From assembly GCA_049903315.1 (NCBI GenBank), contig JBNGBT010000003.1, positions 224,001-288,000 of the forward strand: 64,000 bases of DNA, given 5' to 3'. Both the position numbers and the translations under genes were made by a program. Shown here one piece after another: positions 1-64,000 of this stretch; positions within the stretch are counted from its first letter, which is position 1; each line of letters starts with the position of its first letter. Under the pieces are notes generated by a model. The model did no database searches and was not told the origin of the DNA. It was given only the letters and a program-made list of their open reading frames with translations. This stretch comes from Candidatus Cloacimonadota bacterium. Lineage in GTDB: Bacteria; Cloacimonadota; Cloacimonadia; JGIOTU-2.

Positions 1-1074
1 ACCTCTTCCTGGGCCGACAGTGACTTCCATTTCCCGTGCGGCTTTAATAATATCCCACACAATAAGAAAATAGCTCCCGAATCCCATTTTTTTTATAACT
101 GCAAGCTCATGCTCGATTCGATCTTTTATTTCATCAGTCAACTCATCATATTTTTTTTCAACTCCCTCATATACAAGCTTTCTTAAATATTCATATTCAT
201 CAGAATATCCTTCCGGAATCGTGAAGTTCGGAAAGAGGAAACCCTCATAATCCAGTTCGAGATTGCATTTATCTGCTACTTTCAGTGTGTTCTCAATTGC
301 TTCGGGAATATCACTAAAAAGACTCTTCATTTCATTTGGACTGCGGAAGTATATCTGATCCGTAGTAAATTTCATCCGGTTGTCATCTTCCAGGATTTTT
401 CCTGTTTGAATACACAGCAGTACATCCTGAGCTTTTGCATCGATTTTTTTTATAAAATGACAATCATTTGTTGCCACAAGCGGAGCACCGGTTTCTTTTG
501 AAAGTTTCCTAAGTTTTTTAATCAGGTCTTCCTCTTTATCAAGCCCAAGCCGCATAATCTCAAGGTAGAAATTTTCCTTTCCGAATATCTTCTGATATTT
601 TTCTACAACAGACACTGCTTTATCGTATTTGTTTTGAAGGATCATCTGGGATACCTCACCCTGCATGCAGCCGCTAAGCCCGAGAAGTCCTTCAGAATAT
701 TTTGTAAGCAGTTTTTTATCAATTCTCGGTCTGTAGTAATGCCCCTGTATGAAGGCAATACTGGAAAGTTTCATGAGATTGTGATACCCGATTTGATCTT
801 TCGCAAGCAAGGTGATGTGATGACGGCTTTGCTGTTTATCCTTTTCAGATAAAATGCTTCCGTTTATAATGTATCCTTCCATCCCAATAATGGGTTTGAT
901 GTGATGAGCTTTCGCTGTTTTGTAAAAATCGATCGCACCAAACATATTGCCATGGTCCGTCATGGCGAGTGCAGGCATTTGCCACTCGGAAGCCAGCTTC
1001 ATCAGGTCGGTGATTCGGCTTGCACCATCTAAGAGACTGTACTGAGTGTGGTTGTGAAGATGGACAAAGGACAC
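1..1074 (-). CDS. dnaE: DNA polymerase III alpha subunit, N-terminal part (truncated by window edge)
   Basis: Absent from the ORF track. The minus strand from GTG at 1074 reads (M)SFVHLHNHTQYSLLDGA...AMTDHGNMFG, the PHP-domain motifs of DnaE. AAGGAG RBS just upstream; the frame runs toward position 1. Confidence 0.95.
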   Translation of the reverse strand, partial: MSFVHLHNHTQYSLLDGASRITDLMKLASEWQMPALAMTDHGNMFGAIDFYKTAKAHHIKPIIGMEGYIINGSILSEKDKQQSRHHITLLAKDQIGYHNLMKLSSIAFIQGHYYRPRIDKKLLTKYSEGLLGLSGCMQGEVSQMILQNKYDKAVSVVEKYQKIFGKENFYLEIMRLGLDKEEDLIKKLRKLSKETGAPLVATNDCHFIKKIDAKAQDVLLCIQTGKILEDDNRMKFTTDQIYFRSPNEMKSLFSDIPEAIENTLKVADKCNLELDYEGFLFPNFTIPEGYSDEYEYLRKLVYEGVEKKYDELTDEIKDRIEHELAVIKKMGFGSYFLIVWDIIKAAREMEVTVGPGRG

Positions 1075-1110
1075 ATTTTCTCCTTAAGAATTTTGATTAT
1101 TCATAGAGAT

Positions 1111-1142
1111 AAAAAAAAGGCAGTCAAATATTTTCGACTGCC
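1111..1142 (-). terminator. Probable intrinsic terminator after rplU-rpmA
   Basis: GGCAGTC (1119-1125) / GACTGCC (1136-1142) stem followed on the minus strand by an 8-U tract. Confidence 0.7.
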
Positions 1143-1171
1143 GATGTGATTTTTATATATTTCTGAAAAAT

Positions 1172-1456
1172 TTAGTTTAATTTTTCGTACACACTCACCT
1201 GACGGGTTCGTTTTCTTGTCGTGCGGAAACCTGTAAATCGATAGGGCTCGAATTTCACAAAACCATCTATAAGTGCATATATTGTAAAATCGTTCCCAAG
1301 ACCTACATTTTTACCAGGATGTATCTTTGTGCCTTTTTGACGAACGATGATATTTCCCTTTTCGACAAATTGTCCGGCATATTTCTTCACACCAAGATAT
1401 TTTGGATTACTATCTCTTCCGTTTTGAGTGCTGCCTACACCTTTTTTATGTGCCAT
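1172..1456 (-). CDS. rpmA: 50S ribosomal protein L27
   Basis: [24 protein letters not shown]...IIVRQKGT signature; downstream of rplU. Confidence 0.98.
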
Positions 1457-1464
1457 GATATCCT

Positions 1465-1782
1465 CTAATTAATAATTATATCTTTAATCTTTATTTCCGT
1501 AAAATCCTGACGATGTCCTTGTTTTCGACTGTAACTTTTACGTTTCTTTTTCTTGAAAACAATAATCTTTCTGTCTTTTCCATGACCAAGTACTTCAGCG
1601 ATCACTTTGGCTCCTTTTACAGAAGGTTTGCCAATATGTGTCTTGTTGTCATCATCGAGAAGTAAAAGGGAATCGATCTCAATTTCCGAGCCGATCTCTT
1701 TGTCTTCAAGATATGCAACATGAAGGACATCATCTTTTTGAACTTTTTGCTGCTGCCCTTTAAAATCTATTATTGCGTACAT
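1465..1782 (-). CDS. rplU: 50S ribosomal protein L21
   Basis: MYAII..G.Q.KV and [24 protein letters not shown] motifs. Start moved to ATG 1782, which has an AAGGAG RBS. Confidence 0.97.
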
Positions 1783-1856
1783 CTCTAACTCCTTATAATT
1801 AGGAACTGCAAACTTCCAATGCACTTTTTGTGTGTCAAGTTTTATGAAGTTTTACA

Positions 1857-3365
1857 CTACACCTGATATAGATCGGTAATATCCTTCTTTGATTTGGATG
1901 AAATAATTTTATAATCAGTGATTCTCATCTCTCCATCAAGACTGAATTTCCATGTAAATGGGTACTCTGCTTTGATGACCGGTTTTTTTTCCAGAATATA
2001 TTCATAAACCCATGGATGAATGTGTATTTCAAGCTCATCTTTCGAGTGATATTTTGCTGCACGATCCATCCATCGGAAAATATTATCGAGAATACTGATG
2101 CGTGACAGCACCCGTCCCGTACTCTGGCAACTGGGGCACTGTTCATAGAAATTGGAAAGCATGTTTGACTTTGCGCGTTTTCGGGTCATTTCAACCATAT
2201 TCAAAGGGCTGGAGGAAAATATTTTATTCGGACAGTAGTCCTTACTCATTTCTTCTCGGAAAGTTTGAAGTACCTTCAGGCGGTTCTCCGGTTTGTACAT
2301 ATCGATAAAATCAATAAAGATCATACCTGTAAGGTCCTGCAGACGGATCTGGCGCGCAACCTCTTTGGACGCTTCAATGTTTGTGAGTGTCACAGTATTT
2401 TCAAGACTTTTATTGCCGACGAAACTGCCTGTATTTACATCAATGGAGACGAGGGCTTCTGTCTGCTGTATGACAATAAAACCGCCGCTATCAAGATATA
2501 TTCTGGAGCGGAATATCTTGGAAAGTTCTTTCTCGATCCCATAGGCGTCGAATATATTTGCATCTTCTCGATACAATCTGATTTTTTTTATCAGATCAGG
2601 AGCGATCATTTTCAGCCGTTTAATAATATTTGCTCTCACCTTTTTTGAATCTATGATCACTTTATCTATATTTTTGTGAATAAGATCCCTGATGATGGTC
2701 GAAGTGAGGTCATTATCGTTATAAATGCAGGTTGGATTGGGTGAGTCTTTGAATTTTTGCTGAATCTCATGCCATGTTTTTTTGAGATTTCTATATTCTT
2801 TTTTAAATTCCTGCTCAGTATGATACTCCGCAAAAGTTCTGACTATGAGTCCGACATCCTTTTCTTTTAAATCTGAAAAAATATGTTTTAGGCGACGTTT
2901 TTCTTTGCTTGAACTTATTTTTCTGGAGATGGCTATATAATTTTTATTTGGCATATATACCATGAAGCGTCCGGGTATCGATATCTCTCCTGTGAGCCGT
3001 GCGCCTTTTTTAGAAATAGGTGCTTTTTCCACTTCAACCATTACTTCCTGACCGCTTTCGAGGAGTTCACCCATCTTATAAATATCGTTCTTGATCTCTT
3101 TCAGGCTGGAATCATCGATTTCTTCGAGGTCCATAAAATCAGGAACCGCATCGCGGAAATGCAGCAGGGCTGTTCGTTCCAAACCGATATCAATGAAGCT
3201 AGCGCCCATTCCAGGGACGTTATCTTTTACAATTCCCTTGTAGATATTACCTACAATTTCATTCTGGTCTTCTCGGTGTATAAATAGCTCTACAAGTTTG
3301 TTGTTTTCAAGAAACGCCATTCGATTGGCAAAAGTGCTGATGTTGACTACTAATTCACTTTTCAT
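1857..3365 (-). CDS. Ribonuclease E/G family (Rne/Rng)
   Basis: S1 domain GNIYKG.V...VPGMGASFIDIG, plus SIDVNTG, IFIDFIDM and the CPSCQSTG Zn-link. Probable start MKSELVV. Confidence 0.93.
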   Translation of the reverse strand: MKSELVVNISTFANRMAFLENNKLVELFIHREDQNEIVGNIYKGIVKDNVPGMGASFIDIGLERTALLHFRDAVPDFMDLEEIDDSSLKEIKNDIYKMGELLESGQEVMVEVEKAPISKKGARLTGEISIPGRFMVYMPNKNYIAISRKISSSKEKRRLKHIFSDLKEKDVGLIVRTFAEYHTEQEFKKEYRNLKKTWHEIQQKFKDSPNPTCIYNDNDLTSTIIRDLIHKNIDKVIIDSKKVRANIIKRLKMIAPDLIKKIRLYREDANIFDAYGIEKELSKIFRSRIYLDSGGFIVIQQTEALVSIDVNTGSFVGNKSLENTVTLTNIEASKEVARQIRLQDLTGMIFIDFIDMYKPENRLKVLQTFREEMSKDYCPNKIFSSSPLNMVEMTRKRAKSNMLSNFYEQCPSCQSTGRVLSRISILDNIFRWMDRAAKYHSKDELEIHIHPWVYEYILEKKPVIKAEYPFTWKFSLDGEMRITDYKIISSKSKKDITDLYQV

Positions 3366-3395
3366 GAAAAAAGCCTCCAAAAAATAAATAAAAAA

Positions 3396-5858
3396 TTAAT
3401 ACAGTTCGATTCTTTCTATATAAAAAGTTCCAATTTGCTCTTGTGAATAAAGAAAAGCCCTCTCAAGGATTTCAAAAATGTTTAGTCCTAATTTTTTAAA
3501 AATGTCGACACCATTTGATAACAGTTTCACTTTCACAAAATACTCGCTTAAAAATATTTCTTTATTCTTTCTTTCCGAATAAAAATGTATATCCTGAAAA
3601 CTTAATATCTTTTGCCAATCAATTGATTTATCATCAGAAGTTATTCGTATATGCTCCCCTGTTAAACGCATCTTATAAGAAGAGCCCATATACGCAACTT
3701 CTTTGAGAACCAGATCTTTTGGCAGATTCACGTCAAGTTTTTTCCTTATTTCCTCTTCATTAATTATATTAAGTAGTGAAAAAGAAAAAATTTCCTTTCT
3801 TCCAGCCATCCCGAGGCTGAGGGGAGGACCAAAAGATATTTTTGGATGGCGATTAAAACCCTCCGTATGATAGACAGGCAAAGAACTCTTCCTAAGAATT
3901 GTATAAACGAGAGCGGAGAGCTCTTTGTGGGAAATAAAGCGCAACTTGTCGCCCTTTTCATATACAACCTTGTATACGAATCGAGAATTAACTTCTTGGA
4001 TTATTGGGTGAAGTTGCGGGGTATCAATAATTGGAATTGGAGTTTCCTTTGTATAAATTGGCGACATATTATTACATATTCCACACTGTGAACATTCACC
4101 ATCTCTGCAATCCTCAGTTAAGATGTACTGTTTGGATTTATTATACTCTTCAACAAAAAAATCCTTTTTGATTCCACAGTCAATATGATCCCAGGGAAGA
4201 GCTGAATCAACAGGAATTTCATCGTAATATTTATTAAGATCGATGCCTGTTGTCTCTGCAGATTTTTCCCACAATGAATAATCAAAAGAGGTATTCCATG
4301 CATCGAATTGTGCACCATTTTTATAAGCTTCGTAAATGAGGTTACCAACTATCCTGTCACCTCGTGCAATAACAACTTCAAGCTTAGATTGCTCAATCGT
4401 ATGATATTTGATCGTGATCTTTTTAGTTTTTGAAAAATAATGTTTTATAAGCGATACCTTATACAGAAATTCTTCTGTTGAATCTTGTCGGCACCACTGA
4501 AAAGGCGTATGAGGTTTTGGTACAAATGGCGCTATGCTGACATTTATCTTTGCAATTCTTTTAGGATTTACTGCATACATTTTTTCAATGAGCGTTATAA
4601 TCGACTCAATATCATCTTCTGTTTCTCCAGGAAGTCCTACCATGAAATATAGTTTGATAGAGCGAATCCCAAGATTTAGAGCATTTGCGACTGAGGTGAG
4701 AATTTCTTCCTCGCTGATATTTTTATTAATACTGTCTCTGAGCCGTTGAGAACCGGCTTCCGGTGCGAGTGTAATTGTCTTACCAAGTATCTTCGCAAGC
4801 TTGGGTTGAAAACTATCATCAAACGTATCGATTCTTAAAGAGGGCAAAGAGATCGTGATGTTCGATTTTGGAAGCGTCTGCATAAGAGAAGAAAGGAGCG
4901 GTTGGATCGCAGAATAATCTGAAGTGGAAAGTGAGTTTAAAGAAATCTCTTCCCATCCGTTGACCGCAATATCATCATAAATTTGCTTTTCCAACAAACT
5001 GCAATCCCGCTCTCTCACAGGACGGTAGATCATGCCTGCCTGGCAAAAACGGCAGCCGCGTGCACATCCTCTCATTATCTCAAATGCAGGTCTGCGATGC
5101 ACTATGTCTATTATCGGCATCAATTGAGGAGAGTGCATTTTGTTTGGAACGTTAAAATCTTTGAAAAACCTTCGTGTAATTCTCGTGGGCACATCAACTT
5201 GCTTTGGCATGATATACGTTCCCGAATCATCGCTCATTTGCATGTAAAAAAACGGGACATAGATGCCCTGAATTTGAGAAAGGAGATGTAATTTTTTATC
5301 TCTTGATTCCAACTTATTTTGTCTGAGGAGTTCTACAATTTCCAGTATCACATCCTCGCCGTCACCGATAACAAATGCATCAATAAAGTAAGATAAAGGT
5401 TCAGGATTGTATACTCCGGGACCTCCTGCAATGACGATCGGGTCTGATTCAGTTCTTTCTGCGGACAATATTGGAATTTGTGCAAGATCGAGCATTAAAA
5501 GGATATTGGTGCAGGAAAGTTCATACTGAAGAGTGAATCCAAGAATATCGAAATCTTTCAATGGAACACTATCTTCAATTGAAAAGAGAGGAATAGATTT
5601 TTCCCTCAATAATTTTATAAGGTCGACATCCGGCGCATACACTCTGTCTGCTGCAAAATGTTTATCATTATTAATTATAGAGTAAAGAATTTTGAGCCCA
5701 AGATGGGACATGCCGACTTCATAAAGGTCGGGAAATGCAAGTGCTATATTGAAATATTGTTCAGATATTTTTTTCTTTTTAGTATTGTGCTCGTTGTTTG
5801 TGTATCGTCCCGGTCTTTTAAGAAAATAGAGGTATTTCGTAATATCGATTGTGCGCAC
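3396..5858 (-). CDS. B12-binding radical SAM protein (TIGR03960-like) fused to a radical-SAM-linked domain (TIGR03936/DUF2344-like)
   Basis: FPDLYEVGMSHLG, RGCARGCRFCQAG (CxxxCxxC) and APEAGSQRLR. C-terminal K...LRFISH...EGFNRHPKISFGPPL domain. Usual position upstream of rng. Confidence 0.9.
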   Translation of the reverse strand: MRTIDITKYLYFLKRPGRYTNNEHNTKKKKISEQYFNIALAFPDLYEVGMSHLGLKILYSIINNDKHFAADRVYAPDVDLIKLLREKSIPLFSIEDSVPLKDFDILGFTLQYELSCTNILLMLDLAQIPILSAERTESDPIVIAGGPGVYNPEPLSYFIDAFVIGDGEDVILEIVELLRQNKLESRDKKLHLLSQIQGIYVPFFYMQMSDDSGTYIMPKQVDVPTRITRRFFKDFNVPNKMHSPQLMPIIDIVHRRPAFEIMRGCARGCRFCQAGMIYRPVRERDCSLLEKQIYDDIAVNGWEEISLNSLSTSDYSAIQPLLSSLMQTLPKSNITISLPSLRIDTFDDSFQPKLAKILGKTITLAPEAGSQRLRDSINKNISEEEILTSVANALNLGIRSIKLYFMVGLPGETEDDIESIITLIEKMYAVNPKRIAKINVSIAPFVPKPHTPFQWCRQDSTEEFLYKVSLIKHYFSKTKKITIKYHTIEQSKLEVVIARGDRIVGNLIYEAYKNGAQFDAWNTSFDYSLWEKSAETTGIDLNKYYDEIPVDSALPWDHIDCGIKKDFFVEEYNKSKQYILTEDCRDGECSQCGICNNMSPIYTKETPIPIIDTPQLHPIIQEVNSRFVYKVVYEKGDKLRFISHKELSALVYTILRKSSLPVYHTEGFNRHPKISFGPPLSLGMAGRKEIFSFSLLNIINEEEIRKKLDVNLPKDLVLKEVAYMGSSYKMRLTGEHIRITSDDKSIDWQKILSFQDIHFYSERKNKEIFLSEYFVKVKLLSNGVDIFKKLGLNIFEILERAFLYSQEQIGTFYIERIELY

Positions 5859-5876
5859 ATCATTCCTTGCTGTGAA

Positions 5877-6497
5877 TTACCTGTTTTTCACATAACTCGG
5901 GAATACATGCCACGGTACATCTTTCCCTTTCAGGATATATTTTTTGTAAAAATCCTCTTTTTTATAAGAATATAATTGGGTTTGTTCCAAGTCGCCATCA
6001 TTGCCGAGCATATTTGTGCTGTCTTGAGCTGCGAGGACTATGCTTTTATCCTCAAACAGGTCGCGGTGCAAAACTCCTTTTTTCTGGAGATTTAAACCAA
6101 TAACAAAGAGCACCACAAAGATCACTACAAGCGCAGTTAATTTAAAAAAAACTTTTGGAATTAGAACTTTTTTTGCGTTTTCCTTTGATATTTTCGCAAA
6201 TGGCGTATGCTGTTTTTTCTCTTTAGGAGCATATTGCTCTTTGTAGAGATTCATGGTTTTATCAATACTGGCTCCGATATAACGGGCATAATTCAGAATA
6301 TGCATCCGTGCAAACCTGATATCGAGCAATTCGTGAAGTGAATCATTCTCGATTGCATCCAGAAACTGGATCTTGATCATGGTTTTCTCATGCACATCTT
6401 CAAGAGATATATTCTTGAAAATTCTGAATGCTTTGAGGTATCCCCCAATGGTTTCAGATGATTGCTTCTCTTCTTTTTCCGAAAATTTTAATGCCAT
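5877..6497 (-). CDS. RodZ-like HTH (XRE) membrane protein
   Basis: IGGYLKAFR...ISLEDVHEKTMI...LDAIEND...YARYIG HTH followed by one TM helix and a short external part. Confidence 0.75.
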   Translation of the reverse strand: MALKFSEKEEKQSSETIGGYLKAFRIFKNISLEDVHEKTMIKIQFLDAIENDSLHELLDIRFARMHILNYARYIGASIDKTMNLYKEQYAPKEKKQHTPFAKISKENAKKVLIPKVFFKLTALVVIFVVLFVIGLNLQKKGVLHRDLFEDKSIVLAAQDSTNMLGNDGDLEQTQLYSYKKEDFYKKYILKGKDVPWHVFPSYVKNR

Positions 6498-6506
6498 TAA
6501 AATCCT

Positions 6507-6848
6507 TTATTTCCACAGTACATACATCATCAACGAACCTGCGACATTGCAGGCAATATCTTTATAACTAAAATGCTGTCCCCGAACTTTATCGTCAAAA
6601 ATTTCTTTAAATATTCCGTATAAAGTTGTCAGACTAAATGCCCAGGTCCTGCTTATTCCTGATTTTATGTGCCCTGCGTTTTTCAATGTCTCGTACTGCC
6701 AGCAGTACACAAAAGCCGAAGAAAGAAAATGCGAGTATGAATCATGAGCTAGAAGAGGTTCATCGAAAAGCTTCAACGGTTCTGCTTCAAGGTGTAGAGG
6801 ACAAAAACATATTGCCAATAAAACCAGAGATATTACAAGAAATCTCAT
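6507..6848 (-). CDS. YfiM-like small membrane protein
   Basis: D..SHF.SS ... KEIFD ... FSYKDI..N..G pattern. Start uncertain (6863 or 6848). Confidence 0.55.
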   Translation of the reverse strand: MRFLVISLVLLAICFCPLHLEAEPLKLFDEPLLAHDSYSHFLSSAFVYCWQYETLKNAGHIKSGISRTWAFSLTTLYGIFKEIFDDKVRGQHFSYKDIACNVAGSLMMYVLWK

Positions 6849-6956
6849 GCAGAAGAATATCATTTCTCAAATTTTTCTGTCAAAATATCGTTCATTTATA
6901 CCTGGATCGGATAGGTTATAAAAAAGGTTCGGTAAAAATTCATTCATACTAAAAAT

Positions 6957-6991
6957 AAAAGAATTGCTGCTCTCGGGCACACAATTCTTTT
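6957..6991 (-). terminator. Hairpin, probable terminator downstream of the pilin-like gene
   Basis: AAAAGAATTG...CAATTCTTTT inverted repeat with A/T tracts on both sides. Confidence 0.55.
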
Positions 6992-7014
6992 GTCGAAATA
7001 AATATTCAAAAAGT

Positions 7015-7419
7015 TTAGGGCAACCAACTCTTATCGATCACATCTTCGGCGTTTTCAACTGACCAATAGTCTTTTTCAAAATTATAAATGATCTTTGCGC
7101 CGGCTTTTCCGAATTTGGGCGTTGTGACTGCTATGACGGTTGTGTCTGTAAGTTCAAAATCGAAATAAAATTTGTTTTCGAGCTCGTTGGTGAGATTGAG
7201 CATGGTTATGTCAAATGCATTATAGCCTTGTTCTGCATTGAACGCTTCGTTCGCTTGCAAAATGATTTCAAAAGTTGGGAAAACCTCGAGGTTCATTCGA
7301 TCTTTATTTCGTTTTTCTCCAATTGCAGGGAAAACGAGGATCACGATTATACCCACGATCAGTATAACCATCAAAACTTCTATCAATGTCGCCTTTTTTG
7401 CAGGATCTTGCTGTGCCAT
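7015..7419 (-). CDS. Type IV pilin-like protein with atypical cleavage site
   Basis: KKA-TLIEVLMVILIVGIIVILVFP resembles the pilin N-terminal helix (TLIE...P). GGAGG RBS; TTGACA upstream at 7464-7469. Confidence 0.75.
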   Translation of the reverse strand: MAQQDPAKKATLIEVLMVILIVGIIVILVFPAIGEKRNKDRMNLEVFPTFEIILQANEAFNAEQGYNAFDITMLNLTNELENKFYFDFELTDTTVIAVTTPKFGKAGAKIIYNFEKDYWSVENAEDVIDKSWLP

Positions 7420-7885
7420 CGCACCTCCAATTTGGTTATAAAATTTGGAAATACGCTTTGGGTTGTCAAAATATTTGTAAATGAAAGAGATTATTGTTCA
7501 AATTCTTGAATTTAACAAATCACAGAATTGCTATAAGAAATCATGTGGTTCGTCCCCTATATTATAAAGAAATATTGACTCACCATTCTAGTCTGTCTTG
7601 GTGTAATGATATGAAAGCGGATGTTGAGTACGCAAGAATGGAATCTAACGTTACTAAATACTATATTCTCATTTTCTCTATGATCTATGTGGTTTCAATC
7701 AGTATAACTAATACACTTTCGCACCGAAATCCCAACCCGAACTTCAAGCTGGCGGATGTAGACCAGGTCGATTTAGAGGTGCTTTTCCTGGTTAAAATAT
7801 TTACTTTGGCAGACTTCCAAAAACACAAATTAATTGACACAAAATTCCAATGGCCGCATTCGTATTTCATCTTAATCAATAAAAT

Positions 7886-8644
7886 ATGAATCAAAAGATG
7901 AAAAAAGCATTAATCATAATCCCGACGTATAATGAATCTGAGAATATTCAAAAGCTCATTCCAAAAGTGCTTTCTGAAGACAAGCGGGTAGAAATACTGA
8001 TCGTAGATGATAACTCGCCGGACGGCACTGCCGGACTCGTGAAAGATATCATGAAAACCAATCCGAAAGTGCATATCCTTGAGCGTGAAGGCAAAATGGG
8101 ACTTGGAAGTGCGTACATTGCAGGATTCAAATATGCTCTAAAACATAACTATGATTATGTATTCGAGATGGATGCTGATTTTTCTCACAATCCCGATGAT
8201 ATTCCGGACTTTTTGGAAGCTATCAAAGCAAATGATCTGGTAATCGGATCGCGATATATTACAGGAGTGAATGTCATAAATTGGCCCTTCCGACGTTTGC
8301 TGCTCAGCATTGGTGCATCGAAATATGTACGTTTAATTACATCACTTCCTATCAAAGACCCTACTGGCGGATTTAAATGCTTCAGGAAGGAAGTTCTCGA
8401 AGCGCTCGATCTCGATAATGTGATGTCCGACGGTTACTCGTTTCAAATCGAAGTGAATTACAAAGTGTGGAAAAAGGGGCTTCGTATAAAAGAGATTCCC
8501 ATCGTTTTTTACGAACGTATTAACGGGAAATCAAAAATGTCTAAAAAGATTGTACGAGAGGCGATTATAAGGGTGTGGCAGTTGCGCTTCTTCCCTGAAT
8601 ACTGGGAGCGTCGTCGAAGAAAAAAGCAGTTAAGAAAATCATAG
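7886..8644 (+). CDS. Polyprenol monophosphomannose synthase-like GT2 glycosyltransferase
   Basis: IIPTYNE, VDDNSPDGT, GLGSAY, EMDADFSH and GFKCFR motifs. Confidence 0.92.
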   Translation: MNQKMKKALIIIPTYNESENIQKLIPKVLSEDKRVEILIVDDNSPDGTAGLVKDIMKTNPKVHILEREGKMGLGSAYIAGFKYALKHNYDYVFEMDADFSHNPDDIPDFLEAIKANDLVIGSRYITGVNVINWPFRRLLLSIGASKYVRLITSLPIKDPTGGFKCFRKEVLEALDLDNVMSDGYSFQIEVNYKVWKKGLRIKEIPIVFYERINGKSKMSKKIVREAIIRVWQLRFFPEYWERRRRKKQLRKS

Positions 8645-8672
8645 TTCATCGTTTTCGCAACAAGTTGTTTTT

Positions 8673-9536
8673 ATGAAATCCAAATTAAAGATCGTATTAG
8701 AATATCTTCTCATTCTCATCGGAGCAGCTCTGATGGGTTTGTCCATTGTGCTGTTTCTATCCCCGAATAAGATCGCAGCGGGTGGCGTAAGCGGTCTTTC
8801 CGTTGTTATCAACCATCTCTTTAATTTTCCCATCGGAATTGTTATGCTGGTATTCAATATTCCCCTTTTTCTCATCGGATTAAAAGTACTTGGCAAACGA
8901 TTCGGCATCCGCACGCTCTTTGGTATGATCGCGTTCTCATTATTTACAGATTTTTTTAATAATGTGCTCCATCTGCCGGCCGTGACAGAAAATCCTCTCC
9001 TTGCCAGTCTTTATGGCGGACTCCTTCTTGGTATCGGGCTGGGTATTGTATTCAAGGCAAATGGTTCGACAGGGGGTTCGGATATCGTAGCCCAGATATT
9101 CAGCCAGAAGAGGATCATGACCGCAGGAAATACGTTCATTTTGATAGATTTTATTGTGATCAGTCTTGCAGGCTTGTGCTTCAAGGGAGTCGAGTATGCA
9201 CTCTGGGGTTTTATCGCATTATATGTTTCAAGCAAAATCGTTGATGTCATTATTGCCGGACTCGGCTATGCAAAAGCGTCGCTCATCATATCCGATAAAT
9301 CTGAAGAAATAAAAGAAATAATATTTGAGAAAATGAACAGGGGCATCACCTTCCTGAAAAGTGAAGGAGCTTATTCCCACAAAAATCGAGACGTGATCCT
9401 GTGCATTGTATCCAGGAGAGAAGTGGCAAAACTCAGTGAAATTGTAAAAGCAACAGATCCCGATGCGTTTGTGATCATCCAGGAAGTTCATCAAGTTCTG
9501 GGCAAGGGCTTCAAACCAAGAGAAAATATTGTATAA
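8673..9536 (+). CDS. YitT family membrane protein
   Basis: GGVSGL, NIPLF and GSTGGSDI motifs; C-terminal RGIT...GAYS...DPDAF...V.G.GF domain. Confidence 0.92.
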   Translation: MKSKLKIVLEYLLILIGAALMGLSIVLFLSPNKIAAGGVSGLSVVINHLFNFPIGIVMLVFNIPLFLIGLKVLGKRFGIRTLFGMIAFSLFTDFFNNVLHLPAVTENPLLASLYGGLLLGIGLGIVFKANGSTGGSDIVAQIFSQKRIMTAGNTFILIDFIVISLAGLCFKGVEYALWGFIALYVSSKIVDVIIAGLGYAKASLIISDKSEEIKEIIFEKMNRGITFLKSEGAYSHKNRDVILCIVSRREVAKLSEIVKATDPDAFVIIQEVHQVLGKGFKPRENIV

Positions 9537-9543
9537 TAAAATG

Positions 9544-9620
9544 AACCACGAAATACACGAAAATAAAATCAATTGGATTTCTATTCTTTCTTATTCTCCT
9601 TTTCGTATTTTTTCGTGGTT
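9544..9620. repeat. Imperfect terminal inverted repeat (MITE/REP-like element)
   Basis: AACCACGAAATACACGAAAA (9544-9563) ... TTTTCGTATTTTTTCGTGGTT (9600-9620) around a 36-nt AT-rich spacer. Confidence 0.6.
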
Positions 9621-9639
9621 AAAATAAAAAGGAGTTTTT

Positions 9640-10347
9640 ATGGCAAAATTAGGTGTGAACATAGATCACATAGCAACAATACGGCAGGCGCGAAAAACCT
9701 TCGAGCCGGATCCTGTCGAAGCAGCATTCATTGCAGAAAAACACGGCGCTGATCAGATAACCATTCATCTACGTGAAGACCGAAGACACATGCAGGACAG
9801 AGATTTGCGGATCCTTAGGGAAACTGTGCAGACCAAATTGAACCTTGAAATGGCACCGACCGAAGAAATGGTCGCTATTGCAAAAGCTGTACGCCCGGAC
9901 ACAGTTACGCTTGTACCCGAAAAACGTGAAGAAGTAACCACCGAAGGCGGTTTGAATCTTGAATTGAAAGGGCTCGAAGAAAAAATTCAGGAACTCAAAA
10001 AAGCCGAGATCTTAGTGAGTGTCTTTATCGATCCTGATAACGAAGTGGTCAAGATGGCACACAAACTTGGCGCGGATGCAGTTGAGCTTCATACAGGTTA
10101 TTTTGCCAATGCCAAAACCGAGGAAGATATCGAAAAAGAAGTAGAGCGCATCAAAGAAGCAGCTCATGTAGGTAAAAAACAGGGGCTGTATATTGCTGCC
10201 GGGCATGGAATTACATATTTTAATGCCCATTATCTTGCTGATATTAAGGATATTGAAGAATATAACATCGGGCACTCGATCATTTCCCGGGCAGTTTTTG
10301 TGGGGCTGGGACGAGCAGTTCAAGAGATGAAAACTCTCATTTCCTGA
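9640..10347 (+). CDS. pdxJ: Pyridoxine 5'-phosphate synthase
   Basis: LGVNIDHIATIRQAR, HLREDRRH, NLE, TTEGG, AGHG and NIGHSI motifs. Confidence 0.97.
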   Translation: MAKLGVNIDHIATIRQARKTFEPDPVEAAFIAEKHGADQITIHLREDRRHMQDRDLRILRETVQTKLNLEMAPTEEMVAIAKAVRPDTVTLVPEKREEVTTEGGLNLELKGLEEKIQELKKAEILVSVFIDPDNEVVKMAHKLGADAVELHTGYFANAKTEEDIEKEVERIKEAAHVGKKQGLYIAAGHGITYFNAHYLADIKDIEEYNIGHSIISRAVFVGLGRAVQEMKTLIS

Positions 10348-10352
10348 ATGAT

Positions 10353-11591
10353 ATGCATGCCTACCTTGCGTTAACCTCTTTTCTCTCCTTTTTGCTCATT
10401 CCGTTTTTTCTGGTTAAATTATTAAGAAATCCAATTGAATGGAAGCAGCGATTAGGATTCATCACCATTCCTCAAAACAATAAAAAAACAATCTGGTTCC
10501 ACGCTGCTTCAGTAGGGGAAATCAACGCTCTCGCACTTCTGGTTGAAAAATTCATAGAAGTGTATGGGGAGCATTATTATGTTGTGATTTCCACTATGAC
10601 TATAACAGGACATGAAAGAACAAAAAAGCTCACCGTGGAGCACCCGGAAAATATGTTCACGATCCTGCTTCCTATAGATGTACCCTTTGCAATAAAGAAG
10701 GCAATCAGAAAAATATCGCCCGATATTCTTGTCATAGCTGAGACAGAGATCTGGCCTGTCCTCATCCATTATGCTCACAAATATGCAACGAAAATACTCA
10801 TAGCCAATGGAAGAATTTCTCCTAAAACAGTAAAGAGTTACAAAAGATTTGGATGTATTTTTAAAAATACCTTGAAACACATCAATGAAATCGGCGCACA
10901 AACCGAAGATGATAAGCATAGATTTACTGAACTTACTGAAAATCCTGTCCAAGTAACCGGTAATTTAAAATATGCACTTCGTCTTCCAGAACATGACATT
11001 GACGCGATTAAAAGGGATTGGCATCTTACTTCGCAGTTCATAATCACTTTTGGCAGCTCGCGACCGGGAGAAGAACTTCTTGTGGCAGAGTTGTATCATT
11101 CTTTAGAAGAGAAAAATATTGATTTCCAGATCATTCTTGCACCCAGGCACCTGCAGCGGCTTGATGAAATTCAAAAGATATTCACAGAAAATAATGTTGA
11201 TTTTCAAAAGCTATCTGCCATCGCATCGGCAACTCGCCTTATTCTTATCGATACAATGGGAGAACTCACAAAAGCCTATGCAGTTTCTGATATCGCTATT
11301 GTCGGAGGAAGTTTTTATGATTTTACAGGTCACAATCCTCTCGAACCTGCGTATTTCTCCAAGCCAATCATCATGGGGCAGTATTATTCGAGCTGTAAGG
11401 AATCTGTTTTAATACTTCGTGATGCAGATGCTATTATAATTGCAGATAAAGAGGAATTGCCAAATAGGATTATGGAATTATATAAAAATCCTCAGATGCG
11501 GATTGACATGGGGCAGCACGCAAAAGAAGTAATGGAAAAGAACAAGAGCGCTCTTGATAAAACCTTGCACATGATCGAACGGTTTCTTTAA
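10353..11591 (+). CDS. waaA: 3-deoxy-D-manno-octulosonic acid (Kdo) transferase
   Basis: IWFHAASVGE, ETEIWP, NGRIS, TGNLK, APRH, DTMGEL and VGGS...GHNPLEPA motifs. Confidence 0.93.
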   Translation: MHAYLALTSFLSFLLIPFFLVKLLRNPIEWKQRLGFITIPQNNKKTIWFHAASVGEINALALLVEKFIEVYGEHYYVVISTMTITGHERTKKLTVEHPENMFTILLPIDVPFAIKKAIRKISPDILVIAETEIWPVLIHYAHKYATKILIANGRISPKTVKSYKRFGCIFKNTLKHINEIGAQTEDDKHRFTELTENPVQVTGNLKYALRLPEHDIDAIKRDWHLTSQFIITFGSSRPGEELLVAELYHSLEEKNIDFQIILAPRHLQRLDEIQKIFTENNVDFQKLSAIASATRLILIDTMGELTKAYAVSDIAIVGGSFYDFTGHNPLEPAYFSKPIIMGQYYSSCKESVLILRDADAIIIADKEELPNRIMELYKNPQMRIDMGQHAKEVMEKNKSALDKTLHMIERFL

Positions 11592-11603
11592 AGTGCAAAT
11601 GAG

Positions 11604-12605
11604 GTGAACATGAAAGAAGCACAGTTTTATAAAAAGTTAGAGAATAATGTAGTGCAATGCCAACTCTGTCCCCAGATGTGTGAGATAGACGAGGAGAAAC
11701 GGGGCATGTGTCTTGGTAGGAAGAATGAAAAGGGTAATCTCTATGCAGAAAATTATGGAGAAACCATCTCGATCTCGATGGATCCTATAGAAAAAAAACC
11801 ACTATATCATTTCTATCCGGGGAAAGAAATTCTTTCGATCGGTCCGAACGGCTGTAATCTCACCTGTGATTTTTGCCAGAATTATACAATTTCACAGCAG
11901 AAAGCACCGACAAGTTCCCTGAAAGCAGAAGATCTTATTGCGTTGTGCAAAAAATATAATTCCATCGGCGTTGCTTTTACGTATACAGAACCGCTCATCT
12001 GGTATGAATATATCCTCGACACCGCAAAAGTCCTGCGAGCTCATGACTTGAAAGTTGTTCTTATCACAAACGGTTTTATCAATCCTGAACCGCTTAAAAA
12101 GTTACTTCCTTACATCGATGCAATGAATATCGATTTGAAAGCATTCAAAAATGAGTTCTATAAAACCTATTGTTCCGGACGACTTGAACCAGTAAAAAAC
12201 ACGATCAAGATTGCTGCACAGCACACACACGTTGAGATCACGAATCTTATCATTACAGATTTGAATGATTCACGAGGTGAGATAGAGGAACTAGTTTCAT
12301 TTGTGGCAGGAATAAATAGAGATATCCCCCTCCATTTCTCGCGATATTTTCCGGTTTATAAAATGAAGAAATTTCCTACAAATCCATCCACTCTGGAAAT
12401 GGCGTATGAGATCGGGAAAAAGAAGCTTTCCTATGTGTATGTTGGAAATATTAATCTGCAGAATACGCATGACACACACTGCCCGAATTGCAATGAATTA
12501 CTGATAAAGCGCTCAGGTTATTATACTTCTGTTACGCATATTAAAAAAGATAATTGCTGCGAAATCTGCGGGCAGAAAATTTACGGAGTTCATCTTTTTG
12601 AATAG
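11604..12605 (+). CDS. AmmeMemoRadiSam system radical SAM enzyme
   Basis: N-terminal CQLCP..C...C..R, DPIEKKPLYHF, CNLTCDFCQN, YTEP, PLHFSRYFP and YVYVGN; C-terminal Cys pairs. Confidence 0.92.
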   Translation: MNMKEAQFYKKLENNVVQCQLCPQMCEIDEEKRGMCLGRKNEKGNLYAENYGETISISMDPIEKKPLYHFYPGKEILSIGPNGCNLTCDFCQNYTISQQKAPTSSLKAEDLIALCKKYNSIGVAFTYTEPLIWYEYILDTAKVLRAHDLKVVLITNGFINPEPLKKLLPYIDAMNIDLKAFKNEFYKTYCSGRLEPVKNTIKIAAQHTHVEITNLIITDLNDSRGEIEELVSFVAGINRDIPLHFSRYFPVYKMKKFPTNPSTLEMAYEIGKKKLSYVYVGNINLQNTHDTHCPNCNELLIKRSGYYTSVTHIKKDNCCEICGQKIYGVHLFE

Positions 12606-12969
12606 GCGCGAACTGCTCTCACATTTCACACTTGCCGACGGAATTCTTATCATGTTTGTGGTTTTGGCAATAATCTTTTCGTCCTTATTTGTATATAATA
12701 AGGGAGTGAAAAGTGACTATGCTGCGATTGATTATGATGGACACACTGAGAATGTTTCCTTGAGTAAAGACCGGATTTTAACTTTAGAAAACGGGATGGT
12801 GATTGAAGTACAAGATGGCAAGATTCGGGTGAAAGAATCCGATTGTCCCCGGAAAATCTGCGTGAAACATGGATGGTTGAATTATGCAAATGATGTGATC
12901 GTGTGCCTTCCCAATAAGACGATAATCTATCTCATGAAAAAATCCGACCTCGATTATATTACTCAGTAG
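12598..12969 (+). CDS. NusG domain II-containing membrane-anchored protein
   Basis: TM helix then IEVQDGKIRVKESDCPRKICVKHGW...IVCLPNK. The TTG start overlaps the previous stop. Confidence 0.88.
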   Translation: MNRRELLSHFTLADGILIMFVVLAIIFSSLFVYNKGVKSDYAAIDYDGHTENVSLSKDRILTLENGMVIEVQDGKIRVKESDCPRKICVKHGWLNYANDVIVCLPNKTIIYLMKKSDLDYITQ

Positions 12970-12971
12970 TT

Positions 12972-13478
12972 ATGAAGACCTCGAGTGAAAAGATCCTTAT
13001 CCTCTCTGCATACTCGATTATGGCGGTGCTGCTCTTTCTTGTAGAAAACATAATCCCTAAACCGCTGCCCTTTATGAGGATTGGTCTGGCGAATGTATTC
13101 ATTTTGCTCATTCTCGTGCAGATTGATTTCCTTTCCGCTCTGGTTGTTACGCTGACAAAAGTTATCATAGGAAATCTATTTTCCGGACTACTATTTACCC
13201 CGCTTATACTTTTTTCTTTGGTAAGCAGTGTGGTGTCTCTGCTGGTGATGTATGCTGTATATAAAAGCAAGATTTCATTAAGCTTGATTGGCGTGAGTAT
13301 TACGGGAGCACTCACACATCTGATCACACAGCTTGTGCTTGGATATTTTCTTTTTATTCATACTTCAAGAATATTTGCCCTTATTCCGATAATCCTGCTT
13401 ATCGGATTGATAAGCGGCTTGATCACAGGCATCCTGGTGATAATTCTCTACAAAAACATACGGCTTCAATTAGTTTGA
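12972..13478 (+). CDS. Gx transporter / heptaprenyl-PP synthase component I family membrane protein
   Basis: VENIIPKPLPFMRIGLAN and GVSITGALTH...QL motifs; hydrophobic; standard partner of NusG-II genes. Confidence 0.85.
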   Translation: MKTSSEKILILSAYSIMAVLLFLVENIIPKPLPFMRIGLANVFILLILVQIDFLSALVVTLTKVIIGNLFSGLLFTPLILFSLVSSVVSLLVMYAVYKSKISLSLIGVSITGALTHLITQLVLGYFLFIHTSRIFALIPIILLIGLISGLITGILVIILYKNIRLQLV

Positions 13479-13719
13479 ATTTTGTATGTATCATAAATAA
13501 AAACCTATCAAACTGGGAAATTTATAAAAATTGACAAAGAATGCAAGATCATAAATTTGCAACTTATATCTTATCTAATAAGATTTCTCAAAAGCGGTAC
13601 TGTTCATAATAAATTTGATGTTCTTGTAATCAATTTGTTAAGATAGTTGCATACCTTACTGCATTTGTTGACATTACCGAAATACAGTATGAACAGGAAT
13701 AACACATGGTGTGCGTACT

Positions 13720-15819
13720 ATGAAAAATTGGGCTCTAATATTACTTCTTCTCATGATATATTGTTGTATTTCTTTAACCCTCACCCTCAGCGCACAAGAA
13801 TTAACACCATCACAAAGAGTGGAAAATTTACTCGAACAAGCTCGTATAATTAAGGATGATGATTATAACAGGGCATTAGAATATTGCAATCAGGCACTCG
13901 ATATACTGAATGATCATCCTGACCAAATCCTTCTGAGAAAAACTCACTTACTCCTTGCCGATATAAAAAGAATGATGGGATTATACGAAGAATCTCTTCA
14001 GGACCTGGAACAGCTTTTATATGGTGATCTGGAATTTGAAGATAGGGAGAGCAATGCACATGCCTACTTAACTGCCGCATCAAATCTTGAACGTTTAGGG
14101 GAATACGTTCAAGCATATGAATTTTCACTCAAAGCTCTTGAAAATTTCGAAGAACTGAATAATGATGAACATATAGTTGAAACAAAAATTTTCATCGGAA
14201 ATCTGTTTAATGTACTGAAGAATTACAATAATGCAACAAAGTATCTTGAAGAAGCCAGTTCACTTGCCCAGAAAATCGGATCAATGGATGGATTTTATAA
14301 GGCAGAGCTTCATCTGGGGCGTTCATACCAAAAAGCAGGATATTGGGAAAAATCGCGTGAATGCATGCGTATACTGATTAAAAACGATGATACTTCCAAG
14401 TATCAAAAGGCCTATGCGTATTATATAATAGGACAAACATATCTGGATCAAAAAAACTGGGAACAAGCGCTCGAGAGTGAACTCAAATCGCTGGAATATG
14501 CTTACCAGGCACACAATCTGTTTGTCCAATCAGTGGTTTATACAGATCTTGCATATATAGAAATGAATCTTGGTCATTATGAAAATTCTCTTGCATACAA
14601 TAAAAAAGCTCTTGCCTTAAGAATTGAACGAGGCAACCAAGCGCTCGTTGCAAGTTCTTTGAGAAATATTGGCACACTGAATCAAAAATTTGGCAGATAT
14701 GATAAGGCAATAGATTATCTGATGCAGGCACTCGAAATCTCAGAAAGGATTAATGATCCGTATCTAAAAAGTGATATTTTTCATAATCTCTCAAAAGTCT
14801 ATTTTGAACAAGGGATGTCCGGAAAATCTTATGAATTTCTTCTTGAATATACAATACTGAAAGATAAGATGTATAATGAAACCGTAATGAATAATATTCA
14901 GGAAGCTCAAATCGAATATCTGATCAATAAAAAAGAGATTGAATTAGAAATTCTTCGAAAAGACAGTGAAATAAAAGAGTTAACAATTATGAGACAGGGG
15001 GATTTGCGAAATTCAATAATCGCCATTCTTATCTTTATGTTCATCATTCTTCTTCTTTTATATAATAGATATAAAATGAGTAAAAAGATGTCAGTACAAC
15101 TCGAAATTATGGTCGATGAAAGAACAGAAGAGCTAAAAAAGGAAATCAAAACCCGGAAAAGTGCGGAAGTAGAATTAAAAAGCTCACTAAAAGATAAAGA
15201 AGTCCTCCTTAAAGAGATACATCATAGAGTTCATAATAATTTACAGGTCATTTCAGGTCTCCTGCAGTTTCAGCGAGATGAGATAGAGACAAAAGAGGAT
15301 GCTATCAAAGGTTTTACTGCGAGTCAGGATAGAATACTGGCAATGGCAAAAGCATATGATTTGATCCTCGTATCCAAAAGTATGTCAGAATTGAGTTTGG
15401 GTAATTATATTAAATTACTTACAGAGCAACTAAAACAGAATTATGATATTTATGATAAAATCAAAATTAAATATACTCTTGATGAACTCACCACAGGTAT
15501 TGAGATATTGGATAGATTGGGGTTGATATTGAACGAGCTTATAATCAATTCAATCAATCACGCTTTTGAAGGAAGATCATCAGGTGAGATTCATATAAAA
15601 TTAGAAAATAAGAAAGATAGTATAATTATTACAATCTCGGATAATGGTATCGGGATTCCGGAAGATATTGATATTATACACCCGCAAACACTTGGCTTAT
15701 CACTTGTCCAAATGCTGGTCGAACAGTTAGGCGGAACACTGTCTGTAAGTAGAGAAAGCGGTACGAGCTTTACGCTTGTTTTATATGTAAAACCAACCGG
15801 GTATATAAAGGATGAATAA
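13720..15819 (+). CDS. Membrane sensor histidine kinase: extracytoplasmic TPRs, TM helix, HisKA_2-type kinase
   Basis: N-terminal hydrophobic segment, many TPR-like repeats, a TM helix, then KEVLLKEIHHRVHNNLQVIS, LILNELIINSINHAF, DNGIG and LGLSLV. Confidence 0.9.
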   Translation: MKNWALILLLLMIYCCISLTLTLSAQELTPSQRVENLLEQARIIKDDDYNRALEYCNQALDILNDHPDQILLRKTHLLLADIKRMMGLYEESLQDLEQLLYGDLEFEDRESNAHAYLTAASNLERLGEYVQAYEFSLKALENFEELNNDEHIVETKIFIGNLFNVLKNYNNATKYLEEASSLAQKIGSMDGFYKAELHLGRSYQKAGYWEKSRECMRILIKNDDTSKYQKAYAYYIIGQTYLDQKNWEQALESELKSLEYAYQAHNLFVQSVVYTDLAYIEMNLGHYENSLAYNKKALALRIERGNQALVASSLRNIGTLNQKFGRYDKAIDYLMQALEISERINDPYLKSDIFHNLSKVYFEQGMSGKSYEFLLEYTILKDKMYNETVMNNIQEAQIEYLINKKEIELEILRKDSEIKELTIMRQGDLRNSIIAILIFMFIILLLLYNRYKMSKKMSVQLEIMVDERTEELKKEIKTRKSAEVELKSSLKDKEVLLKEIHHRVHNNLQVISGLLQFQRDEIETKEDAIKGFTASQDRILAMAKAYDLILVSKSMSELSLGNYIKLLTEQLKQNYDIYDKIKIKYTLDELTTGIEILDRLGLILNELIINSINHAFEGRSSGEIHIKLENKKDSIIITISDNGIGIPEDIDIIHPQTLGLSLVQMLVEQLGGTLSVSRESGTSFTLVLYVKPTGYIKDE

Positions 15820-18491
15820 TGAATAAAATTCTTATCATTGATGATGTAAAAGAAAATTTAGAAACAGTCAAAGATCTACTCGAAGAATTGATTCCCGATT
15901 GTTTGGTAATTACATCACAAACCCCGAAAGAAGGAATTGAAATAGCGCGAGAAGTACAACCGGATGTAATTATATCAGATGTCTTCATGCCTGAAATAGA
16001 CGGCATAGAAGTTTGTAAGAGATTAAAGAGCGATAAAACTACTCAACATATTCCAATAATAATTCATACTGGATCGACCACTGACGCAGAAAGCCGCATA
16101 CAATGTCTTGAAGCTGGAGCAGATGTGTTTCTGGCTAAACCTATTGATGCTGGAGAGCTTACTGCCCAGATCAATGCGATGCTGAGAATTAAAAAAGCTG
16201 AAGATCGGCTCAGAGAAGAAAAAGAACTCTTAGATGAAGCGGTTCATAAAAGAACAAGAGAACTTCACGAGAGTGAAGAATCTCTCGCGCTTGTTATCGA
16301 GAATATCCCCTTTGCTGTTTTTATTCATGATCTTGATGGGAAACTTGTTCTTGTAAATAAAACTTCTGCAGAATTTACCGGCTATACTAAAAGCGAATTA
16401 TTAAGCAAAACTGTTGGCGATATAGATCATCAAAGTATTACTCGAGATGATAGGGAGAACATTTGGAAACAGCTGCAATATGGCGGACATATGCAATTTT
16501 TTTCTACACATTTCAGAAAAAACGGGTCACAATATCCCGTTGAAATTCACGCAACAGCTCTGATATTAAAAAACAAATCCGTTATGCTTGGAGTCGTGCA
16601 GGATATTACGGAGCGCAAGCAGGCAGAAGAAAAACTGAAAGAAAGTGAAAAAAGATACAAGGACTTGGCTCTCTGCTCGGCGGATTGGATCTGGGAAGTC
16701 GATAAAAAAGGAAAATACACTTACGCTTCTGAAAATGTAGAGAAAATTCTCGGCCATTCTCCAAAAGAAATTCTAACCAAAACACCGTTCGATTTCATGC
16801 CTAAGGAAGAGGCAAAAAGGATAGGGGAAATTTTCGGAAAAATTGCAGCAGAGAAAAAGCCATTCGTTGATCTGGAAAATCTCAATCTTGCAAAAGATGG
16901 CAGAGAGGTTTATATTCTCACGAACGGAGTCCCGATTCTTGATGAACAAGGAAACCTTAAAGGTTACAGGGGAGTTGACAAAGACATCACCAAACGAAAG
17001 CAGGCGGAGAAAATTCAAAAAACATTATTCAACATCTCAAATGCTCTGAATACTACTGATAATATAAATGAGTTTTACAGCAAGATTAGAGAATTTCTGG
17101 GAGATGTAATCGATACAACAAATTTCTATATTGCTTTATATAATGAAAAAACGGATATGATCTCTCTCCCTTTTGATGTTGATGAAAAAGACGCATTTGA
17201 TACATTTCCTGCGGGTAAGACTATTACAAAATATGTCATCAAAACCGGCAAATCCCTTTTTGCTACTAAGGATGTTGTAAAAAAATTAATAAAAAATGGA
17301 TTAATTGAAACAATCGGTTCTCCTTCTGAGATCTGGCTGGGAGTTCCCCTTAAAATTGATAACAAAGTAATCGGTGTTATTGCAGTTCAAAGCTATGATG
17401 ATCCAAACCTTTATACAGAAAAAGATATTGAAATTCTAAACTTTATTTCCGAAGAAATTGCTCTTGCTATAAATCGTAAACAGGCAGAGGAGGATGTGTC
17501 CAAGGCTGCAAAGGAATGGCAAACCACCTTCGACACCACGAACGATATAATATGGGTTCTCAGCCAAGACCAGCGTATATTGCGCTCAAATAAGACGGCG
17601 GAACAGTTGTTCCAGCGTCCGAATGAAGAGATTATCGGCAAACACTGTTGGGAGATTGTTCATGGAACTTATCAGCCAATCCCCGAATGTCCTCTCATCC
17701 GGGCAAAAGAAAGCCTGAAACGTGAGACCATGGAACTGCAAATCGATAAAAGTTGGTTTGAGGTTACGGTCGACCCCATATTGGACACAAATGGCAAATA
17801 TGCAGGGGCCATTCATGTCGTTAGCGACATCACCGAGCGCAAGCAAGCAGAAGAAGAACTAAAAATAAATCGGGAGCGTCTAAAAATAGCAAACTCGATC
17901 TTACGTCACGATATTGCTAATGATCTTATCGTGATAAAAAGCGCTCTGGATATATACAATGAGGAGCAGGATAAAACTATGCTCGATGAGATTGATAAAC
18001 GAGTAGAAAAAAGTCTCCTTACAATAAAACAGCAACGAGAACAGGAGCGCTTCCTGGAGTCTCATTCTGATTTAAATGAGTATCAAATTGATAATGTGAT
18101 AAAAGAAATTATCAAAGATTATCCTGATATAGCATGCAATGTTACAGGTACCGGCAAAGCATATGCTGATAATGCACTATATTCCGTATTTGAGAATATT
18201 ATAAATAATGCGAAAATGCACGCAAAGAGCACAAAACTCGACGTCGATATAACGTATAATGAAGATTTTTGCGAGATCAGATTTGCCGATGATGGCATTG
18301 GTATACCTGATGAAATTAAACATAAGGTATTCGATAAAGGTTTCCAATTTGGGAAAAATGGACATACTGGCATAGGCCTGTATATTGTAAAAAAGACTAT
18401 TGATGATTATGGCGGAGAAGTGTTCATTCAGAATAATACACCAAAAGGTGCAGTGTTCGTCATTCGGCTGAAAAAAACAATTGGAAGATAA
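15819..18491 (+). CDS. Cytoplasmic hybrid kinase REC-PAS-PAS-GAF-PAS-HisKA-HATPase
   Basis: REC domain (IIDD, SDVFMP, KP), PAS domains ending DITERKQAEE, GAF (WLGVPL...VIGVIAVQSY), LRHDIAN, ADDGIG and GIGLYIVK. Start overlaps the upstream stop (TAATG). Confidence 0.92.
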   Translation: MNKILIIDDVKENLETVKDLLEELIPDCLVITSQTPKEGIEIAREVQPDVIISDVFMPEIDGIEVCKRLKSDKTTQHIPIIIHTGSTTDAESRIQCLEAGADVFLAKPIDAGELTAQINAMLRIKKAEDRLREEKELLDEAVHKRTRELHESEESLALVIENIPFAVFIHDLDGKLVLVNKTSAEFTGYTKSELLSKTVGDIDHQSITRDDRENIWKQLQYGGHMQFFSTHFRKNGSQYPVEIHATALILKNKSVMLGVVQDITERKQAEEKLKESEKRYKDLALCSADWIWEVDKKGKYTYASENVEKILGHSPKEILTKTPFDFMPKEEAKRIGEIFGKIAAEKKPFVDLENLNLAKDGREVYILTNGVPILDEQGNLKGYRGVDKDITKRKQAEKIQKTLFNISNALNTTDNINEFYSKIREFLGDVIDTTNFYIALYNEKTDMISLPFDVDEKDAFDTFPAGKTITKYVIKTGKSLFATKDVVKKLIKNGLIETIGSPSEIWLGVPLKIDNKVIGVIAVQSYDDPNLYTEKDIEILNFISEEIALAINRKQAEEDVSKAAKEWQTTFDTTNDIIWVLSQDQRILRSNKTAEQLFQRPNEEIIGKHCWEIVHGTYQPIPECPLIRAKESLKRETMELQIDKSWFEVTVDPILDTNGKYAGAIHVVSDITERKQAEEELKINRERLKIANSILRHDIANDLIVIKSALDIYNEEQDKTMLDEIDKRVEKSLLTIKQQREQERFLESHSDLNEYQIDNVIKEIIKDYPDIACNVTGTGKAYADNALYSVFENIINNAKMHAKSTKLDVDITYNEDFCEIRFADDGIGIPDEIKHKVFDKGFQFGKNGHTGIGLYIVKKTIDDYGGEVFIQNNTPKGAVFVIRLKKTIGR

Positions 18492-18632
18492 ATTATTTGA
18501 TTTTTGATCTGTTATACTACCAAATTAATGAAATCCACCTCTTCCTTATGTAAATTTACACAATTAAAGTATTCACATATTATTTAATTAAGTTTTGACA
18601 GTTCAAAGGAATCCTGCGAAAAAATGTAACGT

Positions 18633-20795
18633 ATGAAAAAAGTGAATTTTTGGAAAATATTTTTTATTGTTATCTGTGTATGCCTGTTTTTTACAGGACT
18701 GATAGCAGGGCTGATTTATCATTACAGTCTTGAGCTTCCTCCTATCTCACAACTCGAAGAATACGAGCTCATGAACGGCACGAAGGTGTTTGATAAAGAG
18801 GGGAATCTTGTGAAGATATTTGCAAGCGAGCATCGGAGAAGTGTACCCCTCTCAGAAATTTCCGACACACTTATTAATGCATTTATTGCAATGGAAGATG
18901 AAAATTTCTATGATCATATGGGCATTGATTTCGCTTCGATCCTGCGTGCATTTCTTGCGAATTTTTCGACAGGCAGTATTCGACAGGGAGCGAGTACTAT
19001 TACCCAGCAGCTTGCACGGGATATGTTCCTGACGCTTGAGCAATCCATGGACAGGAAGGTCAAAGAAGCGCTTCTCAGTTTTAAGATCGAGCGAACCTTT
19101 TCGAAAGACCAAATTCTGGAAATGTATCTCAATAAGACCTATCTTGGCGGCGGCAACTACGGAGTGGAATCTGCTGCACAAAATTATTTTGGGAAATCAT
19201 CAAAAGATCTTACCCTTGCAGAATGCGCGCTTCTTGCACGTATACCACAAGCACCCACCTATCTCAATCCTCGGCTTCATTATGATGAAGTGGTGCGGAG
19301 AAGTAAATTTGTTCTTGCACAAATGTATGAGCTGGGTTATATAGATGAAACTGCATACTACCAGGCATATTATGATACTGTCGAGATAAAGACCAGAAAA
19401 AAAGCCAAGCAGCCGGCTGATTATTTTTATGAATACGTCCGCAAATATATCGAGCAGAAATACGGCACATCAATGCTTTACAATGGCGGGTTACAGGTAT
19501 ATACTACCCTCGATCTTGACCTGACCAATTATGCTGATTCAGTTCTAAATAACCATCTTGAAGAGTTTGAGAACAAGCTGAATTACGACGTGAAATATGA
19601 CGAATTTCCTGCAGACACTTTTGATATTGATACGAAATATGTACAAGGTGGCGTGTATGCGATAGAACCTAATACAGGATATGTCCGCGCAATGATAGGG
19701 GGAAGAAATTTCAATCATAGCAAGTTCAATCGTGTACTTCAGGCACGAAGGCAGCCCGGATCAGCTTTCAAGCCCTTTATATATACTGCTGCTGTCGCAA
19801 ACGGATACACTGCTGCCACTATGATCAACGACCTTCCGCTTGTATTTCTGGAGAATGATACCACAGAGTGGACACCACCAAATTATTCTGATAAATTCTA
19901 TGGTTTGACAAGATTGCGCATTGCACTCAAGCATTCAAGAAATATTCCTGTAATCCAAATATTTATGGATTTGACTCCTTATGAGGTGATAAAATATGCG
20001 GAACGTCTTGGCATTGACAGCCCATTATATCCATTCCCTGCACTTTCACTTGGCTCTGCGGAGGTATATCCGGCGGAACTAATTTCTGCGTATTGCCCTT
20101 TTGCAAATGGAGGTAAGCGGGTTGATCCCATCTACATTAAAAGAATTGATGATGAAACAGGAAAAATGCTGGAGGAGCACCTTCCTCACTCATCTCAGGT
20201 TATAGGTGAGGATATTTCATATCTTATGACAAATTTGATGCAGTCAGTTGTGGATGGAGGGACAGCCGGCGGAATACGGTGGCGTGGTTTTTACCTTCCT
20301 GCAGCAGGAAAAACCGGCACGACCGATAATTATCAGGATGCATGGTGCATTGCCTATACCACGCAGCTTGTACTCGGTATCTGGGTAGGATTTGATGACA
20401 ATATCACACTTGGAAAAGGACAGGCAGGCGCATATGTCGCAGTGCCACCCTGGCCCTATATTATGAAAAGAGCAGTATTAAACAGCTCCCCGAAGGACTC
20501 CACCGGAGAAGCGATCGTGAACAAAAAGCTTTTCCAGTTTCACGAACCGGATAATATTATTCATGTGACGATTTCCGAAAAAACCGGCCTGCTCGCCCAG
20601 CCATTTGAGAAAGAAGTCACTGACGAAATTTTTATCAGGGGAACCGAACCGACAATACTTTCGGACAGTTTGGGTTATAACTTTGAGCCCATTGGATATC
20701 AGGATCTCAGCTTAGATACTCTCTACATTGATATGAATGAATATTACCGCACAATGCGGTACAGGAAAAGTATTAAATCAAGCCGAACTGAATGA
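18633..20795 (+). CDS. Penicillin-binding protein 1A family (GT51 + transpeptidase)
   Basis: EDENFYDH.G, GASTITQQLA, RKVKE, S-x-x-K (GSAFK), SRN and KTGT motifs. Confidence 0.95.
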   Translation: MKKVNFWKIFFIVICVCLFFTGLIAGLIYHYSLELPPISQLEEYELMNGTKVFDKEGNLVKIFASEHRRSVPLSEISDTLINAFIAMEDENFYDHMGIDFASILRAFLANFSTGSIRQGASTITQQLARDMFLTLEQSMDRKVKEALLSFKIERTFSKDQILEMYLNKTYLGGGNYGVESAAQNYFGKSSKDLTLAECALLARIPQAPTYLNPRLHYDEVVRRSKFVLAQMYELGYIDETAYYQAYYDTVEIKTRKKAKQPADYFYEYVRKYIEQKYGTSMLYNGGLQVYTTLDLDLTNYADSVLNNHLEEFENKLNYDVKYDEFPADTFDIDTKYVQGGVYAIEPNTGYVRAMIGGRNFNHSKFNRVLQARRQPGSAFKPFIYTAAVANGYTAATMINDLPLVFLENDTTEWTPPNYSDKFYGLTRLRIALKHSRNIPVIQIFMDLTPYEVIKYAERLGIDSPLYPFPALSLGSAEVYPAELISAYCPFANGGKRVDPIYIKRIDDETGKMLEEHLPHSSQVIGEDISYLMTNLMQSVVDGGTAGGIRWRGFYLPAAGKTGTTDNYQDAWCIAYTTQLVLGIWVGFDDNITLGKGQAGAYVAVPPWPYIMKRAVLNSSPKDSTGEAIVNKKLFQFHEPDNIIHVTISEKTGLLAQPFEKEVTDEIFIRGTEPTILSDSLGYNFEPIGYQDLSLDTLYIDMNEYYRTMRYRKSIKSSRTE

Positions 20796-21907
20796 TCGTT
20801 TTTATAATAATTTTAGGTGTTCTTCTTTTTTATTATCTCGTGTATCTTGGTATATTCAGCAGAGGATTGGGGCGAAAGTACAGTGCAGCGACAAATGCTC
20901 AACCCTTTGTGTCAGTTGTCGTGGCAGCACGAAATGAAGAGAACACGATTTCACAACTGCTCACATCACTCATCAATCAGGATTACCCGGAAAATAAGTA
21001 TGAGATTATCATAGCGGACGATGGTTCTGACGATGCTACTGCCCGTATAGTTCGAGATTTTCAAAAAAAAAGTGAAAATCTTATTTTGCTTTCGGTTGCT
21101 CTTTCTGGAGAGGTAATTTCCCGTAAAAAGAATGCACTTGCTCAGGCAGTGCAAAAAAGCAGGGGTGAAATCATCCTCACTACCGATGCAGATTGTGTGG
21201 TAACGTATCAGTGGATTTCGGGCATGATGCGCTATTTTGGCAGAGGAGTGGGAATGGTTGCAGGTTTGTCCACCCCGTTTATCCCGAATTGGAAACAAGC
21301 AACCGTGTTACAGAAGTACGAATATATTGATACGATCGGACTCTTTTTTGCTGCGGCAGGAGCACTTGGCACAGGGAGAGCATACTCCTGCAGTGGTCAA
21401 AATTTGGGTTATACAAGAGAAGCTTTCGACAAAGTGAACGGTTACGAAAGCATAAAAAAATATATTTCCGGGGATGATGTTCTTTTGATGCAGCTTATCA
21501 AGAATGCAGGTTACGAAATCCGATTCGCTTTTGGTAAAGAAACACAGGTGTTTACAAAATCAGAAACACATTTGGGAAATTTCTTGAACCAGCGAACACG
21601 ATGGGCGTCGAATGAGAGAGTTCAGATATTACTTAATATTGGATTTTATGCCTATCTCGCAGATGTATTTCTCCTAAATATTCTTATAATTACGGGACTT
21701 TTTTTTATTCCTCTTTATGCTGCCTGTGCATGGCTTTTCAAGATGATAGGAGAATATGTTGTTTTGCAAAAAGGTCTTACGCGTTTTGATCTTCCAAAGA
21801 AATCTCTCTCTCTCTTTCCATTGTGGACTATTTTACAACCATTCTATATCACGATAGTGGGAATCGGAGGTAAGCTTCAGCTTTTTTCCTGGAAGAAAAA
21901 ATCGTAG
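20792..21907 (+). CDS. Membrane GT2 glycosyltransferase
   Basis: VVAARNEE, ADDGSDD, TTDADC, SGDD and QRTRW motifs; flanking TM helices. Confidence 0.9.
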   Translation: MIVFIIILGVLLFYYLVYLGIFSRGLGRKYSAATNAQPFVSVVVAARNEENTISQLLTSLINQDYPENKYEIIIADDGSDDATARIVRDFQKKSENLILLSVALSGEVISRKKNALAQAVQKSRGEIILTTDADCVVTYQWISGMMRYFGRGVGMVAGLSTPFIPNWKQATVLQKYEYIDTIGLFFAAAGALGTGRAYSCSGQNLGYTREAFDKVNGYESIKKYISGDDVLLMQLIKNAGYEIRFAFGKETQVFTKSETHLGNFLNQRTRWASNERVQILLNIGFYAYLADVFLLNILIITGLFFIPLYAACAWLFKMIGEYVVLQKGLTRFDLPKKSLSLFPLWTILQPFYITIVGIGGKLQLFSWKKKS

Positions 21908-21999
21908 GCATGATTGGGAAAAATTGCATATTTATCCTTTGACAAATAAAAACAGTATTAAAATAAGTGTCCTATTGAAAATCATGAAGGAAAGTTAAA

Positions 22000-22692
22000 A
22001 TGGCAAAGAAAATCAAACGGCATAAACACCATGATATAAAAGAAGATAAGTTTGTGACAACTGCACTGCTTTTCTCTGAATTTGTTCAAAATCACTGGAA
22101 GAAGGTTGCTTTTGGTGCAGCAGCACTCATCGTAATCATAATTGTACTCGTCGCATTGACGTCCCGTTCCGGGAAGGTGAACATTATGGCATTAAAGCAG
22201 TTCGACACAGCCCTTGCACTCTATGAAGATAACAAGATGAATGAAGCTGAAACTGCTTTTTCTGCAATTCTCCAAGAGTACGGTTCCTCAAAATATAGAG
22301 GATTATCATATCTCTATCTTGGGAAGATCAATGTCGAGAAGGATGAGCCGGATGTTGAATCAGCTAAGATGTATTTCAATAAAGCGAAATCAAGACTGCA
22401 TGAATCAATATTTAAAGAAACTGCGTGGCTCGGGCTTGCAGAATGTACAAGGCTGTCCGAAGGTGATGATGCATATTATGAATCCCTGAAGCACTTTATC
22501 AAAAAATTCCCCAAATCGTATAAGGTGTCTTCAATCTCGTTTAAAATAGCAGAGTATTATTTTTCTAATGATGAGTATGACCAAGCAAAGGAATATTATT
22601 CCCTGATCGTGAAAAAATTCAAGAATTCATCAGACTTCTACAAATCAAAACAGCAGTTAGAATTTATCGAACAGCTACAGCAGGATACATAA
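22000..22692 (+). CDS. YfgM-like membrane-anchored TPR protein
   Basis: KEDKFV...NHWKK followed by a TM helix and TPR-like helices. Confidence 0.7.
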   Translation: MAKKIKRHKHHDIKEDKFVTTALLFSEFVQNHWKKVAFGAAALIVIIIVLVALTSRSGKVNIMALKQFDTALALYEDNKMNEAETAFSAILQEYGSSKYRGLSYLYLGKINVEKDEPDVESAKMYFNKAKSRLHESIFKETAWLGLAECTRLSEGDDAYYESLKHFIKKFPKSYKVSSISFKIAEYYFSNDEYDQAKEYYSLIVKKFKNSSDFYKSKQQLEFIEQLQQDT

Positions 22693-22707
22693 ATATCAAA
22701 ATTTTTT

Positions 22708-22732
22708 AAGCCCTCTTTGCAGGGCTTTTTTT
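22708..22732 (+). terminator. Intrinsic terminator
   Basis: AAGCCCT-CTTTGC-AGGGCTT followed by a T tract. Confidence 0.75.
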
Positions 22733-22743
22733 GTATTTACACA

Positions 22744-23979
22744 ATGAAAAAGAACATACTCGGCTGGATCAGCTATGATTTTGCCAATTCTTCATTCACC
22801 ACCATTATTGTAACGGTTGTGTACAGCGTTTATTTTAAAACGGTTGTTGTTGGCAAAGAAGGAGTTGGGGATTCGCTTTGGGGAATCTCCATCAGTCTAT
22901 CCATGCTTATTGTTGCGCTTCTTTCACCAATTCTTGGAGCCATAGCAGATTACACGCGCTCCAAAAAGAAATTCCTTTTTGTATTCTGTTACATTTCAGT
23001 GCTTTTTACTGCATTATTATATTTTATCCGTGCTGGTGCTGTGTTGTGGGGTATACTCATATTCATGATCGCCAATATCGGATTTGAAGGCGGGAATGTT
23101 TTTTATAATGCCTTCCTTCCGGAGATAACCACCAAGAAAAATCTTGGCAAAGTGTCCGGTTTAGGATGGGGGATCGGTTACATCGGGGGATTGAGCGCAC
23201 TTATTCTTTCCTATCTGTTCATAGAAACGAATGTTCCCCTTGTTTTTCCTCTGATCGCTGTCTTCTTCGGAGTTTTTGCCATTCCAATCTTTGTTTTCTT
23301 AAAAGAATCAAAGCCCACACAGCATTATAAAAATGTAAATTATATTAAAGTTGGGTATGAGCGTATTAAAAAAACTTTTCATCATATTAAAGATTTGAAA
23401 GAACTTTTCAGGTTTTTAATTTCATTTTTTATTTATAATGACGGCATCAAAACAGTAATAGTTTTCGCTGCAATTTACGGAGCACAACGCTTTAATATGT
23501 CTGGTGCTCAGCTTATTATCTATTTTGTGCTCGCAAATATTACATCTTTTATCGGCGCGATCATTTTTGGTTTTATTGTTGACAAGATCGGAGCCAAAAA
23601 AACAATTTCAATCACATTGCTTATCTGGATAGCTGTGGTCATTTGGGCATTTTTCTGTACCAATGTGACACAGTTTTATGGAGTCGGGCTGTTAGCGGGA
23701 ATAGCGATCGGGTCTTGCCAGTCTGCAAGCAGATCATTTTTGTCACTTCTCACTCCTGATGATAAGCATGCTGAATTCTTTGGTTTTTATGCAGTGAGCG
23801 GCAAAGCTGCGGCCATTATTGGTCCTTTGTTATATGGATTGCTTGTGCTGGTCTTACACAGTCAGCGATGGGCTATTTTAAGTATTGCACTTTTCTTTGT
23901 AGCTGGATTTCTTGTTCTTCAAACAGTTAATGAGAAAAATGGAGTGCAGGTTGCATCACAAATTTTTAGAAAGGAGTAG
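22744..23979 (+). CDS. MFS transporter (UMF1/ATG22-like)
   Basis: W..YDFANS, PILGAIAD, FYNAFLP, YNDG, QSASRS and EFFGFY motifs; about 12 TM helices. Start set at ATG 22744. Confidence 0.88.
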   Translation: MKKNILGWISYDFANSSFTTIIVTVVYSVYFKTVVVGKEGVGDSLWGISISLSMLIVALLSPILGAIADYTRSKKKFLFVFCYISVLFTALLYFIRAGAVLWGILIFMIANIGFEGGNVFYNAFLPEITTKKNLGKVSGLGWGIGYIGGLSALILSYLFIETNVPLVFPLIAVFFGVFAIPIFVFLKESKPTQHYKNVNYIKVGYERIKKTFHHIKDLKELFRFLISFFIYNDGIKTVIVFAAIYGAQRFNMSGAQLIIYFVLANITSFIGAIIFGFIVDKIGAKKTISITLLIWIAVVIWAFFCTNVTQFYGVGLLAGIAIGSCQSASRSFLSLLTPDDKHAEFFGFYAVSGKAAAIIGPLLYGLLVLVLHSQRWAILSIALFFVAGFLVLQTVNEKNGVQVASQIFRKE

Positions 23980-23981
23980 CC

Positions 23982-25820
23982 ATGTGTGGAATAGTTGGCT
24001 ATATCGGAAATAAACAAGCTCTACCTATCATTATTGAGGGTATTAAACGCTTGGAATATCGCGGATATGATTCATCTGGAATTGCAATAATAAATACTGA
24101 TGACGAGCTTGTCATTCATAAGAAAGAAGGCAAGATCGTAGAACTGGAGCAGTCATTTCCAAAAGGAGTGAATTTCGAAACCCATCTGGGAATTGCCCAT
24201 ACTCGTTGGGCAACGCATGGTGAACCGACGACTCTTAATGCTCATCCCCATATAGATTGCACTGGTAAGATCGCAGTCGTGCATAACGGCATTATTGAAA
24301 ATTATAAACTGCTTCGAGATAAACTGGAACGTGAAGGTCATACTTTTATTAGTGATACAGACACAGAGGTCATCGCACATCTCATTGAACAATTCTATCT
24401 TAAATGTAACGATATGCATAATGCAGTCCGCATGATGCTCAAACAAGTTGAGGGAACACTCGGTATCGTCGCAATCAATTTGGATGTTCCTGATAAACTC
24501 TATGCTGCACGCAGAGGAAGTCCACTCATTATCGGTGTAGGGGACGGACAGAATTTTATTGCTTCTGATGCCGCTGCATTGGTCGTACATACTAAAAATG
24601 TCATCTACCTTCAGGATGATGAAACTGCAGAGGTTTCTACGAATGATTTTACTATTAAAACCATTACTGATGACGAAGTTCAGAGAGAAATAAGTAAGAT
24701 CAACTGGGACATCTCCATGATCGATAAGGGCGAATATGATTTCTTCATGTTGAAGGAAATTTTTGAACAGCCAACCACGATCGCAAATGCATTCCGCGGC
24801 AGGATAATGGATTTATATAACACTTCGCGGCTCGGGGGAATTTCCCTTTCTGTAGAAGAACTGAATAGCATTAAGAAAATTTGTATCATTGCATGCGGGA
24901 CCTCATGGCATGCGGGAATGGTCGGGCAGTATCTTATCGAGGACATCGCAAAAATACCAGTTCGTGTCGAGTATGCTTCGGAGTTCCGATACCGCGATCC
25001 ATTATTAAATCCGGAAACTCTTGTTGTCGTGATAAGCCAATCCGGTGAAACTGCCGATACTCTTGCTGCATTGAGAGAAGCCAGAGCGCGCGGCACAAAA
25101 GTCATGGGTATCACTAATGTCGTGGGCAGCAGTATTGCCCGTGAAACTGATTTCGGTTCATACATACATGCCGGTGCGGAGATCGGTGTGGCATCCACGA
25201 AAGCTTTTACATCTCAGATCACAGTACTCTTCCTGCTTGCAGTGTTACTCGGGAGAATGCGCAGCGTAGCACCACGTGAAGGTGCTGAATATATAAAAGA
25301 ATTAAAATCAATTCCGGGTAAAGTAAGCGAAATCCTTAGTATGGATAGTGGAATTCGAGCAATTGCAGAGAAGTACAAAAATGCGACTAACGCTCTTTAT
25401 CTCGGCAGGGGAATTAACTTTCCCGTTGCGCTCGAAGGTGCATTAAAACTGAAAGAAATTTCCTATATCCACGCAGAAGGATATCCTGCTGCAGAGATGA
25501 AGCACGGTCCCATTGCGCTGATCGATGAAAATATGCCGGTTATCGTAGTTGCTCCGGATGATTTCGTCTATGGCAAAATATTGAATAATATAGAAGAAGT
25601 AAAGACCAGAAAAGGTAAGATCATTGTCGTTGCAAACGAACCCAGCAACGGACTGGAAAGTCTTGCCGATGATATCATATTTGTTCCCAGAACGCTCCCT
25701 GCACTCACGCCGCTTCTGACAGTGATCCCGCTCCAGCTTTTTGCATATCATGTGGCAGTGCAAAGAGGACTCGATGTTGACCAACCGAGGAACCTGGCAA
25801 AGAGCGTGACCGTAGAATAA
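23982..25820 (+). CDS. glmS: Glutamine--fructose-6-phosphate aminotransferase
   Basis: MCGIVG, EYRGYDS, HTRWATHG, SQSGETADT, ALKLKE and PRNLAKSVTVE. Confidence 0.99.
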   Translation: MCGIVGYIGNKQALPIIIEGIKRLEYRGYDSSGIAIINTDDELVIHKKEGKIVELEQSFPKGVNFETHLGIAHTRWATHGEPTTLNAHPHIDCTGKIAVVHNGIIENYKLLRDKLEREGHTFISDTDTEVIAHLIEQFYLKCNDMHNAVRMMLKQVEGTLGIVAINLDVPDKLYAARRGSPLIIGVGDGQNFIASDAAALVVHTKNVIYLQDDETAEVSTNDFTIKTITDDEVQREISKINWDISMIDKGEYDFFMLKEIFEQPTTIANAFRGRIMDLYNTSRLGGISLSVEELNSIKKICIIACGTSWHAGMVGQYLIEDIAKIPVRVEYASEFRYRDPLLNPETLVVVISQSGETADTLAALREARARGTKVMGITNVVGSSIARETDFGSYIHAGAEIGVASTKAFTSQITVLFLLAVLLGRMRSVAPREGAEYIKELKSIPGKVSEILSMDSGIRAIAEKYKNATNALYLGRGINFPVALEGALKLKEISYIHAEGYPAAEMKHGPIALIDENMPVIVVAPDDFVYGKILNNIEEVKTRKGKIIVVANEPSNGLESLADDIIFVPRTLPALTPLLTVIPLQLFAYHVAVQRGLDVDQPRNLAKSVTVE

Positions 25821-25826
25821 CGTGAG

Positions 25827-26576
25827 ATGAGCCAGCGTATCGAGAAGTGCAATGCCATTGTACTGAAGGTTACCGAATACAGTAATACCAGCCAGATAAT
25901 ACAGTTCTTTTCTAAGGAATTTGGTCATATCGGAGTGATTGCAAAGGGGACACGCAATCCGAAAAATAAATACTACGGACTTATCCAGCAGCTTGGAAAT
26001 TATGAGACAGTTATTTATAAAAAAGACACCTCACTTTCCTTACTCAAAGAAATTTCACTCATTGATGACCACAACGGGCTTAATTCGGACTTTACTATGA
26101 TTGCTCTCGCACATGCTGGGGCAGAACTCTACCTCCAGCTTATGTTCGAGGAGGATGATTATGAAAAATTTTATATCCTGCTCGCACAATTTTATGATTT
26201 TCTTCCAAGTATAAAACGCAACCATATCCTTGTTTTCTGGCGGTTCCTTCTCCGTGTTGCCGGCTTTCTAGGATTCTCTTTCAAGTTCAACACATGCCAG
26301 GTGTGTGGTATTCAAAATAGTGAACTCTTTCACGGGATTTCGTTTGTTCATAATGGATTTATTTGCAGTGATTGTGCAAAAAAGCATGCTGCGACCGAAC
26401 ATTTCCAGATAAATGAGTCAACAAGGAAATTGCTGCTGACGCTCAAGAATTTGCATAATTTGGAATCCTTTGAAATTGCCGAACAGGACATCAAGACGAT
26501 CAATACGATCTTCCGCACCTATCTCAGCTATCACCTTCATAAAAAGATACATTTGAGGAGTTTGGAAGTATTTTAG
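25827..26576 (+). CDS. recO: DNA repair protein RecO
   Basis: N-terminal OB-fold pattern (AIVLK...S.I...FS...G....IAKG) and CQVCG...CSDC zinc finger. Confidence 0.88.
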   Translation: MSQRIEKCNAIVLKVTEYSNTSQIIQFFSKEFGHIGVIAKGTRNPKNKYYGLIQQLGNYETVIYKKDTSLSLLKEISLIDDHNGLNSDFTMIALAHAGAELYLQLMFEEDDYEKFYILLAQFYDFLPSIKRNHILVFWRFLLRVAGFLGFSFKFNTCQVCGIQNSELFHGISFVHNGFICSDCAKKHAATEHFQINESTRKLLLTLKNLHNLESFEIAEQDIKTINTIFRTYLSYHLHKKIHLRSLEVF

Positions 26577-26581
26577 AAACC

Positions 26582-26608
26582 TTGCGAATGGTCTAATGAC
26601 CTTCGCAA
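26582..26608. repeat. REP-like palindrome between convergent genes
   Basis: TTGCGAA-T-GGTC-TAAT-GACC-TTCGCAA hairpin without a U tract. Confidence 0.5.
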
Positions 26609-26691
26609 CGATTGCACTTCTGAAATCTTAAATCGGTGTTCTTGAATCTTTATTCACAATAATAGTTAAGCAAGTACTTCCGCAAAGATTA

Positions 26692-27213
26692 TCAAACAAG
26701 TTCCCTCAACACAATCCTATACGAAGGTCTATACAAATTCTTATAAACAGCAGAATGTGAAAAATGAGGAAAGACGTGCTCGTTTAATAATTTGTTTAAC
26801 CTATTCCACCGATCAGGAGTGAACTGTTCGAACGTATTGCCTTCGATCAATGAACCTAATGCAAGCCAATAGTGTTTTAGTTTATCTTTGTCGGGAATTA
26901 TTTTTCGCTGCGTCTCACACAACATTTCAAAAAGTGCATTAAGCGAACATTGTTTTCTGAAAACAGGTATATTCAATCGTACGAGTTCATGATCCAGCGA
27001 AATATCAACATACAAATCGTTCTCATGGTTTTCATTAGGTGAATCAAATTCATTTTTCAGATATGAATATGCCAGTTCTTTATTCTGCAAGATATGCGCT
27101 GGTCCCATCACACTTTGGTAGAGAAGTTTATACACATCCCCGAGTTCCATTGCCGGATAGAGCTCCAGATGACAATAAATAAGTTCAATCATTTTCTTTT
27201 TGTTCATGACCAT
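26692..27213 (-). CDS. Conserved-looking hypothetical protein
   Basis: YPAME..DVYKLLYQS..GPAH ... VRLN ... HS..Y...Y.P.YR.V pattern suggests a real soluble protein; function not recognised. Confidence 0.65.
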   Translation of the reverse strand: MVMNKKKMIELIYCHLELYPAMELGDVYKLLYQSVMGPAHILQNKELAYSYLKNEFDSPNENHENDLYVDISLDHELVRLNIPVFRKQCSLNALFEMLCETQRKIIPDKDKLKHYWLALGSLIEGNTFEQFTPDRWNRLNKLLNEHVFPHFSHSAVYKNLYRPSYRIVLRELV

Positions 27214-27223
27214 ATCCCATATT

Positions 27224-27241
27224 TTGTGAAATCATTGACAA
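27224..27241. promoter_or_regulatory. Rex-like (or CRP/FNR-like) operator overlapping the -35 upstream of pckA
   Basis: TTGTGAA-ATCA-TTGACAA has one mismatch to the Rex consensus TTGTGAA-N4-TTCACAA. Its right half is TTGACA (27235-27240). Confidence 0.6.
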
Positions 27242-27432
27242 GAAAATTAGTAAACTCAAATGCAAGGCATATTTATACCACAGAGGTTGAAAAAAATCAT
27301 TTTATTATTTATATGATTTTCATCATATTCGGCTTTTTTTATTCGTAGTTATCATATTCGTATCTTGATGCTCAGTCTTGTTTATAAAGATATTTAATTT
27401 TTTTTAAATAAATAAATTTTGTAGGAGCTACA

Positions 27433-29076
27433 ATGGAATTTTATTCAAAGCTAGAAAAGCTGATTGAGAATCATCCTCTTATACTGGAGGATATCCCACG
27501 AACTGAAATGATCGGACATGCAATTGATAATGGTGAAGCTGTTATCTCAGCAAATGGATCTTGTACCACTTGGACCCCGATCGAATCTACCGGCAGGAGC
27601 CCTAAAGACACGTTGATCGTTCGACGACCAGCAAGTGAGGAAGATATTGATTGGAACTCACCAAACAATATTCCCCTCGATCCTGAAACATTTGAGATGA
27701 TTCTCGAAGACACTCTCAAAACCTTTTCAGAGAAGGACAAGATCTATATCACGAATAGAGTGCTCAGTGCAGAGACATCCTATGCACTTCCCGTACGAAC
27801 TATCTGTGATCAGTCCTTAACAGCGCTTTTTACAGATAATATGTTCCGCCCTGTTCCTGAAGATATTTCTGAGAGTGTTTTTGCGTTTAATGGTTTCACG
27901 ATCCTCGTGCTTCCCTATGATAAACTGGATAGGGCGCGTTATAAAGGACGGCTTCGCACACTTCCTGATGGCAAGACTTCGAATATGGCAATTGTGATGG
28001 ATTTTGATAAAAGGATCGGTGTGGTGTATGGCTCTGCGTATGGCGGAAGCGTGAAAAAACTTATGTTCACTGTAATGAATTATTATCTTCCTGCTGAAGG
28101 CATTTTACCGTTGCATTGCTCTGCTAATGAGGGAGAGAATGGAGATTCAGCTCTCCTGCTTGGACTTTCCGGCACAGGAAAAACTACCCTTTCTGCAGAT
28201 CCCAAACGTGCGCTTCTTGGTGATGATGAACACGGATGGAGTGAAAAGGGAATCGCAAATTTTGAGAATGGATGTTATGCAAAACTGATAAATCTTCGCG
28301 CTGATAAAGAGCCGGAAATTTATCACGCAGTGTTTCATGATGCTGACTATCTTAAGCATGGCGCAATTATCGAGAATTGTATGATGTATCCCGATGGCCA
28401 TTTCGACGTCGATGATGAGCGATTGACACCGAATTCTCGTGGCTCATATCCCTTAACATTTCTCTCAAATATAAAACATTCATCTAAATCAGGACATCCG
28501 ACAACCATCCTCTTCCTCACTGCCGATGCCAATGCAGTGATACCTCCTATTGCAAAGCTGAATCCCGAACAGGCAATGCTCTGGTTCCTGATGGGCTACA
28601 CAAGCAAGCTTGCCGGAACTGAAACAGGAATTGTCGAACCGGTCTCCACTTTTTCACGATTTTTCGGCGCACCTTTTATGCCGAGAAATCCGGATGTGTA
28701 TGCGTCTATGCTTGGTGAAAAGATGAAGGAATATCACACGCAGGTGTATCTTGTGAATACCGGCTGGAGTGGTGGCCCCTTTGGTGTTGGTTCACGGATG
28801 GACATCAATTTAACCAGAAGACTTGTTGAAGCAGCATTGAGTGGGGAACTTAAAAATGTGCAATATCAAGAAAATGAGATGTTCCACTTGTCAGTTCCGC
28901 TAGAATGTCCCGGAGTGCCTTCTGAAATTCTCGATCCGCACAATACCTGGGAAGACAAGAATGCATATAATGAACGGGCAAAGAAATTAGCTTCGGAATT
29001 CAGTGCATACTTCGATAAAGCGTACGGAGATAAAAATATTGATCCGGCAATCAGAGCGCAGTGTCCTGGGAAATAA
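27433..29076 (+). CDS. pckA: Phosphoenolpyruvate carboxykinase (ATP)
   Basis: TGRSPKD, HCSAN, GLSGTGKTTLS, GDDEHGW, GCYAK and YLVNTGW motifs. Confidence 0.96.
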   Translation: MEFYSKLEKLIENHPLILEDIPRTEMIGHAIDNGEAVISANGSCTTWTPIESTGRSPKDTLIVRRPASEEDIDWNSPNNIPLDPETFEMILEDTLKTFSEKDKIYITNRVLSAETSYALPVRTICDQSLTALFTDNMFRPVPEDISESVFAFNGFTILVLPYDKLDRARYKGRLRTLPDGKTSNMAIVMDFDKRIGVVYGSAYGGSVKKLMFTVMNYYLPAEGILPLHCSANEGENGDSALLLGLSGTGKTTLSADPKRALLGDDEHGWSEKGIANFENGCYAKLINLRADKEPEIYHAVFHDADYLKHGAIIENCMMYPDGHFDVDDERLTPNSRGSYPLTFLSNIKHSSKSGHPTTILFLTADANAVIPPIAKLNPEQAMLWFLMGYTSKLAGTETGIVEPVSTFSRFFGAPFMPRNPDVYASMLGEKMKEYHTQVYLVNTGWSGGPFGVGSRMDINLTRRLVEAALSGELKNVQYQENEMFHLSVPLECPGVPSEILDPHNTWEDKNAYNERAKKLASEFSAYFDKAYGDKNIDPAIRAQCPGK

Positions 29077-29094
29077 TCAAAGTTATATACAAAT

Positions 29095-29132
29095 AAAAAC
29101 CCCACCATTTCCTTTTAGTGGGGTTTTTTTTT
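29095..29132. terminator. Bidirectional intrinsic terminator
   Basis: AAAAACCCCAC...GTGGGGTTTTTTTTT between convergent pckA and the DUF2147-like gene. Confidence 0.8.
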
Positions 29133-29147
29133 ACAAAAGTAAAACTA

Positions 29148-29648
29148 TTACTTATTTCCTTCTTCGATCATTTCCTTAGGTTTCTCTTTTTCGAAGGGAT
29201 CTGACACACGTTCCCATGTCTGACTTCGACCAATTCGAATTATTGCTTTGATATAGCCGCGCACCTGTAATTTTGTACCATCTTCGAAGGTTCGGATCTT
29301 GCAATTATAGGTTTTTCCTTTTTTAGGATCGAGAATTTTACCGCCATCCCACCAGCCATCCTTATCTTCGGTAAGACCCCACATGATGGTTGCACCTATC
29401 ATAGGCTTTCCTTCAAGATCTCCTGAGCCTTTTGCACAGGTTGGATTTTGGTCTTCATCGGGTTTGCGGAAAAGTTTTACAATCTTGCCATTCATTTTTC
29501 CGTTTTCAATCCAGATATTAACAACTGATTTTGCTTCACCTGTTTCATCATCGATGGTTTTCCACCAGCCCACTGGTGAAAGGTTGTCTGCATAAAGTGC
29601 CATAGTGATAAAAATGACACTTATGATCAGTAAGAGTAATTTTTTCAT
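29148..29648 (-). CDS. DUF2147-like exported protein
   Basis: Signal peptide, then SPVG.WKTIDDETG, GGKILDP..GKTY and L.VRGY....GRSQTW.R. GGAGG RBS before ATG 29648. Confidence 0.85.
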   Translation of the reverse strand: MKKLLLLIISVIFITMALYADNLSPVGWWKTIDDETGEAKSVVNIWIENGKMNGKIVKLFRKPDEDQNPTCAKGSGDLEGKPMIGATIMWGLTEDKDGWWDGGKILDPKKGKTYNCKIRTFEDGTKLQVRGYIKAIIRIGRSQTWERVSDPFEKEKPKEMIEEGNK

Positions 29649-29688
29649 TGCTCCTCCCGGAGTTTTATTTGATGTGATGTGATTTTTT

Positions 29689-30366
29689 TCATACAAAAAT
29701 TATTGTTAAAATGATAACGATGACCAGACTTGGCAGCATATTTATCACTTTTAATTTCTTGATCTCTAAAATTGATATTCCAAGTCCAGTAAGGATTATT
29801 CCACCAACCGCAGTGAGTTCATTGATGATCGGCATAGTTACAGATTGTTCGAAAAGCCGCGCAAATAAAGTTAAACCACCTTGGTAAATAAGCAGGGGTA
29901 TCACAGAAAGCATTACCCCGATCCCAAGTGCTGCAGCAAGTGCAATGGAGGCAAAACCGTCGAGGAGAGATTTGGTGAGAAGAAGGTTCGGATTTCCTCC
30001 CAAACCTTCCTCTATTGCGCCTAATATAGTCATGGATCCCATGCAGAAAAGCAAGAAAGCCGTTACCAAGCCCTCAGAGAATTTATCATTTTTAGAGTGC
30101 CATTTTTTTTTCAGAGAATCGCTGATCCTGGTTAGCCACGCATCAATATCAAGTAGTTGCCCAACTATCGAACCCATAATAAGACTAAAGATCAAGATGA
30201 GATAATGTTCTGTTTTAAGAGCCATTGTAATGCCGAGGAAAATTGTAAATAAACCGATTGCCTGAAATGCAATAGTTGTAAGTTTTTCCGGGAGTTTCTT
30301 TCGGAGAATTATACCAATGATACTTCCGAGAATTACTGCACCGACGTTGACGATCGTGCCAATCAT
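29689..30366 (-). CDS. DUF554 family membrane protein
   Basis: MIGTIVN, LLFCMGSMTILG, KSLLDG, YQG and NMLP motifs. Confidence 0.88.
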   Translation of the reverse strand: MIGTIVNVGAVILGSIIGIILRKKLPEKLTTIAFQAIGLFTIFLGITMALKTEHYLILIFSLIMGSIVGQLLDIDAWLTRISDSLKKKWHSKNDKFSEGLVTAFLLFCMGSMTILGAIEEGLGGNPNLLLTKSLLDGFASIALAAALGIGVMLSVIPLLIYQGGLTLFARLFEQSVTMPIINELTAVGGIILTGLGISILEIKKLKVINMLPSLVIVIILTIIFV

Positions 30367-30367
30367 A

Positions 30368-31108
30368 CTATTCGAACCTGCCCACAGTAAAGAAATCCTG
30401 TATCTCTTTTATATCCGAAGCCAGTGCTTCTTTCAGAGTGCCGACGAAAAGTGCTTTTCCCTGATCAAGAAAAACGATCCTGTCTGCAATCCTATGAATG
30501 CTGGCAAGCTCATGGGTTACGACGACAATTGTCATGTTAAGCTGGTGCTTCATTTGAAGAAGAAGCTTATCAATTGCAGCCGAAGTTATAGGATCCAGCC
30601 CGGCATTCGGCTCATCGCAGAAGAGAAGCTGGGGATCGAGCGCAATAGCTCGTGCAAGAGCTGCTCGCTTTCTCATACCTCCGGAAAGTTCTGCAGGTGA
30701 GAGATACATTGCATGTGCAAGTTCAACAAGATTCAGCTTTGTTTCAATGATCCTGTTTATGAGATCTCTTTCAAGGTTTGAGTGCTGTTCTAGGGGTATG
30801 GCAACATTTTCGCCAATTGAAAGTGAGTTCAAGAGCGCTCCGTTTTGAAAGAGCACCCCGCATTTCATGAGTATTTCCTCGAAATCTTCCTCTTCCATTG
30901 TCGTGGTTTCTTGCCCAAAGATTTTGATTAAGCCGGATACGGGTTTCAGCAGTCCAATAATATGTTTGAGAAGCGTGGTTTTTCCACAACCGCTCCCCCC
31001 AAGAATTATGAAAACTTCGTTCTCTTTTATATCAAGAGTAATACCATCAAGAATGCGACGTCCATCATATTCAGTGATCAAATCCTTAACTTCAATAATA
31101 TTTTCCAT
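30368..31108 (-). CDS. MlaF/Mkl-type ABC ATPase
   Basis: GGSGCGKT, FQNGAL, LSGGMRKRAALARA, DEPNAGLDP and VTHE motifs. Confidence 0.93.
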   Translation of the reverse strand: MENIIEVKDLITEYDGRRILDGITLDIKENEVFIILGGSGCGKTTLLKHIIGLLKPVSGLIKIFGQETTTMEEEDFEEILMKCGVLFQNGALLNSLSIGENVAIPLEQHSNLERDLINRIIETKLNLVELAHAMYLSPAELSGGMRKRAALARAIALDPQLLFCDEPNAGLDPITSAAIDKLLLQMKHQLNMTIVVVTHELASIHRIADRIVFLDQGKALFVGTLKEALASDIKEIQDFFTVGRFE

Positions 31109-31113
31109 GTCGA

Positions 31114-32211
31114 TTAATAGAATAGAAGTCCAAGTATGGAGTCAGCAACAATCACCATAAAGATAGCGGTTACTACAGAAGCAGTCGTGGAACGTCCCAC
31201 TCCACCAGCGCCGCCTTTTGCACGTAATCCGAAGAATACGCCGACGATTGTGATCAGCCAGGCAAAAACAAAACTTTTCACCACACTTGTGATGATATCT
31301 TTGAGCACCATAACGTTTGCCATCCTATCCACAAATGCCGTAGGACTCAATTTCAGATATGTAATGCCAATCAGGAATCCTCCCATTATTCCAATAATGT
31401 CTGCAAAAATGGTAAGGAGTGGAGTTGCGATCGTCATTGCATATAATTTGGGGAGTACAACATATTTGATAGGGTTGAGCGCCATTGTTTTCAGTGCATC
31501 GAGTTCTTCAGAGATTTTCATTGTAGCGATTTCGGAAGCTATTGCAGAACCGCTTCTGCCCGCAAGAATGATCGCAGTCATAAGAGGACCCATTTCTCTG
31601 GTCATAGAAATTGCAATGAGATCAACAATGAAAATATTCGCACCGAAACTCCTGAGCTGCTGGGCAGATTGAAGCGAAAGAATAAAGCCGACAAGGAATG
31701 AAATGAGTCCTACAATCGGAAGTGCATTTACACCGATAAGATTGCTTTGGACAACAAATTCCCCTTTGCGCTGCCCTTTTTTAGAGAAGATGCCAACCAC
31801 ACCCCAATAAAACATATCTGCAGCAAGGTATATGAAGTATTTGACATTATCAAAAAAATCAAAACCCTTATCTCCGAGCCCTTCAAAATATCCAAGTTTT
31901 CGAGGTTTTTCAAACTCTTTCTCACCGAGTTCCAGTGATGAAAAGACAGTGAGAGAATCTTGTACTTTTTCTGAAGCATTGATGATATTCGTTTCAATTG
32001 AGGATTTTTTAAGAGAATCTATTACCTGATCTATTGCAGCTACTCCAGCGCTGTCTATCGTATTCAGGTCACTTAAATCAATGGGAACTTTTTTCTTTTT
32101 CTTTATCGAAGAAAGATTTGCAGATACGAAATTAAGAAATGCTTCTGCATTTTTAATGGTCAGTTCGTCATGCAAGACGAGTGTATTGTTTTTGAATTCA
32201 AAGGAATTCAT
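31114..32211 (-). CDS. MlaE-family ABC permease with N-terminal STAS (MlaB-like) domain
   Basis: IDLSDL..IDSAG STAS motif; REMGPLMTAIILAGRSGSAIASEIATM...EELDAL; GVGRSTT.SVV. Confidence 0.93.
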   Translation of the reverse strand: MNSFEFKNNTLVLHDELTIKNAEAFLNFVSANLSSIKKKKKVPIDLSDLNTIDSAGVAAIDQVIDSLKKSSIETNIINASEKVQDSLTVFSSLELGEKEFEKPRKLGYFEGLGDKGFDFFDNVKYFIYLAADMFYWGVVGIFSKKGQRKGEFVVQSNLIGVNALPIVGLISFLVGFILSLQSAQQLRSFGANIFIVDLIAISMTREMGPLMTAIILAGRSGSAIASEIATMKISEELDALKTMALNPIKYVVLPKLYAMTIATPLLTIFADIIGIMGGFLIGITYLKLSPTAFVDRMANVMVLKDIITSVVKSFVFAWLITIVGVFFGLRAKGGAGGVGRSTTASVVTAIFMVIVADSILGLLFY

Positions 32212-32212
32212 A

Positions 32213-33784
32213 TTAGAAGGAAATGATCGTTAGATCCAGCGATACATTATGATCCACCTGCGTCCATGTTTTAGTTTCGTCCTGTTTTACTGTAAGAGTG
32301 TAATCTAAAGAGACGATGCTGGATAATTTGAAACTGAGCGTGTTATCAAGTCTGAAAACCTGTTTCCTGCTTTTTTCAAAAGGATAGAGGGTATAGAATT
32401 CGAAGACATAGTTTATATTATTTGAGATGCGGAAGTCACCACCGACATTTCCTTCAAACCCACTTAAATTAACGGATTCAAGTTCTCTGAATAAAGTGGG
32501 ATCTGCCGTATCTTGTTCATACACATTCGAGTTTATGGTCTGTGAAAATCCCAAACCAGTTTTGATATACAGATTGCTTGTATTTGTATTTAATACAGTA
32601 AGGTTCAATCCAATACCTTCCTCAAGACTTAGTGGATACAGCATTGGAGTTATCTGCACATTGTCATCATTGGTGATAGTTTGAACGGTATCTCCTTCTG
32701 TATCTATCTTATATATCTTTGGTTGATCGGCATCGAAGTAGAATTTCGTGGGGAAAACATTTGAAGCAAGACGGAATCGGCCATACACACCAAAGGATTT
32801 TATAAAATAGAAAATATATGTGGGCTGTATTTGAAGTGAGTTTGAATAGATTCTGAAATCTTTATCCTGTTCCTTAGTAAGCCCGACATTGAGATCCTGC
32901 CGTGATGAAAAATAATGTGGGAATGCATCATACTTGATCTCATTATCTATTTTCGAACTAAGTGTGATATTTGTCGCAGATTCATCTTTGTTTGCGAAGT
33001 TATCGCTACTGAGAAGGAAGCTTCCTTTTACGGAAGTATAGTATCTCCATGCACGCACCATATCGGACTCTTTCATTTCAGGCAAGACACCTGCCCCAAC
33101 AAAGTTCTTTGTAGAGGAGTCCATGACAATTGTAAGTTCTTCAAGCGTACCTTCCATGATACGTATTGTAGTGAAATTAATAAATGTTTTTGGTGATTCT
33201 CTATATTTAATGATCTTGTAAACGCCGGGTTTTAGTAGCCAGGTTTCTTGTTTTTCTCCGGGTTGATCTTCCTCGGCACTATATTTTGTGCCAATGCTGT
33301 TTTTATAGTCATCGATTTGATAGATTTCATAAGCCTCGCGGAGGAAATTTCTATTCTGGTCTATGATCTTGACAATAAGGCCGCCCCATGTGGGTTCAAT
33401 TATTCGTGTTTGACCAGCTTTTAGAGTCACATCTACTTCCACCTTTTGGGGTGTTAAAATTGCTGAACCAATTTCCAGTGTGTAGGAACCGGGCTCCATA
33501 AAGATGCTTTGACCTACCGGGCATCCGTCTCTAACTAATTGACCGTTTTGATAGATCATATATTCGGGTTCAAGTTCGGGAGAAGACATAGCTGGCACAA
33601 AGATTCTGCCCATGCCGAGTTGGTCGTCTATACCTTCTTCTTCGAGCTGCCGCATGGGATCGGGCGCATACCATGTATTATAATTATCTTCTAGGCAAAT
33701 ATTAGAAATTGGCTGATTCTGAGACAAAGCATTGCCGGTTAGAGCTGATATTAAAATAATGAGTATGAAAAATATCTTTTTCAT
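32213..33784 (-). CDS. Exported protein with beta-sandwich N-terminal domains and a predicted C-terminal outer-membrane beta-barrel
   Basis: Signal peptide; alternating hydrophobic strands in the C-terminal half; ends in ...VSLDLTIISF (terminal Phe). Confidence 0.6.
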   Translation of the reverse strand: MKKIFFILIILISALTGNALSQNQPISNICLEDNYNTWYAPDPMRQLEEEGIDDQLGMGRIFVPAMSSPELEPEYMIYQNGQLVRDGCPVGQSIFMEPGSYTLEIGSAILTPQKVEVDVTLKAGQTRIIEPTWGGLIVKIIDQNRNFLREAYEIYQIDDYKNSIGTKYSAEEDQPGEKQETWLLKPGVYKIIKYRESPKTFINFTTIRIMEGTLEELTIVMDSSTKNFVGAGVLPEMKESDMVRAWRYYTSVKGSFLLSSDNFANKDESATNITLSSKIDNEIKYDAFPHYFSSRQDLNVGLTKEQDKDFRIYSNSLQIQPTYIFYFIKSFGVYGRFRLASNVFPTKFYFDADQPKIYKIDTEGDTVQTITNDDNVQITPMLYPLSLEEGIGLNLTVLNTNTSNLYIKTGLGFSQTINSNVYEQDTADPTLFRELESVNLSGFEGNVGGDFRISNNINYVFEFYTLYPFEKSRKQVFRLDNTLSFKLSSIVSLDYTLTVKQDETKTWTQVDHNVSLDLTIISF

Positions 33785-33805
33785 GTATTCCTCCGCAACT
33801 ATATG

Positions 33806-34453
33806 CTATTTGCCCTGCGTTGGGGCAGGTGTGTTTTTTGGTAATTTTTCAAAATATTCCTGGACTTTCCTCAGAAAGATAGTAATTTCATTTTTCAGAG
33901 TATCGCTTAATGTTTTCGCAAAAAAACTCATACTTTCTGTGTATAAAGGAGCATATCTTTTAATTTCGTAACTTACTACTGTATTGTTGGTTTTAACGTC
34001 GATCATCTGTATTGTCAGGCGTATATCAGCCCGTTGAAACTCATTGATAGGAAGATCGCTCACGTATTTTTCAATATTATGGATCGTTCCTGTAATAATG
34101 AAATTAGGACGTTGATCAAGAAAGGTCTTTTTACAGTCCTGAACGAGATTCAGTTCTTTGACATGGTTGACAATAAGAGCGGTGATCGCATCAGGGGGAC
34201 GACGAGCCCATAAGCTCCATCGGTCATAATACACTTCATGAGAAGATCGGCGAATGACAATTCTTGAATTATCATAGGTCTTATCTATCTTGAAGTCCTT
34301 TACCTGAATGGTGTAGGGATATGGAGTAGCAAGGACATCGTCCTTCGTAATAGGAGGGACATAATCAAGCAGATAGAAATGTGCCCACTGCATGCGGGAA
34401 CAACCCAAAGCCAAAATAGCAAGAATAATAATTATTATATTTTTACTTTTCAT
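33806..34453 (-). CDS. ABC-type transport auxiliary lipoprotein (PqiC-like)
   Basis: LALGC lipobox, YLLDY, and RIVIR...YY....WA..P...I motif; follows the MCE gene. Confidence 0.8.
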   Translation of the reverse strand: MKSKNIIIIILAILALGCSRMQWAHFYLLDYVPPITKDDVLATPYPYTIQVKDFKIDKTYDNSRIVIRRSSHEVYYDRWSLWARRPPDAITALIVNHVKELNLVQDCKKTFLDQRPNFIITGTIHNIEKYVSDLPINEFQRADIRLTIQMIDVKTNNTVVSYEIKRYAPLYTESMSFFAKTLSDTLKNEITIFLRKVQEYFEKLPKNTPAPTQGK

Positions 34454-35358
34454 TATGGTCCTCCTTGATATGAATCTGCGGATCTTGATTTAAAGAGAAG
34501 TGAGGGATTCTCTGAGATCATGCGAGAGAATTCGTTAATGTTCTGCATGGTTTCTTTGAGCAGGCGAATCGTTTCAATAACATCATCCTGGCTTTCCAGA
34601 ACAGTGTAATTGATATTATTAAATGCCTCGGTCAGGTCACCAACAGATGTATTGATATTGCTGACAGTCATATTGAACTGGTCAAGATCAAGCTGTTCTG
34701 TGACATTATTTATTGTTGAGAGGAGATTTGCCAGCTCTGATGAAATGCGTGCTATATTTGTAATGCTTTCGTTAAGACTTTCTCTATTCTCATCAAGTAT
34801 GAGGTCTAGATTCTTGAGAGAATTGTTGGTATTAGCGACTGCTTCCTGGATATTCTGCTGTGTTCGATCATCAAAAATATTTGCAATATTCCTCAAGATT
34901 TCATCAACCTTTGCAGCAATATCCTGAGCTTTATCTGTGATCATATCCAGGGTTGATTCTCCAGGTTGAATGTATGAGCCCGGTTTTAGGTTTTTTTCTC
35001 GCGGATCACCTCCAACCAGCTCAATCTGCTTCAGTCCCGTAATGCCAACAGCTGCCATCACTGCTTTTACATCAGTTTTAATGGGAGTTCCTGCCTTCAC
35101 ACTGATCTCAACTATAACAGTCGTCACATCGTTCGGATCAATGTTGAGATCTTCGATTCTACCAACCCGGATACCATGATATTGTACCGCACTTCCGACG
35201 TTCATTCCGCTCACGGATTGATCTTTATATGCGATGAAGTAGATGTCTTTTTTATCAAAGAGTTTCGAGCCAACGATAATACCAATCAGGACGAATAAAA
35301 AAAACAGCGCGACAATGATGAAAACACCTAATCTGATTTTCTGAGATTTTGAAACCAT
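34453..35358 (-). CDS. MCE (MlaD-family) protein with helical C-terminal extension
   Basis: TM helix, SVSGM.VGS.V.Y.GI.VG.I MCE motif, GITGLK.IEL, coiled-coil region and ENPSLL end. Confidence 0.92.
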   Translation of the reverse strand: MVSKSQKIRLGVFIIVALFFLFVLIGIIVGSKLFDKKDIYFIAYKDQSVSGMNVGSAVQYHGIRVGRIEDLNIDPNDVTTVIVEISVKAGTPIKTDVKAVMAAVGITGLKQIELVGGDPREKNLKPGSYIQPGESTLDMITDKAQDIAAKVDEILRNIANIFDDRTQQNIQEAVANTNNSLKNLDLILDENRESLNESITNIARISSELANLLSTINNVTEQLDLDQFNMTVSNINTSVGDLTEAFNNINYTVLESQDDVIETIRLLKETMQNINEFSRMISENPSLLFKSRSADSYQGGP

Positions 35359-35435
35359 ATTTTCTCCACAATTCTTGAGAGAAGTAAATGATATTTATGT
35401 CAATTTTTTTGCGTAAATTCTTATTATAATTGAGA

Positions 35436-37379
35436 TTACCACACAAAAACGACGCCACTATTGGGAAAGAACCATTCGCCTGAAGAGCTTTTCATGACGA
35501 TCTTCTTACCTTTGATCTTCTCATGCGGATATTTTTCCTTGCCGGAAAAAATGCGGATGATCTCAACATTTTCAATATTTGTGAGTGAATAATCAAAGGT
35601 CATTGTAATTCCTTTTGTAAGCTCAGCAATATAGATTGTAAGCTGATGTTTGTTTTTAGGGTAATAGGTGATTGTGTCGATGGTAAACTGCACTTCTTTT
35701 CCGAGAAGATCACGCAGTTTTGGATGGGAACACTCTATCTCAAGGTTTGAGAATTCATTTTCCTGCGATTCATTTTGAATGATGCTATGATGAAGTACCA
35801 GATCATTAATCATAATTTTATCGACTTGAAATGAGTTTGCAAGATCTATTTTACTGTCAAGGAGCCAGCGATACTCAACATCAGGTGAGAGAATATATTG
35901 CTCAAGGTCTTCGGGACTTGTTGCACAGACGATTTTGAACGTATCCTTTGTGAGTATCTTTTTGTATCGTAATTTGGTTTTCGTATGATAAAAAAACTTG
36001 GACACAAGTGGATCGAGGTCTGTTTCTGAGAGCACGATCTCATGAACGAAATCTTTTTTCCAGCTCATTTCTCTGTCAGTCCGGTAAAAGAGTTTTTTGA
36101 GCACTTCTTGGTACACTATGCTACCGATCTCGTTGCTGTTAAGCCGCTGATTAAGTGAGGTTTCAATAACCTTCTCAAGAGTCGTATCTGTGAAATCCTT
36201 CGCAATAAATGTTCTTCTCGAAATGGGCTCTATCGCAGTATCTTTGTGCTCGCGGATATAAATCCTCTGAGCGCGTCTGCCGAGATTGCACGCCATTTCG
36301 TAGGTAAGCCCGTTATAGAATGAGCTGAGTTCTTCGATAGATATCGACTGAGTTTTCTCGCTTCCGATAAGAGTAACTTCGTCTCCGACCTTTGCATTTT
36401 TCACATGAGAAATATCAACAATGATCATATCCATTGTCACTCGACCCAAAATAGGACATATAGTATCATGAACCAAAACCTTCCCGCAATTCGAAAGCAG
36501 GAAATTATATCCGTCGCCATAACCGATTGGAAGAATTGCAGCTTTTGTAATATTTTTTGCGATATACGTCTTATTATAACTTATGCTGGAATTTTCTGGA
36601 AACTCTTTTATCAGACCAATTTTTGATTTAAAGGTCATGACGGACTTCAGTTTAATTTTATCCTTGAGATTATCGGCAGTATAAATGCCATATGAAAGCA
36701 AGCCAGCGCGAACCATTGTGTGGTAGGATTGCGGGAAATTAATGATTGCAGCGCTGTTTGCAATATGTTTGTAAGGTGGATCGATGCCAATATTATGAAA
36801 AATCTCAATGATTTTATTGAAGCGATTATTCTGTGTTTCTGAGAAGGAAATGTCCTTGGTTTCACTCATTGAAAAATGCGAAGAAAGCCCTTCGATCTGG
36901 AGATTATATAAACCTTTGATCGTGGTTGCAATATTGGAAGCTTCGTTCCATAAAAAACCAGCGCGCCCCATTCCAGTATCAAAAAGGATATGTACCGGTA
37001 GTTTTTTATTATTTTTTTTTGCATATGCATTGAGATTTTGAGCAAAGCTTATGTCAGAAATGGATGGAGTAAGGTCATAAGTAACGAGTGTTTCGATCTC
37101 ACTATCGAACGAAGGGCTGAGCACGAGAATATGTTTATTAATATTTTCCAGCCTCAGGAGTACACCTTCATCGCTGTTTGCCACACCAAACCAATCAATC
37201 CCCATTTTCTCCGCTTCACGGGCAATCTCCAACGAACCATGTCCATATCCATCGGCTTTCACGATCTGCATGTAATGGGTTTCGGTAGGGAGATAACTTC
37301 TTAGCTGCTCGACATTATAACGGAAATTATCAAGATCAATAATTGTCCAGCTTCGGAAGAGTTCTTTATCCTTCTTCAT
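35436..37379 (-). CDS. alr: Alanine racemase with a ~270-aa C-terminal extension
   Basis: VKADGYGHG (PLP Lys), DTGMGRAG, HIANSA, SISY, IGYGDG and GRVTMD within the first ~375 aa; the remainder is unrecognised. Confidence 0.88.
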   Translation of the reverse strand: MKKDKELFRSWTIIDLDNFRYNVEQLRSYLPTETHYMQIVKADGYGHGSLEIAREAEKMGIDWFGVANSDEGVLLRLENINKHILVLSPSFDSEIETLVTYDLTPSISDISFAQNLNAYAKKNNKKLPVHILFDTGMGRAGFLWNEASNIATTIKGLYNLQIEGLSSHFSMSETKDISFSETQNNRFNKIIEIFHNIGIDPPYKHIANSAAIINFPQSYHTMVRAGLLSYGIYTADNLKDKIKLKSVMTFKSKIGLIKEFPENSSISYNKTYIAKNITKAAILPIGYGDGYNFLLSNCGKVLVHDTICPILGRVTMDMIIVDISHVKNAKVGDEVTLIGSEKTQSISIEELSSFYNGLTYEMACNLGRRAQRIYIREHKDTAIEPISRRTFIAKDFTDTTLEKVIETSLNQRLNSNEIGSIVYQEVLKKLFYRTDREMSWKKDFVHEIVLSETDLDPLVSKFFYHTKTKLRYKKILTKDTFKIVCATSPEDLEQYILSPDVEYRWLLDSKIDLANSFQVDKIMINDLVLHHSIIQNESQENEFSNLEIECSHPKLRDLLGKEVQFTIDTITYYPKNKHQLTIYIAELTKGITMTFDYSLTNIENVEIIRIFSGKEKYPHEKIKGKKIVMKSSSGEWFFPNSGVVFVW

Positions 37380-37387
37380 AAAGATAG

Positions 37388-37423
37388 AAAAATCCCTCCA
37401 TTCGGAGTAAGAATGTCGGGATT
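37388..37423 (-). terminator. Hairpin with U tract between the SPOR gene and alr
   Basis: Minus strand AATCCC-GA-CATTC-TTACTCC-GAATG-GA-GGGATT-TTT, ending about 8 nt before the alr ATG. Confidence 0.5.
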
Positions 37424-37443
37424 AAAATAGTGTAGTGTACTAT

Positions 37444-37890
37444 TTATTTAACTTTGGCTAACCAATAATCATTAATTGAAGGGAATTTTGCTTTAAGCTG
37501 TTTTCCCAGTTCGTTTGCCTCTGGAGCGGAATAAAGACCTTTCAGACGTAGGCGATAAAAAAGCTTACCGTTTTTCTTGGTAGTCGTGATCTTTGTCTCG
37601 TATCCGTATTGTGCAAGCTTGTTTTTCTCTGTGATGATATTTGCATAACTTGGACTTGCAGCAACCTGAAGCTCATACGATTTTGCCTGGTCGGGCGGTA
37701 TTTTTTTCGTAGGAACTGTCTGCTGCGTTTGCTGAGTAGTATCTTTTGTCTGCTCTTCCGGTTTGGTAACTTCAGGTTTTTTGGGTGGTTTGAGTTCATC
37801 GGTTTTCTTCTTGCCGCATCCCTGAATACTTGCCAGAGATACAAGAAGAACAATCACCAAAATGGCAATCACAAAAACTTTTCTTTTCAT
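37444..37890 (-). CDS. SPOR-domain lipoprotein
   Basis: Lipobox IQGC, Pro/Thr/Gln-rich linker, and YELQVAA...YRLRL SPOR-like domain. Confidence 0.75.
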   Translation of the reverse strand: MKRKVFVIAILVIVLLVSLASIQGCGKKKTDELKPPKKPEVTKPEEQTKDTTQQTQQTVPTKKIPPDQAKSYELQVAASPSYANIITEKNKLAQYGYETKITTTKKNGKLFYRLRLKGLYSAPEANELGKQLKAKFPSINDYWLAKVK

Positions 37891-38017
37891 GTAAGCCCCC
37901 ATATTATTTTAAATAAAACAAGCTTTCTTAAAAAAACTCGTCAAGTAATTACTTTATTCATGAACTTCATCATAAGTTATCTTGACAGTAAAATTTCGTC
38001 AAGTTCCAATTTCTCAC

Positions 38018-39322
38018 ATGAAAAAGGTCTTTTCAATTTTAGCGATATCTCTTACGATAATAATCATGTTTTCTTGCGGCAAAGATAAACCTCCGACTGG
38101 TGGTCCACGGGATACAACTCCTCCGGAGATAATAAATATTGAGCCGGAAAATTTAACAAAAAATTTTCTTGATGACGAAATTACGTTTACTTTTACAGAG
38201 ACTATAGATGAGCGCTCTTTTGAAGACGCACTCCACTTCTATCCTCCGATCATGAAGAAAAAGATCACTTCTGGTAAGCAAAGCGTCACAATAAAATTAA
38301 GGGAAGAGCTCATACCGGATCAGACTTATCTGTTGACACTTGATACGCGCTGCAAAGACCTTCGTGACAATGCGTTAGAAAAAGCACACTCATTATTTTT
38401 TTCTACTTCAGAAACCATTTCTGCACGCAAATTGGATATTGATCTTAAATTGGATGAACGAGCTCCTATTCGACAGGGCATGTATTTCGTACAGCTTTAT
38501 AATGCTCAGGATACGATATTCATCACCTTACAAAATACAGAAATATTACAAAAATTTACTTTTGAAAACCTTCCTTCTGATGAAGTTTCGGTTCTTGCTT
38601 TTTTGGATGAAAATAGGAATTCAGAAGCTGATAAAAAACGTGAACTCTTTGCCGAGAAAATTGTAAAATTACTTGATACAGAGAATGAGATCACGCTTAC
38701 TCTTTCCCTTCAGGATACGACCAAACCAGTTTTGAAGAATATAGTTACCGAAAGTGCACAACGCCTCCTTATTCGTTTTACTGAGGATATTAAAAGCATC
38801 CGCACAATAAAAATTGTTGATCAAGTCACAGAGAGCAAATTACCGATTTATGAATACATAATATCCGGTTCGGACATCGAGTGCATTACAGGTGTGTGCG
38901 ATACGAACGCATATGTGCTTGAATTGAAAGATATCATTGATTTTAAGGATAATATCACAGAACTTGATACTCTCAGTTTCATTAACAGGCAGTCACCGGA
39001 TACAACATTTTTGGAACTGGATTCTCTTTCACATGAGGACGGACAGACTGTCACAACTTTAACTCCGGAATTCCGAATAAAGTTCAACAAAATCATATCG
39101 TTGGAAAATATCTCTATTTTACTTGTAAACTCCGAAGATGGGAAACCGGTTGAACTCTCCCTGCAAAAAAAGCATGGATATACTTTTATAGTAAAGCCTA
39201 AAAAATTGTTGAAGAATTATGTGCCTTATTCTCTGATTATTACTGAAGAAACCAGCGATTATGAAGGTAATTCACTCAACGAAGCGGTAAATATTTCGAT
39301 CTTGCCACTATTATATAACTAA
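38018..39322 (+). CDS. Ig-like (Big_5-type) domain lipoprotein
   Basis: Lipobox MFSC then PPTGGPRDTTPP and repeated 'I.F.E.I' Ig-like modules. Start set at ATG 38018. Confidence 0.78.
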   Translation: MKKVFSILAISLTIIIMFSCGKDKPPTGGPRDTTPPEIINIEPENLTKNFLDDEITFTFTETIDERSFEDALHFYPPIMKKKITSGKQSVTIKLREELIPDQTYLLTLDTRCKDLRDNALEKAHSLFFSTSETISARKLDIDLKLDERAPIRQGMYFVQLYNAQDTIFITLQNTEILQKFTFENLPSDEVSVLAFLDENRNSEADKKRELFAEKIVKLLDTENEITLTLSLQDTTKPVLKNIVTESAQRLLIRFTEDIKSIRTIKIVDQVTESKLPIYEYIISGSDIECITGVCDTNAYVLELKDIIDFKDNITELDTLSFINRQSPDTTFLELDSLSHEDGQTVTTLTPEFRIKFNKIISLENISILLVNSEDGKPVELSLQKKHGYTFIVKPKKLLKNYVPYSLIITEETSDYEGNSLNEAVNISILPLLYN

Positions 39323-39323
39323 G

Positions 39324-40052
39324 CTATTTCCAGTATTTTAACTCTACCTTGTCATCCATAATTTCCAGGTAGCTGTAATATCTTATCCAATCACCAAGAT
39401 TTATATACGTTCCCTTATCACACTGTACTACGTGCGGATTATGGATATGCCCCATGATCGTATAGGCAAACCCTTTTTCAAACAATTTATCTGAGAAATC
39501 GATTAAACCCTTTTCCTGCCTTGCAAGAGTTTTTCTCGATTTGTTGTAATTCTTACTCGAACGGGACATGAGTTTACCTGTTCGCAATCCAGCATCGGGG
39601 TGAACCCAGCTAAATAATTTATGAACAAATGGACTGCGCAGAATACTTTTCAATACATGATACTGCAAATCGTTGGAGGTGAATTCATCACCGTGCGATA
39701 CATAAAATTTCTTTCCAGCACATGTGAAAGTATAGTCATTTCTATATACTTCAGCTTGGAGGTTCAACTGGAAAAAATCCTTGAAAACGAAGTCATGATT
39801 TCCCGCGATATAGATTACTTTTGTGCCTTTTTCGATGAGAGTTTTCAGTTTATGAAGTGTTTCAAAAAATGCTTTCGGGATGACCATTGTGTACTCGAAC
39901 CATACATCAAAGAGGTCTCCGGCAATAATAAGTTTATCAGGTGGATCAGTAATAAGTGCATCGAGAAAGGAATAGAATATATCGAGTTTTTTCTGCTCTT
40001 CTTTATCGACAAAGAAGCGCTGGTGAAGATCAGAAATGCAGATTATTTTCAT
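39324..40052 (-). CDS. lpxH: UDP-2,3-diacylglucosamine diphosphatase-like metallophosphoesterase
   Basis: SDLH, GDLFD.W, GNHD, HGD, GHIH and NLGDW motifs; waaA is present in the same window. Confidence 0.8.
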   Translation of the reverse strand: MKIICISDLHQRFFVDKEEQKKLDIFYSFLDALITDPPDKLIIAGDLFDVWFEYTMVIPKAFFETLHKLKTLIEKGTKVIYIAGNHDFVFKDFFQLNLQAEVYRNDYTFTCAGKKFYVSHGDEFTSNDLQYHVLKSILRSPFVHKLFSWVHPDAGLRTGKLMSRSSKNYNKSRKTLARQEKGLIDFSDKLFEKGFAYTIMGHIHNPHVVQCDKGTYINLGDWIRYYSYLEIMDDKVELKYWK

Positions 40053-40061
40053 GAAACTCCT

Positions 40062-40724
40062 TTAATGTGTGAGCACATAGTACACGATGTTTATGCCCAT
40101 TTTAAATGCCTGCTCACGAATATATGAAGGGTCTTTGTGCACTTCGGGAGAAGCCCATCCATCGCTGATGTTGGTTTCATACGTGTATAATATTATCAAT
40201 CTGCCGAAATCGTCAAAAATGCCAAATGCCTGTGGTCTCTTGCCATCGTGTTCGTGAATCTTAGGAAGTCCGTTTGGAAAAGTGTAGTAGCTGTCAAAAA
40301 GTGGGAAAGTGGCCGGCAATTCCTGAAGAGTTTTTTCCGGGTAGACGAGTGCCAACTCCCTTCGAATGTATTGATCCAGACCGTAATCATCATCGATGTA
40401 GAGGAACCCACCTTTTTCAAGATAATTACGCAGATTTACAATTTCTTCTTCGGAAAAACTTATGTTACCGTGCCCTGTAAGATATAGGAATGGGTAATTG
40501 AGAATTGAATTATTTTTGAGGGAAACAATTGCCTGTTCGGGTGCAGTTTTGATCAAAGTGCGGGTGCTGATCTCGTTGCAGAAATTAGGAATTACCGAAG
40601 TGTCATTATACCAATCACCGCCGCCGTCATATTGCACACGGGCAATCGTGATCTCCATTTCTCCTGAGAGATTCAGAGGAATGAGCAAAATAAAAACAAA
40701 AAGAACCTTTTTTATGATATTCAT
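40062..40724 (-). CDS. DUF4159-like exported protein
   Basis: YDGGGDWY, YPFLYLTGHG, LR.YL..GGFL.IDD.YG, GLPKIHEHD and DGW motifs. Confidence 0.85.
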   Translation of the reverse strand: MNIIKKVLFVFILLIPLNLSGEMEITIARVQYDGGGDWYNDTSVIPNFCNEISTRTLIKTAPEQAIVSLKNNSILNYPFLYLTGHGNISFSEEEIVNLRNYLEKGGFLYIDDDYGLDQYIRRELALVYPEKTLQELPATFPLFDSYYTFPNGLPKIHEHDGKRPQAFGIFDDFGRLIILYTYETNISDGWASPEVHKDPSYIREQAFKMGINIVYYVLTH

Positions 40725-40806
40725 GAGATTTGCATGAAATGAAGGAGCATTTTGGATGTCAATATTCTTGACGTTTGAAGATCGATCTCTACTTTATGAC
40801 GCACGT

Positions 40807-40882
40807 GGGTGATTAACTCAGAGGCTAGAGTGCTTCCCTTACAAGGAAGAAGTCGTAGGTTCGACTCCTACATCGCCCACCA
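40807..40882 (+). tRNA. tRNA-Val(TAC)
   Basis: 76-nt cloverleaf: GGGTGAT/ATCGCCC acceptor stem, CTTCC-CTTACAA-GGAAG anticodon arm, GGTTCGACTCC T arm, encoded CCA. Confidence 0.97.
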
Positions 40883-41010
40883 TTTTTTTTTATCAAAATT
40901 CTGAGTGGACTAGTTACTTAATTATTGAATTTCCAACAACCAACAGGGAATGTTCAATGTCCATTTATATCTGACTCTCATAGAACTATATCACCACTCG
41001 GATCTAAGCA

Positions 41011-41045
41011 TTGAGGGCAACTCATTGGACCCTCTCAACTTTTTG
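41011..41045 (+). terminator. Possible terminator downstream of tRNA-Val
   Basis: Imperfect TTGAGGG...CCCTCTCAA hairpin followed by CTTTTT. Confidence 0.35.
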
Positions 41046-41210
41046 CGTCTCTGCTTATTCAGGTGTAAAATATTTGTCATTTTTTATATTTGAGAGGGAA
41101 TATTATCTCCTGATTTATTTTCCTTCATACTTGGTAATTCCGTGTTGGGTATTGGATATTAATTCTTTCTTTACAAACTTATTTTTAAACTCCAATTTAA
41201 TATCAAGGAT

Positions 41211-42608
41211 TTAATCCAACGTAATTTCTCGTGGATTCGTATCTATTTCCTGGGTTTCCTGAAGATTCTTCTTGGTTTGTTGAACTCCCAATTCCTCAAG
41301 TTTTCGAGCCCCGGGCACAATTCGACTCGTGAACGAACCAACTGCTTTATTATAATGCTTTACAGATGTATCCAAACTCGATCCAACTTTTTCCAGATGT
41401 TCCTGGAAAGTGCAGATTCGTTCGTAGAGTTCGGTGCCGGTTTCCGCAATCTGCTTGGCATTTTCAGTTAATTTTTGCTGCTGCCAGCTCATGGCAACTG
41501 TCCTAAGAAGCGCAATGAATGTCGTTGGTGTGGCAATGATGACTTTGTTTTGTATCCCATCCTCGATGAGTTTGTTGTCGAGCTCTAATGCTGCTGAGAA
41601 AAAGGACTCACCTGGCAGGAAGAGGACAACAAAATCGGGCGCATCATCAAACTGTTTCCAATAGTTCTTTTTTGAAAGTTCATTCATGTGATGCCTTACT
41701 GCACGAGAATAAGCTATTTTCGCCGCCTCTCTTTTTTCATCTGTTTCAGCTTCATACGCTTCCATAAAATATTTAGTCGGTGCTTTGGAATCGACGACAA
41801 TACTTCTGTGTCCCGGCAAATAAACAATGAGATCCGGGCGAAGCTGTCCATCTTCAGTTTTCACGTTGACCTGTTCTGAGAAATCACAATATTCGGACAT
41901 GCCCACGAGCTCTACGACACGCCTGAGTTGCAGCTCTCCCCATTTGCCGCGTACTTCCGGACGCTTGAGTGCATTTTTCAGACCGGCAGTTTCTTTTTTT
42001 AGATTATCACTTGAATTTGCCAGTTGAGTGATCTGCTCTTTTAGTGTGCCGAGATCTTCTTTCCTGAGATTCTCGATCGTTTTAATTTCACGATTATATC
42101 TTTCAAGGGAATCTTTCAAGGGTTCGAGAGTTTCTTCAATCGCTTGTTTTCCGAATTCACTCTTCGTTTTTTCGAGTATGGTTTCCAGATTTTGCTTTGC
42201 CAGCTTCAAAAAGGTTTCATTATTACTTTTAAGTGCATCGGACGAAAACGCATTGAAGGTGTCTCTCAAACTCTCAGTTGCTTGTTTGAGCAGTTCTTTT
42301 TGCTCAAGGATGTTCTTTTCTGTTTCCAGAACTTTCGTCTCAAGACGGGCAGCTTCCTCTTTTTGTTTTTCAAGCTGATCTCTTAGAGAGGAAATTATTT
42401 CCTCAAGCTTTTGTTTTTCCAGCTTGATCTCTTCGATATACTGAACATTTTGAAGTAGTTTTGTTTCAGCTATCACTTTTTCATTTTGCAGTTCATCTGT
42501 GCGCAGGTTCTTTTTCTCAAGAGAGGAAACTCTTTTCTGCATAAGAAAATAGGTGACCAAAATGCCAATGACCAAGCCGATAACGAGCGGAATTACTGTA
42601 TTTATCAT
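41211..42608 (-). CDS. rmuC: DNA recombination protein RmuC
   Basis: TM helix and coiled coil, then RGKWGELQLRR, RPD.IV.LP, VDSK, PDFVVLFLPGE and ATPTT. Start set at ATG 42608. Confidence 0.93.
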   Translation of the reverse strand: MINTVIPLVIGLVIGILVTYFLMQKRVSSLEKKNLRTDELQNEKVIAETKLLQNVQYIEEIKLEKQKLEEIISSLRDQLEKQKEEAARLETKVLETEKNILEQKELLKQATESLRDTFNAFSSDALKSNNETFLKLAKQNLETILEKTKSEFGKQAIEETLEPLKDSLERYNREIKTIENLRKEDLGTLKEQITQLANSSDNLKKETAGLKNALKRPEVRGKWGELQLRRVVELVGMSEYCDFSEQVNVKTEDGQLRPDLIVYLPGHRSIVVDSKAPTKYFMEAYEAETDEKREAAKIAYSRAVRHHMNELSKKNYWKQFDDAPDFVVLFLPGESFFSAALELDNKLIEDGIQNKVIIATPTTFIALLRTVAMSWQQQKLTENAKQIAETGTELYERICTFQEHLEKVGSSLDTSVKHYNKAVGSFTSRIVPGARKLEELGVQQTKKNLQETQEIDTNPREITLD

Positions 42609-42641
42609 ACCCACATCCCGAAATTTATTTTTTGCATATAA

Positions 42642-42670
42642 ATTATCACAATGACAATAAATTATGTCAA
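42642..42670 (-). promoter_or_regulatory. Sigma70-type promoter for rmuC
   Basis: TTGACA-17 nt-GATAAT with TG upstream of the -10, about 33 nt before the ATG. Confidence 0.65.
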
Positions 42671-43075
42671 AATTTCCATGAAAATAACTGATGAAGCGAA
42701 AAAAATAAACTTTTTTGAGTGGTGGCGTCACAAAATTGGTATTTTGATGATATATATGTAGAAAGTATTATTGGAATAAATAGTATGAAGAAAAATGATA
42801 TAAGAATCTGTGCAAAAGCAAACAGAATAATTACTTTGAGCAAATGCATACGTGAATTTAAACAAAAAGATAGAGAATATATTGACATTTTTATTACAAA
42901 ATCTAAGGAAATAAATAAGTTTACTTAGATAAACCTCGCTATCCTCATCCTGGGATAGTGGGGTATTTGATGATAAAGATTGAATTGGTGAATAATGAGC
43001 AGAATCTGAAATTGAGGGACAAATTATAACGGAAGCTCTGATAAGAGAATGTGTTCACAGAAACTAAGGAGAAAA

Positions 43076-45358
43076 ATGAAAAAATTAATTCTTACAGCAG
43101 TGTTCATGCTGCTGATAATAACAATAAGTTATGCTGATATTATTATACCTGACGATTACGCAACTATTCAAGCCGGCATAAATGCTGCAACGGCAGGCGA
43201 TACTGTAAAAGTTAAATATGGAACTTACAATGAAGCAATTACGATAAACAAAGACCTTACTCTCATTAAATATTCTACACAAATGCCTACTATAACCTAT
43301 TCTTATGGTTCAATGATCACAATTCAAAGTGCAGAGGTATTGATATCTGGTTTTAATGTTGAGACAACAGCGCAATATGGATATGGAATGAGAGTATATG
43401 GAAACCAAGACGTTGTAATTGATGATTGTATAGTTTCAGGAATGTATAAGGGTATATTCTCTGAGCAGATACAGATTGAGATATACAATTGCCAATTTTA
43501 TGATAATCATAAAGCCATCACTATCACTACTAATATTGAAGAAAGTGAATATCCTGCTGTGATTAAGGGTTGTTCTATATATCAAAATGAAGCAGGAATA
43601 GATATTGATTCAAACGGTGGTCCACTCGTCCTGATCGAAGAATGTGATATTTATGAGAATGAATTAAATGGAATATTACTTGAAGGCGGTTGTTCAACAA
43701 TTAAGAGATGCATTATAAGCGACAACATTTATAATAATAATGGATATGGAATTGATTGTATATCAGGATATTGTGATATAATAAATTGTACGATACACGG
43801 AAACTACAAAGGTGTAAGATTTATTTCAAACATAGGAAAAGAGATAATAAACTCGATCCTTTGGGGTAATTCTTATGCAGATATAGTAGGATCGCCGACC
43901 GTAACCTATTCCTGTATTGAAGATGGATATGCCGGAAACGGAAACATAGATGATGATCCGCAGTTTGAAGATGCTGCTAATGGCGATTTCCATTTAAGAT
44001 GGGATAACGATGAGCTGAGTCCATGCATAGATACAGGAGACCAGAATACTGAATGGGATGGAGACGATACACCCCCCGACATGGGCAGACTAAGAGCGGA
44101 AAAACACTGGTATGACAATTGGGAATTGCCGGATATAAATACCAACCGTGGCTGGAAATGGATGTGCTTCCCTGTAATAGATACGGTTACAAACTCGCAA
44201 ACTTACGTAGGTGATATGGCTGAATATATGCTCGCTGATATCCTTGATACTGATTTACTTGACCATGTAGAATGGGTACCAATTGAAACAACAAGTAATA
44301 ATATTATTAATATTGAATTTGAAGATCCTATTTGGACAAATACTAATCATATTTTCACAAGCATACAGGGTTACAAATTCCAGATGCTTGATGATGATCC
44401 TGTTTATCTGCCGATATCCGGATTTCTTGAAGATTCGACCAAAACGATACAACTGAATGACGAACACGACAACTGGATGGGTTATTTCATAGATTATGAG
44501 CAGAATATAGAAGACGCTTTTGGAGAAGAAACCCTGGAAAATCTCTACTACATTCAGACACAACGATGGACAGTTACAAGAGAGGAACCAGAACCGGAAA
44601 GCCCATGGCTCGGTTTATCTTCTGCAAACAGAACACTCAATTACGGTGATCTGGTGATCGTGCGATGCTTTGATGACGAACTCTTTGCGTGGTGTGACAC
44701 TGAACTTGAACAAGAGAGAGATGTACGTGAAGACACTCAATATTTCAACTATGAAGAACAGGCGGATTATATTCCGATCTATGTGCAACTTGATCCAACA
44801 GATTTACCAACAGAGATTGCCGTATTTGTCGATGGTGAATGTAAAGGTGCCGAGAAGGTGCTTGAAGATCTGACCGATATTCGTGCTTATATGTTAGGTG
44901 CAAACGGTGGTAACATCACTTTTGAGATGTATTTTGACAATAAATCACCTATAGAAAAAGTGAGTAAATACTTTGTCTATAACACTAAAAGCATGGAATT
45001 TGAACCGGAGATCATCACCGTGAACCCCTCGAAAGATTACTACCTGGTAACCTTCAAAGAAACGGACACCCCTCAATTTACGTATGAATATAAAATGAAG
45101 CATTATCCTAATCCTGTTCGCTCTAACACAAAGATCAAATACTCGCTGCCGAGAACAGAAAAAGTTACCATAAATATATATAATGTACGTGGTCAGCTTA
45201 TACAAACACTCATAAATGATCAGGTCGGATCCGGCATACATACGGTATACTGGGATGGAACTGACTTAAGCGGTAAATACGTAAACAATGGCGTGTATAT
45301 GTATGTACTTAAAACTAATAATAAAACCATAGCACATAAAATGTTGCTTATGAGATAA
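43076..45358 (+). CDS. Secreted parallel beta-helix protein with FlgD-Ig/T9SS-like C-terminal domain
   Basis: Signal peptide, PDDYATIQAGI, 'C.I..N..G' beta-helix repeats, SPCIDTG, and terminal HYPNP...IYN.RGQ...WDG.D..G...Y...KMLLMR. Confidence 0.85.
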   Translation: MKKLILTAVFMLLIITISYADIIIPDDYATIQAGINAATAGDTVKVKYGTYNEAITINKDLTLIKYSTQMPTITYSYGSMITIQSAEVLISGFNVETTAQYGYGMRVYGNQDVVIDDCIVSGMYKGIFSEQIQIEIYNCQFYDNHKAITITTNIEESEYPAVIKGCSIYQNEAGIDIDSNGGPLVLIEECDIYENELNGILLEGGCSTIKRCIISDNIYNNNGYGIDCISGYCDIINCTIHGNYKGVRFISNIGKEIINSILWGNSYADIVGSPTVTYSCIEDGYAGNGNIDDDPQFEDAANGDFHLRWDNDELSPCIDTGDQNTEWDGDDTPPDMGRLRAEKHWYDNWELPDINTNRGWKWMCFPVIDTVTNSQTYVGDMAEYMLADILDTDLLDHVEWVPIETTSNNIINIEFEDPIWTNTNHIFTSIQGYKFQMLDDDPVYLPISGFLEDSTKTIQLNDEHDNWMGYFIDYEQNIEDAFGEETLENLYYIQTQRWTVTREEPEPESPWLGLSSANRTLNYGDLVIVRCFDDELFAWCDTELEQERDVREDTQYFNYEEQADYIPIYVQLDPTDLPTEIAVFVDGECKGAEKVLEDLTDIRAYMLGANGGNITFEMYFDNKSPIEKVSKYFVYNTKSMEFEPEIITVNPSKDYYLVTFKETDTPQFTYEYKMKHYPNPVRSNTKIKYSLPRTEKVTINIYNVRGQLIQTLINDQVGSGIHTVYWDGTDLSGKYVNNGVYMYVLKTNNKTIAHKMLLMR

Positions 45359-45368
45359 AAATACTTTC

Positions 45369-45396
45369 AGGAGTGCATCCTGAGGGGTGCACTCCT
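45369..45396 (+). other. Strong intergenic hairpin without U tract
   Basis: AGGAGTGCATCC-TGAG-GGGTGCACTCCT (12 bp including one G.U) between two co-oriented genes. Confidence 0.7.
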
Positions 45397-45420
45397 CCCC
45401 TCATTATAAAAGAGGTTATA

Positions 45421-47781
45421 ATGAAAATAATATATATAATAATTTTATTCATATTCTTTTCGTTTAATATGCTCAATTGCGCAACGATCACTGTTGATAT
45501 ACAGGGAAACGAAGACTTCATCAATATCCAGGATGGAATTGATATCTCTCAGCATGGCGATACGGTTCTGGTCTATCCCGGTACGTATGTTGAAAATATA
45601 GATTTTAATGGGAAAAGCATTGTATTAACAAGTTTGGAGCTCATAACAGGAGATGCTTCTTATATTGACTCGACCATTATTGATGGAGGACAACAGAGCA
45701 GTTGCATACGTTTACATAATAGCGAGCAGAATGCTGTAATACAAGGATTTTCAATAACAAACGGTATTGGGTATGATCATGTTAATTCCGGTGCGGGAAG
45801 ACCGGGAGGAGGAATAGCAATTAATACACCATATGGACAACCACAAACATTTTGTAAAATAAACAATTGTAAGATTTTTAAAAATATAGCAACAGGGGGA
45901 GGAGGGATATATTGTTATAAATCTTCAATGTATTTATCTGGTTTAATCATTACTGAGAATTATGCATCAAGTGGTGGTGGACTTTCAATACAAAATCAAA
46001 GTAGTGTTATATTTGATTCTAATAATAAATGTAGTATTTATAATAATTATGCTGGAATTGGATTTGATATTGTATGTTACAATACTGGTGATGTAGAGGT
46101 TATAGTAGACACATTTACTGTTTCTGAACCTATTAACACTTTTGTGGTAAATTTTGAGGAAGGTGCATATGCTGGAAGTATAACTATCGACATAATGAAT
46201 GCGTGGATGGAAGAAGTAAATCATGACCTGTATGTTTCTCCAAATGGTAGTGATAAAAATACTGGCATTACTCCAGAAAAACCCTTAAAAACAATCGCAT
46301 GGGCACTACATAAGATAAAATCGGATAGTCTAAATCCTAAAACAGTATATATCGAAGAGGGAACCTACTCCTTTACATCAAATGAACAGATTTTTCCATT
46401 GGGCTTAAAAGCATATACTTCCCTTAAAGGAAATAATATTCATAGTACAATTTTAGTAAATGATAAATTCCCAAGTACAATAGCTACAAAATTTAAAAAA
46501 GGATTTATTGTTGTAGAAGAACTTACTATTACAAGTACAAATAATTTACTGGAAAAAGTATTACGTTCTATTTATAGTGATTCGATAATGTTAAATAACA
46601 TTTTGATAAAAGAAAATTACTTGCCTGAGAATGGACTAACAACTTTTTATGATAACAATAATGTATACTACAATAATCTTACATTTAAAAATAATACAGC
46701 AGAAAAAGCAGCTGGAATAAACCACGAAAAAGGGAACGCATATGTAAACAACTGCCGTTTTGAGAACAATCATTCATTTGGTTTGGCAGATCAATCATAT
46801 TCAAATGTAATTGTTCGTATTTGTGCATATGATATAATGAGTATTGAAAATTCAATATTCATTAATAATAGCAATATGAGTTACGAGGAAGCACCATTTT
46901 GTTTCATCAACAAACAATTTTACAGTCCGGATTTGTACATTAAGAATTGTCTTTTTGCAGGGAATGAGACACCCTGTTCAACAGTTTTGGTTGCTGTCCC
47001 CGGAGATCTTCCCACGCCTGACAGTCTTGATGTACAGATAACCAATTGCACCTTTGCTTACAACAAAAGCAGTTTATCAACATTATCATTTATGGGAGCA
47101 ATCGATATAACAAACACAATACTCTATGACAGTACTGATTACGAGATATATTTGGATGATTGGTCGTATCATAACATGTATGCAACGTTAAATATAAAAA
47201 ACTGCGACATAAAAAATGGACAAAATGGAATATTGAACATGAATGAGAACAACATTATTAATTGGCTGCATGGAAATATAGACGAAGATCCGCTTTTTGT
47301 CGGCGGGAATCCTTTCAGTTATAAGCTTTCATCCAACTCTCCCTGCATTAATGCAGGCACAGGTGATACAACAGGATTACATCTTCCCCCAACGGACCTT
47401 GCAGGAAATCCTCGTATAACAGGGGGCAGGATAGATATAGGAGCGTACGAGTGGTTGGTGGTCAGCACTGACCAAGAACATTCCTTTCCTGATGATTTGA
47501 TTGCATTTAATGCAAGCCCCAATCCTTTTAAATCAGGAACAACGATTACATGCAGCATTAAAGAAGTTCTCGTAAATGATACATATGAATTATCAATATA
47601 CAACGTGAAGGGGCAACTTATAAAGCAATTTAATAGAGAACATTATGATTTCTCCCCATATTCAGAAATATATTGGGATGGTACTGATTTACTAGGAAGG
47701 CAGGTTGCACCTGGGACGTATTTGTACAAGCTGGAATATAATGGTAATGCGGTAGTGAGAAAGATGGTCCGGCTACGTTAG
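45421..47781 (+). CDS. Secreted beta-helix protein (DUF1565-like module) with FlgD-Ig/T9SS-like C-terminal domain
   Basis: Signal peptide, GDTVLVYPGTYVENI, LYVSPNGSD..TG....PLKTI, SPCINAG...DLAGNPR...DIGAYE and SPNPF...WDG...KMVRLR. Confidence 0.85.
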   Translation: MKIIYIIILFIFFSFNMLNCATITVDIQGNEDFINIQDGIDISQHGDTVLVYPGTYVENIDFNGKSIVLTSLELITGDASYIDSTIIDGGQQSSCIRLHNSEQNAVIQGFSITNGIGYDHVNSGAGRPGGGIAINTPYGQPQTFCKINNCKIFKNIATGGGGIYCYKSSMYLSGLIITENYASSGGGLSIQNQSSVIFDSNNKCSIYNNYAGIGFDIVCYNTGDVEVIVDTFTVSEPINTFVVNFEEGAYAGSITIDIMNAWMEEVNHDLYVSPNGSDKNTGITPEKPLKTIAWALHKIKSDSLNPKTVYIEEGTYSFTSNEQIFPLGLKAYTSLKGNNIHSTILVNDKFPSTIATKFKKGFIVVEELTITSTNNLLEKVLRSIYSDSIMLNNILIKENYLPENGLTTFYDNNNVYYNNLTFKNNTAEKAAGINHEKGNAYVNNCRFENNHSFGLADQSYSNVIVRICAYDIMSIENSIFINNSNMSYEEAPFCFINKQFYSPDLYIKNCLFAGNETPCSTVLVAVPGDLPTPDSLDVQITNCTFAYNKSSLSTLSFMGAIDITNTILYDSTDYEIYLDDWSYHNMYATLNIKNCDIKNGQNGILNMNENNIINWLHGNIDEDPLFVGGNPFSYKLSSNSPCINAGTGDTTGLHLPPTDLAGNPRITGGRIDIGAYEWLVVSTDQEHSFPDDLIAFNASPNPFKSGTTITCSIKEVLVNDTYELSIYNVKGQLIKQFNREHYDFSPYSEIYWDGTDLLGRQVAPGTYLYKLEYNGNAVVRKMVRLR

Positions 47782-47814
47782 AAAACTACGCTGCGACAAG
47801 TCCGGCTGCGTTAA
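47767..47814 (+). repeat. Direct duplication of the gene's last five codons
   Basis: GTCCGGCTACGTTAG (47767-47781) and GTCCGGCTGCGTTAA (47800-47814), 33 nt apart. Confidence 0.75.
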
Positions 47815-47980
47815 AACGCATAAATGTAAAATTTAAAATAGAAAATCAGCCAGAGGGCTGACAAGTTATAAAATGGAAAATATGGAGTTGGCGACTTTAT
47901 CCTATTTCTATCATTATTCCTATAAAAATTGACGTTTATTAGATGGTTTCAATATTCATATTATAACTTTGGAGGTTCTG

Positions 47981-48739
47981 ATGGAAGATAAAAACATGAA
48001 TGAGTCTGATTACAAGGATGTATTCGATCCCCAGGATTATATGTATTTTTTTGGTAAAGTTCTCACTGAAGAAAGAACCAAAAGTGAAATCCAATTTCTC
48101 GTTGAAGAATTAGGTCTTACAAAATCGATGTCGATATTGGACCTTGGATGTGGTTTTGGTCGGCACTCTATTAAATTAGCAAAACTGGGGCACCATGTAA
48201 CGGGCATTGATCGTATGGATGGTTTTATTAATGCAGGAAAAAAAAGAGCAGATTATGAGGGGGTAAAGATAAATTTCATCAAGAAGGACATGCGCTATGT
48301 AGAATTTAATGAGGAGTTCGAACGTGCGCTTCTACTTTTTACTGCCTTTGGATATTTTTCCGATGATGAAAACCTTGAAGTTCTAAAAAATATTTCAAAA
48401 GCACTCGTGCCCGGCGGATTATTCTGTTTCGATATTTTTAATCGTGATGCTTTTCTGAAGGATTTTATGCCCTACTATGTGCAGGAGGTCAGGCAGGATC
48501 TTTTAATAGACCGTAACACGTTTAATCCTAAAACTGGAAGGTTGATCGATGATCGAATCATAATAAGAAAGGGAATACGTAAAGATGTATCCTTTTCAAT
48601 ACGATTGTATGATTACAATGAAATAGAAAAACTGGTCGAGCAGGGAGGAATGAAGATCCATGAAATTTATGGTGACTGGGATAAGTCGCCTTTTACAATG
48701 GACTCAAAAGAAATGAAGATCATCGCAAAAAAATTGTAA
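47981..48739 (+). CDS. Class I SAM-dependent methyltransferase
   Basis: ILDLGCGFGRH, VTGID, DMR, FTAFGYF and LVPGG motifs; GGAGG RBS before ATG 47981. Confidence 0.9.
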   Translation: MEDKNMNESDYKDVFDPQDYMYFFGKVLTEERTKSEIQFLVEELGLTKSMSILDLGCGFGRHSIKLAKLGHHVTGIDRMDGFINAGKKRADYEGVKINFIKKDMRYVEFNEEFERALLLFTAFGYFSDDENLEVLKNISKALVPGGLFCFDIFNRDAFLKDFMPYYVQEVRQDLLIDRNTFNPKTGRLIDDRIIIRKGIRKDVSFSIRLYDYNEIEKLVEQGGMKIHEIYGDWDKSPFTMDSKEMKIIAKKL

Positions 48740-48756
48740 TATTTATCGGCTATAAT

Positions 48757-48789
48757 AAAAAAACCTCGGACCGAAAGATCCGAGGTTTT
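48757..48789. terminator. Bidirectional intrinsic terminator
   Basis: AAAACCTCGGA-CCGAAAGA-TCCGAGGTTTT between convergent genes. Confidence 0.8.
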
Positions 48790-48807
48790 CTATTTATAGG
48801 TGAGGGG

Positions 48808-51800
48808 TTATTTCACGAGTATCATTTTCTTCACTTCGTCGAAGCCTTGATTTTCAAGCTTGTAGAAGTAGATACCTGTTGCCATATCAGAAATATCGAT
48901 TTGAGCAGCACCACTCACACCTTCCACAGTTTTGACAAATTCACCGTGAATGTTGTATATCTTAATGGTAGCGTTTTGATTCATTGCACTACCCTTAAGA
49001 TGATATTTGATCACAGTGGAGCTTTTTGCAGGATTCGGGAAGTTGCCGAGCAAGATAGTATTTTCATAATAGGTGTTATCGTCAACACCGATTTCGGGAA
49101 CGCCCGTACCAAATACGTCTAAATTATCAAATGAGAAAGGATTGATCTGGATGACAACAGTGCCATCATAATTTTGTGCATTCTGAGGAGCGAAGGTGAG
49201 ATCGTAGGTCATGCTTTCACCCATAGAGATCGAATATGTAAGAACATTTCTGCGTGGAGTTGTGCCAGTTTCTGCAACAGAGTAACAAGTAGGAGTGGTT
49301 ATTTGTCCGGACAATGTTCCGCTGCCAAGATTATAGATCGAGAATTGCATAGTGGAATCATGTCCTACCTGGACCTGACCAAAATCAAGAGACCCGGGTG
49401 ACAAGTAAAACACAGGGAATGGAGACAGAACAGGCGGAAGTGTTATATAATCTATCCATGCACAGTCTTGTCCGCCAACCTGAGTATAGTCTTTATCATA
49501 TACCCATTTGAATGTATGAGTGCCTGCTGTTACTGTGTATGACACTTCACTCCAACTCACTTCACCAGCCCATTCGCCTTTTTGGACACCATCAATATAG
49601 AATTGAAGGTAGTCGTAGTTATTTTCTGAGGATACTTTTCTGAAGAATGAAATATCACCGGCATTTGTATCTATCGTAAGAGAAAGTTCTGTTTCTGAGT
49701 TATTTCCGATAGCTCCGGATTTTGCGCAGAAGTTACCTTCATAGGCATTTATCTCATCGATAGTCCAATCTGCATCTCCACTTGTAATCCAGTTATATGC
49801 ATTGAAGTTGCCAGTCTCGAAGTCTTCGATTGAAAGTCCGACATATTCATAGAACATTTCAGTGGCACTGTAATTACCGCCAGTGACATTGAATTCGAGA
49901 GGTATGCTTACGCCGTTTGGCGCACTGCTGGAAACAGTAATATTGAAAACAGCAAATTTTGATTGATCAACATTAAAGCTGCCGAAATCATAAGTGCCAG
50001 TATTAATGGTGACATAGCTATTGCTTACGAGAGTTCCTGTTGCATCGGGAGAAGTTGCATGTCCGTCGTTGGTTGTTTCTATAGTAATACTTGCTGTTTC
50101 GCCAGCGTCGAGACGACCATTATTATTACCGCCCGAATCATTTATCGTGAGATTTCCTACTGTAAAATGAGGGGCATTAACAACTATTCCAAAAGCAGTA
50201 TCCCAGGTTTCTTTTGTTCCGGGATCACCCTCAACATTGACGTCGAGAACAACATAATGCTGGTCTTCAATATCGTTCGAAACACTGAATTCATATGCGT
50301 CAACCATCGTGGATGATTGATTAGATCCGATAGTGCCGAAGTTCTCTGTAATATCTGAGAAATCAATATGAGTATCTGTTGTTGAAAGTGTTGCTATTAC
50401 ATTATCAGCAGCTTGGACACCTACGTTTTTCAGTGTTAAGCCAAGCAGAATAGTTTCGCCGTAATCAATAACTCCATTATCATTTGCACCCGTATCATTA
50501 ATTGAATGACCTTCATAAATAATATATGGTCCGGAAGGTGGAATGACATTTACTATAGTTTCATAACGGTAGTAATTTTGCTTTACAACAGTGACAAGAA
50601 CATCTACTCCAGGGAGCTGAGATTCGAAAGAAATAGGTGTGGGAACTAAACCATTTCCAACACCAGTACCAATAATTTCACCATCAACTGAAAGGCAGAT
50701 GTCTGCTCCAGAATTCGCAGTCACATTAAAGGTCGTAATGCCACTTAAGATCGCGGCATCATGACTCACCTGAAGGTTTTGAGGAACTTCAGAATAGACC
50801 GTCATGAATGCATCACCATGATGATGGAAGAGGTAATATGTAATTGCTTTATTACTTGTGTTGTAAGGCCAGCTTGAGCCTTGAAGGAAAATTTTACCAG
50901 CTGAGTTACCCATGCAGGGATATATCCAGTCGGAATTAGAAGGAGGTGCACCATAGTCCGGCATAAACTGGGGCCACATCAAATCATACATGCCCCATAC
51001 ATAGGTATCGTTCACGAAGGAGTATGAGGTTTCTGACGCAGCTATAAGGCCAAGTGCGCGATGTTCATAACGATGCATTGCTTCTGCAAAACATTCTGAC
51101 GAATTATTATACTTTCCTGTTAAACAGTTGATAGAAAATACATACACAAGATCATCATTATACAATCCACCTAAATCTCCAGTATCATAATCCGGTTCAC
51201 CCCAGCCGGTAGTGCCGCCGTGGTCACGATGCTGAAGCATGAATGCGCCGCTGTTTATAGCGTTGTTAACCTGGGTGGCATTGCCGCCGGTCCAACCGCC
51301 AAGGGTTGAGGGATCTGTAGGGATATAACCTAATCCGGCAGGACCAAAATAAGCAAGAACAGTGGCAGTGTTCGTTGCTGTTGACCATACACCACCATTT
51401 GGATTACCGCTATAAATGGCATTTATTCTGACCTGGTTTTTTCCAAGTATATTTGACCAGAAACCGCCTACAGTTTCTGAGCAGATTTGGAACCAACGTT
51501 CAGTCTGCCAACCAAGAGCTGTAACAGGATGGTCATAGAAATCGGGATTTGTAGGAGGGTCTGTTTCATAATCAAGGAATTTTGAGACTGTGATTTCTAG
51601 TTCGCTATAATTTCTAGCTGTTATACGTGCAAAATGCATGTCGGGCATATCATCACCATTAACATCGGCATAGATATTGTCAGAAACACAACTGCCGTAA
51701 GAAGGTGAGATAATACCGGTACCTGTTGCTCCACCTGTGCCATAGTCAGCAAGCAACAGCACTGCTGAAGGCGCAGGAGTCCAAGTATTATAAGCCGTAT

Positions 51801-52665
51801 TGAAATAATTCTCTAAGGCTGAGGTTGTGTTGCCACCAATTTGAGTGAGGGTTACAACTTGTGTAATAATACCTTGTTTTTGACGGAAATTCTTTATTGA
51901 ATCCGCCCAGGTGATGAAGTCGGGATTATCAGGAACAACAATGAGGTATTCGCAGCCATCATCTTTTGCGGAGGTGTTTGAATAATCTTTTTCCGGAATT
52001 GATTCATAGTTTAGTATTGTCTGTGCGTAGATTGGATCCCACCATTTGCTGCGTAATCTGTCTTCACCATATTGACCATTGCCGCCGATAAAGTTCAAGT
52101 CAATTTGCATATCGCGGTATACAATCATCTCTTTTGTAACAGGATTGTATTGGAATGGGGTAATGCCAATGATCACGACATCGACTCCACGAATTTGTTT
52201 TACATCGGAGATCATAACAGGATTTGCCGGATAAAACTCATTTTTTGAATAAATCTGTATATCCTTGTTATAATCAAGAGGTCCTTCTTCAGTATCAAGA
52301 GGGATGCGGAAGGCAGGTGCAATATCCATATTCGGTACGATTTCGGAACGATAATCAACAATATTGAAAGAGACTGAAGCACCTTCCGGAATTGCAATAA
52401 ATCTGCTCATGCCCGGAAGGTCAGGGGCACCTTCATTATTTGGGAGAAAAACACCAGGGATGTGAATACTTTGAAGTGTCTCACCATCTACTTCTGCATC
52501 AGTAGTAAAATACTCCTGAACTGAGAAGTTGAGAGAAAGGTCAGAGGAATTTTGCCTTAGTATGCTGAATCCATGATCTCCCCAACTGTCAGTATATTGC
52601 TTTGCAAAAGCAACTGAGGAGAAGAGAATAAGGCAAAAAGCCATTAAAAAAACAATCTTTTTCAT
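48808..52665 (-). CDS. Gingipain-like C25 cysteine peptidase with propeptide, Ig-like/adhesin modules and C-terminal sorting domain
   Basis: Propeptide (G.PDLP...F..P; ITPFQYNP), catalytic HRDHG and SINCLTG, repeated DxG.N.NG.(L/I)D.GET modules, a cleaved-adhesin-like module, and NFPNP...TGIYFYKL...KKMILVK. Confidence 0.9.
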   Translation of the reverse strand: MKKIVFLMAFCLILFSSVAFAKQYTDSWGDHGFSILRQNSSDLSLNFSVQEYFTTDAEVDGETLQSIHIPGVFLPNNEGAPDLPGMSRFIAIPEGASVSFNIVDYRSEIVPNMDIAPAFRIPLDTEEGPLDYNKDIQIYSKNEFYPANPVMISDVKQIRGVDVVIIGITPFQYNPVTKEMIVYRDMQIDLNFIGGNGQYGEDRLRSKWWDPIYAQTILNYESIPEKDYSNTSAKDDGCEYLIVVPDNPDFITWADSIKNFRQKQGIITQVVTLTQIGGNTTSALENYFNTAYNTWTPAPSAVLLLADYGTGGATGTGIISPSYGSCVSDNIYADVNGDDMPDMHFARITARNYSELEITVSKFLDYETDPPTNPDFYDHPVTALGWQTERWFQICSETVGGFWSNILGKNQVRINAIYSGNPNGGVWSTATNTATVLAYFGPAGLGYIPTDPSTLGGWTGGNATQVNNAINSGAFMLQHRDHGGTTGWGEPDYDTGDLGGLYNDDLVYVFSINCLTGKYNNSSECFAEAMHRYEHRALGLIAASETSYSFVNDTYVWGMYDLMWPQFMPDYGAPPSNSDWIYPCMGNSAGKIFLQGSSWPYNTSNKAITYYLFHHHGDAFMTVYSEVPQNLQVSHDAAILSGITTFNVTANSGADICLSVDGEIIGTGVGNGLVPTPISFESQLPGVDVLVTVVKQNYYRYETIVNVIPPSGPYIIYEGHSINDTGANDNGVIDYGETILLGLTLKNVGVQAADNVIATLSTTDTHIDFSDITENFGTIGSNQSSTMVDAYEFSVSNDIEDQHYVVLDVNVEGDPGTKETWDTAFGIVVNAPHFTVGNLTINDSGGNNNGRLDAGETASITIETTNDGHATSPDATGTLVSNSYVTINTGTYDFGSFNVDQSKFAVFNITVSSSAPNGVSIPLEFNVTGGNYSATEMFYEYVGLSIEDFETGNFNAYNWITSGDADWTIDEINAYEGNFCAKSGAIGNNSETELSLTIDTNAGDISFFRKVSSENNYDYLQFYIDGVQKGEWAGEVSWSEVSYTVTAGTHTFKWVYDKDYTQVGGQDCAWIDYITLPPVLSPFPVFYLSPGSLDFGQVQVGHDSTMQFSIYNLGSGTLSGQITTPTCYSVAETGTTPRRNVLTYSISMGESMTYDLTFAPQNAQNYDGTVVIQINPFSFDNLDVFGTGVPEIGVDDNTYYENTILLGNFPNPAKSSTVIKYHLKGSAMNQNATIKIYNIHGEFVKTVEGVSGAAQIDISDMATGIYFYKLENQGFDEVKKMILVK

Positions 52666-52814
52666 CAATATCCTCCATTGATTTTGATTAGATTTTTCAT
52701 TTTATTTTTTTATTCAAAAATTTTTGATTAAAAAACCAACTAAACGAAACTATGTCAAGTTTATATAAGAGATAATAATATTTTAAAGAAAATAAAGAGC
52801 GTGTAAACATAAAT

Positions 52815-53936
52815 TTACCAGGGGCTAGTAATGTCATAGAGGGCTGCGTGAAGAATATTGTTTTCTGAAAATATGAAATAAATATAATATTTTCCAGCTT
52901 CAAAGGGAAGATGCTTTACTTTGCCTGTTCCTTCTTGAGGAAGAAAATAATATCCGGATTCACGAGCTCCTTTCGGCAGCCAGAAAAGACCATAATTGCC
53001 AGTAGGGATTGCTTTGAAATTTGACATTTCATAGGGCCCGAAGTCGTCAATGATTGCAACTGACTTGAATTCCCAAGACTCTCCGATCTTCATAACATTA
53101 AGATATTTCTCAGTACCGTTCAGCATTGATATTTTGGGATTGAAACCTGCATCATCCTCAAGAATGTAATAGCTCATTGTACCATTTTGTTGGGCAAGTA
53201 TCGCATGTATTTTCCCACCCTCAACAGGGCAGTGGTAAGGTATGTTTTCTTTATTTTTCCAGCGCACCCATTCTTTTTCTGAAGATGGTTTATAATAAAG
53301 AAAATTTTCTTCAAGATCGGTTGTATTAAGAAGCTGGGAAGTCTCATGCGGCGGCAGATTGGTCATAGTGAAAACAGGTTTTGAAGGTTCTCCAAGACGC
53401 ACATCAAAAGGTTCATCATAAAGATTTACAAAGAATATTTTTGCATCCTTAATCCAAAGAGTTATTGGAGACAGGAAATAATCGTCAGAGTAATAGTGAA
53501 CGGAAAAATAATCTCTGAGATCCTCAGTGGATGAAATTGTGCTATCGTCGATGTTAACCTCACGGGTTGTTAAGGTGTTTTTGGTGAGATCAATATTAAA
53601 ACAATAATAGTTTACCTCATCACCGCTTGATCCGAGAGGTCGCGCATAGAGATATTTATTCACTCCAATATTCGTAATATAACCGATATAATAGGGGTCG
53701 CCAAGGTAGTCATCATTGTACGTGATGATCTTAATAAAATATGAATAAGGGTCATTTTCAATAAACTCAATTTTTTGCACATCATAGTCATCACTGGTTT
53801 CCCAGATACCAAGTAGATTTCTATCAATCGGAATGGTGCCAAGCTCCCCAAGAGGATATTTCGTAGCTGCGGGACAGCCAATGAGCGTCATTGCTATAGT
53901 CAGAATAATTACAAAATTTAGTAATCTTTTTAGCAT
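52815..53936 (-). CDS. Hypothetical lipoprotein
   Basis: Lipobox LIGC; appears to have an N-terminal domain plus two related beta-rich C-terminal modules. Confidence 0.65.
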   Translation of the reverse strand: MLKRLLNFVIILTIAMTLIGCPAATKYPLGELGTIPIDRNLLGIWETSDDYDVQKIEFIENDPYSYFIKIITYNDDYLGDPYYIGYITNIGVNKYLYARPLGSSGDEVNYYCFNIDLTKNTLTTREVNIDDSTISSTEDLRDYFSVHYYSDDYFLSPITLWIKDAKIFFVNLYDEPFDVRLGEPSKPVFTMTNLPPHETSQLLNTTDLEENFLYYKPSSEKEWVRWKNKENIPYHCPVEGGKIHAILAQQNGTMSYYILEDDAGFNPKISMLNGTEKYLNVMKIGESWEFKSVAIIDDFGPYEMSNFKAIPTGNYGLFWLPKGARESGYYFLPQEGTGKVKHLPFEAGKYYIYFIFSENNILHAALYDITSPW

Positions 53937-54083
53937 AGAATTAAATATCCTTTATACAAAAAAAACAGAAATATCACCTAAATATTCGTCAAGTTTAACA
54001 GCCCCCACTTCTTTTTTTCTCAACTTTAAGTAATACTAAATCTTTATGTAAGGAATTTACTTCTTGTTGTTGATTACTTAATG

Positions 54084-55097
54084 TTACTTGAGAAGTGATT
54101 TCTTTAAAAAATATATCTGCCAGAGGTCTTTGTCAGAAAAATGGAGTAATGGTTTGAGGGCCGCCAAGCCTATTCGACCAATGGTTTTTTCGAGATACTT
54201 CATTTCAGAAAATTTCTCTTGAATTGCGGGATCTATTTCAACAGGATATCCCATTTCTCTCAGCATTAACAATGCTTTTGCTCTCACGGCTAATTCAAGG
54301 TGAAGTCTCATAAAGCAGAGCATATCGCCTACAATTTCTTTGGGGAGAACTTCATGAAGTGAGTATAAATATTTGCCTGCATTGCTCTCTTTAAATCTTC
54401 CGCCCTGAAGTGACTTCATGAGCGATATATCACTCGTCAAACCTGTATCAAGCCACTTTTCCAACCTTCTTTCACTTTGCTGAAATATGACAAATATTAC
54501 GATTGAGAAAACGATTATAAGGAGTACAGTCATCATTATCGGAGGGAGTATAAAAAGATTAAAACTGAGATGAAAGAAAATTGCAATAAGTATTCCCGGA
54601 AGAAAAAACTTTATGCGTGTGCAGTTATTCTTTTCAATAATATAGCCCGATATGATTGCCATCAGACAAGTTGTGGAGCCATGCATGACTGCGGTTCCAA
54701 AACCCCGAAGTATCCATGTGAAAATGGTCTCATGTTTGAGAATGGACAGATAGTAACTATTTTCGATAAAAGAAAAGCCTGCTCCTACCGCAAAACCGAT
54801 GATCGCTGCATCGACAAGAAATCCGATTCTTTTTTTATAGAAAAGTATTATGACGATAGCAGCTTTGAACAATTCCTCGATAGGGGGTGCGATATATATT
54901 GAAAGTGTCGTCACATGTATGTGAAATGTGATTTCAATGAGATATTCAATACAAAAACTAGCTGCGGCAGCAATGCACCCAAACAAGATGACTTTCAATA
55001 ATAGAGAGAGTTTCAGTAATTTATAGCTATCAAAAATAACAAGGAAAAGAAGGAATATGAAAACTGGGCACAGGCTTACAAGAATACTGGGGATCAT
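54084..55097 (-). CDS. PrsW family glutamic-type intramembrane protease with C-terminal soluble extension
   Basis: All four PrsW motifs: PIEELFK (EExxK), GFSFIEN (FxxxE), VMHG and FHLSFN (HxxxN). About 130 aa of hydrophilic tail. Confidence 0.88.
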   Translation of the reverse strand: MIPSILVSLCPVFIFLLFLVIFDSYKLLKLSLLLKVILFGCIAAAASFCIEYLIEITFHIHVTTLSIYIAPPIEELFKAAIVIILFYKKRIGFLVDAAIIGFAVGAGFSFIENSYYLSILKHETIFTWILRGFGTAVMHGSTTCLMAIISGYIIEKNNCTRIKFFLPGILIAIFFHLSFNLFILPPIMMTVLLIIVFSIVIFVIFQQSERRLEKWLDTGLTSDISLMKSLQGGRFKESNAGKYLYSLHEVLPKEIVGDMLCFMRLHLELAVRAKALLMLREMGYPVEIDPAIQEKFSEMKYLEKTIGRIGLAALKPLLHFSDKDLWQIYFLKKSLLK

Positions 55098-55098
55098 T

Positions 55099-58044
55099 CT
55101 AAAATAGTTTGAGACTCACCATGAATTCGTGGGTATAATTTTGGTTATTATCAACTGCAGCAGCATAACCAAACGAGAGATACGTTCTCAGAAGAGAAAG
55201 TGCGATGAATTGGAAATCAACTTGCACGCCAATATTAAAATACATTTTCCGCAAAGAGCTATTTTCAACATTCGTAGCAAGTGCAGAGGAGAAAAATGAT
55301 GTCCTCATCCATCTTAAATAAAAGGGTATGATACCTGCTTCACGAAACCGAAGTGGGGGTAGTTCAAATTCGAGCATTGCCTTAAGAAAATTTGTTCCCG
55401 AAATGCTGCTTATTTCTTTGCCGGGAAAACTGTTCCATTCCCTAAACCTTTGTACATCCTTTTCGTCAATCCAGTTATTCTGGAAGCCGCCAATATAAAA
55501 ATTATCAAAAGAATCATTTCTTTTACCGGGTGATATCCCTCCGGCAGTTCTCAGCCAAATTGATGAGTGGTTTATAAAAAGTGGAATTCCGTAATCTGCC
55601 TGTGAATGAAGAAGGATGTGCATTCTATCCTTTGCATAACTCAGGTTTATGTGAGTTCCGAGGATATAACCTTTTTCATCATCTACCGAACCCTGTGAGC
55701 TTTGTAAGTTTTTATAGATTATATCTGTGTTGCACTCGAGAATTGTCTTTGCATCGATCGTGACTTCCTGTGAGAATGGAAGTTCATCCAATCCCGTATA
55801 AGCGGTTATATCTGATGATAAGGTCAGAATTCTCGGCTTGTCATAGATAAGATCTTCTTTGTAGGTAAGCCCGACAGAAAAGCCTTTTCGACTCACTTTA
55901 GTGGGTCCAAAAAGATCATAAAAATCTGTCTTATTATATGCAAGATGTAAGCCCCATTTTCTTAATTGAAAATCACCCATCAAATGATAGGATTCGTTAT
56001 CCTGAAGATGATTGTTTGGTAGCGAATATGAAAAGGTAAGGTCAAGAATTCGCGAGTTTACATCATCAGAAAAATGAAAATAGTAACCATAAGCGGTATA
56101 ATCTTTATACCCTTCTACCACCGGATATGCAAAAAGGAGATCAATATTTTTAAATTTATCATATTTGCCCTTAAAGATGGCGAGTGAGTCGATATCATAC
56201 TCGTAGAAATCACCATAATTCCACTCTCGCAAAATTGGATATTTATCAGCGATTGCCTGTCCAAGATATTCTATTGCACTAACTCCCGAAACAGGTTCAT
56301 TTTTTAGCCAAAAAGGGGAGAATCCCTGTCCTCCTTCAAATTCGAATGCAATCAGTGAATCCTTGCTGACAGGAACAGGTCTGAACAAACCCATCTCAAC
56401 ATTACTTAGGGCGCTCATGTCGTCAAGTTCAAAATCGTAACGGAAAATATTTGACACTCCTGTATAATATGATGCTCCAAAGAGATATCGACCATCATGA
56501 GAAAACACAAAATTTGCAGGAGAACTGAAGCCAAAATCAAAGATCGATTTATAAGACGCATTATTGTTCATAAGACTATCAATTTCAAATAATGCTAATT
56601 CCTGAGTGCCATCAGCATGAGTGAGTGCAGCAGATAATTTCTTGCCGTCAGGTGAAATGTCGAGATCGTATATCGATGTGCTGTAATGAAATGCATGGAC
56701 TGCTTTCCATTCTTTATAAGGAGGTTCCAGCCGAATCAGGGTGGAAATTCCATCAGAATGTCTGACACCCCACAGTGAGGAATCGGCAGGATTTGATACA
56801 AGATCGCCGGCACGAAGATTGTTATATAGTTTAGTGATCTTTCCTGTCTCAATATCAACAACATTCAGATCTCTAAGAGTATAATTATCTGTCGTGAAGT
56901 AAATCTTTTTTTGAGATTTATCAAGCGCCATTGAACAGGTGAAATAGGTCGATGCTCCTCTGAGATTGCAAATCTTATGAAAATCTCCACTCTTCACATC
57001 AATGTAACCAAGCTGAGGAAGCTGACCGGGAAATTTAATTGCGGTGTAGAATCTTCCTGTTTCCTCATCATAATAACTTTTAGAGACAGATCCAAGAATT
57101 TTATCAGTGATTTCTTTGCATTCAGTAACGGGATTTTCTGCTATCTTTAAAAGGTTTTTCTGTTGCCAGTGATATTCAAATGTTATCCAATCTGACCAAG
57201 AATGGCTCAGAGATTTTCCATATACTTTTTTAAATTGCGAAGTAAAGCATAGATCACTATTATCAACTCTGTTTACCCAGGTGATAAGTTTTTCAGGTCC
57301 ATACATGTATGCTAAATAAGCAAAAAATCTTGCTCCGTATAAATAAGAGTTAGCCCCGACCTGAAAATCGATCGCTGTGCCTTCAGACTCTAAACCTACT
57401 GCATGATACATTGGGATGGAATCCTTGACCATCGCCCTAAAAATCATTTCATCATATGAACTCATCGCGCGCCCTACACCCCTGCACATCCATGTTTCCA
57501 TGAATACGGCAATTCCCTCATGAAACCAGCGGGGTGCAAATTTCCGTGGCACGGTAAGGTAGGAGTAAAGGAGCGAGAGGGGATTTGTAGCATCTTGTTG
57601 TACTTTTCCAAGGAAAACTTTCCTGAAAAATCGCTCTGATTCTCCTGAATTATCCATTGCAACGACATGTGTGAGTTCGTGATTCATCAGGAAGGACATG
57701 CGTTCATTCGAAGGAGCAACTTCGAACACATACATACTTGGAGCGATGTTCACAAACACAAAATTGACTGGCGCAGCAGTAGCACCTCCATTACTCCAGT
57801 CAGAAAAATCCTCTAAGAAGATTGTAATAGGTTCTTGAGATTTATAATCCCAGAAATCCTTGTAAAAATGATATGTATTGAGAAATGAACGGGCTAAGTG
57901 AGGTACGATATACGAATGCGCATTCGAATAATAAATGAGATTAAGATCTTCTGTTTTCAGCTGTTTAAATTGCTGGGAATGTACCGGTGAAATGAGATTC
58001 AAAAAGAGGAAACAAAAGATAGCTGCTTTGAAGATGAGTTTCAA
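55099..58044 (-). CDS. Outer-membrane protein: zinc-metallopeptidase domain + TolB-like beta-propeller + Omp85-like beta-barrel
   Basis: Signal peptide; NHELTH (HExxH) and WFHEGIA (third-ligand Glu); ISPDGKK and FSHDGRY propeller blades; amphipathic strands, FYIGG and terminal ...VSLKLF. Confidence 0.75.
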   Translation of the reverse strand: MKLIFKAAIFCFLFLNLISPVHSQQFKQLKTEDLNLIYYSNAHSYIVPHLARSFLNTYHFYKDFWDYKSQEPITIFLEDFSDWSNGGATAAPVNFVFVNIAPSMYVFEVAPSNERMSFLMNHELTHVVAMDNSGESERFFRKVFLGKVQQDATNPLSLLYSYLTVPRKFAPRWFHEGIAVFMETWMCRGVGRAMSSYDEMIFRAMVKDSIPMYHAVGLESEGTAIDFQVGANSYLYGARFFAYLAYMYGPEKLITWVNRVDNSDLCFTSQFKKVYGKSLSHSWSDWITFEYHWQQKNLLKIAENPVTECKEITDKILGSVSKSYYDEETGRFYTAIKFPGQLPQLGYIDVKSGDFHKICNLRGASTYFTCSMALDKSQKKIYFTTDNYTLRDLNVVDIETGKITKLYNNLRAGDLVSNPADSSLWGVRHSDGISTLIRLEPPYKEWKAVHAFHYSTSIYDLDISPDGKKLSAALTHADGTQELALFEIDSLMNNNASYKSIFDFGFSSPANFVFSHDGRYLFGASYYTGVSNIFRYDFELDDMSALSNVEMGLFRPVPVSKDSLIAFEFEGGQGFSPFWLKNEPVSGVSAIEYLGQAIADKYPILREWNYGDFYEYDIDSLAIFKGKYDKFKNIDLLFAYPVVEGYKDYTAYGYYFHFSDDVNSRILDLTFSYSLPNNHLQDNESYHLMGDFQLRKWGLHLAYNKTDFYDLFGPTKVSRKGFSVGLTYKEDLIYDKPRILTLSSDITAYTGLDELPFSQEVTIDAKTILECNTDIIYKNLQSSQGSVDDEKGYILGTHINLSYAKDRMHILLHSQADYGIPLFINHSSIWLRTAGGISPGKRNDSFDNFYIGGFQNNWIDEKDVQRFREWNSFPGKEISSISGTNFLKAMLEFELPPLRFREAGIIPFYLRWMRTSFFSSALATNVENSSLRKMYFNIGVQVDFQFIALSLLRTYLSFGYAAAVDNNQNYTHEFMVSLKLF

Positions 58045-58055
58045 TTTATTTATTA

Positions 58056-58865
58056 TTATTGTGGACGAATAATATTTTGGAAATCACTTGCATGAATAAT
58101 GCTTATAAAATCTTCGCTGAACAGAACTGCTCCAAAATTTTCATCAGAATATATAGCTTTTATTGCTTCAATATTATCGTCATTTAGCAGATATACAACT
58201 TTCAACTGTTCTTCGGGAATAATAGCTGTGAGTTCAGGATGAGCAAAATCGATATCCTTTATTGATTCTTGGAATTCTTGGCTCTTATATGTTTTTTCAA
58301 AATTCGGACTGAATCCGAAATCGGGAGAACTGATCGCTGCAATAATTACAATATTAAAGAAATCATTTTGATTGAATTCCTGAGATAAAACTGCATTTAA
58401 TTTATCTTCAGGTATTGCCAAAACCGCATTTTGGAAATCTTGGCTGAAGCCCTTCTTAAATTCATCACTCTGGATAAAATTCTCGAACTCCTTCGGGGTA
58501 TTCAAGACAGGCACAATATTCTGAAAATCTTGCGATAACTGAACATAACGCTGGAAATCGGACATAAGTGGTATAATGATATCCTGAAAATCAGAACTCA
58601 GAACAGCTTTCCTGAAATTCTCATCTTTGATAAGATTCTGGAATTCAGCACCCTGTATTATGTCATTAATTTCCGGATTTTCAATAATGATTTCATCAAC
58701 AGTAAACTGCTTGCCAATATCTCGCTTACTTTTTTCGATACCTGCCATTGTTCCAGTGAGTTTCTGTGAAGATGGGGGAGGATAAAAAAATGAGAAATAA
58801 ACCACAAGAATTACAATAACAACAGCAAGCACGACAAACAAACCTGTACGATTTTTTTGTTTCAT
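58056..58865 (-). CDS. Membrane-anchored helical-repeat protein of unknown function
   Basis: Short basic N-terminus, TM helix, YPPP...GT, then about 17 copies of (S)x[D/E/N]F[Q]. GGAGG RBS and TTGACA at 58933-58938. Confidence 0.8.
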   Translation of the reverse strand: MKQKNRTGLFVVLAVVIVILVVYFSFFYPPPSSQKLTGTMAGIEKSKRDIGKQFTVDEIIIENPEINDIIQGAEFQNLIKDENFRKAVLSSDFQDIIIPLMSDFQRYVQLSQDFQNIVPVLNTPKEFENFIQSDEFKKGFSQDFQNAVLAIPEDKLNAVLSQEFNQNDFFNIVIIAAISSPDFGFSPNFEKTYKSQEFQESIKDIDFAHPELTAIIPEEQLKVVYLLNDDNIEAIKAIYSDENFGAVLFSEDFISIIHASDFQNIIRPQ

Positions 58866-58972
58866 GCTACCTCCATGATATTTTTATTGCCATTATTTCT
58901 TATAATTTTTCATTCTGGATTTTAGCATTATTTGTCAATAATATTAATCAAAAATACTATTCAGGAGACTAA

Positions 58973-59656
58973 ATGAGATTTAAATACATTCTTTTTGATG
59001 CAGACGGGACCTTGTTTGATTATGAACATGCTGAACTGCAAGCTTTTAAGAATACATTAAGGAAATTTCATATCAAAGGTAATGTTGAAGAACTTCATAT
59101 GTCATATAAAACGATAAATTATGCAATATGGAAAGATTTTGAGGAGCATAAAATAAGTGCAAAAGAACTCCGCGTGGAGCGCTTTAAAAGATTTTTGGCG
59201 AAAGAGCAATTACACCATGACAGCAAAGAAATGAGCCGAACCTACATAGAGAATCTTTCAAAAGGGATAAAACTTCTGGATGGAGCAAAAGAAATTATTA
59301 ACTATCTGCACAATAATTATTCAGTGAGTCTTATTACAAATGGACTGGCAGATGTGCAGTATTCACGCATAAGGAATTCTGAGCTGAAAGATGGTTTTGA
59401 GCATATTTTTATTTCGGAAGAGATTGGATTTCCCAAACCTATGAAAGAAATTTTCGAGTACGTTTTTGGAGAGCTTGGTTATCCTCAGAAGGAAGAAGTA
59501 CTTATCGTGGGTGATAGTTTCCGGTCAGATATTGTCGGAGGAAAGAATTACGGCATTAAAACCTGCTGGTTCAATCCGAAGAAATTCAAAAATGAGAACG
59601 GATTTGACCCGGATTATGAGATACAAAAATTAAAGGAATTGAAAGCTATTTTATAA
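58973..59656 (+). CDS. YjjG-family HAD nucleotidase
   Basis: LFDADGTLFD, ITNG, ISEEIG.PKP...IF and VGDS..SDI.GG motifs. Confidence 0.88.
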   Translation: MRFKYILFDADGTLFDYEHAELQAFKNTLRKFHIKGNVEELHMSYKTINYAIWKDFEEHKISAKELRVERFKRFLAKEQLHHDSKEMSRTYIENLSKGIKLLDGAKEIINYLHNNYSVSLITNGLADVQYSRIRNSELKDGFEHIFISEEIGFPKPMKEIFEYVFGELGYPQKEEVLIVGDSFRSDIVGGKNYGIKTCWFNPKKFKNENGFDPDYEIQKLKELKAIL

Positions 59657-61034
59657 GAGTGACTTTCTGTGTTTCGATAACTTCACCATCTACTTTCAAT
59701 ACGGCAAAATACATGCCGGAACACACAACTTCGTTTCGTGTGTCCGTTGCATCCCAACTGAATGATTTCTTACCGTTTTCTAATACTTGGTTACATAGGG
59801 ATGTGACTTTCTGTCCTTTTACATTATAGATCGAGAGCTCTGCTTGATGATTTGATTTTAGATCAAAGGAAAATCTTATTGAATGAGAAAACGGATTAGG
59901 ACTATATAGCAAAATATTAGATGCCGATATTTCTGGTTCTTCAACATAGAGAGGATCTGTATTTCCATCGCAGTCAGTTTTTGTGAGTCTAAGACAATCA
60001 TCAGATGGCTGGAGAAAAATGAATCCACCATCAGAAGTAAGACCAATATTTTTATCCTGACCACTAATAGTGTAATCCTTTTGCCAAATTAGACTAAAAT
60101 CTTCATCTAATTTAATAAGATATGGATTCGCTCCGATAAAGTTGCCGTCTTCTAAAGGAACGATTGCTTTCACACCATCATCAAAAACGCCTAATTCTTG
60201 TTGAAGGGTATTTCCTTGTGGATCCAGTAACCACAAAAGCCCTTTTTCATTGGCAATCGAAGTATAGTTTTCTCCAGAGACAATGATATTATGATCGACA
60301 GTTTCTTCAACTACCATACCTCGGTCATCAAAACCAAATCCGTCGAGTATATGGTACCATTCAGTGGAGCCAAGATAATCGGTCTTAAGAATGAAGGCAT
60401 CCCTATAACCATAATTGCTGACCCAACCTGTCATAACATAGCCCCCATCAGAATAGCTTTTGATCGAGAGAATATTCCCTTCAAAAAAGTTATCAAGCAT
60501 GAACACCCTAGACCATTGTTGGTTTCCATCATTATCCCATTTGCTAATTGCGAGATTGTACCAGGCGGTTCGACCTCCCATTATAATGTTGCCGTCAAGG
60601 GTTTCATCCATGGTATAGATACGGTTCCCGGCATTACTATTATACCATTGGACATTACCCTGTTGATCTCGTTTGATTAGAAATGTAATGTCGGAGAATC
60701 TATACCAACCCGAATGTAAAGTGCCAGCGCTAGCACTAATAGTCAAAGCATTCGCTCCTGTATCCCAATCTTCAATTTCACTCGAGATAATATTTCCATA
60801 AAGGTCGCAATGAATATAATATGCAAAACAGTTATAGTAATCCTCGTAATATCCGTTGATGACATAGCGATCGTGCAGTACAAGTAGATTTCTTTCGTAA
60901 TAATTGTGATTGGTTGGGATTGATGGTGTAAATGGGTCAAGGTCCTTAATCCACGTGCTTTGTGCAAACACAGTTGAGCAAAACATTATACCGTAAAGTA
61001 GCAGTATTAAAGCTAATTTAATTCTTTTGAACAT
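59646..61034 (-). CDS. Secreted beta-propeller-like repeat protein with FlgD-Ig/T9SS-like C-terminal domain
   Basis: Signal peptide; repeats of 'K.D..GN..W' and 'DGGY...G'; SPNPF...IYNVKGQ...WDA...SGMYF...QKVTLIK. Confidence 0.82.
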   Translation of the reverse strand: MFKRIKLALILLLYGIMFCSTVFAQSTWIKDLDPFTPSIPTNHNYYERNLLVLHDRYVINGYYEDYYNCFAYYIHCDLYGNIISSEIEDWDTGANALTISASAGTLHSGWYRFSDITFLIKRDQQGNVQWYNSNAGNRIYTMDETLDGNIIMGGRTAWYNLAISKWDNDGNQQWSRVFMLDNFFEGNILSIKSYSDGGYVMTGWVSNYGYRDAFILKTDYLGSTEWYHILDGFGFDDRGMVVEETVDHNIIVSGENYTSIANEKGLLWLLDPQGNTLQQELGVFDDGVKAIVPLEDGNFIGANPYLIKLDEDFSLIWQKDYTISGQDKNIGLTSDGGFIFLQPSDDCLRLTKTDCDGNTDPLYVEEPEISASNILLYSPNPFSHSIRFSFDLKSNHQAELSIYNVKGQKVTSLCNQVLENGKKSFSWDATDTRNEVVCSGMYFAVLKVDGEVIETQKVTLIK

Positions 61035-61044
61035 TATTCCTCCT

Positions 61045-62202
61045 TTAAGGTTTTTGTGTGTTCAGATCATATACTAACCCTAATGAGTCAGTTTTAGTGA
61101 TTGTAAAGCAATTATCATTACGTGCTGGAAATATAAAACCTCCTTCTTCGGTTAAACAAATTTTATTTTCACTTCCACCACACAAATAATCGCGGTCCCA
61201 TAATATTTCAAGTTCTTCATTCATTTTTACTATGTTTGGACCACCACAAATAAATTCTCCATTTGGTAATGCGAGAATTGTTGAACAGCCATTACTATAT
61301 TTTCCATCTTCCAATTTGAAATTAATAGTATTTCCATCTTTATCAAGTAACCAGAATAATCCCAATTTTTTCCCGGCAATAAATGCGTTACCAACAGCAA
61401 ATATATTTTTATTTGAACTTTCAACAAGCACAATGCCTCTATTCTCACCAGTAATGTCTTCATATGTTTTTGACCACAGTACATTTCCATCAGGATCTAA
61501 TTTCATTACAAAAGTGTTTTTATTTCCTTTTCCTGAAAGATCTACCCAACCACAGAACACATAATTTCCATCAGATGAACATACTGAGGAGAGAAGATTA
61601 ACCAGAGAATTATCGTTGAAAGGAATCCGACGTGACCAAATTTCGTTCCCATTTTCAGTCGCTTTCTTTATAACTAGTTCTTTAAAATCGATAGATTTCC
61701 CAGCAAGAATGATATTTCCATCTTCAGTGTTAGAGATTGTATACGGACAGAAATCAATATGGGGTTTCATCCACTCATAAGAACCAAAAGCATCACGCTT
61801 GATAAGATATCGATTCTCAGTAAACCTTTCCCATCCGGAGTATAGATATCCATCGTCATTCGTAACAGCGAGAACTTTTATGCCAGTATGAAGATTGTCT
61901 TGCCGTGTCCAGATCACATTGCCATTAAAATCTATTTTCATCAAGAAACCCCATCCACTGACATTTAAAGAATCAATATATTCATAGAAGCCAGAAATAA
62001 CATAACCATCCTTACACTTCACAAAGCGACCAATGGAATAAGTTTCCGACAATGCACCAATAACTTCAAACGGATCGTATTTTTTTATCCATGTCTCTTG
62101 TGCGGTTAGAAAAAGCGGAGTTATGCTTAAGCTGAGGAGTAAAATTATGGTAGGTTTTACCCAGCGCAAACTCAATTTACCAGATCTCTTAGTCTTTTTC
62201 AA
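61045..62202 (-). CDS. Secreted beta-propeller-like repeat protein, paralog of the downstream gene, lacking the sorting domain
   Basis: Same repeat type and shared ends (AQETWIKKYDPF vs AQSTWIKDLDPF; GGFIF...TKTD); TTG start. Confidence 0.78.
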   Translation of the reverse strand: MKKTKRSGKLSLRWVKPTIILLLSLSITPLFLTAQETWIKKYDPFEVIGALSETYSIGRFVKCKDGYVISGFYEYIDSLNVSGWGFLMKIDFNGNVIWTRQDNLHTGIKVLAVTNDDGYLYSGWERFTENRYLIKRDAFGSYEWMKPHIDFCPYTISNTEDGNIILAGKSIDFKELVIKKATENGNEIWSRRIPFNDNSLVNLLSSVCSSDGNYVFCGWVDLSGKGNKNTFVMKLDPDGNVLWSKTYEDITGENRGIVLVESSNKNIFAVGNAFIAGKKLGLFWLLDKDGNTINFKLEDGKYSNGCSTILALPNGEFICGGPNIVKMNEELEILWDRDYLCGGSENKICLTEEGGFIFPARNDNCFTITKTDSLGLVYDLNTQKP

Positions 62203-62335
62203 ACAATCCCCTTTGCATTGTTGAAACTATTTTTTATATCATGGCACTTACTACACGTAAAAAGTGTATTCTAAAATATCCTTTGTCAAGTTTTTCCAGA
62301 ACAGGATATTTATAATGAAATAATTACCAATAAAA

Positions 62336-62411
62336 TGGTGGAGAAGAAGGGACTCGAACCCTCGACCGCAGCATTGCGAACGCTGTGCTCTCCCAACTGA
62401 GCTACTTCCCC
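62336..62411 (-). tRNA. tRNA-Ala(CGC)
   Basis: 76 nt GGGGAAGTAGCTCAG...CAGCG-TTCGCAA-TGCTG...GGTTCGAGTCC...CTTCTCCACCA; G3:U70 alanine identity pair. Confidence 0.97.
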
Positions 62412-62478
62412 ACATTATTTTGTGTTGTATTTCTTTATCATGATTCCTGATGTCAATAAACAGTATTGAAATTTGACA

Positions 62479-64000
62479 TCATATCTTCATTTTTTGAACA
62501 AGCTGTTCTTTTGTATCCCATAGTTTTTTGGAAAGTGAAACATGATAATAATGAGGATTCACAAAACGTTTCACCCCAGGATCGAGGCGTTCTACGTCTT
62601 TCTTTCGAGTCTCCCGTACTTCTTCTAATGTGGGCAGGTCATATACAAGCTTGCCGTCTTTAAGAATGTCTACATGCAGTACCTCAAGCTCGGATATTTC
62701 ATTTTTTTGAAGAGTCCGTCTTTTAGTATGTTCAATGGGATGAAGAAGGGTGATCTGATCACGGTTTCTGAGATTTTCATCGTGCAGTGCAATAAGATCA
62801 GCGGTCGCTTTCCCACGTGTGTCGTAGATACGCCATATCTTTTTATGTCCCGGATTCAGTATTTTTTCTTTTGCGCCTGAGAGTTTCATCGCGGGGAATA
62901 GCTCGCCGTTTTTCTCAATAGCTACTAGTTTGTAGACACCATCAAGAGCTGAAGCTCCTTCTGAGGTTATCAGTCCGGTTCCGACTCCATACACGAGTCG
63001 GTTTATCAGATCGTCCGGATCAACACCATTTTGTGCAGCTTCCTCCCGAATTTGAGTTACAATCTGCCAGATCACTAGTTCGTCTAGTGCGTTGGAAAGT
63101 ACGATGACCGCATCCTTAAAACCTGCCTTGTTCAGCATCTTCGCGGAATGAATTGCAAGGTAAGCCAGATCGCCGGAATCGAGACGAATACCAACTGGTA
63201 CATGTCCTTTGCTGCGAAGTTCTTCAAACACTTTTATAGCATTCGGGAGACCGCTCTCTAATGTATTTATTGTATCTACGAGCAACAAACAATCATCAGG
63301 ATACACATCTGCGTATGCGCGGAATGCATCGAACTCTGTATAACCCAGAGCCATGAAGGCCTGTACCATGCAATGAGCATGAGTACCTCGTGGTGCATTA
63401 CCCAGCGCATAGGAAATTCCGGCATTGGAAGAAAAGTCTGCACCCCCAATAAGCGCCGCTCGTGTACCTGCAAGTGAGCCAAGTCCCTGAGCCCTTCTTA
63501 ATCCAAATTCGAGGAGCGGTCTTCCTTTACCGGCGACATTGATTCGTGCTGCTTTTGTGGCAACTAGCGTTTGATAATTAAGGTAATTTAAAAGGGGAGA
63601 TTCCAGAATTTGTGCAATTGCAAAAGGTCCTTGTACGGTCGTGAGCGGCACATTTGGATGAACAACCCTGCCCTCTGGAATTGCCCGAAGTGTTATGTTG
63701 TCAAAATTGCCATATTCAAGAAGATATTGTAAAAAATCCTCATCAAATAATAATTTTCCGCTTTTCCGCGCTTTATGCTTTCGCAAATATGCAACATCTT
63801 TATCCCGAAATCGGGCATCCTTCATCCAGTCCAGCAGCCATTCCAATCCAGCATTGACACAAAATCCTGCTTCGTGTTTTCCATAATTAGGATTAGCTCG
63901 ATAAAAATGATCGAATTGTACAGTTTTCTCATGTATTCCCTGTTTGAAGAACATCTGAGCCATTGTGAGCTGATACATGTCTGTGAATAAGATACCTTCT
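62479..64000 (-). CDS. pncB: Nicotinate phosphoribosyltransferase (5' end outside window)
   Basis: Upstream in-frame codons give [39 protein letters not shown] and GVYKL motifs. Confidence 0.94.

Follow-up and report, generated by a model that had tools for sequence, protein, structure and literature searches.

The window analysed here, a 64,000-nucleotide stretch of a Candidatus Cloacimonadota genome, contains a compact cluster that raises the question of why a PrsW-family protease (gene 3) should be encoded beside a membrane-anchored repeat protein (gene 1) and a large protein that joins a zinc-protease domain, a β-propeller and an outer-membrane barrel (gene 2). The answer that we favour, while holding it a little short of an even chance, is a cut-and-export pathway in which PrsW would serve as leader peptidase and the gene-2 protein as receiver and pore for an intact helical product. 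A preliminary description of the locus had drawn attention to three co-oriented genes with gaps of 11 nt (gene 1/gene 2) and 1 nt (gene 2/PrsW), and an open reading frame check agrees with it on places and strand (all minus).

Table 1. Features of the three-gene locus, in window coordinates.
Feature	Position	Strand	Detail or basis
Gene 1: membrane-anchored repeat protein	58056..58865	-	ORF, 269 aa; likely PrsW substrate and export cargo
Gene 1 single hydrophobic helix (about residues 8-27)	58785..58844	-	sequence, family alignment
Gene 1 G-T-M-A-G motif, residues 38-42 (family G[TSA][ILMV]G)	58740..58754	-	common to the cluster's anti-sigmas
Gene 1 conserved segment after motif (family K..YR..Q...DV.L....Q)	58626..58739	-	family alignments
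Gene 1 degenerate helical repeat body (SxDFQ units)	58080..58652	-	relatives: 9-residue tandem repeats
Gene 2: signal peptide, zincin, beta-propeller, Omp85-type barrel	55099..58044	-	981 aa, TTG start; AlphaFold2 model
Zincin domain, residues 25-301	57142..57972	-	H122-E123-x-x-H126 at 57667-57681; E176 at 57517-57519
TolB-like beta-propeller, residues 304-587	56284..57135	-	TolB 1c5k Z 23.4, rmsd 2.9, 244 aligned
16-strand barrel, residues 635-979	55108..56142	-	model strand count; BamA 8xnb Z 19.5, rmsd 4.1, 288 aligned
Gene 3: PrsW-family intramembrane metalloprotease	54084..55097	-	337 aa; Pfam PF13367 E 1e-22, catalytic motifs conserved
Conserved C-terminal tail (~130 aa) of PrsW	54087..54485	-	specific to this PrsW subfamily; distributed with gene 2 across genomes
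GGAGG ribosome-binding site of gene 1	58870..58874	-	4 nt upstream of ATG; sequence
Housekeeping-type promoter candidate	58919..58947	-	TTGACA 58933-58938 plus extended -10 site

Upstream of gene 1, the GGAGG ribosome-binding site reported earlier was found again just before the ATG, and the TTGACA reported with it is likewise present, but no -10 box lies at good spacing for it. A consensus promoter scan instead returns TTAATA-17-TAAAAT, TG-extended, at 58947-58919; the count of promoter-like sites across the region is at chance level (27 versus 24.5 +/- 4.6). The locus gives no sign of being a recent horizontal island (GC 37.5% versus 38.5% across the genome).

The AlphaFold2 model of gene 2 (pLDDT 92.9, pTM 0.90; alignment of 126 sequences) consists of a helical zincin domain, a propeller and a barrel whose strands 11 and 12 are joined by a long loop, and contains no POTRA domain. 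The zinc-protease site, earlier read as an intact HExxH...E, has all four of its residues (H122, E123, H126 and E176) invariant across the 126 sequences, and with this gluzincin-type HExxH and downstream Glu ligand the protein is a predicted peptidase. The TolB-like propeller expected from the earlier reading also appears in the model, matching TolB 1c5k. Structure searches were dominated by propellers, with no zincin among the matches listed, though one may still exist; they also returned Deinococcus BamA (Z 19.5, 288 aligned), so that the C-terminus does model as an Omp85-type barrel. What did not survive from the claim of a barrel ending in Phe is the Phe, which is no feature of the family (consensus ...SLKIL).

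Sequence comparison places this architecture at some distance from named families. Gene 2 has no Pfam or NCBIfam match and a sequence search of solved structures gave nothing significant; among 15 relatives the Omp85_2 profile appeared below cut-off in six and Peptidase_MA_2 below cut-off in one. The closest relatives lie in Cloacimonadota genomes (78-92% identity). The same genome encodes a canonical WD40-like paralog in which Peptidase_MA_2, PD40 and Omp85 are all above cut-off, and gene 2 aligns with it at E 4e-5 across 51 residues. The sequences LRGY and FADVG of the genome's canonical Omp85 paralog correspond to (V/I)RG(F/Y) in loop 6 and FxDxG in strand 13, which we take to be the motifs of BamA-type Omp85 barrels; both are absent from the gene-2 family consensus. 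To judge from sequence, gene 2 is thus a separate, divergent branch from the canonical paralog, and since its barrel is without the loop-6 and strand-13 motifs, translocation through it is not guaranteed. The barrel, including the long loop, is well conserved, with many near-invariant columns at residues 828-918.

The assignment of gene 3 to the PrsW family is borne out by its Pfam score (PF13367, 81 bits against a cut-off of 23.5) and by the conservation of E74/E75/K78, F108xxxE112N, H139 and H176 in at least 95% of 82 sequences; these are presumably the four catalytic motifs of the family, all of which the preliminary description had recognized. On the Bacillus equivalog NF033739 the protein stays below threshold (41 against a cut-off of 225). 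It is a stand-alone protein of 325-416 aa in 82 loci, a set selected at 290-420 aa so that longer fusions fall outside it. The ~130-residue C-terminal tail is conserved in all 82 sequences and found no significant relative in a sequence search of solved structures.

Gene 1 shows each of the elements attributed to it previously: about 7 cytoplasmic residues ahead of a transmembrane helix, a YPP...GT segment (YPPP at residues 28-31, G38-T39 further on) and a repetitive body. The suggested YPP..GT hallmark fares less well outside the window, as the family-wide feature is G[TSA][ILMV]G and not YPP. Across the family the helix is followed ~10 residues beyond by this motif, then by ~40 conserved residues and a variable tail. 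No Pfam or NCBIfam family scores above cut-off on gene 1 and its N-terminus found nothing significant among solved structures by sequence search; a profile of the N-terminus matches 1,927 clusters (50% identity). The post-motif segment, which was not seen in the separate anti-sigmas compared, may be a gene-2 docking or self-assembly element.

The repeat in the window is degenerate (autocorrelation 0.13) but real: [SA]x[DE]F[QK] occurs six times, against 0.07 in shuffles, and 0 of 10,000 shuffles reach six. In relatives a period of 9 is found in 33 of 48 clearly periodic tails (114 tested) and in 78 of 135 tails from a wider search. The unit in 25 regular tails is [NSD]-x-x-F-x-x-[AL]-[LM]-x, with Phe at position 4 in 17 of 25, in a phase that the script chose to favour the [NSD]-x-x-F pattern. 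Tails diverge in sequence yet retain the 9-residue period and this pattern, as expected of a structure rather than a ligand. Bacteroidales tails carry irregular DxEKLG units beyond a helical domain, gene 1 there often occurs as 2-4 tandem paralogs, and the repeat cargo of relatives reaches 850 residues. Comparison with STI1/DP-type repeats gave weak STI1/ubiquilin matches in the Atlas, otherwise unnamed clusters, and 2llw at E 0.24; PF17830 matches 5 of 20 relatives, with no single stretch significant. No C-terminal export signal is conserved in the family, a point against export, and a general sorting signal on varied cargo (PEP-CTERM-like) is not supported, given that 31 genomes each hold one gene-1 gene or a few paralogs and that no convincing enzyme domain was found among 20 relatives scanned.

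How tightly the three genes belong together was assessed on 46 genome loci and the best 80 of 699 metagenome loci; with a duplicate, the window's own locus and a paralog removed, 125 were left. Where the flank extends 2.5 kb or more (79 loci), gene 1 lies upstream of gene 2 in 77; of the exceptions, one (L117) has a gene-1 match skipped by the filter, and the genome of the second (L010) has two copies elsewhere. A second set required no less than 5 kb of sequence upstream and 1.2 kb downstream; of its 46 loci, 45 carry PrsW, 34 encode an ECF sigma and 31 have a STAS or HATPase gene. The loci are interrelated and Bacteroidales over-sampled, so these co-occurrence counts are descriptive and not independent samples. 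A 151-genome sample of the window's phylum has gene 2 in 12 genomes, gene 1 in all 12 plus one more, and the tailed PrsW in 11 of the 12 plus the same extra genome, in which a broken gene-1 start and a PrsW end flank a glycosyltransferase cluster as remnants only; this single event speaks weakly for co-occurrence. Lineages carrying the module include Bacteroidales, Ignavibacteriales, Bryobacterales, KSB1, Neomarinimicrobiota and Delongbacteria. Gene 1, gene 2 and PrsW co-occur far more tightly than anything else nearby and are the conserved core of a module, as the check for co-occurrence in relatives called for in the preliminary description bears out. That description also held that no ECF sigma lies nearby, which is correct for the window's locus and fails in about three quarters of the well-flanked relatives; with STAS or HATPase genes also in most of them, its premise that no ECF or phosphatase partner explains PrsW falls, by a refuting observation that it had itself named, and the module is not regulation-free.

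The sigma-bearing relatives allow a comparison of gene 1 with the anti-sigmas. A G-[TSA]-hydrophobic motif just outside the membrane is present, by pattern match, in 39 of 39 anti-sigmas (picked with a profile that includes the motif) and 109 of 113 gene-1 proteins, against 35 of 499 control proteins of the window's genome, and it stands at equal distance from the helix in both despite unrelated ectodomains. It is carried by 21 of 21 aligned Bacteroidales anti-sigmas, and anti-sigmas picked independently by position comprise 17 G-type and 4 A-type of 21 (read from a printout by eye). This shared motif points to gene 1 as a PrsW substrate, as proposed earlier, the substrate known for PrsW being itself the ectodomain of an anti-sigma (PMC8767453), and G-T-M-A-G may be where PrsW recognises or cuts the protein.

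A further 16 loci encode the anti-sigma domain and gene 1 as one in-frame fusion (three more rows with a fusion flag turned out unfused). Just ahead of the helix, 14 of the 16 fused loci have GGAGG or AGGAG followed by ATG or GTG, compared with 5 of 547 control windows; an internal ribosome site of this kind would keep a sigma-free short form even where the fusion exists. Among the best 150 database matches of gene 1, 77 have an N-terminal extension, and an anti-sigma N-domain is matched by 58 of these 77 versus 0 of the 73 unextended proteins. One gene thus seems to yield a long anti-sigma form and a short cargo form. On a gene-2 tree of 72 sequences, rooted on a distant paralog and with poor support at its deep nodes, the fused forms appear in six places.

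The sequence CAACTT-N15-[GAC]TA[AT]T, derived by eye from the same locus sequences and taken by us as an ECF-type promoter motif, precedes gene 1 in 23 of the 44 unfused loci that bear an ECF (1.9 expected) and the sigma gene in 32 of 58 loci; ahead of gene 2 and PrsW it occurs in 2 of 61 and 0 of 49. Of the 16 ECF-less loci two have it, including one whose sigma gene lies downstream, and so does 1 of 17 rows classed as fused. The window's locus is without it and, together with four other ECF-less loci of its phylum, has TTGACA or TTGACT in its place. Downstream of the gene-1 stop, 32 of 93 loci have a stable hairpin, compared with 6 of 93 controls, evidence that is soft because the controls are coding, not intergenic, sequence; the window offers no gap after gene 1 of the sort that bears hairpins in relatives.

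Neither an ECF nor an anti-sigma is present at five informative loci of the phylum or at the window's locus, which together form one clade on the gene-2 tree (support 0.97), and the window's genome gives no match to the anti-sigma profile. As most other branches of the tree carry the sigma, the simpler reading is loss of the sigma pair in the window's lineage, with the three genes retained. The sigma pair is, as far as sequences tell, an add-on that would read the same cut.

On the cut-and-export reading, PrsW would cut the gene-1 product at G-T-M-A-G, just outside the inner membrane; the zincin-propeller-barrel protein would receive and trim the freed ectodomain and pass the helical repeats to the cell surface, where they would form a rod or fibre. 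In the roughly three quarters of relatives that bear a sigma, the anti-sigma either has this motif as well or is gene 1 itself in a longer in-frame version, and the same PrsW cut would free the sigma factor for more gene 1, a loop coupled to processing; in the window's lineage the three genes would act alone, behind a housekeeping-type promoter. Who cuts what and where, passage through the gene-2 barrel, fibre assembly and the fate of the product are steps that we infer. We judge that the cut-and-export reading best fits the combination of a common motif, a cargo without a cytoplasmic domain and a sigma-free clade that keeps all three genes; the tight core (77 of 79 and 45 of 46 loci, and gene 1 in all 12 gene-2 genomes of the 151) also counts for it, and the ECF-type promoter of gene 1, the hairpin and the tandem Bacteroidales paralogs are signs of an abundant product. 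Set against export of a regular rod are the degenerate repeats of the window and the irregular DxEKLG spacing of Bacteroidales tails, which suits chopping better. The geometry is a further point against: B. subtilis PrsW makes its cut in RsiW just 40 residues short of the C-terminal end (PMC8767453), a different arrangement from the cut near the helix proposed here.

Must anything be exported at all? Gene 1 could be an envelope-spanning sensor stalk touching the outer-membrane zincin, such that stress lets zincin and PrsW cut the stalk and thereby release an ECF sigma or set off a STAS/HATPase/SpoIIE switch; we consider this signalling-only explanation unlikely. The ECF and partner-switch genes of most relatives fit it and count against export, and it draws further strength from the 16 anti-sigma fusions, from the ECF-type promoter also standing ahead of the sigma gene, from SpoIIE and HATPase genes directly upstream in two ECF-less loci of the phylum, and from the sole role for which PrsW is known to have been tested, cutting an anti-sigma ectodomain (PMC8767453). 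It accommodates poorly a short form that places ~7 residues in the cytoplasm and, even within fusions, has a ribosome site to itself, and a whole clade in which the three genes are intact but sigma and anti-sigma are both missing. Against it, too, bulk production is suggested by the tandem paralogs, the promoter dedicated to gene 1 and the hairpin behind it.

Two other explanations give the zincin the leading part. Were gene 1 a multi-copy peptide precursor, PrsW would free the ectodomain, the zincin would chop the repeats and the peptides would leave through the barrel, to be detected by nearby binding proteins and Cache-SpoIIE sensors in a pheromone-like loop. The irregular DxEKLG units, the invariant zincin site and the self-inducing promoter layout agree with this, as do ABC_sub_bind, NMT1 and Cache-SpoIIE genes adjoining the cluster in 13, 5 and 8 of 46 genome loci (the last count mixing SpoIIE and kinase genes); yet most of the regular tails preserve their period and amphipathic pattern, not their sequence, no such binding-protein or sensor genes occur at the window's locus, and the core includes no modifying enzyme or dedicated receptor, which makes the idea distinctly unlikely. 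A RiPP with modifying enzymes was rejected, as no radical SAM or similar modifying enzyme was found among 25 scanned proteins from the loci. Finally, the barrel might merely anchor a clean-up zincin that destroys the PrsW-released ectodomain, in keeping with its lack of POTRA and of the BamA loop-6 and strand-13 motifs, and with the periplasmic quality control suggested for another enzyme-fused Omp85 group (PMC4104836, in part). The conserved barrel and long loop (residues 828-918) argue against this, and a simple anchor leaves unexplained a repeat cargo that can reach 850 residues and has a promoter to itself; we regard it as quite improbable.

The nearest described counterparts of gene 2 in architecture are the 'WD40-like' Omp85 proteins of Heinz and Lithgow 2014 (PMC4104836), in which, as here, a TolB-like propeller is N-terminal to an Omp85-type barrel with no POTRA. 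The portion of that paper covered merely suggests a function for the group and mentions no peptidase domain, partner substrate or PrsW (the word 'peptidase' has 0 occurrences in the main text), in contrast to the zincin of gene 2. The B. subtilis sigma-W/RsiW/PrsW system (PMC8767453, in part) resembles the module in its PrsW with intact motifs and, in most relatives, in the ECF sigma and one-helix anti-sigma; it differs in that here the sigma pair is dispensable and absent at the window's locus, the constant partners are a repeat protein that is no anti-sigma and an outer-membrane barrel, and the window's PrsW carries the 130-aa tail and falls short of the Bacillus equivalog cut-off (41 against 225). 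A precedent for PrsW processing or releasing secreted cargo is the PrsW-dependent export of polymorphic toxins that Zhang et al. 2012 proposed from comparative genomics (PMC3482391); there, chiefly in Gram-positive bacteria, PrsW and a toxin domain share one polypeptide, whereas the present set has a separate PrsW gene and an outer-membrane barrel. Pfam scans of gene 1 and 20 relatives found no toxin domain and no TPS domain.

The latter bears on a further likeness, with an Omp85-superfamily barrel beside one repeat-rich cargo that has a conserved N-terminal segment. In two-partner secretion a TpsB barrel with POTRA domains handles a β-helical TpsA cargo with a TPS domain; gene 2 has zincin and propeller in place of POTRA, and the cargo here is membrane-anchored, built of short helical repeats and accompanied by two dedicated proteases. 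The flagellar anti-sigma FlgM is removed by the machine whose cargo its sigma factor turns on, and control of the module would be alike in that an anti-sigma would be removed by the machine serving sigma-driven cargo, but the removal would here be proteolysis at a motif that the cargo has too, and in many cases the cargo gene itself encodes the anti-sigma, as a longer in-frame form. TpsB is named within the Omp85 literature (PMC4104836, in part). A literature search, with subscription papers mostly outside its scope, found no published description of the three-gene cluster in titles and the openings of abstracts, nothing combining PrsW, ECF and Omp85, and nothing on an anti-sigma factor with an internally translated, in-frame isoform; the ECF reclassification (PMC7826278) has no PrsW, STAS, SpoIIE or Omp85 in its main text, and the part of its supplement covered links PrsW only to C. 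difficile sigmas, with an ECF group of the module's context possible elsewhere in it.

A three-gene secretion route that switches itself on would be undescribed. The module could represent a new secretion class of double-membrane bacteria, a tentative proposal that we place below an even chance, composed of a PrsW leader peptidase, a gene-2 maturase and pore, and a fibre subunit of 9-residue helical repeats whose gene would also encode, from a second in-frame start, the anti-sigma that turns the system on once the cut is made. If so, PrsW would have a second role, as the leader peptidase of a separately encoded cargo, and a first substrate could be assigned to the uncharacterised propeller-Omp85 proteins; the motif common to both proteins makes the PrsW recognition sequence, a long-open question, testable, and the nested anti-sigma and cargo frames would tie expression to processing in an unusual way. 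The family is large (1,927 gene-1 clusters, at least 3,166 gene-2 relatives) and mostly from uncultured lineages, and the window's sigma-free copy is its smallest version to rebuild in a laboratory strain. An NMT1-SpoIIE-HATPase-STAS block lies 110 kb from the locus on the same contig and directly precedes gene 1 in another locus (L142); the PrsW tail is a candidate target of this switch.

At seven of the loci compared (L008, L108, L109, L110, L117, L122 and L142), STAS and HATPase genes remain beside the three core genes with no ECF sigma factor seen, and the partner switch may therefore act on the core itself, for instance on the C-terminal tail of PrsW. The window's own genome (G000) carries a block running from an NMT1-type binding protein to STAS that resembles the partner switch flanking the module in other genomes; here the two are separated by 110 kb.

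Features within and outside the window
Feature	Location	Strand	Remarks
Canonical peptidase-MA/PD40/Omp85 protein	G000:C2:22466-25426	(-)	Locus L048, outside window
NMT1-type binding protein, Cache/SpoIIE-like gene, second sensor gene, HATPase, STAS	G000:C33:162169-168398	(-)	Outside window
Gene-1 relative, 804 aa	L096:4447-6861		12-residue period
Predicted lipoprotein, 373 aa	Window 52815-53936	(-)	Downstream of PrsW
C25 peptidase (gingipain-like) plus two further proteins	Window 48808-52668; 43049-45358; 59646-61034	(-); (+); (-)	Por_Secre_tail or FlgD-like C-terminal domains

Gene 2 has a distant paralog in the same genome, at locus L048, where no PrsW adjoins it; this is a canonical protein in which the LRGY and FADVG motifs are present, and upstream of it lie an MlaD-like gene and an ABC ATPase gene (names assigned by eye). 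In the Bacteroidales loci (L013-L044), extra genes are often found downstream of gene 2, encoding a protein with three ABC_sub_bind domains, a STAS fusion of ~407 aa, an ABC permease with an ATPase, or a 283-aa lipoprotein with a 1,010-aa ABC-2 exporter.

At L182 (G054:C76:3000-20000), from a same-genus genome, a glycosyltransferase cluster stands in place of the module, of which remnants persist: the start of gene 1, bearing a frameshift, and the final 47 codons of PrsW. The window's 373-aa predicted lipoprotein has no match in Pfam, and its position downstream of PrsW is conserved only among close relatives (L005 and L182). The gene-1 relative of L096 exceeds the cut-off of the Pfam LED-repeat family (PF20854), a score possibly due to composition.
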